This document shows, piece after piece, positions 1-38,007 of a DNA stretch of 38,007 nucleotides. This stretch comes from a virus (lineage: Duplodnaviria > Caudoviricetes). The notes below the pieces were generated by a model, which did not search any database, was not told where the DNA came from, and worked only from the letters and a program-made list of their open reading frames with translations. The position numbers and the translations under genes are program-made. The stretch lies in IMG/VR virus record IMGVR_UViG_3300022179_000796, positions 1-38,007 of that record. One strand, written 5' to 3'. How positions within the stretch are numbered: the first letter of the stretch is position 1; every line of letters begins with the position of its first letter.

Positions 1-1
1 A

Positions 2-127
2 CGTTGTAGTGACGGAACGCGATGCTTTCCGTCACGCCAGGGCTCTGCGCGTCGTTGTACCTCACGCGGATATCTTCGATGTTCAACGGGCCGGCGTTGC
101 CCTGGCTCTCGAACACCATCTGAGGAT
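2..127. repeat. Terminal direct repeat, left copy (circular overlap)
   Basis: 126 bp identical to 37881-38006; the tailspike ORF reads in frame across the join. Confidence 0.95.
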
Positions 128-1310
128 TCGTCGTTGCGAGCGAACCGACGCTGGTGAAGTCGAGGTCAAAGTTCTTTGTCAGGTAACCCGTTTGGCGCGT
201 CTTAATCAGGAAGTCGGCATTGCCGCGCGCATCATGGTTGCGGGAAACACAGCGCGCCTTGTAGTTTTCTCCGCCGACAACGAAGAACGACCGGATTGCA
301 CTGTAGGCGCGGTAATCTAAAGTCACGTCGAACATGTTGCTCGTGGACGTGAACCCGTAGTAAGTGTGATGGGCCTCGTACTCCGCCCATAGATTGCGGG
401 CCTCGGCGACTGCGCTAACGCAATCGAACGGGGATACCATGTCGATAAATCTACCGCCAGTTACGCGAAGGTTGTACACCGGCCCGACAACTGGATTCAA
501 CCGAATCGCGGTGATTCCCTGGAACTCGACAGAGTCGTCATATCCCAGATCTTGGATCACCGGATTTTCCAACGTGAATCCGTCCACATCATCAAGCTCA
601 AACAGCGGCGCGTTCCACAGACCTGTCGTATTGACGGTGATCTTTGCGCCGTTGAACCTGATTCCGAGATCCTCACCAGACACTTCAAATATGGCGGCTG
701 CACTTGTGACGGCACCGAGGAAGTAGGTTTTCCCTTCAGTCAGCATCAGCCATTGGTTGCATGACAAAGCAGTAGCGAATGCCGTACGGTCGTCCGTGGA
801 GCCATTCCCGACTGCACCGTAGCGCTCGGGCCTGCCAGGAATATAGGCGTAGTTTGTTGGGGTGACGCCAGCGGCAATTTCACCTGCTGATCGGCTGAAT
901 GTGTAGTTGAGGAACTGACCGAGGCCGCCAGCGTAAGACAGCGCCGGGTTGTATCCAGTGAGGAATATCCCCTTGGCTGGGTCTGCGGTGCTTGCCAAAT
1001 CGGCGCGGAGAGCTGCGTCAAGGGTCGCCGCGCTCGGGTCGATGTTGATGTTTTCAACAACGTAGATCAGCCCACCGGCCGCCGTCTCCAACTTGACGTT
1101 GTAACCACCGGACCAGAATACCGTAGCCTCACCGCGGGCATTGAGGATGATCGGGTTTGTGTTCAGCGCCGTAGCGCCTGCGTCGGACCATGTATCTTTC
1201 GGCGTGGTGATACCCGCGCCTGGTTGCCAAGTGTACAGTTTGCCACCAGCCAGCGGATCGCCGTTGGAGTCGAAAAACTGCTGTTTGCCGTTCGGTAGTA
1301 CGATAGCCAT
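2..1310 (-). CDS. Tailspike / receptor-binding protein, 5' part (about 625 aa in total, continues at 37312-37998)
   Basis: Hand-translated from ATG 1310: MAIVLPNGKQQFFDSNGDPLAGGKLYTW...NPIILNARGEA (phage tailspike N-terminal anchor), then YGAVGNGSTDDRTAF (beta-helix cap motif). Open to the window edge and in frame with the 37998 ORF. Missing from the ORF track because it crosses the origin. Confidence 0.85.
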   Translation of the reverse strand, partial: MAIVLPNGKQQFFDSNGDPLAGGKLYTWQPGAGITTPKDTWSDAGATALNTNPIILNARGEATVFWSGGYNVKLETAAGGLIYVVENINIDPSAATLDAALRADLASTADPAKGIFLTGYNPALSYAGGLGQFLNYTFSRSAGEIAAGVTPTNYAYIPGRPERYGAVGNGSTDDRTAFATALSCNQWLMLTEGKTYFLGAVTSAAAIFEVSGEDLGIRFNGAKITVNTTGLWNAPLFELDDVDGFTLENPVIQDLGYDDSVEFQGITAIRLNPVVGPVYNLRVTGGRFIDMVSPFDCVSAVAEARNLWAEYEAHHTYYGFTSTSNMFDVTLDYRAYSAIRSFFVVGGENYKARCVSRNHDARGNADFLIKTRQTGYLTKNFDLDFTSVGSLATTNPQMVFESQGNAGPLNIEDIRVRYNDAQSPGVTESIAFRHYN

Positions 1311-1367
1311 ATGGAGAGCCTTTTAAGAGCGCTTGCGCCGTTGGTTGGTGTTGGGCTCTACACCCTG

Positions 1368-3413
1368 CTATTTGACTTGCTCCGCGCTCGCCGCGCCCGC
1401 TCCAACAGCGGTGAGTCTCAGAAGCTTCGACAAGTCTTCTACGTCCTTGGCCGACAGCTTGGGCACAGTCTTCGGCACCTCCGCAGCAAGCGCCTTCGAC
1501 ACCGTTCGGTCATTGCTGATAGCGGTTTGCGCCGCCTTGCCAACAGCGAGAACCGGCGAGATTCCAGGAATGCGGCCGGCGATGTTCATCAGCGCGCCAA
1601 AGTTTCCGGAAGTCTGGACCGGGGCGGCGTTTGGGAACTGGTGGATGTAAGCCGCGATCCGCCCAAGCCGCTCTAGTTGCTGAATCTCAGCATCAGAGTA
1701 GAAGGCGCGCAGCTTGTCGGTGCCGATGCGGCGGATGGTTTCCATATACCGCTCAGCAGAAAACGCTTTGTCGCCAGCCACGTTCTGCCCGAAAGCCGCC
1801 CTACGCAGCTCATCGCCGATCTGCGCTTTTGCTTGCGTGTAGGCTTGCGGCGCCTCGGCCTTGAGGATCTTCGCTAGGCCGTTTACTTCATCGGTCTTGC
1901 CGCTGATGACGAAGCGCTTCACGAAGTCGTCCGCAGCCACCTTGCCGCTCTGCGCTGCTTCCAAAGCAGGCACAGCATCACGAAGGGCGAACAGTTCCGC
2001 CGCTTTCTTGCGAGCTGGCGCAAAAACATCATCCACCCCCGCGTCATCAAGAATCGACTTCTTCACAGCGGAGCGAAGCTCGCTCAATGCGGACATCACA
2101 GCAGGCTCGTTACTGCCTTGCTTGTTGATCTCCTTCATCAGCTTGTCTGCCTCTTCAACCGTAAACAGCTTGCGTTGGTTGTTCACTTCTGACGGGTCTA
2201 GGCCGTACTTTGCGAACTGGCCACGAATGCCAGATGGAACAGCGGTGCGGTAACGGTCAAAAATGTCGGCCACGTCTTGAGCAAGCCCCTGCATGGGCAC
2301 CTCGGCATCCTTGCCTGCGCTTTGGCGGGCCAGCTTGTAGGCGCCAGAGACTTCCGCGCTGCGGCGGTTCAGCGCCTTGTCTGCTGCGTCGCTGATGATG
2401 TTTCCTGCCGGGTATGCCTCTTTCGAGCCCTGAGCCAGTGCGCCAACCTTGGCCTGTAGTTGCTTTCCCTGCGTCTCGAAACGCTCCAGCAGCGGAGCCC
2501 CGGCGCCTGGCACTTGCCGAAGATTCCGCTCATCCGCGTACTGCCTGGCATCGCGCCCGATCTGGCCTAGCGTGCCCTGCATGCCTTCGGCGTCGAAGTC
2601 GGCCTTTCTGGCAAGCGCTGTCGGGTCTAACTTGGCATTCGCTGTCATCGCCGCATTGACCTGATCCCGAAGCTGCTGTTGCACTTGCGGCGCCATGTCC
2701 TCCCACTTCGTGCCGGCGTCGTCGGCGATCTGGCGCAGCGTGCTTTCAAGGTGCGTGATGTCCGTAACTTGCGACTTGCGCCCGGCAGCCCAGCGCCCGA
2801 AAGCGTCGCCAATTTTCCCGGCAATTGGCGTCAGAATCGCGCCGCCAACAGCACCAAGCCCGACCTGCGCGGCCTTCTGCTGCGCGAAGCTCGCGCTTGG
2901 GTCGGTCATGTCCACCGGCTGCAAGGCGCCACCAGCCGCCCCGGCCGCCGCCCCTGCGCCGACGCGCCCTAGCGCCGTTGCTGCGACAGGCAGGCGCGAG
3001 GCAATCGCCGCGTTTGCAGGAGACACGACATTTCCGACCAGTCGCGCGCCGTCGAATCCTTCTTGCCCGGTGGCGGTTCGCGCGGCCTGATAGTCGGCCT
3101 CGTTGCCAGCGTTCATGGCATCAACGCGCTTGGCCTCGCGGCCGAAGAAGTCGCTTACCGTGTTGGGGGTCATGCCGCCCAAGCTAGTGATGAATTCCAG
3201 CCCACGCGGCAGCAATTGCGCCCCGGCATCGATGGGGTCGCGCGTGCCTTGCAGGATTCGACCCGGGGCGCTGGCCTGCACCTTCTGGCTTGTGGTTGCC
3301 ACGGGCTTTTGCTTGACAAGAAGGCTCTGCACTGTCCGCTGGATGACAGCGGGGTCCGTGCCGTCTGGAAACTCCAGGCGGGTGCCGTCGTGCAGCTCGG
3401 CGGTGATGCTCAT
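1368..3413 (-). CDS. Internal virion / DNA ejection protein (P22 gp16-like position)
   Basis: 681 aa, Ala/Gly-rich and helical; third of three ejection-type genes before the tailspike. Confidence 0.65.
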   Translation of the reverse strand: MSITAELHDGTRLEFPDGTDPAVIQRTVQSLLVKQKPVATTSQKVQASAPGRILQGTRDPIDAGAQLLPRGLEFITSLGGMTPNTVSDFFGREAKRVDAMNAGNEADYQAARTATGQEGFDGARLVGNVVSPANAAIASRLPVAATALGRVGAGAAAGAAGGALQPVDMTDPSASFAQQKAAQVGLGAVGGAILTPIAGKIGDAFGRWAAGRKSQVTDITHLESTLRQIADDAGTKWEDMAPQVQQQLRDQVNAAMTANAKLDPTALARKADFDAEGMQGTLGQIGRDARQYADERNLRQVPGAGAPLLERFETQGKQLQAKVGALAQGSKEAYPAGNIISDAADKALNRRSAEVSGAYKLARQSAGKDAEVPMQGLAQDVADIFDRYRTAVPSGIRGQFAKYGLDPSEVNNQRKLFTVEEADKLMKEINKQGSNEPAVMSALSELRSAVKKSILDDAGVDDVFAPARKKAAELFALRDAVPALEAAQSGKVAADDFVKRFVISGKTDEVNGLAKILKAEAPQAYTQAKAQIGDELRRAAFGQNVAGDKAFSAERYMETIRRIGTDKLRAFYSDAEIQQLERLGRIAAYIHQFPNAAPVQTSGNFGALMNIAGRIPGISPVLAVGKAAQTAISNDRTVSKALAAEVPKTVPKLSAKDVEDLSKLLRLTAVGAGAASAEQVK

Positions 3414-4681
3414 GGCACCGGCCGCCCCATTGAGTCAAAGCGCAGGACCGGGCCAGGCGTCGGGGCCTTAGGCGCCGTTGCCTTCTGCCCGCGGTCAATA
3501 ATCACGTTTGCAGGATTGGCGCCGTATTGCCTAGCCCGACCCTCAAATGCGGCGTCAACTTCGCGTTGCGCTGCCTTTGCTTCCTCAAAAAGCGCGTCCG
3601 CAGCAGCCCCTAGGTTCTTGACCTGTTCCGCCGTCATCTTTTTGCCTGACATCAGTGTCGGGACAATGTTGGCTGCCCGGTCAAACCACCCAGAAGCATT
3701 TAGCGCCATTCCGAGTTCCGACTCGCGGACAACAGAATTCGGGTCCAGAATCTTCATGAACGCCGTGCCAGCAGCCAACGCAGAGCCTGGGTTTTTCTCT
3801 GCCGTTTGCAAGGCGCCCTTTACCTTTTTCATCGCAGTAGCGGTTTCGGAAAACCCCTTCGACTCGACGCGATAGTCATCCGCGAGCTTCATCTCGGTAT
3901 CTTGAGAACGCTTGGCTCCAGCCACGTCGCGCGTTGCTTGATTTGCATCCTTGGCAACGGCACGATTCAGCCTTCCCTCGCTCTTGACCCTCTCGTCCGT
4001 CATCACATCGCCAGGCGTGGCGGTTTTGGAGAACGACTGACCCGGCGTGACTTGTCCGGTGAGTTGGTCTGTGCTGAACTGCTGGTCTGCGCCGCCCATG
4101 TTGCGGATGTCCGTCTTCGGAAGCATCAGTTCAATGCGCTTGCTGGCGTCCATGACCTCCATGCCCTTAGACAGCAGGAATGGGCGAAGCTGTTCCGGCC
4201 GACCGGGAAGGGAACGCACCATTTGCGCGCCCTGCGCCTGGTCAATCAATCCTTGCTGAACAAGGTTCGTCACCGTGCCGATCACGTCTTGGTGTGTCAC
4301 GCTTGGGTTTGCTAGCAGCGAAGACAAGGCGGCTCCGGTGATGCCGAGTTTTTCTTTAGCCTGCTTGAGCTTCGCGGCCTCGTTCTCTGTGGTCGCCTTG
4401 GTCAGTTCCGCCTGTTGTTTCTGAAAGCCTGGGATGCGGGCACCAAGGCCTCGCTCTGCCATGCCAGACATCAGCGCTTGCTGGTCGTTCCCTGCAGAAC
4501 GGTAAAGATCAGCCAGCGTCTGCTGCTCCTGCTGCTCGCGCTGCGATCCCTGCAATTGGAACTGCCGCATCTGCTCCTGCAAGGACAGGTCGCGAAGCTG
4601 AGCCTGTTTGGCGCGAACGGTCAGCGGGTCGTCAAGCTGCGGGCCACGACCTTGGAGAGCGATAGATGCGTCAATCGCCAT
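3410..4681 (-). CDS. Internal virion / DNA ejection protein (gp20-like position)
   Basis: 423 aa, Gln-rich helical, with KILDPNSVVRESE motif; synteny. Confidence 0.65.
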   Translation of the reverse strand: MAIDASIALQGRGPQLDDPLTVRAKQAQLRDLSLQEQMRQFQLQGSQREQQEQQTLADLYRSAGNDQQALMSGMAERGLGARIPGFQKQQAELTKATTENEAAKLKQAKEKLGITGAALSSLLANPSVTHQDVIGTVTNLVQQGLIDQAQGAQMVRSLPGRPEQLRPFLLSKGMEVMDASKRIELMLPKTDIRNMGGADQQFSTDQLTGQVTPGQSFSKTATPGDVMTDERVKSEGRLNRAVAKDANQATRDVAGAKRSQDTEMKLADDYRVESKGFSETATAMKKVKGALQTAEKNPGSALAAGTAFMKILDPNSVVRESELGMALNASGWFDRAANIVPTLMSGKKMTAEQVKNLGAAADALFEEAKAAQREVDAAFEGRARQYGANPANVIIDRGQKATAPKAPTPGPVLRFDSMGRPVP

Positions 4682-4682
4682 G

Positions 4683-5390
4683 TCAGTCCCCGCTAGTGCC
4701 GTTGCCGTAGAAGAAATTGTTCAGGCCAGAAGTTCCCCAGGATGACCCGCCAGACGGCGCTGTTGATTGCTGCTGCCACCAGTTGCCGAGCGTCCCCAGC
4801 CCCTGATTGATGGCATTTGCCTGCCCAACAGTACCCGCCGCCCTGGCGTTGGAGGCCTGAGTCTGATAGTCGCCAATGTTGCCCGCCGTGGTCATGCCGG
4901 CTTGACTCACATCGCGCGTTGCTGTCTGCCCGAGCCCAGCAATTGAAGACAGCCTGTTAAACCTGCGGTCCCTGTCGGCGTTGAAGCGGTTATAGGCGTT
5001 GCCGTATTCCTGGCTTCCGAAGTTCTGGCCGTACTCAACCAAGTCTTTCCCGGCGCCACCAGAAAGAAGGCCGCCCCGCGCCGCAGCGCTTGACTCCAAC
5101 GCTCGTTGACCCTGCTTCATGCGGAAATCAAGGCCAGGGTCTGCGTTGAAGTCGGCCATCGTGAAATCACGATTAAAGTCTCCGCCCGCTGCGGTCCCAG
5201 ATGTAAGCTGGCCAAGCGCGCCAATCCCAGCATGCCGCCACGGCTCCTGCAGTTCAACTGTGCGGTTGAACATATCGAGTTGCGTTTGCGCGGCATTATC
5301 GGCGGACGCGGCTTGGTCTCTTGATGCGCTTCGTGATGCGCTGCTAGTAATCAGCGCGCCGCCGACAATTGCTGCTGCGGTCCACGGCAT
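4683..5390 (-). CDS. DNA ejection / pilot protein (gp7-like)
   Basis: MPWTAAAIVGGALI...DPGLDFRMKQGQRALESSAAARGGLLSG, typical of P22-like gp7 homologues. Confidence 0.75.
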   Translation of the reverse strand: MPWTAAAIVGGALITSSASRSASRDQAASADNAAQTQLDMFNRTVELQEPWRHAGIGALGQLTSGTAAGGDFNRDFTMADFNADPGLDFRMKQGQRALESSAAARGGLLSGGAGKDLVEYGQNFGSQEYGNAYNRFNADRDRRFNRLSSIAGLGQTATRDVSQAGMTTAGNIGDYQTQASNARAAGTVGQANAINQGLGTLGNWWQQQSTAPSGGSSWGTSGLNNFFYGNGTSGD

Positions 5391-5391
5391 T

Positions 5392-5931
5392 TTACGGCTC
5401 CCTACGGATGCACACGATCATCGTGATGCGCTCGTGATCTGTTTGGTTCGTCACCCAATGGGTGTGCGAGTTATCAAAGAAGAACAAGTCTCCTGGCTTT
5501 GTCTCAAGCTCTTCGCCTTCAAAGCAGAACTTTTGCCCTGGTGCGCTGGCAAGCTGAAGCGCGAATTTGTCGTATCGTCTTGCGTGCCACCCCGGATCTT
5601 TGTGGGGCCGACACACGGCGCCTGGCGGGATGCGCGTGATAAGCACGCCCCCCAACTCAACCCCGTTGACAAAGCGCATGATGTCAAGGCAGATAGGCTT
5701 AACGCCAAGGATGTCCGCGGACGGATACCACCTAGATTCGTGCGGGCCATCGCGTTTTGCGTCTTCTTGCGATCCAAAGCGGCACCAAATGTCATCTAGG
5801 CCAAAATGTGGACTCTTTTCGTCCTTTGTTCTGTCGTTAAACTCATTCCATAGCTGCGGATTCGCCTGAAGTTCCCAGCGAATCGCATTCACTGGAATTC
5901 CTCGCTGCAAAAGCCTAATCTTTTCCATCAC
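5392..5931 (-). CDS. Aspartyl/asparaginyl beta-hydroxylase-like 2OG-Fe(II) oxygenase
   Basis: HKD...[12 protein letters not shown]...RITMIVCIR gives the HxD...H triad and 2OG-binding Arg. Confidence 0.8.
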
Positions 5932-6119
5932 TCAGGCCCAACCATGAAGCGTCGATCTCGCTCTGCCAGCATCTCGTCAGCAATTGACGCGCACTCTTTG
6001 CAGCTACGCGGCGTCGCCGCGTCTCGCGTGGTTCCAGGGTGCAGGCTCATGCTGACGACAGATGCAAAATACATGTCCCAGGCCTGGCGGCGCATAGTGC
6101 TGTTCAGATCTTCGCTCAT
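5928..6119 (-). CDS. Hypothetical protein
   Basis: 63 aa with 4-bp overlaps to both neighbours; ADEMLAER motif. Confidence 0.7.
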
Positions 6120-6475
6120 GCCGTGATCCGATTCACGTAGCCCGTGATGTTGATCGCGCTGGCTGTGCCGGAGAACGCCCGCACCGCAAGACCACCATTG
6201 AGCACTTGGCCGACAGCAATCGGCGTCGGTGCCGAGTTTGCCGCCAGGATGTAGCCCTTCATCATGTGGCTTGCTGGGTCAGCAACGCCGCCCCATTCAA
6301 GCGTCAGGGTAGCAGACGCGCCAGTCACGTTTGAAGCCCAAATGTAGACCTCATCAAATGACGTAGAGCCAGCCACCGCGGTGTGCAGCAGAGTTCCGGG
6401 CGTTGCGGTCGCAGCAACAGGGATTGGTGCGCCGCTTGTGCTGCCAGAAAGGAGCGCGCGGGTATATATCGCCAT
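6116..6475 (-). CDS. Putative virion structural protein
   Basis: 119 aa, beta-rich, coupled within the tail module. Confidence 0.6.
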
Positions 6476-6807
6476 CAGCGGGCTCCGAAAACGCGGCCAC
6501 AGATGACGCTGTTTGCGTCATCCGGTTGCTGTGTCATGGGGATGTGGCGCGGCAGGAACGTGTCTAGATAGCGCACGTCTGCGGGCTCCTGGGGCATTTG
6601 CACTTGCCGTCCGAACACACCCAGCGCAGAAGCTGTTGCGCGCTGATCTGCGGCATCGACGGCCGCCTGAAGTTCGCTCGGCGACAGCGCAACACTGCCG
6701 CCCACGCGGTTGTAAAGATCTTGGAAATACAGCGACCAGGGTCGAGTGATGTTGCCTCGTTCATCGACAAGGCGGATTCGCGGCGGTGGCGGGACAAGGA
6801 CGGTCAT
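6475..6807 (-). CDS. Putative tail needle / tail accessory protein
   Basis: Follows the gp10-like gene; PPPRIRLVD...ITRPWSLYF N-terminus. Confidence 0.5.
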   Translation of the reverse strand: MTVLVPPPPRIRLVDERGNITRPWSLYFQDLYNRVGGSVALSPSELQAAVDAADQRATASALGVFGRQVQMPQEPADVRYLDTFLPRHIPMTQQPDDANSVICGRVFGAR

Positions 6808-8231
6808 GTGCTCACATCCAACATGGCGCCAGTCATCACCCGCTTCACCGGGTCAGTGATCGTCACCCGGAAGACGCGAGACAGGCCAAAGCGGCGCGGA
6901 GTCCCCAGCCTTCTCCATCTTACACGAAGTTGGTACTCGCCAACTTTTCCTATCTTCGCTTCGTGCTGGTTGCTCCATGTCTTCCCGCCGTCGTCGCTCC
7001 ACTGGAGAAGCGCAACCGGATCGCTGCCAGGGCCTACGGTGGTGCCAACACCTGTTTCAAAGTCGATCTGCAGCATGTTGTAAGACCGCGCACTAACGAA
7101 TGCGCCAGTCCTGCGTGACACGATCAAGGCGCCGTTGTCCGTGTAGGTGTTTAGGTCAAGGTAATACAGTTCATTGCCCGCCCAATCGCCCACGATGTTC
7201 TTGTTTGCAAACGCCATCTGACACTGCGCGCGGTGCCGATGAAGCTGTCCAGTGGAGGGGTCACGCCAAGCCCGCTCATGCCATAGTCCGACAGATGCGT
7301 CAAAGCACCATGTTCTGTCCCCAACGTTCAGGACATAGAAGGCGTGGCTTTCTTGCTGGTAGGTCCAGGCGATAGCGCCAGAAAGATCCTCTACCTGTGA
7401 GATTGCGTATTCAATGGCCGGCGTGCTGACGCGCTGCGGCTCATAAGCTCCCGCTGCTCTCCAGACCGTCCCGCGTCCGTTGTCATCGGCCCCAAGCCAA
7501 TACACCGTGTTGTCCATCTTTGCGATGGAAAACGCGGCCGCGCAGCCATGCTCGATCACGGCGCCCTGGATGCGCTGGAGCGGCCGGTCTGGGTCGCTCG
7601 TGACCGAAAACACCTCGGTTGTCGTTTCGCCGAAATACCAGTATTCAAGGTGGTCAACGATCTGGCCGACGCCGTTATCAGGGGATGCCTCGGCGGTAAA
7701 GAAGGAAAGCGGCTCAATGTCCGTGCTATAGAGGTTGCTGTATTGCGCCCGCCCGGTGTTTGGGACATTCCAAACGTAGTAGCCAGAGATAAATCCGACT
7801 TGAACGGCGCCGAGAAAGTCCGTGTCTGTGATCTGCGTTACCGTATTCAGCGCCGTGTCAACAACGAACATGTCGGGATTGGTTGTGATCACGACAGTAA
7901 CGCCGTTACTCGCCATGCTGACAGGGGCGCTTGTCAGGGTCACAATGCCGATGATCGTTGACGTGCCATCGGCGGCGACACGGTGCACGTTCTCGCCAAC
8001 AACGACAAATGCCGTTTGGGTGTTGAACCTCAGCATTCCTCTAACACCGGCTGCGCCAGCGAGAGAGGTCCATGCCACTAGGCCCGGCGTCCCATAAAGC
8101 GCCGCAACGCTCTTGGACGATCCTACCGCCGAAGTCTCGGGGTAGAGATTCAGGCACGTCTCGGCGTCAAAATTGGTAGACCTCGCGGTATACGCGCCGC
8201 CGATGAAGCCTTGGTATGGAACGAGGGCCAT
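6804..8231 (-). CDS. Packaged DNA stabilization protein (P22 gp10-like tail hub)
   Basis: 475 aa; CLNLYPE, LYGTPGL, WSDDGGKTW, WRRLG motifs. Confidence 0.85.
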   Translation of the reverse strand: MALVPYQGFIGGAYTARSTNFDAETCLNLYPETSAVGSSKSVAALYGTPGLVAWTSLAGAAGVRGMLRFNTQTAFVVVGENVHRVAADGTSTIIGIVTLTSAPVSMASNGVTVVITTNPDMFVVDTALNTVTQITDTDFLGAVQVGFISGYYVWNVPNTGRAQYSNLYSTDIEPLSFFTAEASPDNGVGQIVDHLEYWYFGETTTEVFSVTSDPDRPLQRIQGAVIEHGCAAAFSIAKMDNTVYWLGADDNGRGTVWRAAGAYEPQRVSTPAIEYAISQVEDLSGAIAWTYQQESHAFYVLNVGDRTWCFDASVGLWHERAWRDPSTGQLHRHRAQCQMAFANKNIVGDWAGNELYYLDLNTYTDNGALIVSRRTGAFVSARSYNMLQIDFETGVGTTVGPGSDPVALLQWSDDGGKTWSNQHEAKIGKVGEYQLRVRWRRLGTPRRFGLSRVFRVTITDPVKRVMTGAMLDVST

Positions 8232-8926
8232 TAGTATCCACGTTGCCAGTAAGCGAAAGCCGGCTCGCCTAGTAGCGTCTGGTCATACGCGGCGACGACG
8301 CGCTTTTTGTTTGCTCGCTTGAGGTCTGCCTTGGAGCTAACCGCAATCGCCGACACGGCTGGAGGCGGGGTGACGCCATATTCAGGCGCGAGATTGGTCG
8401 CAAGTGTGTACCGCAGCGCCTTTTCATAGCCAGGCGGGAAGGACAGCACGCTAGCCAGCGTCAGCGGGAATGTCAGCACCCGATCAACCGCAAAACTAGC
8501 CGTGCTGGCAGTGGCGGGAACCGGATACAGGATGATCTGACCGAGCGGGTATTCGTTGAGGTAAACGAACCGCTGAGAAATGCCGCCGATGCTCTTGACG
8601 GCCAAGCTGTTCCACTCTTCCAGCCCCCATTGAGTCATGGGGAAGTCGGCGCCGTTCACTGACGTGTAGGACAGGCCGATTCGGATGGGGCGAGTTGTGT
8701 TGAAGTCGCCACCAGGCCCGATGGTGTAGGTCGATTGTCCAGGGGTCAGAGCCCCCGTGAAGTTGTCCGTCTGCCAAACGGCCAGGTTCTCCAGGCTCCA
8801 GTTTTCGAGAATGTCGTTCAGTGACTTCAGTCCGTCCGTTGCCTCATCTGCGGTCGCGGTTTCGCCGCTGGCAAGGATTGTTGCCAGCCGCATGGACGAC
8901 TCGATCAATTCCAGGGCCGAAGTCAT
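8231..8926 (-). CDS. Head-tail adaptor (P22 gp4-like)
   Basis: GETATADEATDGLKSLND and FPPGYEKALRYTLATNLAPEYG motifs; synteny. Confidence 0.8.
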   Translation of the reverse strand: MTSALELIESSMRLATILASGETATADEATDGLKSLNDILENWSLENLAVWQTDNFTGALTPGQSTYTIGPGGDFNTTRPIRIGLSYTSVNGADFPMTQWGLEEWNSLAVKSIGGISQRFVYLNEYPLGQIILYPVPATASTASFAVDRVLTFPLTLASVLSFPPGYEKALRYTLATNLAPEYGVTPPPAVSAIAVSSKADLKRANKKRVVAAYDQTLLGEPAFAYWQRGY

Positions 8927-8936
8927 TGAACACCTT

Positions 8937-8964
8937 CAAAAGGCCCCGAGCCGAAGCCCGGGGC
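8937..8964 (-). terminator. Rho-independent terminator after the head genes
   Basis: GCCCCGGGC-TTCG-GCTCGGGGC hairpin followed by CTTTT on the minus strand. Confidence 0.7.
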
Positions 8965-8994
8965 GAAGACCTCTTTGCAAGGTCAGGAGGAGAC

Positions 8995-9387
8995 TCAGTT
9001 CTTCGGCGTCATGCCGAGCGGGTTCAAGATGCACCAGTCGATCAGCGTCGCAGCCGTGGCGTTGGCCGTGCCGTAGATCGTGAACGAACCATCAGCGCAG
9101 ACGATGCGCTCAACCCGAAGCAGCGTGCCGTCAGCAGCGGCCTGGGCAACGCATGCCCACACCTTGCTTTCTGCGGTCACGTTCGGGTTTGTGACAACCA
9201 GCGAACTCGCGCCGATGGCAACCGAAACACGACCCTCCATCTCGGTCGTGGTCACGGCGCCAGTGGTGATGGTGCCGCCGTCAGTCGCAAAGCCGCTGTC
9301 GATCAGCGCTGTCTCGGTCGAGGTGCGGAACTGCCGGATCGTGCCGGCTGCGTAACCCCCGTAGGGGCGGAGAAGGGTGACAGTCAT
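8995..9387 (-). CDS. Putative capsid decoration protein
   Basis: 130 aa downstream of the coat gene; its N-terminus resembles that of 12078-13970. Confidence 0.6.
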   Translation of the reverse strand: MTVTLLRPYGGYAAGTIRQFRTSTETALIDSGFATDGGTITTGAVTTTEMEGRVSVAIGASSLVVTNPNVTAESKVWACVAQAAADGTLLRVERIVCADGSFTIYGTANATAATLIDWCILNPLGMTPKN

Positions 9388-9415
9388 TTCATGTCCTTAG
9401 GTGTACAATTCAGGG

Positions 9416-9910
9416 ATGAACACAATTAGCCACCCGCGCTTGCGCGAGCTTCTGCATTACGACCCAAACACCGGCGTGTTTACGCGGCGCACGGACAACA
9501 AGCGCGGATGCCGCGTTGGCGATATCTCTGGTTCGGTTAATCAGGACGGGTACAACTACCTGATGACCGACCGAAGAACCTACGCCAGCCATCGTCTTGC
9601 GTGGTTTTACGTTTACGGCGTTTGGCCGTCCTACGATATTGACCACATTAACGGCGACAAACTTGACAACAGAATCAACAACCTGCGCGATGCGCCCACG
9701 CAAATCAACATGCAGAACGAGCGCAGACCGCGCAAGAACAACAAGGCTGGATTGATGGGAGTCCACTTCAGGAAAGACCGGAATAAATGGGTTGCTGCGG
9801 TTCGAGTGGCTGGTAAGTCGATCCGGTGCGGCGCTTTTGATAATCCCGAGGATGCGCATAAGGCATACCTTGAAATGAAGCGAAAGCACCACCCCGGATT
9901 CAACCTTTAA
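9416..9910 (+). CDS. HNH homing endonuclease (HNH_3 with AP2-like C-terminus)
   Basis: LRELLHYDPNTGVF, HRLAW, IDHINGDKLDNRINNLR, GVHFRKDRNKW; antisense to the late operon. Confidence 0.9.
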   Translation: MNTISHPRLRELLHYDPNTGVFTRRTDNKRGCRVGDISGSVNQDGYNYLMTDRRTYASHRLAWFYVYGVWPSYDIDHINGDKLDNRINNLRDAPTQINMQNERRPRKNNKAGLMGVHFRKDRNKWVAAVRVAGKSIRCGAFDNPEDAHKAYLEMKRKHHPGFNL

Positions 9911-11121
9911 GAGATTGTGTAATATTTGGTTGAAAGTTCGCTGTAGGTTGCGGCCCACCCGAAAAGCACGTCGATACGGAAAATCGCATTATCGTTGACC
10001 CCGTCGTAAAACTCGACCACGCGCAGGGTGAAACCGTTGTGGCTCATCTGCTCGGACGAGATCACGCCGCGCGCCGGGGGTTGCCACAGCGGAACCATCG
10101 CCAGGGTGAAAGCGTCCTTGTGGAATGCGCAGTTCGCCTTGTACGATGTCGATGCCGCACCCAGGATGACGTAAGGCGCACCCGTGGTCGGGCTGGCCGT
10201 GACGTTCTGGAATGCGCCGGTCGTGACGATGGCAGGGCTGATGTTGATCGTGGTCGCGCCAACAAGCGCGTCAGCCGTCACCACGAAGTTTGCCAAAACG
10301 CCCGTATCGGTGCGGCTTTGCGGATTCACCGAGTTCACGCCCGGCAGCGTGATGACGGTGCCACGGGTCAGCGTGCCGCCGGCGACAGCCACGACCGTGA
10401 TCGCCGAGCCGGTCTGATTCGCGCCGTTGATGTTGGTCGCGGTCGCGGCACCGTTGGTGTGCGTATCCACGTTTTGGTCCATCATCGGACGCAGGCCGAA
10501 CGAGTCTTGCATGTAGCCGGTGCGGTACTGGCCGTTGATGCGCTCGGACATGTTGAACAGGCCCGCGAAGCCCTGAATCATCGCGCCGTTGAGTGCCGGG
10601 CCCATGACGAACTGCCGGCGACCATCCTTCACGGGAGCGGCCATGATGTCCAGGCGCGTGTTCGCGTCGGTCATCGCAGCCACGGCGAGGGCTTGGGTCG
10701 TCGGGAGCGCGCCCGCACCGTTCAGCGTGTTGTAGGTGCTGAAGTGGGCCAGCGCGCAACCTTGGCGGTCGATCTCGTTGGCAACCGGCGCCATCGCAGC
10801 GGTCAGCTTGTCGTTCAGCTTCGTCAGCAGCAGGGTTTGTTCCAGACTGTTGAAGTTGATGTCGCAGCCGCCCTGATTGACCGTCAGCGGGATCGTGGTT
10901 TCGACCGTCGCTTGCGGCACGGCGACACGACCAGCACGGTACGTGTAGCGCGGGGGACGCTTGATGTTGATGGTCGCGCCGGGAGCGTAGCCGCGGGACA
11001 TGTTGCCCGTGAACTCGTCTTCCCAATCGCGATTGACGTTGGCGCTGAAGCTCAGCATGTTCTCAAGCACCGCCAGCGCTTCACGCGCGACGATGCTTGA
11101 TGTTGCAAGGGTGTTGGTCAT
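9907..11121 (-). CDS. Major capsid protein (P22 coat family)
   Basis: 404 aa; GATINIKRP and C-terminal RIDVLFGW; follows the scaffold gene. Confidence 0.9.
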   Translation of the reverse strand: MTNTLATSSIVAREALAVLENMLSFSANVNRDWEDEFTGNMSRGYAPGATINIKRPPRYTYRAGRVAVPQATVETTIPLTVNQGGCDINFNSLEQTLLLTKLNDKLTAAMAPVANEIDRQGCALAHFSTYNTLNGAGALPTTQALAVAAMTDANTRLDIMAAPVKDGRRQFVMGPALNGAMIQGFAGLFNMSERINGQYRTGYMQDSFGLRPMMDQNVDTHTNGAATATNINGANQTGSAITVVAVAGGTLTRGTVITLPGVNSVNPQSRTDTGVLANFVVTADALVGATTINISPAIVTTGAFQNVTASPTTGAPYVILGAASTSYKANCAFHKDAFTLAMVPLWQPPARGVISSEQMSHNGFTLRVVEFYDGVNDNAIFRIDVLFGWAATYSELSTKYYTIS

Positions 11122-11122
11122 C

Positions 11123-11965
11123 TCAATTCCTTAGGGCGGTTTTTCGCCACTCCATGTAGTCGGCTTGGCTCATCTTTCCGGGGTCGCCCACGGTGCTACG
11201 GCCAGAGCCGACAGGAGTCGGCGGGGTTGGGGCAGAAGTGATTCGTTTCGGTGCCGGCGGGGCTTCCGCCTTCACGGACAAGGACGCTTCAAGACGCCCG
11301 ATCTCTCGGGCTGCGGCCATCGGTTCCAGTCGGGAGAGCTTTGCGGCGACTTCCGGGTTCTGCGCCAGGTGATAGGCCACCTTCGGGCCGATGTCGCTTC
11401 CCTTGATGGCTTCTGCCATCGCGTGAGACATCGGCGCCGTGGATGACGCCATCACCTGATCAAAGTCCGGTAGCTCAGCTTTCACAGCCTCGGCACGCTG
11501 CTGCCAGGTGGTCGCCTGCGCGGCCTGGGTTTGCTGCGTCTTCTGCTGCTCAAACTCGGCTTTCACCAGTGCCTTGGCCTCGAATTTGGCGAGTGCCCGC
11601 ACGTATGCGCCGTAGTCCTCGAATGCCTCCGGCTTCGGCTCGGCGTCTGCTTCGGCGGGCTGGGCTTTCGCCTCGCGTGTCTCTGCAATGCCGCGCCAAT
11701 AGGCCGCTTCCCGTTGTGCCTCGTGCCGCTGGCGCGTGATCTCGTCAATCCGCTCCTGCAGCTTCGGCTTGAACTGGCCTTTCTCGTTGCGTTCCTGTCC
11801 ATCGTCCGCGGCCTCTTCTGTCGCGGCCTCTGCCGTCGCCTCCGCTGCTGGCTCGGCTGGAGTTTCTTTGGCCTGTTCAGGCTTCGGGTGCTCCAGCGTC
11901 TCCAGAACGGTGACGTTCGGGCGTTGCTCGACTGCTTCGACTGCGGTTGTTTCCTGCGCGCTCAT
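11123..11965 (-). CDS. Scaffolding protein
   Basis: Acidic N-terminus, coiled coil, GPKVAYHLAQNP...REIGRLEA, C-terminal MSQADYMEWRK. Confidence 0.85.
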   Translation of the reverse strand: MSAQETTAVEAVEQRPNVTVLETLEHPKPEQAKETPAEPAAEATAEAATEEAADDGQERNEKGQFKPKLQERIDEITRQRHEAQREAAYWRGIAETREAKAQPAEADAEPKPEAFEDYGAYVRALAKFEAKALVKAEFEQQKTQQTQAAQATTWQQRAEAVKAELPDFDQVMASSTAPMSHAMAEAIKGSDIGPKVAYHLAQNPEVAAKLSRLEPMAAAREIGRLEASLSVKAEAPPAPKRITSAPTPPTPVGSGRSTVGDPGKMSQADYMEWRKTALRN

Positions 11966-12077
11966 TGAGCGATCTCCTGCCCGGTGTTCACGCCCATCGG
12001 TAGGCTCCCTTGTGCGCCTTGGTCACTGCTGGGTGTCAGTGAGGCGAGATACATTGCGGCGATGTTGCAGAGGGTTG

Positions 12078-13970
12078 TCATGCAATCGCCGTATAGGTAC
12101 TTGGTGCAGTGGTACACACCTTCAGGAGTCCGCCAGTCTTGTCGCGCACCAAATAGCCGACGACATTCGTCAGTGCGGCCGTCTCCACACCAGGCAGGCA
12201 GGCGCCGTCCCAAGATACAGATGCCGCTCCGGGGTTTGAGACGACGGTGGAGCCGTTGACCAACTCGACGTTGCTTGCCAGCACTGCGCATGTACCGGAA
12301 ACCGCTGTAGAGAATGTGATCTCGCCGCCATCATTCGTCAGGCCCGTTCCGGTGCTGCTGACATTGCACAGTTCCAGTTTCGGGAAAGTGCCGGTCGCGT
12401 TGTTGTGGCGTACCGTTGCACGAATGGAGTTCTCCCGATCAACGTTGGACAGCTTGACGCGTCTAGTGATGGAGCCACCGTTATAGACAATGCGCCCGTG
12501 GCCCTTGACTCGTGCGTTTGAGATCTGCACCGAGCCGGCCACTGCAGTAGCGTCATTCACGGCCAGCAGTGCACCGCCCGCGGACACTCCAGTCCATACG
12601 CCGATCAAGTCGTCGAGCTGAAAGTTCGTGACGGCCCCGGCATTTCTGGCTCCGCTAGTCTTGTCGATCGTGACCAGGCTCGCCGATGTCGTGCTGTCAT
12701 CGCGCCAGTCGATGCCTTGGAGTCGTAGCGACCCAATAGTCGGAACAACGGCCGTGTTTTCGATCGACACCATTGGCTTGCCGGTTTCTGTACTCGGCAC
12801 CTTGCGTTGCACATTGCTGATACTGATCGACTCAATCGATCCATTCAGTGTGAACAACGCTTCTTGAGGTGTCGCGCTGGTCGGATAGATTTGCACTCCA
12901 TCAAAGCTAATGTTTCGCAGCAGAGAATCAGCGCCTGTCGTGCTGCCACCGACCATCGGACCGCCCTTGTTGTATGGGCCCGTCAGGTTCGATACCTGAA
13001 CGTTCGTCAGTGTGTTCGTTGTGGAATCCAGCAGTCTGACATGGTGCCACATGCCAAGCGTTACGTCAGCATGCACGCCTCGAATCGTGATGTCGTTGGC
13101 CGCTCCGGCGCCGGCCATCGCAGACGCATAGACGCCGTAGTCGTGGGTAACGATGGCAACTGCATCGTCTATGGTGTACCCGCTGGTTTCCTCATAGACG
13201 TGATCGTTGTTCGGCCCCTGGACTTGAAAGCCCCCTTGGTTGGCAGTTGTGGTCGTGTAGTGAAAACGAACGCCTTTGGTCCGCACAACCTTGCAGTTCG
13301 CAATACCGACTGCCCAGGCATTTGCATCTACGCACCGAAAGTCTCGAAGATGCAGACCGTTCACGTTCTGCATCCAGACGAGGATGCAAGAGAAAATTGT
13401 TCCGTCGTCGCGAGTAACGTTGGCGGCGTTGCCGTCGAAATCTCCCAGCCCGTCGATCGTAATGTTGGAGTTTCCGCCAGACACATCAGAGTTCTGGATC
13501 ATTACGGGATTGGTTGTCCCTGCCCGGATCTTCAGAATCACGCCGGCACCAACGGTGAGGCGGCAGTTACTAGGTATCAACAGGGCGACATTGTAGGTTT
13601 TGGTGCCAGAAGTTTTCGGCGTCGTGCATGCCAGGGTGTATGTGCCTGGCGCTCGGATATACACATCCCTGCCAAGTGCCAGCGCAGCATTGATTGCGGC
13701 GGTGTTTGCATTGGCGGTAGCTAGCGACGTATCCGAAGCAACCAACGCTGGAACCGCAGCTACCGCTGCAGCTTGCGCAGACGTGAGCGGCGGAAATCCA
13801 TCGCGTAATGTCTGCTGCTCCGCCGCTGTCAGCGGGAAAAATGCAGCGCCTGGATTCAATGTGTACGTAGCAAGTCCCTGCTGTACTAGCGATGCCTCTG
13901 TTGCGTTATCCAGATCTACGGTCGCGCCTTGCGCAAACGTGGAATACGGCTTCAGGAGAAGGACGGTCAT
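12078..13970 (-). CDS. Beta-helix glycoside hydrolase/lyase-like virion protein (putative head spike)
   Basis: NTAAINAAL...VYIRAPGTY, ITIDGLGDFDGN, GYTIDDAVAI (GH28/pectin-lyase-fold motifs); lies between portal and scaffold. Confidence 0.7.
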   Translation of the reverse strand: MTVLLLKPYSTFAQGATVDLDNATEASLVQQGLATYTLNPGAAFFPLTAAEQQTLRDGFPPLTSAQAAAVAAVPALVASDTSLATANANTAAINAALALGRDVYIRAPGTYTLACTTPKTSGTKTYNVALLIPSNCRLTVGAGVILKIRAGTTNPVMIQNSDVSGGNSNITIDGLGDFDGNAANVTRDDGTIFSCILVWMQNVNGLHLRDFRCVDANAWAVGIANCKVVRTKGVRFHYTTTTANQGGFQVQGPNNDHVYEETSGYTIDDAVAIVTHDYGVYASAMAGAGAANDITIRGVHADVTLGMWHHVRLLDSTTNTLTNVQVSNLTGPYNKGGPMVGGSTTGADSLLRNISFDGVQIYPTSATPQEALFTLNGSIESISISNVQRKVPSTETGKPMVSIENTAVVPTIGSLRLQGIDWRDDSTTSASLVTIDKTSGARNAGAVTNFQLDDLIGVWTGVSAGGALLAVNDATAVAGSVQISNARVKGHGRIVYNGGSITRRVKLSNVDRENSIRATVRHNNATGTFPKLELCNVSSTGTGLTNDGGEITFSTAVSGTCAVLASNVELVNGSTVVSNPGAASVSWDGACLPGVETAALTNVVGYLVRDKTGGLLKVCTTAPSTYTAIA

Positions 13971-16048
13971 TGCATGGCCTCGTTGGCTTTGCCCTTGACT
14001 TCCGCATCTGCGGCCAGTTGCGGTGGCGGTTGCATCTTCTGAAGCAGTAGCTTCACGGCGTTTGTGAGTTCGGCAACGTCCATTGCCTGCAGGTATTTCG
14101 TGTCGTCGCTGCGGGCCTGGGCTTGGGCCTTGATGGTCTCGACCTGAATCGCCTTTTCGGCGTCGATCTGCGCCTTCGGGATGCCTGCTTGCGCCTTCTG
14201 CAGTTCAGCGCCCATCTCCTGAATCTGCTGGTTCATTTCCTCCAGCATCTGAGCGGCTTGCTCGACAGGGATCGGGCCACGCGGCGTCATCACGACAGGA
14301 GCGTCTTTGTCTTGCTCTTGCTCGCCCAGAATCTGCGGCGGAATCGTGCGCTTGATGCGCTCTGCTACGTCTTCTGAGCCGTGGAAGTCCATCGACCCGA
14401 CGACCTTGTCGCCAGCCACGTCCATGAGCTTCGGCCAGTTCTTGCCAAGTTCGATCAGCGCATCGGTTGCTTCTTGCCTGGCGGTGCTGTACGCGGGACC
14501 TACGCCGATGGTGTAGTCGTATTTCGCATCGGTGATGTCAACGGCCTCTTCGTCCTGGCCGTTGATGCCCCTGGACGTGATCTGCTCGTCTTCACCCATC
14601 AGCTTGACGATGCGGGCGCCGTCGTAAATCTTCGGCACCATGTCAATCAGGCACTTGATGGCGTGCCTATAGGTGATCTGGCTGTTGTCCTGATAGTGAA
14701 AGTTCGCAGTATCGCCCTGAAGCTGCTGGGCGCGCTCTTGGATGCCGCTGGTTGCGGTTCCGCGGGCTCCGAGCGAGCTATCGAACAGACCAGTCGTTGC
14801 CTTCACGTCATCAGACGCAGTGCGGGCCATCGTGATGGTCCCGATTGGCACATCAGCCATCGGCTGGCGGCTCGGAGGCGGCGCTAGCGTGCCATCCAGC
14901 GTGACCGGCTTGTATTCGAGGTAAGGGAAGCTGCTCGTGTTCGCGGCGGCCCACTGATCTTCGTAGCCCTCAAACTGACCTTCGGCTCCGATGTACGGCG
15001 TCTTAGCCCGCAACGCCACTTCTTCAGTGGCCGCGGTCATCCAATAGTTGTACATGCGCGCCGGGTCTTTGGCGTGCCGCACCAGACCAGAGCGAATCAC
15101 CTTTCCGTCAAGGTCGATCTCGTCACCGAAGACCGGGAACACCGGAATCCAGCGGCATGGAATCTCGACCTCGTCCAGCACATCGACAGCAGTGAGCAGG
15201 CGCCACATCACCTTGCGCTTGGCGGACTCGCGGCGCATCGGCTTCCCGCCCTTAAGCTGGATCAGCGCGCCTTCGGGCATCTCGTCTTCAAAGAACGGGC
15301 CCTGATCGGTCATCACCAGCCAGGCTTTGACCATCTCGACTTTGTAGAACTCGGCGACGCGAACGAAGTCGTTGCTCAGCCAGTCGTTGAGCGTGGTGTC
15401 GCCAGTGCCCTGCGGAAAGCCGTTCGCGCCCGATGCGTTGGCCTTCGGGTACTTGCGCTTGAACTCAGCGCGCGGCATCTTCTCGGTGATCATGCAGCGC
15501 ATCTGATCGCTGCCGTCCGGTTCTTGAATGCCCGGGTCCATGTAGACCGTGAAAGCATTCCTGATGCGCTTGAACGCGATCTCCTGATCGAACGTTTCTT
15601 CGTCGCAGTAGCGCGTGATCAGGCGGTAGTAGCCAAAACCGATGGTCGCTGCAGAGTTGACTGCGGTCCCAGTGGCGACGCTGGCATTCGAGGCGTACTC
15701 AATGTGCCGCACGATGCCCTGCACGACCTCGGCCTTCTCTTCGTCGTCTTCACCAACCGGGTGAATCTTCGCACCCATCTTGTTCTGCCGCTGGTCGTTG
15801 GTGACCTGATGCAGAAACGTGGGCAGCTTGTTGATCGTCAGGCACGGCCGGCCGGATAGGGCGCGCTGCTGGCGGTCGCGCGGGTCCCACTGCTCGCCTG
15901 CGACGAACTCCAGATCGTCCAAAGCGGCGGCGCGGTTCTTGTCGTCCGCGCTGATGCACAGGGCCAGGAACTCGCGCGCCTCAGCCAGAATGGCGATGTC
16001 GCCTTTGCCTTCAGCTTCGGCCGGGGCTGGCGTGTTGCCGTCAGCCAT
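13967..16048 (-). CDS. Portal protein (P22-like)
   Basis: 693 aa; DDLEFVAGEQW, RPCLTINKL, GLVRHAKDPARMYNYW. Confidence 0.92.
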   Translation of the reverse strand: MADGNTPAPAEAEGKGDIAILAEAREFLALCISADDKNRAAALDDLEFVAGEQWDPRDRQQRALSGRPCLTINKLPTFLHQVTNDQRQNKMGAKIHPVGEDDEEKAEVVQGIVRHIEYASNASVATGTAVNSAATIGFGYYRLITRYCDEETFDQEIAFKRIRNAFTVYMDPGIQEPDGSDQMRCMITEKMPRAEFKRKYPKANASGANGFPQGTGDTTLNDWLSNDFVRVAEFYKVEMVKAWLVMTDQGPFFEDEMPEGALIQLKGGKPMRRESAKRKVMWRLLTAVDVLDEVEIPCRWIPVFPVFGDEIDLDGKVIRSGLVRHAKDPARMYNYWMTAATEEVALRAKTPYIGAEGQFEGYEDQWAAANTSSFPYLEYKPVTLDGTLAPPPSRQPMADVPIGTITMARTASDDVKATTGLFDSSLGARGTATSGIQERAQQLQGDTANFHYQDNSQITYRHAIKCLIDMVPKIYDGARIVKLMGEDEQITSRGINGQDEEAVDITDAKYDYTIGVGPAYSTARQEATDALIELGKNWPKLMDVAGDKVVGSMDFHGSEDVAERIKRTIPPQILGEQEQDKDAPVVMTPRGPIPVEQAAQMLEEMNQQIQEMGAELQKAQAGIPKAQIDAEKAIQVETIKAQAQARSDDTKYLQAMDVAELTNAVKLLLQKMQPPPQLAADAEVKGKANEAMQ

Positions 16049-16415
16049 ACAGAGCCACCGCAGAAGCCGACACGTTCAGTTGCTGAACCAACACCCCAGG
16101 CGGACGGGCCATCAGCACGGGGTCAGGCTGGATCACCTGAAAGCCGAAGCGCTCGTACCAGCGGATCAGCATGGCTTGGCTAAGTGCGATGTCATCGCCA
16201 TACGGGCGAGGCCACAGCACGAGGGTGATGCCGTCGCGGTCAGCCTCTTCGCAGGCGTTCAGCACGAGCTGCGTTGCGTAGCCCTGGCGCTGGAACTCTG
16301 CTGCCGTATGGATCTTCGTCAGTTCGCGGGTGCGATCGCGCATGTGCTTGGGAAGCGCCATGCTGATGCGCACCTGAAGCGATGCGCCCTCGTGATTGCG
16401 GGCGCCGACGTTCAC
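16041..16415 (-). CDS. GNAT-family acetyltransferase-like protein
   Basis: EFQRQGYATQL (acetyl-CoA-binding Q/RxxGxA motif) and WYERFGF. Confidence 0.7.
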   Translation of the reverse strand: MNVGARNHEGASLQVRISMALPKHMRDRTRELTKIHTAAEFQRQGYATQLVLNACEEADRDGITLVLWPRPYGDDIALSQAMLIRWYERFGFQVIQPDPVLMARPPGVLVQQLNVSASAVALYG

Positions 16416-16654
16416 TTGACCACCAGATCATCAGGGCGGCAGACGGACAGAAACTGCTCGTCTCGCTTGCCCTGCGGTGCGCCGAACGGTTTCCCGTCAG
16501 CGGTAATGACCTTGCAGAAGTCCTGAAACGGCGGTTCGCCAGGCCCGATGTACTTCAGAGCCCGGCCAGCGTTCGGCCCACGGCGAAACGTGTAAAGCGT
16601 CTCGCGGTCGAAACGCATGACGGCAGGGATTTCCTGCGCAAGCTCGATCTGCAT
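16412..16654 (-). CDS. Hypothetical protein
   Basis: 80 aa from ATG 16654, overlapping the next gene by 4 bp. Confidence 0.55.
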   Translation of the reverse strand: MQIELAQEIPAVMRFDRETLYTFRRGPNAGRALKYIGPGEPPFQDFCKVITADGKPFGAPQGKRDEQFLSVCRPDDLVVK

Positions 16655-16691
16655 CGAGCAAGTATAGCGAAGTGTGCACTCACAAACAAGT

Positions 16692-17933
16692 CTAGCCCAT
16701 CCAAGAGCCCGCAACAGCCACCGGCCGGCGCACTGAAGGCTTCACGGTTGCAACGCGCCGAATCCCCTCCAGCGCGTAACGCAGAGCGTCAATGACGTGG
16801 TTGTCCTTGTCGCTCAGTACCGGAAGAATCTGCTGCGTCTTCTCGTCGGTCTTGTAGCAGTACAGGCTTAGCTCATCGATCAGGTGCTGACAACGTGGGT
16901 GGACAACGATGTCATAGCTTTTCAGCCACTCGACGCCCTCTTCCAGGCTCTTGGCGCCCTTTATGGCAGACCGGATGTGCGGGAAGCCGTGCTTCTGCAT
17001 GTGGCTGACCGTCTCGGGCCTGGCGCTGTCGGCCGTGATTGGCCACTTCTCAGAACCTGGGACGCGAAGGAACAGCTCCGGCAGGTTGACGATCTCGCAA
17101 CCCACCATGTACGCCTCGAAATCGACGTACAGCGTGCGGCCGACGATGTAGCAGCGCACAAGCACACTCGGGTCGCTGGCGAATCCCCAATCCGCGCCCA
17201 AGCGGAAGATGGCATCAGCGGGCGCATCGAACTCTTCCACGCGCCAGTTCTTGAAGACTCGTGCCTCGCTGTTCTGCTGATAGTGGCCAAGCCAGATATG
17301 CGCGTATTTGTCCGGGTCGCGCCGCTTGTCGTACTCCATTTCATCGCGGAGCACGTCAGGGAACCACGGGTTGTCGGTGTAGTTCGCCTCGACAACGATT
17401 GAGCCAGGCGGAGGATGGCCGCCACGCAAGAGTGCGTCAACAGGGTCAGACGACTTGCCAGGGTTCCAGCCGAACCACAGTTGCGACCCTGGCATGCGGA
17501 TCGTTGGTCGCAATAGGTCTAGGCTGCGCTGGCTCAGGCTTTGCGCCTCTTCAACGAACGCAACGCCGAACCCTTCAAGCGACTTGATCGAGTCTGCCGT
17601 GTGGTTCTGCATGCCCTCAAAGATGATCGTGCCACCCAGCGAAGACAAGATGCGCTTGTCCTGAACCTCGAAGTAGGCCCCGGCGTTCAGACTGATAATC
17701 TTGCTCTCTAGGAGCTTCTTCACCGACTGATTCAGAGTGCGCTGTACCTCACGGATGCAGACAGCATCCATCTTCTCTGTCGCGCCACGCTCCACCAGCA
17801 TTTCGCAGAAGAAGTGCGACTTGCCAGAGCCGCGGCCGCCGTGGATTCCAAGGTAGCGAACGGGCCGACCATCTGGCGCCGTCTTCTCCAGCAGCGGTAG
17901 GAATTTGCGCGGAGTCGGGATGTCGAGGATCAC
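16692..17933 (-). CDS. terL: Terminase large subunit (PBSX family)
   Basis: Walker A GGRGSGKS, Walker B FVEEAQ, nuclease GADWGF and DNHVIDALRYA. Confidence 0.95.
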   Translation of the reverse strand: MILDIPTPRKFLPLLEKTAPDGRPVRYLGIHGGRGSGKSHFFCEMLVERGATEKMDAVCIREVQRTLNQSVKKLLESKIISLNAGAYFEVQDKRILSSLGGTIIFEGMQNHTADSIKSLEGFGVAFVEEAQSLSQRSLDLLRPTIRMPGSQLWFGWNPGKSSDPVDALLRGGHPPPGSIVVEANYTDNPWFPDVLRDEMEYDKRRDPDKYAHIWLGHYQQNSEARVFKNWRVEEFDAPADAIFRLGADWGFASDPSVLVRCYIVGRTLYVDFEAYMVGCEIVNLPELFLRVPGSEKWPITADSARPETVSHMQKHGFPHIRSAIKGAKSLEEGVEWLKSYDIVVHPRCQHLIDELSLYCYKTDEKTQQILPVLSDKDNHVIDALRYALEGIRRVATVKPSVRRPVAVAGSWMG

Positions 17934-18337
17934 GGTTTCCCAGGGTCAACCACTGTTCGCCGCACCTCTTGCACTTGCATAGGACCACCGTTCGGCCCGC
18001 TTACCTCGGTCTGTACCTTGTCGCCGTAGCGCTTGGGGTTTGCGACCTTCGCGCGCCATCGCAGGTGGATCGCCAGTTCCTTGGCCTTCGATAGCTCGAA
18101 CTGGTCTTCGGCGTCTTCGATGTGCTCTTGGGCCTTGTCCTCAAAGGCTTGCGCCGAAACTTCGCGCGCGCGTGCGCACGCCTGAGAGCGTTCCGGTTCT
18201 GCGTCAATCCACATGCACAACCGTCCGAGCCCAACTTCAGCAGTCTTCGCAATCTCGCGGTAGCTCTTGCCGTCAGCGATCCATTCGGCGACCTGTTCGC
18301 CTCCGATGGCGTTGAGCTTGTCTTGTGCGACTCCCAT
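17930..18337 (-). CDS. terS: Terminase small subunit
   Basis: N-terminal HTH, PKRYGDK, SGPNGGP motifs; directly upstream of terL. Confidence 0.85.
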   Translation of the reverse strand: MGVAQDKLNAIGGEQVAEWIADGKSYREIAKTAEVGLGRLCMWIDAEPERSQACARAREVSAQAFEDKAQEHIEDAEDQFELSKAKELAIHLRWRAKVANPKRYGDKVQTEVSGPNGGPMQVQEVRRTVVDPGKP

Positions 18338-18339
18338 GC

Positions 18340-18564
18340 TCAACCCCTCGCCTTCAGCCACGCACCAAGCCGGTGCTGCGCATCAGTGCGAATCCGTGCG
18401 AACCTGACCTGTTCTTGAAGCCACAAAGCAAAACGGCAGCTTTCGCCACCGTCCTGCCGCTCAGGCGGGCACGCCAACCCATGCTGGCCGCACGTATCAG
18501 GGTTCTGAGCTTGCGCATGCTGCATTTTAGCTGCATCTGCAAGTTTTGTGCTATCTGTTGTCAT
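18340..18564 (-). CDS. Hypothetical protein
   Basis: 74 aa ORF filling the gap, ATGA-coupled to the upstream gene. Confidence 0.45.
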   Translation of the reverse strand: MTTDSTKLADAAKMQHAQAQNPDTCGQHGLACPPERQDGGESCRFALWLQEQVRFARIRTDAQHRLGAWLKARG

Positions 18565-19052
18565 GCTGCTCCTTTGTCCATTGCTCGATTGCTGGCCTCT
18601 AGCCAGGGCTTGCGGATCAGGCGCTCGAATCGCTCTCTTGCTGCAGGGTCATTGTCGATTTCTCGACGGCTTCCAACAGACAGCACGCGGCGCACTGTGT
18701 CAGCCGCTCGCGTCAACTCTGACAGCCCGACACCCAAGGGCCAAGACAGCGGAAACCTCTCCGCCAGCCACTGCTGAAACTCCGGCTCAATGCACCGCAT
18801 CCCGAGCCACTGAGCTATCGCGCCACCCTTTAGCGGCTCTGAACTCACCTCAGCGCACGGCTTCTCTGGTTCTGGACTCGGTTGTGCGCCGGGCTTCAGC
18901 GCCGCAAGTACTGCCGCTGTGCCACGAACCCGGAACAGCCGCAGGCCGGCATCCGCGTGGCGCGGCTCGACATCGAAGAAGAACCGAACCGTTCCGTCCG
19001 CCATGTCCTTGAACCCAGCACATACGGATTCCACGAGAACGTCCTGAGTCAT
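18561..19052 (-). CDS. Conserved phage hypothetical protein
   Basis: MADGTVR...DVEP and EFQQWL...GSRREID motifs, seen in phage proteins upstream of terminase. Confidence 0.65.
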   Translation of the reverse strand: MTQDVLVESVCAGFKDMADGTVRFFFDVEPRHADAGLRLFRVRGTAAVLAALKPGAQPSPEPEKPCAEVSSEPLKGGAIAQWLGMRCIEPEFQQWLAERFPLSWPLGVGLSELTRAADTVRRVLSVGSRREIDNDPAARERFERLIRKPWLEASNRAMDKGAA

Positions 19053-19390
19053 ATCGTCACCTCCATCTCCCGAGCCCGCTCCAACTCCCGCACGAGCCGC
19101 CGGTGGCTGGGTGCTCAATGCGCCCCACAAAGAGGAAACCCCGACAGGCGCGCCAACGCCTGAAGGGGCTTGATGTGGGTTTTCAACTTGCCCGACTGGA
19201 CCCCGGGGACCGAGACACGCCGGTTAGCGTGTCCAGCGAAGGGAGGGAGCATGTTTAGCACACGGCGACCTAGAGGAGTCTAGGACGACGTAGCGCCGTG
19301 GGTAACGCCACGGCGCTATTGTCGTTCACCCCAACCAAAAACACAACTGTCCTTTGCTGGCGCAAGTCGGCAAGGCCTCATTGCCATGCT

Positions 19391-19975
19391 TTAATATTGC
19401 AGCAAACCAGACCTAGATTCAAGCCTTTTTAACCGCCGGCCCATCACTTCCTTGAACCTGCGCAGATACGGTATCGAATGGTCTACCCTGCAGTTCTGCG
19501 CATACAGCCAGTCCACCTTAACATCTCCAATTCTTGCCCTAACGCGCGGCAAATACTCTGACAGATTTCCGCTCAAATGGTTGTTGCAGATAGAGCAGGC
19601 GCGATGGATGTTCCACAGATGGAAGCGTGTTGCTGGAGATGCCCCAACTGACCTCAAATGCGAGGCGTGCCACTGACCGCCCCAGCTCGGGCCTCGATCA
19701 CAAGACACGCACGGCTCTCCAGCGTCCCGAATTCTCACGATCTTGTTGATGATCGACTGACATTCTCGCAACCACTGGCTTCTAGGCTTGATGGCTTCAA
19801 GCTGTGCCCGAGTCTTGCGCTTGTCCTCGACCGCTGCTTTCTTGGCCTGGCGCGCGTTCTTTTCAGCCACTACCGCCTGCGCACAAGCAGGGCTGCACGC
19901 GCACTGCATCTGCCTAGCAGGGGTGAACTGCTCTCGGCATGCCTTGCAGCGGCGGGAGCGGATTGTTGGTGTCAT
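19391..19975 (-). CDS. ninG: NinG/Rap-family recombination endonuclease
   Basis: CKAC...CSPAC, IRDAGEPCVSC, HASHLRSVGA...RFHLWNIHRACSICNNHLSGN. Confidence 0.9.
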   Translation of the reverse strand: MTPTIRSRRCKACREQFTPARQMQCACSPACAQAVVAEKNARQAKKAAVEDKRKTRAQLEAIKPRSQWLRECQSIINKIVRIRDAGEPCVSCDRGPSWGGQWHASHLRSVGASPATRFHLWNIHRACSICNNHLSGNLSEYLPRVRARIGDVKVDWLYAQNCRVDHSIPYLRRFKEVMGRRLKRLESRSGLLQY

Positions 19976-20007
19976 GTCGGCGGTTTATCTTGGATTCTTC
20001 ATGCTGC

Positions 20008-20041
20008 AAAGTCTGCAGAAGTCGTCTAAAACACGTTATGC
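20008..20041 (+). other. attI-like recombination site, left array
   Basis: AAAGTCTGCAGAAGTCGTCTAAAACAC-GTTATGC; 31 bp identical to 34670-34700 in inverted orientation; resembles attI1 (GTCGCCCTAAAACAAAGTT). Confidence 0.7.
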
Positions 20042-20506
20042 CGCTTCAGGCGCCCAGGCCGTGAGCGCGAACGCCCGGGGCCTGAACACCACCACGGCGC
20101 TCGGAAAAGGGGCGTTGGCCTCGGCATCGCCAAAGCGCAGCCGCCCGCGCAGCAATCGAACCTCGCCCTTCATCGCGTAGCGGTGCCACCAGTCCGTGTC
20201 GGTGCGGCTCGGCACCAGGCACACAACCGTCGCGCCTTCCTGCGCGGCGCCGTAGGCCTTCCGCATCCAAGCATCGCACTCGCTGTAGGGCGGGTTCATG
20301 AACACTGTCTCCGTGCCCCAGTCGCGCAGCAGGCCGTTCTCTTGGCTGGTGTAGTGCTTGGGCACTTTCTGGTTCGTGCCATCGCTGCATGGGTCCAGCG
20401 TGAAACCGAATTCCTTGTCCAGCGCATCGAACAACCACTGCGGCGTGCTCCACACGTCGGTCTGTGTCTTCCCGCCTGGCGGCAGCAGTATTGAGTCTTG
20501 CAGCAT
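20036..20506 (-). CDS. Phage DNA N6-adenine methyltransferase (Dam family)
   Basis: WSTPQWLFDALDKEFGFTLDPC, NPPY catalytic motif, VCLVPSRTDTDWWH, APFPS. Confidence 0.92.
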   Translation of the reverse strand: MLQDSILLPPGGKTQTDVWSTPQWLFDALDKEFGFTLDPCSDGTNQKVPKHYTSQENGLLRDWGTETVFMNPPYSECDAWMRKAYGAAQEGATVVCLVPSRTDTDWWHRYAMKGEVRLLRGRLRFGDAEANAPFPSAVVVFRPRAFALTAWAPEAA

Positions 20507-20508
20507 GG

Positions 20509-20709
20509 TCAGTACCAAGGGCACTCGGCCCGTTCACCATCAACGCCGCCGCAGCAGCCCTCGTCAGCCCGCGTGCCGCACACGTAGCAGCGCCGCTGCT
20601 CAAAGGCCTGCGCGCGAGCATTTGCGCGTCCATCCACCAGCGGCATAACACGTCGCTCGAAAGGAGCCCCAACGGCTGGCGGCGCCGTGCCTTCTTTATG
20701 TTTGGTCAT
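20509..20709 (-). CDS. Small Cys-rich hypothetical protein starting inside attC L1
   Basis: 66 aa, CYVC...CC...C; ATG lies in the attC loop. Confidence 0.55.
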   Translation of the reverse strand: MTKHKEGTAPPAVGAPFERRVMPLVDGRANARAQAFEQRRCYVCGTRADEGCCGGVDGERAECPWY

Positions 20710-20742
20710 GGCCGTTGTGTCCCTTTCAGCTCTGCGTTATGC
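20643..20742 (+). other. attC-like site L1
   Basis: GCATAAC-acgtc-GCT(C)GAAAGG...CAACGGC/GCCGTTG...CCTTTCAGC-tctgc-GTTATGC: R'', L'' with extra C, L', R'. Confidence 0.85.
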
Positions 20743-21357
20743 AGCAACAGCCGGCGCGCTGACCTTCTGCGCGTCATAGGTGCTGATGGCCCACTGCAGC
20801 GCGTGGCAGCACCACAGGAAACGGTACGTCCACACCTTGCAGTCGCGCTCCCAGTCTTGGAAGCGAAAGCCGTCGTGCTCAAACTCCCACAGCGCCACCC
20901 AGGCATGGTGCTCGCTGTCTTCGGCGGCGGCGCACACCTGTTCGTCAATCTCCTGCCACAGCGCAGCCTTGCGCGGCTCGGGCCAGTCCTCGCTATCGTC
21001 GGTGTGCTGCTCGAAGTAGTCGCGCACCTCGGCTCGAAACTTCTTCTCGCTCCACTCGCGCACGCCGTCGCCTTTGTCGCCGGCTTCCAGCTTCTCGGCC
21101 CAATAGCGCAAGTCAAAGTGGTAAGGCTCGCGGTCCTCCCCGCGCCGGAAGAACCGGAACATGTCTTCCAGCCGCCGGAACACGTAGGTTCCCATATCGC
21201 CCGTGTAGCAAAGGTAGCCCGGCCAGGTCAGCAGGTCGAAGTGCATGCACATCGTATTCGGCCGCTTGAAGCGCAGGTGGCGGCTCACGCCGTCATCGCG
21301 GATCACCTGCATTTGGTGCTGGGCAATGTCACCAGTGAATTGGTCTGCAAAGGTCAT
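20737..21357 (-). CDS. Conserved phage hypothetical protein
   Basis: 206 aa; IRDDGVSRHLRF, FDLLTWPGYLCYTGDMG, YWAEKL; GGAG RBS; stop codon is the TAA of the core site. Confidence 0.85.
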   Translation of the reverse strand: MTFADQFTGDIAQHQMQVIRDDGVSRHLRFKRPNTMCMHFDLLTWPGYLCYTGDMGTYVFRRLEDMFRFFRRGEDREPYHFDLRYWAEKLEAGDKGDGVREWSEKKFRAEVRDYFEQHTDDSEDWPEPRKAALWQEIDEQVCAAAEDSEHHAWVALWEFEHDGFRFQDWERDCKVWTYRFLWCCHALQWAISTYDAQKVSAPAVAA

Positions 21358-21442
21358 CGTGTTTCTCCACCAAGTTGCTGCATAACTGCTCGCTCAAGCG
21401 GGACCTTCGCCGGCAAGCCGGCTCGGCCCCTTAGCTCGGGCG
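20737..21442 (+). mobile_element. Integron-like gene cassette L2
   Basis: Begins GTTATGCAGCAAC (20736-20748); its attC begins with the exact complement GTTGCTGCATAAC (21374-21386). Confidence 0.8.
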
Positions 21443-21448
21443 CTAGGC
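21380..21448 (+). other. attC-like site L2 (69 bp, R' has GCT instead of GTT)
   Basis: GCATAAC-tgctc-GCT(C)AAGCGGGACC..GCCGGC-AA-GCCGGC..GGCCCCTTAGC-tcgggc-GCTAGGC, close to a classical short attC. Confidence 0.85.
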
Positions 21449-21682
21449 GTTCCCGCTGCTCGGCCGCTGCAATTGCATTTCTGCCAGAATCGAGCGCATA
21501 CGGGCGTCAATGGCCTCGTCAAGCGCCGCTTTGAATGCTTCTCCAGACTTGCGGCTAACCTCTGCAAAATGAAAGCCGTGGTATCCCCAGTCGTAACCGT
21601 CATAGCGCTCTCGCGCTTCGGCTTCTTCCGTCTCCGCGCGTAACGTGTCGCGCAGTGCCTGAATCAGTTTCTCTGTGCTCAT
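21443..21682 (-). CDS. Hypothetical protein
   Basis: 79 aa; GAGG RBS; stop TAG lies in the R' of attC L2. Confidence 0.7.
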   Translation of the reverse strand: MSTEKLIQALRDTLRAETEEAEARERYDGYDWGYHGFHFAEVSRKSGEAFKAALDEAIDARMRSILAEMQLQRPSSGNA

Positions 21683-21909
21683 GCCTCACCTCGTTGCGCC
21701 GAATCCTTGATGGCCTGCCATCCCAGCGGCAGAACGCGCCCATATTCAGGCGACCTGAACACCGGCCGCGCTTCCCCCATCGCCTCAAGAGCCACCAGGG
21801 CTTCATAGGTCCGCTCGTGGCTTCCTCCGAAGATTTGCTTGATGCGGTCAACCGGCGTCGGGTCGTGTGACTGGCGCAGGAACTCCAGCGCGGCGGTTGT
21901 GTTGCTCAT
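21679..21909 (-). CDS. Hypothetical protein (possible winged helix)
   Basis: MSNTTAALEFL..., ATGA-coupled, GGAG RBS. Confidence 0.6.
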   Translation of the reverse strand: MSNTTAALEFLRQSHDPTPVDRIKQIFGGSHERTYEALVALEAMGEARPVFRSPEYGRVLPLGWQAIKDSAQRGEA

Positions 21910-22121
21910 TGCGCTTTCTCCGTCAGGCCGCGCCAAGACAATATCTGGTAAGCACTGGCTGCATGCCTAGAAAGCCATGCATCGCGTTTTGACGTTGATA
22001 TGAAACTCCATCGCTCACCATCCCAATACGACCAAACAACGCCTTCAAACGGGCTTTTTCGCTGATACAACCCAACCCGAACCGGCTTCAGCCGACCGTT
22101 GATCCATCCAGTCGTCTTCAT
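21906..22121 (-). CDS. Hypothetical protein
   Basis: KPVRVGLYQR...SYWDGERW small phage protein; coupled to neighbours. Confidence 0.7.
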   Translation of the reverse strand: MKTTGWINGRLKPVRVGLYQRKSPFEGVVWSYWDGERWSFISTSKRDAWLSRHAASAYQILSWRGLTEKAQ

Positions 22122-22954
22122 TGCGTCGTTACTCCTGCTGCCGCAAACACGCGGCGCTTGTAAACGGGGAACTGCTCCAAGGGATCAGGCTCTCCGAGTC
22201 CCAGCTCAACGCCTTTGGCGATGATTCCGGTGGCGCTCTCGGTCCAGTCTTTCAACTCTTCGGCCACACCCTCGGCTGATCCGTCTTCCCATCTCTTTCC
22301 CCGCAGGTAGACCAGCGGGGCTTCGATGAAGCCTTCCTGCCACTTCTTCGTGCCGCGCTTGGCCCGAACGTCGTCGATGATCAGCGTCTGCACGTTGCCG
22401 AGCGAATGCAGCTTCCAGTGCCGTTGGCACGAGGCTTTGTCCTGCTTGCGTTCGTTCTTCGGCCATGCGGTCCAGAACTCGTCAAACCCTGCGGCAGCGG
22501 GGTGAGAAGGCGAAGCCTTCGATATGTCTTTCTTCTCTTCTCTTCTCTTCTCTTCTCTGGTAGACGCACATGTAGACGCTGTGTCGTCTACTTCTTCGCT
22601 ACCGGATCGTCTCCATCTTGCCTGTCTCTCGCTCTTAAGTGCCCGTTTTTTGGCACTTTCCCCGTTGTGGCGCTGGAAGTTCGGAACCGACACGCGACAA
22701 AGGTCGCTATCGACCAAAAGCCATCCGACAGAAACGAGTGCTGATGCGAAGCCATCTTGATACGCAATGGCGTCTATGTCTGCGTCTACAACACCGTCTA
22801 CAACACCGTCTACGGAGTTCTTGTCGAACCAGCCCCATACGCGAGCCAGCTTCCCGACGACGCAGTCTTTGTCAATTCCAAGCCTTCTAGAGATGCGAAG
22901 CACCTCCGGCTTGTCTGACAAGCTCGTTTCTATCTTGATCCACTCGCCTGCCAT
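22118..22954 (-). CDS. Phage replication initiator / replisome organiser
   Basis: MAGEWIKIE...KPEV, VGKLARVWGWFD, REEKRREEK linker, FDEFWTAWPK...YLRGKRWED. Confidence 0.8.
   Translation of the reverse strand: MAGEWIKIETSLSDKPEVLRISRRLGIDKDCVVGKLARVWGWFDKNSVDGVVDGVVDADIDAIAYQDGFASALVSVGWLLVDSDLCRVSVPNFQRHNGESAKKRALKSERQARWRRSGSEEVDDTASTCASTREEKRREEKKDISKASPSHPAAAGFDEFWTAWPKNERKQDKASCQRHWKLHSLGNVQTLIIDDVRAKRGTKKWQEGFIEAPLVYLRGKRWEDGSAEGVAEELKDWTESATGIIAKGVELGLGEPDPLEQFPVYKRRVFAAAGVTTQ
22560..22813. repeat. Iteron-like GTCTAC repeats (candidate replication origin)
   Basis: GTCTAY at 22772, 22784, 22796, 22808 (12-bp period); GTAGAC at 22560 and 22572; GTCTAC at 22586. Confidence 0.5.
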
Positions 22955-23199
22955 CAGACTGGCTCGCTGTTCAGCACGAAGATGCCGCGTGACAGGCCGG
23001 GCCGAAGGCTGATGCGCCCCTTCTTCTGCAGCGCAAGAAGCACCTCGTTTGCAGCGTTCGGGCTGGACCAGCCAAACGCCTCTGAAATCTCTGCGCGGGT
23101 CGGAGGCATCTGGTGCTCTGCTCGGAACGTTTCAACGTACCGGAGCACTGCCGCTTGGTTGTCTGTGAGCATGCGTAGATTATTCACAGTGTTGTGCAT
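22954..23199 (-). CDS. LexA-type DNA-binding-domain-only protein
   Basis: LTDNQAAVL...PPTRAEISEAFGWSSPNAANEVLLALQKKG...SRGI. Confidence 0.8.
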   Translation of the reverse strand: MHNTVNNLRMLTDNQAAVLRYVETFRAEHQMPPTRAEISEAFGWSSPNAANEVLLALQKKGRISLRPGLSRGIFVLNSEPV

Positions 23200-23404
23200 T
23201 TGTCAAGCGCTTCACAACTTTCCACGTAACAAGTCCGCGATACTTGCCCTTGACCAGCTTCTCGTCGTCGCGCAGGCTTTCCAACACCCTGCGCCAAGGA
23301 GATGTGCTTATGCCGTACTCCAGCATCTCTAGGTAGGTGTGCTCATGCCTCTTGAGGCGCTCGATGAGCAGGCGGCCTTGGGTGGCGTAATTGTTGCGTG
23401 TCAT
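23180..23404 (-). CDS. Hypothetical protein (possible HTH)
   Basis: 74 aa, coupled; TQGRLLIERLK...SPWRR. Confidence 0.6.
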   Translation of the reverse strand: MTRNNYATQGRLLIERLKRHEHTYLEMLEYGISTSPWRRVLESLRDDEKLVKGKYRGLVTWKVVKRLTNAQHCE

Positions 23405-23643
23405 GGTTGCTCATTCGGGAATCGATCCGCAATCGCAAGATCACTCAGGAACGCTCGGAAACTGTAGCGACCGGACCCGAAGTCGAGCGCATCCAACTTC
23501 TTCGCAAGCTCAATGCACCGAGCGATACGCTCAAGGCAATGACTGCCGCTGTTGATTGAAGAAACCTCGCGTAGCAGTTGCTCGAAGTTGTCAAGTTCCT
23601 TGCAGCGGCTGTCGTCCCATGTGGCGTTAGGTCTCGGCTTCAT
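23401..23643 (-). CDS. Hypothetical protein
   Basis: MKPRPNATW..., GAGG RBS, ATGA overlaps. Confidence 0.55.
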   Translation of the reverse strand: MKPRPNATWDDSRCKELDNFEQLLREVSSINSGSHCLERIARCIELAKKLDALDFGSGRYSFRAFLSDLAIADRFPNEQP

Positions 23644-23785
23644 GCTTGGTTCCTCTTTGCAACGCACTCTGCGCATTTCTTCATGGACCCGACGCCGCGC
23701 GATCCGGTCATCGACCGCACCGTGTTGCAGTGCATGCACATCCAGCGGCAGGGGACTCCGCCACCGCCTGCGGATTGGCGGGCGG

Positions 23786-24097
23786 TTAGGTCTTTGGTGT
23801 TGCTGAAGCGATTCGCAGAAGTTCCTGCTGCTTTTGGGGCAGGCCAGCGATGCGGATCATTTCGTCGGTTCCGTCGCTGTCGCGGATCGGGCGAAGGCAA
23901 TGATCGGATGCAAACTCGGAAAGTCTGCCGTCAGGAAACATGATCGGCGGGCAAATACGCCATGCCGGCAGCTGAATGCGATAGCTTGGACGAAAACGGT
24001 CAAACCACCGCATTGGGCGAACGCACTTAACGATGACCCCGAACACAACCTTGTGCTGACCGATGTAAATTGCCAAATCACCAGGCTTGCAGTTCAT
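23786..24097 (-). CDS. Conserved phage hypothetical protein
   Basis: MNCKPGDLA...LRPIRDSDGTDEM motif. Confidence 0.75.
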   Translation of the reverse strand: MNCKPGDLAIYIGQHKVVFGVIVKCVRPMRWFDRFRPSYRIQLPAWRICPPIMFPDGRLSEFASDHCLRPIRDSDGTDEMIRIAGLPQKQQELLRIASATPKT

Positions 24098-24100
24098 CGC

Positions 24101-24307
24101 TTATTCCTCGTGCGAGGGAATGACCATCACCGGAGCGCTGACGCCATCAACAAGGCGGGCATCGCACATCCACTGCGTTCCGTCGTGGTAGCTCGGAGCG
24201 GCCATGTCGGTTCCGTTGGAATGGCGACGGTCGCAGTTCGAGCAGATGAGCAGCGGGCGGAGGCTGACGGGAGTTCTGCCGCCTTCGCAGCGTTGTGTCT
24301 CTAGCAT
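24101..24307 (-). CDS. Hypothetical Cys-containing protein
   Basis: MLETQRCEG...CSNC, TGATG-coupled to the HTH gene. Confidence 0.5.
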   Translation of the reverse strand: MLETQRCEGGRTPVSLRPLLICSNCDRRHSNGTDMAAPSYHDGTQWMCDARLVDGVSAPVMVIPSHEE

Positions 24308-24501
24308 CACGCCACCTTTTCCGGCTTCTTCGCCTTGAACGTGCGCAGCGCCTTGGCAAGACGCTCCAGCGTCCCCGACCTGGCTTCTGCCTCGCCATTC
24401 TTGATGCGACGCAGTGTGCGCACGTTGCAGCCCACTAGCGTGGCTAGCTCTGTCAGGTTGTGAACTTCGGCCAGGCGCTTGCGGGCAGTTGAAATGTTCA
24501 T
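24307..24501 (-). CDS. Cro/XRE-like HTH regulator
   Basis: LTELATLVGCNVRTLRRIKNG...TLERLAKAL; first gene of the left arm. Confidence 0.85.
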   Translation of the reverse strand: MNISTARKRLAEVHNLTELATLVGCNVRTLRRIKNGEAEARSGTLERLAKALRTFKAKKPEKVA

Positions 24502-24507
24502 GCCTAC

Positions 24508-24536
24508 ATGCTAGGGCGTTTGTTGCCGCTTTGCAA
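24508..24536 (-). promoter_or_regulatory. Leftward sigma70-type promoter (leaderless HTH transcript)
   Basis: TTGCAA-17 bp-TAGCAT, then 6 nt to the ATG at 24501. Confidence 0.65.
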
Positions 24537-24586
24537 GCGCCATCGACTACGTATAGTCCTACGTGTTTGCGCTTAGAAGAAAGTGC

Positions 24587-24615
24587 TTGCACTAGGACAT
24601 TGCTTGCCGTATGGT
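24587..24615 (+). promoter_or_regulatory. Rightward sigma70-type promoter
   Basis: TTGCAC-17 bp-TATGGT with A-rich upstream sequence. Confidence 0.65.
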
Positions 24616-24678
24616 TCAGTCATCCGCATGCAGATCACGCAGCGTAACCCGGGCACCGCCCGCAACTGGAGAGCAGAG

Positions 24679-24852
24679 ATGGCCAACAAGAAAATGACGT
24701 TCATGCAAGCGTGCAAAGACTTCTTCGGTCTGCACAACGGTCAAACCACGATGGAGTTCGCCAAGGAGATCAAGGCGCTGACCGACGACGACCGCAAGGA
24801 AATCCGCGCTGGGCTGGAGCAGAGCGGCTACGAAATCCTGCAAGCGGCCTAA
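24679..24852 (+). CDS. Hypothetical early protein
   Basis: MANKKMTFMQACKDFFG..., GGAG RBS. Confidence 0.7.
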   Translation: MANKKMTFMQACKDFFGLHNGQTTMEFAKEIKALTDDDRKEIRAGLEQSGYEILQAA

Positions 24853-24928
24853 ACAGCGCAGTCCCTTGCCTGCATTGGTGGGCTTGGGATTGCGCTGCAC
24901 ATCACGCAGCGCCAACTGGAGAGCGAAT

Positions 24929-25057
24929 ATGAATGCATACACCTGGGTCTATCGCGGAGTGCGCAAGTGGGCAACGTTGGACCACGAGCGCCGCCAACTG
25001 GTCGTGACCGACCGCCGTCCTGCTGTTGGCGTCTACGCCATTGGCGGAAGTCTCTAA
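24929..25057 (+). CDS. Hypothetical early protein (42 aa)
   Basis: GGAG RBS; MNAYTWVYRG... Confidence 0.5.
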   Translation: MNAYTWVYRGVRKWATLDHERRQLVVTDRRPAVGVYAIGGSL

Positions 25058-25081
25058 GCACGCAGCGCCAGGAGACAGCAG

Positions 25082-25378
25082 ATGGCAACCGTTCGGATCA
25101 AGGGCTACCTAGTCGCCTATCACTGGCCGCACTTGAAAGAAGGCGAAGTGCATTGGTCGTTTTCCGTACACCACGACGGGAAACTGTCTGGCAACGAGGT
25201 GATGCTGATCCAGCACACGTTCACGGCAGAAGTGCCGGATCGCATCAATGTCGTCGCCGGTCTGGTGCAGGGCTTGGAGGCCGACGGGGTGCAGGCGCTG
25301 AAGACTACCAAGCCACAGTCGCAAGGATCAACGAACGGCTCCAAGCTGCTTGCCATCACCAACAAGGTGTCGGCATGA
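25082..25378 (+). CDS. Hypothetical protein
   Basis: AGGAG RBS; 98 aa; ATGA overlap with the next gene. Confidence 0.65.
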   Translation: MATVRIKGYLVAYHWPHLKEGEVHWSFSVHHDGKLSGNEVMLIQHTFTAEVPDRINVVAGLVQGLEADGVQALKTTKPQSQGSTNGSKLLAITNKVSA

Positions 25379-25815
25379 ACGCCGTTCACGACCCCGTGCG
25401 CCTGGAGCAGAGCCAAGTCGCCGCCCAGGATGACACGATGCAGGCCCTGGCCGAGTTCCGGCCCATGCTGGACGCGCGCCTGCTGCACTACCAACTGCAG
25501 GCGATGACCGCCGAGCGCGATGCGCTGCGCGCTCAGGTCAACGAGTTCAAGGGTGTCGGCGCAATGCCTCAGACCGGCTGCAAGTTCGTGCGGCTGGTGT
25601 TCGGTGCCGGCGATGTGCTGGTCGAGTACGAATACACGCCAGGCCGGCCGGCGAAGTTGTACGGTGAGCCGTGCGATTGCTACCCGGAAGAGCCCGAGGA
25701 ACTCAACATCCTCGGCGTGCTCATCAATGGGCTGTGGTCAGACGCTGAAGACGTGGTTCCAGCGTCTACGCTGGAGCGCTGGACCTTCGAGATTCGAGAG
25801 GCGGAGGCAGCATGA
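25375..25815 (+). CDS. Hypothetical protein
   Basis: MNAVHDP...VEYEYTPG...DCYPEEPEE. Confidence 0.7.
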   Translation: MNAVHDPVRLEQSQVAAQDDTMQALAEFRPMLDARLLHYQLQAMTAERDALRAQVNEFKGVGAMPQTGCKFVRLVFGAGDVLVEYEYTPGRPAKLYGEPCDCYPEEPEELNILGVLINGLWSDAEDVVPASTLERWTFEIREAEAA

Positions 25816-26408
25816 GCGCAGACCTTCACACGCGGATCGCAGCAATGCCGCTGCCGGAGCCGGTAGACGGCGGCTCCATGTACTGCGAAGACTGCGGCGG
25901 CAGCGGGACCGATGGCGACCCCAGGTATCAAAGCGAGTTCCAGCCGCCAGAGTACTACCCGTGCAGGTCGTGCGAAGGCTCTGGCCGATGGAAGGCCAGC
26001 CTTTTCACAGAAGACCAAATGCGTGACGCCCGCCACGCAGCCGCAGAGCTTGCGCTCGCACACGAGGCGGCGGGAGAGCCGGTGGCGCCTAGCCAGCCCC
26101 GGCTGATCGGCTGGAGAACAGCAGACTATCTGATGGAGACGGCCGACAAGAAAAGGGCCGAGAACTGGGCGCAGAACATCGGCGTCCTGCCGATCTTCGA
26201 TGGCGACACCAACACAAAGCTGGTCGCATCCCCTGTCTCGCCGGACCCTGCGGTCAATGCCGAGATGCTGGCGGCGCTGAAGGATCTTCTGTACGAAGTC
26301 GCGTGCGCCGGGCTCAGTGATGCCAAAGACTTCGGGTGGCCTGATGCTGTGGCAAATGCCCGCGCAGCCATCGCCAGCGCCGAAGCGGCGGCGAAGGGGG
26401 TGGCATGA
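25812..26408 (+). CDS. Hypothetical protein with DnaJ-like CxxCxGxG zinc finger
   Basis: CEDCGGSG and CRSCEGSG; C-terminal MLAALKDLL...ARAAIASAE. Confidence 0.7.
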   Translation: MSADLHTRIAAMPLPEPVDGGSMYCEDCGGSGTDGDPRYQSEFQPPEYYPCRSCEGSGRWKASLFTEDQMRDARHAAAELALAHEAAGEPVAPSQPRLIGWRTADYLMETADKKRAENWAQNIGVLPIFDGDTNTKLVASPVSPDPAVNAEMLAALKDLLYEVACAGLSDAKDFGWPDAVANARAAIASAEAAAKGVA

Positions 26409-26602
26409 ACTACCTCCCCGAGCACCGCCGCGCCATCAATGGCCGCACCTACTCGCAGCCCTGGTCCGCTGCTTCGATGGACCCCATCGAAAGCCACGAG
26501 CGCGGCGTCTCCGGCGTCTTCCGCTGGCTCGGAGCTGGCCTCGGCGTGCTGGCTGCGCTGATGCTGTTTGTGCACCTGTTTCTTTCGCAGATTGGAGCGT
26601 GA
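26405..26602 (+). CDS. Small membrane protein
   Basis: C-terminal hydrophobic helix; coupled start. Confidence 0.6.
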   Translation: MNYLPEHRRAINGRTYSQPWSAASMDPIESHERGVSGVFRWLGAGLGVLAALMLFVHLFLSQIGA

Positions 26603-26973
26603 CCGTGCGTTTCACCCACCACCTTGACAGATTCTGCGCCGCCCTGGTTGCGGCTGCGAGTCTGTTGCCGCGCGCCGACGCGGGCTTGTGGTGGCCTGCG
26701 GCAATGCCGCCAATGTCGGCCTTCAGTGATCGCGGCGCCAGGACCGCCGCAAGAGGCATCGCTGACCAGTGCCGGGGCCAGTCGTCGGCCTTAAAGAGAC
26801 GAATCCGCCTGATGGGGCGCCGGTGCTGCTGGCGACAGAAGACCGGGACCGTCGCGCCGAGTAAGTACCTGATGGCATCGGTTACGTCCCCACAAGAAGC
26901 GACATAGACCGCTGTCGAGCGCAGCCCCTTCCGCCTGATGGGCGGTTGGGATTGCACTCCCAACCAAAGGAGC

Positions 26974-27252
26974 ATGACCATGACCGCATCCACCCCGCGC
27001 CGCATTCCCCTGCGCGCCGACATCGAACCCCTCGGCGCCTGGTCCTCGCAGCCGCGCGACATGACGGACCCCGGCTCGATCCTCGCGGATGGTGTCGCAC
27101 GGCAGCGCGCCGCGGACCCGGCGATGGACAGCGCTGAGGGCTGCGCGGGTGACGACCAGAGCGACGGCGATCCGCTGGGCGGCCTGAAGGTGGCCGGCGC
27201 TGTCGCGGCTTTCGCCGTCTTCTGCGCTGCCGTTGTCGCTACGTACCTCTGA
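26974..27252 (+). CDS. Small membrane-anchored protein
   Basis: AAGGAG RBS; C-terminal hydrophobic helix. Confidence 0.6.
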   Translation: MTMTASTPRRIPLRADIEPLGAWSSQPRDMTDPGSILADGVARQRAADPAMDSAEGCAGDDQSDGDPLGGLKVAGAVAAFAVFCAAVVATYL

Positions 27253-27270
27253 ACCTCAACTGAGATCCAC

Positions 27271-28077
27271 ATGAACGCTCTCACCCACTACGAAACTCCG
27301 ACGCTGCACAGCTTCGATGACATGCTGCGCATGGCTGGCGCAATGGCCGAATCGAAGCTGTTCGGCATCCAGACGCCGCAACAGTACCTGACGCTCATGC
27401 TCGTGGCGCAGTCCGAAGGCCAGCACCCGGCTACGGTTGTGCAGGACTACGACATCATTCAGGGCCGACCGGCGCGCAAGACGCACAGCGTGCTGGCCCG
27501 TTTCCAGGCTGCTGGCGGTTCTGTGCAGTGGCACGACTTCACCGAAGAGAAAGTCAGCGGCACGTTCACGCATCCGAAGGGCGGAAGCCTCAAGATCGAG
27601 TGGACGATCGACATGGCCGCACGCGCAGGCCTGTCCGGCAAGGACAACTGGAAGAAGACGCCACGCGCCATGCTGCGCGCTCGGTGCATCGCAGAAGGCG
27701 TGCGCGCCACCTACCCGGCCGCCCTGGGTGGGCAACTGATCGTCGAGGAAGCCGCGGACTTGCCGCCGGCATCCGACATCGCGCCGACGCAGTTCGTTGA
27801 GCGTGTCGAGCCGGCTCGGTCGGCTCTGCCCGCCTACACACAGGCCGACTTCGCGAAGAACCTGCCCGCCTGGACCAAGCTGGTCGCAGACGGCAAGAAG
27901 ACCGCCTCCGACCTGCTGGCCACGCTGAGCACGCGCGCCACGTTCAGCGAAGAGCAGCGCGCCGCGGTGCTGGCGCTGAAGCCGAAGCAGGCCGAGGCGC
28001 CGCCGCCGGCCGACACGCAGCCCGGGCCCGACCCGTTCGTCACCGACATGGAAGCCGCCGAAGGAGCGCCGCAATGA
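27271..28077 (+). CDS. RecT/Bet-like single-strand annealing protein
   Basis: IIQGRP, NWKKTPRAMLRARCIAEGVRATYP; adjacent to the exonuclease. Confidence 0.75.
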   Translation: MNALTHYETPTLHSFDDMLRMAGAMAESKLFGIQTPQQYLTLMLVAQSEGQHPATVVQDYDIIQGRPARKTHSVLARFQAAGGSVQWHDFTEEKVSGTFTHPKGGSLKIEWTIDMAARAGLSGKDNWKKTPRAMLRARCIAEGVRATYPAALGGQLIVEEAADLPPASDIAPTQFVERVEPARSALPAYTQADFAKNLPAWTKLVADGKKTASDLLATLSTRATFSEEQRAAVLALKPKQAEAPPPADTQPGPDPFVTDMEAAEGAPQ

Positions 28078-29879
28078 AGACCCACGACCTCGTCCAGGGC
28101 AGCGCCGAATGGCTTGCCTACCGCGCCCAGCACTTCAACGCCAGCGACGCGCCGGCCATGATGGGCTGCAGCCCGTACAAGACACGCGCCGCGCTGCTGC
28201 GCGAGATGCACACCGGCGTGGCGGCCGACGTGGACGCGCCGACACAGCGCCGCTTCGATGACGGCCATCGCTTCGAGGCGCTGGCCCGGCCGTTGTCCGA
28301 AGAGATCATCGGAGAGACGCTGTATCCCGTCGTCGGCAGTCTGGAGAATCTGTCCGCCAGCTTCGACGGCCTGACGCTGGGCGAGGACACGGCCTACGAG
28401 CACAAGTCGCTGAACGACGAACTGCGTGCGCTGCTGCCGGCAAGCGGCGTCAGCGGTCCCGAGGTCGGCGCGCGGCTGCCGCTCATGTACCGCGTGCAGA
28501 TGGAGCAGCAGCTGATGGTCAGCGGAGCCGGGCGCGTGCTGTTCATGGCCTCGAAGTGGGACAGCGAAGGCAACCTCATCGAGGCTCGCTGCTGCTGGTA
28601 CGAGGCCGACATGGCGCTGCGGACGCACATCGTCGCCGGGTGGGAGCGGTTCGCCGCCGACCTCGCCGCCTACGTCCCGCCGACCACCTCCGAGCCTGTG
28701 CGCGCCGAGACGATGGAATCCCTGCCGGCCGTGTCGGTGCGCCTCGACGGCGCCCTGTCAGTCGCCGGCAACCTGCCGACCTTCGCCGAGGCGCTGAAAG
28801 CCTTCATCGCGCGCATGCCGACGAAGCCGGCCACCGACACCGACTTCGCGACCTGCGAGGCCGCCTGCAAGTCGCTGAAGAAGGCGGAGGAAGCGCTCGA
28901 CGCGGCCGAAGCCGGCGCCCTGGCCAGCATCACCGACGTGGAAGCGATGCGCCGAGCCGTGGCCGACTGCCGCAAGTTGGCGCGCGACACGCGGCTGGCT
29001 GCCGAGAAGCTGGTCGAGCGCCGCAAGGTCGAGATCAAGGAGCAGGCCGTCGCCGCCGCCAAGGCCGCGCTCGACAAGCACATTGGCGACTTGAACGGCG
29101 AACTCGCGCCGATGCGCCTGCAGCCGGTGGCGGCCGACTTCGCCGGCTCCATCAAGGGCCTGCGCAGCATCGCCAGCATGCAGGACGCGCTGGACACGAC
29201 GCTCGCCGGCGGCAAGATCGCGGCCGACGCGCAGGCCCGGGTGATCCGCGCGAACGTGGCCGCCTTCAAGGCCGCCGCCACCGGCCTGGAGTTCCTGTTC
29301 TCGGACCTGGGCGCGCTCATCCACAAGCCGGCCGACGACTTCGCGATGCTTGTGAAGGCGCGGGTCGACACGCACCGGGCCGCCGAAGCGCGGCGCGAGC
29401 AGGAGCGCCAGGCCGCGGAGGCTGCACGCATTGCGGCGGCCGAGCAACGGGCCCGCGAGCAGGAGGCGGCGCGGCTGGCCGAAGAGCAGCGCCAGCGCGA
29501 GGTCGAGGCAGCGCGGCAGGCTGCGGCCGTCGTGGCTGCGGCTGCTGCGCCTACGCCAGAAGTTATCAGCCCCACGGCGCCGACAGCCCCTTGGCCGCCG
29601 AATCACCCCGAGCGCCCGACCGCCGCGCCCGTGTTCGCCATGCCGAAGCACGAGGAAGCTGCGCCGCGCGCCGACGAACCCGCCACCCTGAACCTCAGCG
29701 CCATCAATGCCATCTTCGGCGGCAAGATCAAGCTCGACGCCGCCGGCCTGGCGCTGATGGGAATCGAACCCAGCAACCGCCACCAGAACGCCCGCCTGTA
29801 CCGCGAGAGCGACCTCAGCCGGATCTGCCGCGCGCTGGTCGTGCTGGCAGCCGAAGTCCAGGAACTGCAGGCCGCGTGA
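28074..29879 (+). CDS. YqaJ-like viral recombinase exonuclease with long coiled-coil tail
   Basis: QGSAEWLAYR...ASDAPAMMG, GHRFE, SASFDG, EHK, QMEQQL. Confidence 0.9.
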   Translation: MKTHDLVQGSAEWLAYRAQHFNASDAPAMMGCSPYKTRAALLREMHTGVAADVDAPTQRRFDDGHRFEALARPLSEEIIGETLYPVVGSLENLSASFDGLTLGEDTAYEHKSLNDELRALLPASGVSGPEVGARLPLMYRVQMEQQLMVSGAGRVLFMASKWDSEGNLIEARCCWYEADMALRTHIVAGWERFAADLAAYVPPTTSEPVRAETMESLPAVSVRLDGALSVAGNLPTFAEALKAFIARMPTKPATDTDFATCEAACKSLKKAEEALDAAEAGALASITDVEAMRRAVADCRKLARDTRLAAEKLVERRKVEIKEQAVAAAKAALDKHIGDLNGELAPMRLQPVAADFAGSIKGLRSIASMQDALDTTLAGGKIAADAQARVIRANVAAFKAAATGLEFLFSDLGALIHKPADDFAMLVKARVDTHRAAEARREQERQAAEAARIAAAEQRAREQEAARLAEEQRQREVEAARQAAAVVAAAAAPTPEVISPTAPTAPWPPNHPERPTAAPVFAMPKHEEAAPRADEPATLNLSAINAIFGGKIKLDAAGLALMGIEPSNRHQNARLYRESDLSRICRALVVLAAEVQELQAA

Positions 29880-29880
29880 C

Positions 29881-30324
29881 ATGGCCGTGCTGCGCACCTT
29901 CATCCTGTGGCAGCCGGCGATGGCCGGCGAGCTCATCGCCTTCCTGAAGGCCCACGCAGGGCCGGCGGCGAAGTCTGAGCGGCCGCTACAGGTGACGGTG
30001 GCGCAGTACCACCCGAAGCGCAGCAACGAGCACAACGCGTTCATGTGGTCTGCCGTGCTCGAGCAGATCGCGCGACAGGCCTGCATCGCTGGCCGCTACT
30101 TCTCGCCCGAGACGTGGCACGAGCACATGAAGCGCGAGCACCTGCCCGACGTGCTGGCCGATGGCCGCGAGAAATGGAACTGGCTGCCAAACGGTGAGCG
30201 CGTGCTTGCCATCGGCGCCAGCGACCTCAACCGAGCCGAGTTCGACGAGTACCTGCAGAAGGTGCAGGCGGACGCGGCGATGAATCACGGCGTGGTGTTT
30301 GACCGCGCCACGGAGACGGCATGA
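29881..30324 (+). CDS. ninB: NinB/Orf-family recombination protein
   Basis: PKRSNEHNAFMW...IARQ...PETWHEHMKR...EFDEYLQKV...GVVF. Confidence 0.8.
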   Translation: MAVLRTFILWQPAMAGELIAFLKAHAGPAAKSERPLQVTVAQYHPKRSNEHNAFMWSAVLEQIARQACIAGRYFSPETWHEHMKREHLPDVLADGREKWNWLPNGERVLAIGASDLNRAEFDEYLQKVQADAAMNHGVVFDRATETA

Positions 30325-30530
30325 CCACCCCCACCAGCCTCAGCGAGCACTTCGAGGCCCACGAAGTCGACCTTCCGCGCGACGTGTCGAAGGCAACGCT
30401 CGAGCGCATCCGCGTCGCGTTCTATGCCGGCGCGCTGGCCGGGCACGTGCTCGGCAGGGCCGGGCCCGAGGCGCGCGACCGCGTGCTCGGCGAGTGCTTG
30501 GACTTCGGGCGCGGCATCGGCCGGCGCTGA
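30321..30530 (+). CDS. Hypothetical protein
   Basis: 69 aa with AFYAGA motif; coupled start. Confidence 0.65.
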   Translation: MTTPTSLSEHFEAHEVDLPRDVSKATLERIRVAFYAGALAGHVLGRAGPEARDRVLGECLDFGRGIGRR

Positions 30531-30562
30531 ACCTTTACCAACCGCCTGAAAGGCACTGACCC

Positions 30563-30982
30563 ATGAACCACATCCAATCCCCTGACACCAGCGACAGCGC
30601 CATCGAGCGCGAAATCAAGGCCAAGGGCCTGACGGCGCCGCGCGTCACGCCAGCCGACATCGAGTCGAACATCGGCAGCGAGCACTACTTCACCGCCTTC
30701 GACGGCGCGATGCACCAGGGCGAGCACTCCAAGTACGCGGGCGACTTCCTCGTGCCGCAGTGCATCGAATCGCTTTCGCTGCTCACTTTCTGCGTGCTGG
30801 TGCTGCGCAACGGCTTCACCGTCACCGGCGAGTCGGCCTGCGCCAGCCCGGTGAACTTCGACGCCGAACTCGGTCGGAAGATCGCTCGCGCGAACGCCGT
30901 GAACAAGGTCTGGCCGCTGATGGGCTACGAGCTGAAGGAGCGGCTGCACCAGATGCAGCAGCCCGCGCAGGCGCCCACCTGA
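30563..30982 (+). CDS. N4 Gp49 / Sf6 gp66 family protein
   Basis: TAPRVTPADIE...LTFCVLVLRNGFTVTGESACASPVNFDAELGRKIAR...WPLMGY. Confidence 0.88.
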   Translation: MNHIQSPDTSDSAIEREIKAKGLTAPRVTPADIESNIGSEHYFTAFDGAMHQGEHSKYAGDFLVPQCIESLSLLTFCVLVLRNGFTVTGESACASPVNFDAELGRKIARANAVNKVWPLMGYELKERLHQMQQPAQAPT

Positions 30983-31149
30983 AGTTCAGGGGCGATCACA
31001 TGGCCGGATCAGCTGTCGACACGCTCGCCAGCCGGCAGACAGACCTATGACGGTGCGCTGACCAGCGGCCCAGGAATGCAGCCCGAAAAGTTGTGAACGC
31101 AGCCTGATCGCCCCTCTCTTTTATCCACCAGCCGAGAAAGGCTCGACCC

Positions 31150-31950
31150 ATGTTCCAACTGATCCAGCCCACGACCGTGAAGCTCATGCACATCAACGTG
31201 CGCACCGAGAAGCACGGACCGGCCGATGTCGACGCGTTCGATCTGGACTTCGCCATCTCGGGCGAGAACCGCAAGGTGCTGGCGCTGCTGCGCCCGGACC
31301 TGTACCGCGCGTTCTACTTCAACGAGGAAGCCGAGGAAGGCCAAGACGAGCTGCCCGAGGTCGACCCCGCGCTGCCCGACCTGAAGTTCCCGAAGCTGGC
31401 TTCGTCCTTCGCCTGGGCCGACGAGGCGACCGGCGTCGACCTGACCGTGATCTACGGCCTCGGCGACGAGGTGTCGAACATCGCGCTCGAAGGCGGCAAG
31501 GCGGCGACGAAGAAGGTCGACCTGATGGACGGCGGCACGTCGGTGCTTGGCTTCAAGTTCTCGATCAGCGGCTATCCCGATGGCGTCATCGACAAGCTGC
31601 GCAAGAAGCTGAAGCAGGACGTGACGATCACGATGGTGCGGCCGGAGAAGCTGCGCGGCGATGCGGTGATCGATGGCACGGTCGGCCACCCGGGCGCGGC
31701 GGCAGCGGCCGAAGGCCAGGGTGACCTGCTCGACGGCGCCGAGACGCCCGAGCAGGCGCTGATGCGGGCGGCTGGCGACGACACCGGCCCCGACCAGCAA
31801 GACGACGGCGCCGATGACGGCGAAGGCAACGCGCCCGACGCCGATGCCGATGCCGATGGCTTCGAGGCTGGCGCCGCGCAGGCCATCGCGGCGGCCGGCG
31901 TGAAGCAGCGCGGTACCGGGGCGAAGCGCGGAAAGGCGGCGCTGCAGTGA
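31150..31950 (+). CDS. Conserved phage hypothetical protein
   Basis: 266 aa; NVRTEKHG motif and acidic C-terminal tail. Confidence 0.75.
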   Translation: MFQLIQPTTVKLMHINVRTEKHGPADVDAFDLDFAISGENRKVLALLRPDLYRAFYFNEEAEEGQDELPEVDPALPDLKFPKLASSFAWADEATGVDLTVIYGLGDEVSNIALEGGKAATKKVDLMDGGTSVLGFKFSISGYPDGVIDKLRKKLKQDVTITMVRPEKLRGDAVIDGTVGHPGAAAAAEGQGDLLDGAETPEQALMRAAGDDTGPDQQDDGADDGEGNAPDADADADGFEAGAAQAIAAAGVKQRGTGAKRGKAALQ

Positions 31951-32183
31951 CCTCCGCCCGCACACGCACCGAGCCAACGAAGCGCGACCTGCAAGTGCTG
32001 CAGTTGGTGCGCCGCCACTATCGCCGCCACGGCTGTGCGCCGACGCGCGCCGAGATCGGCAGCGCGCTGGGCATCAGCCGGCCGACCGCTGACGGCCACT
32101 TGCAGGCGCTGGCACAAAGCGGCCTGGTGGTTCTGCGCAAGGAATGGCGCGGCGTGTACCTCACCAAGAAGGCGGCGTCATGA
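31947..32183 (+). CDS. LexA-type DNA-binding-domain-only protein
   Basis: PTKRDLQVL...APTRAEIGSALGISRPTADGHLQALAQSG...RGV. Confidence 0.8.
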   Translation: MTSARTRTEPTKRDLQVLQLVRRHYRRHGCAPTRAEIGSALGISRPTADGHLQALAQSGLVVLRKEWRGVYLTKKAAS

Positions 32184-32317
32184 GCGCGTGGCTGGCCTGC
32201 ACGCTGCTGTGGCTGGTGGCCATCGCTGCTATCTGGGCCATCGTCGCCATCAACCGGGCGCAGAAGCGCCGCGGGAAGTACGACGCGAGCGATGACAACG
32301 ACCGGGGGATGCGATGA
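32180..32317 (+). CDS. Small membrane protein (45 aa)
   Basis: MSAWLACTLLWLVAIAAIWAIVAI...; ATGA overlaps at both ends. Confidence 0.6.
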   Translation: MSAWLACTLLWLVAIAAIWAIVAINRAQKRRGKYDASDDNDRGMR

Positions 32318-32580
32318 GCAAGAGAGCCAGAGCCTTCAGCCTCGCCCGCGATCTGAAGCACGCCGACTCCGCGTGCTACGGAGATCCGGTGGATGTCGAC
32401 GCGCTCATCTGCGCCAGGGTCGGCGATACCGTTGCCTGCGACGTGCGCGAGCCAGTCGCGGCGACGATCTCGGCGACGCTGGAGACACCGGCAGCGGTGG
32501 CGTATGCGAACCGGCTGTTGCAGGACAAGGGTAGCGGGTGGCGGCTTATGGAGTCGAACGTTGGAGGTAACCGGCAATGA
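32314..32580 (+). CDS. Hypothetical protein ending inside attC R3
   Basis: 88 aa; reads through R' and stops at ATGA 32577-32580. Confidence 0.6.
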   Translation: MSKRARAFSLARDLKHADSACYGDPVDVDALICARVGDTVACDVREPVAATISATLETPAAVAYANRLLQDKGSGWRLMESNVGGNRQ

Positions 32581-32652
32581 CCGGCGTGACCATGCTTGAT
32601 ACCGCGCCACTGCTGAACGCCGGGCATTGTCCGGTTGACCGACCAGTTAGAA
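32553..32652 (-). other. attC-like site R3
   Basis: Minus strand: TTCTAAC-tggtc-GGT(C)AACCGGACAATGCCCGGCGT...ACGCCGGTCATTGCCGGTTACC-tccaac-GTTCGAC. Confidence 0.8.
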
Positions 32653-33535
32653 GGCTGGTGCCGGAGCGTGACCATTTCCGCCTGGATGGGCCGACCAGCA
32701 TCAGCTTCAGCGGCGGCCGGACGAGCGGCTACATGCTGTGGCGCGTGCTGCAGGCCAACGGCGGGCTACCAGCCGACGCGGTGGTTTGCTTCGCCAACAC
32801 CGGCCTTGAAGATGAGGCCACGCTGCGGTTTGTGCGCGACTGCGGCGCGCGGTGGGGCGTGCCGATTACCTGGGTGGAGTACCGCGACGACGCGCAGGGC
32901 TATGCGCTTGTGGACTTCGACACGGCCAGCCGCAACGGCGAGCCGTTCGAGGCCATCATTCGCAAGCGCCGATACCTGCCGAACCCGGTGGCGCGCTTCT
33001 GCACCGTGGAGTTGAAGATTCTGACGATGGAGCGCCACCTGCGCGCCATCGGGTGGGAAGACTGGGATAGCTTCGTCGGCGTGCGAGCCGATGAACCGCG
33101 CCGCGTTGCGAAGATGCGCGCCGACCCGAAGGGCGGCCGAGGCAGCGGCTGGCGTGCGCTACCGCTGGCCGACGCCGGCATTGCAGTTGCGGACGTTGGC
33201 GCCTTTTGGGCCGCGCAGGACTTCGACCTGGAATTGCCGAGTCGCAACGGCCGCACCACGGCAGGGAACTGCGTGCTGTGCTTTCTGAAGCCCGCCGGCC
33301 AGGTGCGCAGCCTGATCGCCGAACGCCCGAGCCGCGCGGTGTGGTGGGTCAAGCAGGAAGACTACGCCGCAGCGAATTTCGTTGAACGCAAGAGCGGCGG
33401 CGCGTGGCGCTTCCGCATGGACCGCGACAGCTACGCCGGCATGGCAAGCGCTGCCGCGAATCAGACCGACGCATTCGGCCACGAAGACGAGGAAGCGCTG
33501 GCGTGCTTCTGCGGCGAGTAGCGGATGCCTTCTAA
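32559..33535 (-). mobile_element. Integron-like gene cassette R3 (PAPS reductase family gene)
   Basis: GTTAGAAGGC (32646-32655) and GCCTTCTAAC (33527-33536) are exact complements. Confidence 0.8.
32577..33521 (+). CDS. PAPS reductase-family (PP-loop) protein
   Basis: SFSGGRTSGYM, FANTGLE, RFCTVELK, GVRADE, GNCVLCFLK, C-terminal CFCGE. Confidence 0.88.
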   Translation: MTGVTMLDTAPLLNAGHCPVDRPVRRLVPERDHFRLDGPTSISFSGGRTSGYMLWRVLQANGGLPADAVVCFANTGLEDEATLRFVRDCGARWGVPITWVEYRDDAQGYALVDFDTASRNGEPFEAIIRKRRYLPNPVARFCTVELKILTMERHLRAIGWEDWDSFVGVRADEPRRVAKMRADPKGGRGSGWRALPLADAGIAVADVGAFWAAQDFDLELPSRNGRTTAGNCVLCFLKPAGQVRSLIAERPSRAVWWVKQEDYAAANFVERKSGGAWRFRMDRDSYAGMASAAANQTDAFGHEDEEALACFCGE

Positions 33536-33615
33536 CGTTGCAATTAACCGGCGCGCGTGACGACTTAAACGAAGCGTGCCGGCCGTTGCGCGTCCGGTTG
33601 AATTGCGTGTTAGGG
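33530..33615 (-). other. attC-like site R2
   Basis: Minus strand: CCCTAAC-acgca-ATT(C)AACCGGACGCGC...GCGCGCCGGTTAAT-tgcaac-GTTAGAA; 82/83 identical to attC R1. Confidence 0.88.
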
Positions 33616-33630
33616 CGCACGCGAAAGTGC

Positions 33631-33659
33631 TTGCGTGACGTGTCACGATGAGCGATACT
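33631..33659 (+). promoter_or_regulatory. Cassette-internal promoter with palindromic operator
   Basis: TTGCGT-17 bp-GATACT; CGTGAC-GT-GTCACG palindrome overlaps -35 and spacer. Confidence 0.6.
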
Positions 33660-33698
33660 GTAGCCACTGCGGCACGGTGCGGCAGAAGGAGAACAGCG

Positions 33699-33941
33699 AT
33701 GCAAGTTGAATTGACAAAGAGCCTGAAGCGCCAGCGCGCAGCCCTGCAAGTGGAGCCGATCCATGTGCAGGCCGAACCCGTGCGCGCCTACGCGAAGCAG
33801 ATTGCCGAACTGAAGGGCGAGCCATTCAGCGTGGTGACAGTGCCTGATGGCTCTGCGGCGCACCGCATGGGCTACAGGTTCGTGTCGATCCCTGACAGCG
33901 AACTGGCGCACTACCTGGCGAACGGCGCCACGCTGGCATGA
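33699..33941 (+). CDS. Hypothetical protein (cassette R2)
   Basis: AAGGAG RBS, 80 aa. Confidence 0.7.
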   Translation: MQVELTKSLKRQRAALQVEPIHVQAEPVRAYAKQIAELKGEPFSVVTVPDGSAAHRMGYRFVSIPDSELAHYLANGATLA

Positions 33942-34141
33942 GCCCCGATCAGCTTTCTTACGTCGCCAAGGTCGAAGCCGAGTGCCGCGCCGCCTTTGAC
34001 ACCGAGTTCTACAAGATTCGCGCGACCATGACCTATGACCAATGGCGTGTTGCGTTCAAGGTCGGCTGGCGTTGCGGGCGCGAAGATGCGCACCGCGATT
34101 GGGCCGACCACATGGCGCGCATGGCTCAGGCGGCCAAATGA
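33938..34141 (+). CDS. Hypothetical protein (cassette R2)
   Basis: 67 aa, ATGA-coupled. Confidence 0.7.
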   Translation: MSPDQLSYVAKVEAECRAAFDTEFYKIRATMTYDQWRVAFKVGWRCGREDAHRDWADHMARMAQAAK

Positions 34142-34311
34142 GCCCAGCCAAGACAGCCGCAGAGCGCAAAGCCGACGAGCGGCAGCGCCACAAGGAAGCC
34201 GGGCGCACTGCGGTGACAGTGCATGTGCGCCCTGAGTACGCGCCCGAAGTGCGGGCACTGGAAGCGAAGTTGCAGCGCCGCGAGAACCGCAAGCGTGGCC
34301 CTGCGCCCTAA
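34138..34311 (+). CDS. Small basic putative DNA-binding protein (RHH-like, cassette R2)
   Basis: KTAAERKADERQRHKEAGRTAVTVHV...; stop is the core-site TAA. Confidence 0.6.
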   Translation: MSPAKTAAERKADERQRHKEAGRTAVTVHVRPEYAPEVRALEAKLQRRENRKRGPAP

Positions 34312-34391
34312 CGTTGCAATTAACCGGCGCGCGTGACGACTTAAACGAAGCGTGCCGGCCGTTGCGCGTCCGGTTGAATTGCGGGTTAGGC
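34306..34391 (-). other. attC-like site R1
   Basis: Minus strand: GCCTAAC-ccgca-ATT(C)AACCGG...CCGGTTAAT-tgcaac-GTTAGGG. Confidence 0.88.
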
Positions 34392-34672
34392 CACAACAAG
34401 GATAAGTTGACATGGGATGCAAGAGATGCGGAAGCTACGCCATAAACCACCACTGCCACGGCAGAGATGGCGGCGACAAAGACTTGTGCGACGTTTGCTT
34501 TTGGCGCAAGCGCGCAGAAGCCGCCACCGATGCACTGAAGACGGCCGAGGCCGCGCTGGCAGACATTGGTGACGCAGACAGAGAGCCGGGCGACGACCTT
34601 GCATGGTGCGAGGCGCGTGCCGCGCAAGACTTACCCACTGTGCGCGCCACGCTGGCGGGCCTTGTGGCCTAA
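34312..34672 (-). mobile_element. Integron-like gene cassette R1
   Basis: GTTAGGCCACAA (34385-34396) and TTGCGG-free exact complement TTGTGGCCTAAC (34662-34673). Confidence 0.8.
34412..34672 (+). CDS. Hypothetical Zn-binding protein (cassette R1)
   Basis: CKRCGSYAINHHCH...LCDVCFW; stop is the core-site TAA. Confidence 0.75.
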   Translation: MGCKRCGSYAINHHCHGRDGGDKDLCDVCFWRKRAEAATDALKTAEAALADIGDADREPGDDLAWCEARAAQDLPTVRATLAGLVA

Positions 34673-34700
34673 CGTGTTTTAGACGACTTCTGCAGACTTT
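34667..34700 (-). other. attI-like recombination site, right array
   Basis: Minus strand: AAAGTCTGCAGAAGTCGTCTAAAACAC-GTTAGGC; no partner hairpin arm. Confidence 0.7.
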
Positions 34701-35000
34701 ATGCGACCGCGAATCACATCACAGCAGCGCTACAGAGCTGCAGAAGTGCACGCGCAGCACGAGCGCGACGACGGCATCTACGACCGTCCAGCGTTTGAGG
34801 ACTGTCGCCAGCCATTCGCCCTGCCTCTTGCGGCTGCCGGATGGCGCGATCTGACCATTGAGCCGCGTCTTGGCTATGTAGCCTGGCGCGCTGTCGATAC
34901 AGAGACTGGCGAGGTTCTTCACTGCGCCGCGCTGAAAGAACTGCTGCGATGGGTGGCCACGCAAATGCCGAGGATGCTGGCGGCGAGGAACTTTCAGTGA
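34701..35000 (+). CDS. Hypothetical protein
   Basis: 99 aa starting immediately after the attI-like site. Confidence 0.6.
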   Translation: MRPRITSQQRYRAAEVHAQHERDDGIYDRPAFEDCRQPFALPLAAAGWRDLTIEPRLGYVAWRAVDTETGEVLHCAALKELLRWVATQMPRMLAARNFQ

Positions 35001-35227
35001 TGCCCCGCCTACTCACGCGGGCCCGAGACGCCATCCTGCAGCGCCGCTACGCGCCTCGCCCGCACAAGCCGGTGCGCGCCGCCTGCCTGTGGCGCGAGGG
35101 CAGCGGCTGGATGCGCATGCTGACGGGGCATGCCAGCCAGTCGAAGAGCCTGGGCGGATTGCTGTATCGGCGGCGGGTGCGCCTGGTGCGGCGGTTCGGG
35201 TTGTCAGCGTTTTTGAGGCGCGACTGA
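35000..35227 (+). CDS. Hypothetical Arg-rich protein
   Basis: TGATG-coupled to the previous ORF. Confidence 0.4.
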   Translation: MPRLLTRARDAILQRRYAPRPHKPVRAACLWREGSGWMRMLTGHASQSKSLGGLLYRRRVRLVRRFGLSAFLRRD

Positions 35228-36012
35228 ATGTGTTGACGAAGGCGGACCCGAGGCTGTTGGTGCTGGCGCGGAGCCAATGCGAGATGCGAACCGGGCAGAG
35301 CCCCGCCGAACAGGAGCGATGATGAAGTCGAGCGGTTGCGGGCGCAGCTACTTGCGATTGCCGATGCAGCACGCGAGAGCCCATATCGAGCGGCGGCAGC
35401 TTGGGATGATGCGCTAGCGAAGATGATTGCCAGGAGCACGGAGTTCATGAAGTGAGCTACACTATGCGCGCCCTAGTCGCGCGAGTGGATGCCGACCGAT
35501 TCGCTACCGTAAGTAGCGGCCTCACGGGAGCGCGTGCATGGCGCTCGATGGGCAGCACGCCGCCCGCATGTCGAGCGCTCCCGTGAGGGGTCAAACCGCG
35601 ATGGTTCGCGGAACAGCAGGTCGCGACTGTAACGCCGCCGTCAGCGGACACACGATGACGGCATCCGTTCGATTCGGATGAGACTCCCTCAACTAGCGCT
35701 GAGTACCCGACGTTTACGCAGTCTCTGGCTGTATCGCGACGCTGGGCTCGGATGACCGCCCGGGAATAGACCGGGATATACACGGTAAACCGTGTGGCAG
35801 TCGGGAGAGACCGACCTATCACCCAACTCTAACCAGCTTCTCCCGCTGCCCATCATCAGGCAGTAGATCGCGTACCAGCTTCTCAAGCGCCAGAAGCTCA
35901 CGCTGCACCACTTCGCGCGATAGGCTGAACTGGCACAAGCTGACATCTGCCCGATGCCTTGGACCTACGCGCCAGGTCCAGAAGTGCCGAGGGGGTAGCG
36001 GGTCGCCCATGA

Positions 36013-36219
36013 TTAGCGCCTGCAGAGCGGGTCGCCGTCCTCGAACCGGCGCACCAGCGAGAGCCGGGCTTGGTCCGGGCCGGCGATGCGGTCATCGAGT
36101 TGGGCGCGCTGTTTCTGGTCGCACAGCAGGGCGGGCGGGCCGCCGATGCCGTAGTCGGCGAGAGTGGAGCAGCCGGTGAGCAGGATGGCGGCGAGGATGG
36201 TGATGTAGCGCAATGTCAT
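36013..36219 (-). CDS. Lipoprotein (possible o-spanin or Cor-like)
   Basis: Signal peptide with lipobox LTGC; Pro and Cys in the mature part. Confidence 0.7.
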   Translation of the reverse strand: MTLRYITILAAILLTGCSTLADYGIGGPPALLCDQKQRAQLDDRIAGPDQARLSLVRRFEDGDPLCRR

Positions 36220-36521
36220 TTTTCAGATCCGCCAGCAACCCGGCGCAGTTCGTCATCGATCAGCTCTCTGATGGAGCACGGTTCAGAGAGGTCTGGAATC
36301 CGGCTGAAGGTGAAGATGATGAACAGCGCCGACCCCATCAATAGAAGAGCGTGCCATCCCATCGCTGTTCCGTAACTAGCAGACCACCAGACGTAGAGAG
36401 CAACACAACCGCCGATCAGGTGCGCGAGCATCTGTATTGGTTGCCGTGACCATGACAAGATATCCACCCTACAAACATAGGCGCCAATGACGATCATGGA
36501 AAGGACGATGAGCGCGGTCAT
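36216..36521 (-). CDS. Membrane protein (about 3 TM, holin-like position)
   Basis: Three hydrophobic segments, charged C-terminus, ATGA-coupled. Confidence 0.6.
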   Translation of the reverse strand: MTALIVLSMIVIGAYVCRVDILSWSRQPIQMLAHLIGGCVALYVWWSASYGTAMGWHALLLMGSALFIIFTFSRIPDLSEPCSIRELIDDELRRVAGGSEK

Positions 36522-36886
36522 TTCGTGTTTCCTTGGCCGAGCTTGATGCCGAACTTCTCTGGCACTGAGCGAGCGAGTGACGCTATCAGAGGGTGGAAGA
36601 CAACCCCGATCAACCCGCCGTAGAGCTGCCCTACCTCGATCCCGTGAATCGGGATCAAGACGGCTAGCACAAGCCCGCCTTTCGCGGCTAGGATGGCGGA
36701 GCACGGGAACAGCAGTATTGCACGAAGACGCCCCATCTTTGGTGCGAAGCCGCCTCCTACGAAGACCCCGGCGGCAGAGATGGCAAAGGCCGCCTCGCTG
36801 ACACCTACCGCAGCGAAGAAAGAGGCGATGAGCCCAGCCACGATGGCCCAAACAGGGCCGTTTGAATGTGCGGACGGATCAAGCAT
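36518..36886 (-). CDS. Membrane protein (putative holin)
   Basis: 122 aa with several hydrophobic Gly/Ala helices. Confidence 0.55.
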   Translation of the reverse strand: MLDPSAHSNGPVWAIVAGLIASFFAAVGVSEAAFAISAAGVFVGGGFAPKMGRLRAILLFPCSAILAAKGGLVLAVLIPIHGIEVGQLYGGLIGVVFHPLIASLARSVPEKFGIKLGQGNTK

Positions 36887-37202
36887 GCGCCTCCCTGCTT
36901 TTGATGATGGCGACCAGCGTTAGAGCGACGCTCGGTATTGTCAGGGGAAGCGCTGTTCCCTTGTCGCACAGCGACCCGGCTGCAACCGGCGCCAGGCCAG
37001 CGAAAAACGCCCCGCAGACAGCAGAGGATGCCTCCCAGCAAGCGACCGCAGCGAATGACCACAGATCTATCCGCCACCCACGAAGCAGAGCCCACGCGAA
37101 CAGGCATCCTAGCCACCCGCGGCCAATGTAGAACGCCAGCGATGGCTCCGGGAACAGCTTCGGCATGCAGTACACCGCCGCAGAGGCCAGCGGGAGGATC
37201 AT
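36879..37202 (-). CDS. Membrane protein
   Basis: MILPLASAAVY... 107 aa, hydrophobic, ATGA-coupled to the upstream peptide. Confidence 0.6.
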   Translation of the reverse strand: MILPLASAAVYCMPKLFPEPSLAFYIGRGWLGCLFAWALLRGWRIDLWSFAAVACWEASSAVCGAFFAGLAPVAAGSLCDKGTALPLTIPSVALTLVAIIKSREAHA

Positions 37203-37315
37203 TTCGGCGGTACGTATGGGCCAGGGCCACCACTGCCCGCCGGGCTGACCTTTTCGGCCAGCCATGTGAGCCCAAGAACGCGCAGCAGCGCTGCGAATCT
37301 CTCGCGGAGTTTCAT
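37199..37315 (-). CDS. 38-aa peptide
   Basis: MKLRERFAALLRVLGLTWLAEKVSPAGSGGPGPYVPPK; ATGA overlaps with both neighbours. Confidence 0.6.
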   Translation of the reverse strand: MKLRERFAALLRVLGLTWLAEKVSPAGSGGPGPYVPPK

Positions 37316-38006
37316 GCTGCCCCCCCAGAAAAGTAGGTGTAGGCGATGGCGTCGCCGACGACTTCAACCGTGTTGCCTGCGCCGTTGAACGCAGCAACTT
37401 GAACTTTTGCAGTCTCTCCGACCGCCAGAAAAACACGCGGCACCGCGATGCTGAGCGACTGCTCAGGGTAGTCGGTTGACGTGGCGACTGTCGATGTGTT
37501 CGTGAACGTCAGCGGCGTCGTGACAAGGCGGATTTCTGCGCGGGTCATCGCCGCAGTTTTGTCCGCCAGTAGCACCTGAGACGCGAAGCTGTACCACCCG
37601 GGCAGTGGCGCTGTGAAGATCCCGGTTGCGTTGTCATATGCGCCGGCTAGGTCGAGAACTTCGGTATCAAAGATCACGTCATAAACCGTTCCTGCGCCGG
37701 TGACGTTGCTTGATGTAGAGCCCTTTTGGGCCAAGAAGTCAGGCGGTGTGCCAAGGCCAAAAAAGTCTTGATCCTGCGGGCTAGTCGGGGCCGATGTGTA
37801 GTCGATGGTCCCGATGCATTCGCCGCTGATTCTGAGGCGCGTCTTGATGTAGGGATCACTCGCCTGCAAAACGCCCGCATCGTTGTAGTGACGGAACGCG
37901 ATGCTTTCCGTCACGCCAGGGCTCTGCGCGTCGTTGTACCTCACGCGGATATCTTCGATGTTCAACGGGCCGGCGTTGCCCTGGCTCTCGAACACCATCT
38001 GAGGAT
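37312..38006 (-). CDS. Tailspike, 3' part with C-terminal C1q-like domain
   Basis: VIFDTEVLDLAGAYDNATGIFTAPLPGWYSF...TYFSG matches the gC1q consensus as I recall it. Confidence 0.8.
   Translation of the reverse strand, partial: PQMVFESQGNAGPLNIEDIRVRYNDAQSPGVTESIAFRHYNDAGVLQASDPYIKTRLRISGECIGTIDYTSAPTSPQDQDFFGLGTPPDFLAQKGSTSSNVTGAGTVYDVIFDTEVLDLAGAYDNATGIFTAPLPGWYSFASQVLLADKTAAMTRAEIRLVTTPLTFTNTSTVATSTDYPEQSLSIAVPRVFLAVGETAKVQVAAFNGAGNTVEVVGDAIAYTYFSGGAA
37881..38006. repeat. Terminal direct repeat, right copy (circular overlap)
   Basis: Identical to 2-127. Confidence 0.95.
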
Positions 38007-38007
38007 C

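Follow-up and report, generated by a model that had tools for sequence, protein, structure and literature searches.

An integron-type cassette array with reversed genes and an attI-like dock in a phage genome

Integrons are known from bacteria, and anti-phage genes are among those that their cassettes carry. What, then, is a row of three units, each with its own pair of complementary ends, at the end of the rightward early operon of a phage? The DNA analyzed here (the window) is a linear record of 38,007 bp representing a whole virus genome. CheckV gives the contig a completeness of 100%; a terminal repeat was looked for and none was found, so a missing piece carrying a recombinase is possible despite that value. 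A PHROGs scan of the 61 ORFs identified terminase, portal, capsid, ejection, replication initiator, RecE/RecT, NinB, and NinG genes, with no integrase among the matches, and Rfam matched nothing in the window. Our answer, which we consider probable, is that the units form an integron-type phage array: three cassettes, carrying five accessory genes, at an attI-like dock, with genes antisense to the recombination sites, no integrase found, and shuffling performed by the IntI of the host. The features of the locus are as follows.

32314..32580, + strand: distal flanking gene, 88 aa, no family
32553..32652, - strand (canonical top strand): attC1, 100 bp
32559..33535: cassette 1, 10-nt complementary ends
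32577..33521, + strand: PAPS-reductase-family ORF (phrog_424, E 1e-48; PADLOC SspD, E 5e-11)
33530..33615, - strand: attC2, 86 bp
33536..34311: cassette 2, 11-nt complementary ends, two cargo ORFs and a conserved last gene
33631..33659, + strand: hexamers of a putative promoter with a 17-nt spacing (a sequence reading; unchanged in L249)
33634-33647: 14-nt palindrome, candidate operator, identical in L249
33699..33941, + strand: cargo ORF a, 80 aa, no family
33938..34141, + strand: cargo ORF b, 67 aa, no family
34138..34311, + strand: conserved 57-aa gene, stop codon within the R' core
34306..34391, - strand: attC3, 86 bp
34312..34672: cassette 3, adjoining the dock, 12-nt complementary ends
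34412-34672: ORF of 86 aa with a cysteine-rich N-terminus, stop codon within the R' core
34673..34700, - strand: attI-like dock, not a hairpin
34701..35000, + strand: conserved gene directly past the dock, 99 aa, no family

Cassette ends, hairpins, and gene orientation

The original prediction held that each unit is bracketed by its own exact inverted pair, as would be left by integration of circles through crossover at G/TT, and this account of the ends was confirmed. The six end motifs lie at 32646/33527, 33609/34302, and 34385/34662, each occurring once per orientation, and the borders of the three cassettes coincide with exact AA|C points. As predicted, the outer arms of the linear hairpins, which match over 3, 5, and 6 nt, pair less well than the two ends of a single cassette (10, 11, and 12 nt); when the circularised junctions were folded with DNA parameters, they reached -33.3, -33.6, and -33.3 kcal/mol, against -25.0, -24.4, and -24.3 kcal/mol for the linear forms. 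Bacterial integron cassettes adjoining intI exhibit the same signature, their own ends matching better than the linear arms in 66 of 86 and worse in five, which supports crossover at G/TT and circle integration. One complementary-end pair alone is within chance: the window contains nine GTT...AAC pairs of at least 10 nt spaced 100-3000 bp apart (mean 1.67, maximum 7 in 300 shuffles), five of them cassette ends and four unrelated. The end signature is an ordinary integron scar, and in this respect the earlier interpretation was incomplete; the unusual features, namely gene reversal, a dock resembling attI, and the lack of an integrase, were all absent from it.

The hairpins were scored with an attC detector made for this analysis (maximum score 12), which called the expected polarity in 109 of 110 cases across 20 regions adjoining intI. 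All three score 12/12, while no site in 100 shuffled windows reached 12, placing the hairpins beyond chance. As given in the available text of PMC5027507, attC sites consist of R and L boxes, spacers, and two extrahelical bases, with G16 and a T at 23/24 on the bottom strand and a 6-bp stem between them. Each hairpin has R'' and R' cores with the AAC/GTT triplet and an AA|C crossover point, L''/L' boxes paired at 7/7 positions, and unpaired spacers of 5 and 6 nt; the lengths (100, 86, and 86 bp) lie within the 57-141 bp range of attC sites, and the distal R' of the array is non-canonical past its GTT. Folds of the + strand leave a T and a G unpaired six pairs apart in all three (z -3.5 for attC1). 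Because the extrahelical G and T sit there, the coding + strand corresponds to the recombining bottom strand, and the hairpins have the anatomy of attC sites whose polarity is opposite to that of the genes. The reading of the hairpins as terminators or REP-like repeats, already disfavored in the original prediction, is ruled out by this strand-specific anatomy and by the borders falling at the cores.

All of the genes face the opposite way to those of bacterial cassettes: they lie on the bottom strand rather than on the top strand upstream of their attC, and they point to the dock, so that none is placed to be read from a Pc in attI. Among the 86 bacterial cassettes adjoining intI, long ORFs ending at the core were sense in 42 and antisense in eight. 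We assembled a set of 44 phage cassettes with an own-end match of at least 7, of which 43 had ORFs on both sides; PHROGs matches fell on the antisense ORF in nine of the 43 and on the sense ORF in none, and the own ends were complementary in 35 of 43. We also considered top-strand insertion of bacterial cassettes, which would invert the attC together with the gene; here the attC sites are canonical to the dock, and this candidate was rejected. Separately, an SD-like motif and ATG facing the gene occur in 15 of 46 hairpin interiors, attC1 among them, a count given without a control.

At the distal border, the flanking gene crosses the array boundary (32558/32559) and ends within attC1, and its stop codon overlaps an ATG in frame with the PAPS gene. 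The gene has a single viral homologue locus (L270, 76%), where it likewise extends into the distal attC of another reversed array. When the array was removed in silico, the upstream ORF (from 32314) terminated after 84 codons at a stop within the dock, so an empty site would keep the upstream gene intact. In arrays of the window, G002, G305, G309, and L270, the bases that follow the last attC at the distal end often form a non-canonical core (GTTC... or GTTAC...), perhaps what is left of the site originally targeted.

The dock and the missing integrase

At the head of the array lies a 28-base site that resembles an attI in sequence and position. Identical bases recur at 20008-20035, where they head a second, left array (20008-21450), also with antisense genes; it contains a methyltransferase-like cassette with 11-nt ends (a label that we presume from recognised motifs and that has no family match), a phrog_4657 cassette with 13-nt ends, and a degenerate third hairpin at ~21384-21446. 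We built a dock matrix from seven bacterial cores adjoining intI, leaving out genomes first met through the dock pattern. Under it, the window docks take the top two places among 1002 GTT sites, scoring 9.0 against 7.1 for the next site, a small margin from a matrix of just seven cores. The docks of three other phages (G002, G309, and G304) rank first, and those of L270, G308, and G310 rank 5, 8, and 21, respectively, while two further G310 docks (ranks 330 and 430) lie outside the matrix fit. Two further arrays of G310 (14379 and 26403) start at a site of another kind, short and hairpin-like, that falls outside the attI matrix.

In bacteria, a loosened dock pattern matched four of 301 genomes of the Rhodoferax G001 family, one match lying beside a full intI (466.8 bits), one beside a 5' fragment of intI, and one at the head of a sense array. 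G121 has a core near-identical to the dock beside a full intI; in its family, to which G001 also belongs, intI scores above the cut-off in 79 of 201 genomes. In exact searches of viral contigs, the 23-mer of the dock had no match and its 17-mer had one, which looks like chance. The 17-mer gave 57 metagenome and 13 genome matches, of which only six metagenome loci share an attI-like upstream region; intI is absent from the stretches examined at those six. At L005, L012, and L043-L046, on bacterial-looking metagenome contigs, sense arrays are headed by a conserved region of ~150 bp whose end is the same attI core; the upstream genes vary, and the DNA examined contains no intI.

No intI adjoins the dock as it would in a complete integron. 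Within the window, PF00589 matched nothing, nor did tblastn searches with IntI or two phage integrases. With three attC sites in 1.9 kb and no integrase, the locus falls into the CALIN class. Could another enzyme work on these sites? According to the available text of PMC5027507, the host tyrosine recombinases XerC/D are able to recombine single-stranded substrates, and an ordinary phage integrase lies just past the dock in three relatives (G309, L270, and the G178 contig). We regard a tyrosine recombinase other than IntI, whether XerC/D or a phage integrase, as improbable, since the two of those three phage integrases that were scored fall far below the TIGR02249 cut-off, PF00589 is unmatched in six of seven other array-bearing phage records as well as in the window, and the hairpins and dock are like those of integrons that bear IntI.

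Exchange of cassettes and hairpin interiors

The original prediction expected the cassettes to recur with different neighbors in other phages, and this was borne out for cassettes 1 and 2 and not for cassette 3. For cassette 1, we retained 80 loci from 498 relatives of the PAPS gene. One of these, L101 (contig G304), is a cassette: its gene is 63% identical, with the same 10-nt ends, similar attC arms, and a separate dock of its own. The other 79 are not cassettes, including the closest relative (L072; 93% aa identity and 89% nt identity over 830 bp), an ordinary operon gene in phage G002, which bears a 13-cassette reversed array at another place. A quick tree of 68 rows places the window protein as sister to L072, and grouping the two cassette forms as a clade was rejected (p-AU 2e-5, 13 of 81 sequences); this result implies that either (i) the PAPS gene switched state at least two times, or (ii) its coding sequence was swapped within an old shell. 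The start of the ORF is uncertain, being either ATG 32577, which lies within attC1 and is preceded by GGAGG, or GTG 32658. The gene exists both as a cassette and as an ordinary operon gene at 93% identity. By what route genes turn into cassettes has long been an open question, for which one gene in both states, along with hairpins that change partners (see below), provides natural substrates.

The body of cassette 2 recurs in phage G305 (L249) at 89-93% nt identity, with different neighbors and a different hairpin interior. The homology spans cassette position 74, at the GTT core, to position 776, at the AA|C point, halting at the cores, a pattern that argues for movement of cassette 2 as a unit. 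Cargo ORF a has one viral homologue locus (90%), and the ESM Atlas yielded nothing usable for this 80-aa protein. Copies of an 8-nt direct repeat stand on either side of the 200 bp that hold cargo ORF b, a stretch missing from the G305 copy, which shows that microhomology recombination acts here too. In contigs of four public runs, pieces match both cassette-2 ends with joints that skip 445-476 bases of cargo, and loose contig ends break at 33609 and 34313-34315; no contig of these runs spans the array, and neither a circle nor an empty site of the phage was seen. Because the cargo varies between kept ends, cassette 2 looks like a chassis consisting of a putative promoter with a palindrome, variable cargo, and the 57-aa gene. 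A consensus promoter scan of 30500-36000 called none, the hexamers listed above included.

The 57-aa gene has 164 related clusters. Its product shows a weak MazE-like Pfam match in four of 47 members (best E 0.014), and the predicted model consists of two helices for which fold searches were uninformative, with no match above Z 3.5; the product is likely a small autorepressor. Among 401 bacterial genomes of the family, the gene was found in one (G178), where it sits on a phage-like contig of 5.3 kb that also carries a reversed array and a phage integrase; intI is on another contig of this genome, an assignment in which binning may err. Among cultured phages, the 99-aa and 57-aa proteins were unmatched, and the array gave four short gene-level matches. 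In acr-aca operons, a repressor of an Aca family (HTH or ribbon-helix-helix) binds a promoter palindrome, and the cargo inhibits CRISPR-Cas or another defence. Cassette 2 resembles them in its own putative promoter and palindrome, its small and variable cargo, and the small conserved gene at its end; it differs in that no Acr or Aca family match was obtained for its proteins, the fold search was uninformative, and the role of the cargo is putative. A second promoter-cargo-small-repressor chassis was observed at G002:26806-27477 and G310:14379-14908, with both ends 91-93% identical, cargo and attC interiors that differ, and the end GTTAGGGCGC in common with cassette 2.

For cassette 3, none of 30 homologue loci is a cassette, most matching residues 41-81 only. 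The outcome that the original prediction had named as counting against it, a gene never bounded by these cores elsewhere, was therefore what we observed for the Zn gene, and the case for mobility of cassette 3 is anatomical. The label "Zn protein" derives from the cysteines and from a match to PF14206 below the cut-off (E 0.0047).

The array as a whole varies between phages. The gene after the dock has three viral homologue loci, and each shows a related dock immediately before that gene, the arrays holding 7, 4, and 10 attC sites; in L270, where the shared gene is the one before the array, a reversed array made of two other cassettes adjoins it. Thus, all four phage loci with a common flanking gene have reversed arrays of other cassettes, and the locus is a variable slot. 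Comparison of the 44 cassette bodies found only three related pairs, and blastn gave no match between the window cassettes and the bacterial integron loci examined. The hairpin interiors switch partners. Those of attC2 and attC3 are alike at 78 of 79 nt around unrelated bodies, and a sequence pattern made from these interiors matched nothing in viral contigs; the G305 copy of cassette 2 has an interior that differs from that in the window and is identical to another within the G305 array; and the second body, common to G002 and G310, also differs in its interiors. Overall, near-identical interiors occur in two of 169 pairs within genomes and two of 866 between genomes; two near-identical bodies found in more than one phage carry different interiors, and four near-identical interior pairs carry different bodies. 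Either (i) interior exchange at R'' via the top strand, a disfavored reaction (PMC5027507, available text), or (ii) RecT-type microhomology would yield this pattern.

This raises the question of whether RecE/RecT might account for the whole array by shuffling linker-bounded modules through short core homology, with no site-specific recombinase. RecE- and RecT-like proteins are encoded in the window, cargo ORF b was gained or lost at a direct repeat, and both the cargo swaps within the cassette-2 ends and the exchange of PAPS alleles resemble homologous recombination. Such shuffling leaves unexplained (i) the strand-specific extrahelical bases and spacers, (ii) intact arm pairing despite very different interiors, (iii) the complementary own ends of most phage cassettes, and (iv) an attI-like dock kept at orthologous loci, and we judge it as unlikely an explanation as a tyrosine recombinase other than IntI. 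Least probable of all, to the point of being largely refuted by the variable content at the orthologous locus, is the view of the array as an inert remnant of a single capture of host integron DNA. Prophages do capture such pieces (PMC9892861, available text), and no activity of the array was seen; yet its cargo consists of antisense, phage-type genes that differ from those of host cassettes, the genome has two copies of the dock, unrelated arrays occupy orthologous loci, and the putative repressor gene of cassette 2 was found in just one of the 401 family genomes, on a phage-like contig.

Proposed mechanism and relation to known systems

We return to shuffling by host IntI. The attC anatomy, the likeness of the dock to cores adjoining intI, the reversed genes, and the cassette exchange bordered at the cores can be read directly from the DNA; the steps that follow are a proposal. 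Phage replication would expose the + (coding) strand, which would fold, and host IntI, acting on the replicating phage DNA, would cut the folded strand at AA|C. Recombination of attC x attC would release cassettes as circles, and attC x attI would bring them in at the dock, adding new cassettes at the promoter-distal end of the early operon. Their genes would be read from the upstream phage promoter or, in cassette 2, from the putative internal one, and hence no Pc would be needed. IntI is SOS-regulated (PMC5027507; PMC8618304, available text). At 22560-22808 the replication gene contains iteron-like repeats; if this is a bidirectional origin, both arrays would have their bottom strand on the lagging template, which favors excision (PMC5371416; PMC11023631, available text). 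Cumulative GC skew falls to 22-24 kb, is flat, and turns at ~31 kb, leaving the origin unfixed and giving this arrangement partial support only. Six of the 14 GTCTAC/GTAGAC repeats in the window lie at 22560-22808, and two such repeats resemble the attI core adjoining intI in G056 and G108.

A bolder extension, which we offer tentatively and consider rather doubtful, is that the gene body and the hairpin interior are separate modules swapped at both IntI cut points, so that phage arrays make and remake cassettes, bodies flip from antisense to sense, and phages are a source of integron cassettes while using the anti-phage shuffler of the host for counter-defence genes. As the body is symmetric at its ends, cutting at R'' and R' would flip a phage antisense cassette into a bacterial sense cassette.

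How does this array relate to systems already described? The available text of Qi et al. (2023) reports 17 CALINs in 10,705 phage genomes and activity of IntI1 on five phage attC sites (PMC9892861). Those CALINs are likewise attC clusters in phages without an integrase, their cargo includes DNA-modification genes, and one Shewanella prophage has an attI heading its CALIN. In contrast, that text describes neither systematic antisense genes nor a phage-kept dock at orthologous loci, although the figures or annotation may show polarity; it calls two CALINs typical in layout and proposes capture by off-target recombination (PMC9892861). Sedentary chromosomal integrons (the Rhodoferax G001 family; TIGR02249) share with the phage array the attC anatomy, arm types, complementary-end scar, and a similar attI core; they differ in having intI beside attI and mostly sense genes (42 vs 8), whereas the phage array has no intI, antisense genes, and transcription toward the dock. 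IntI also inserts cassettes at GWT sites outside integrons (attG; 10.1101/2022.09.11.507474, available text). The distal border of the phage array, a non-canonical GTT site, is similar to such insertions, while its proximal site is a 28-bp duplicated, conserved attI-like dock rather than a bare triplet.

In the literature searched, which covers few subscription papers, we found no description of phage arrays that combine reversed genes and a conserved dock. As far as these sources extend, attC clusters in phages are known, and the reversed genes and the conserved phage dock are new. On its sequence features, the array would work like an integron yet is not a complete one; it is a well-supported variant of the integron cassette system. 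With a docking site of its own, kept at one locus and filled with reversed cassettes, a phage family would exploit a host enzyme for its accessory genes. A bacterial integron encountered in the survey (L207, G100:C26) carries many near-identical 198-bp cassettes, mostly without an ORF of 35 codons. The phage cargo set includes methyltransferase, Mom-like, and SspD-like matches, and the arrays thereby mark candidate counter-defence genes.
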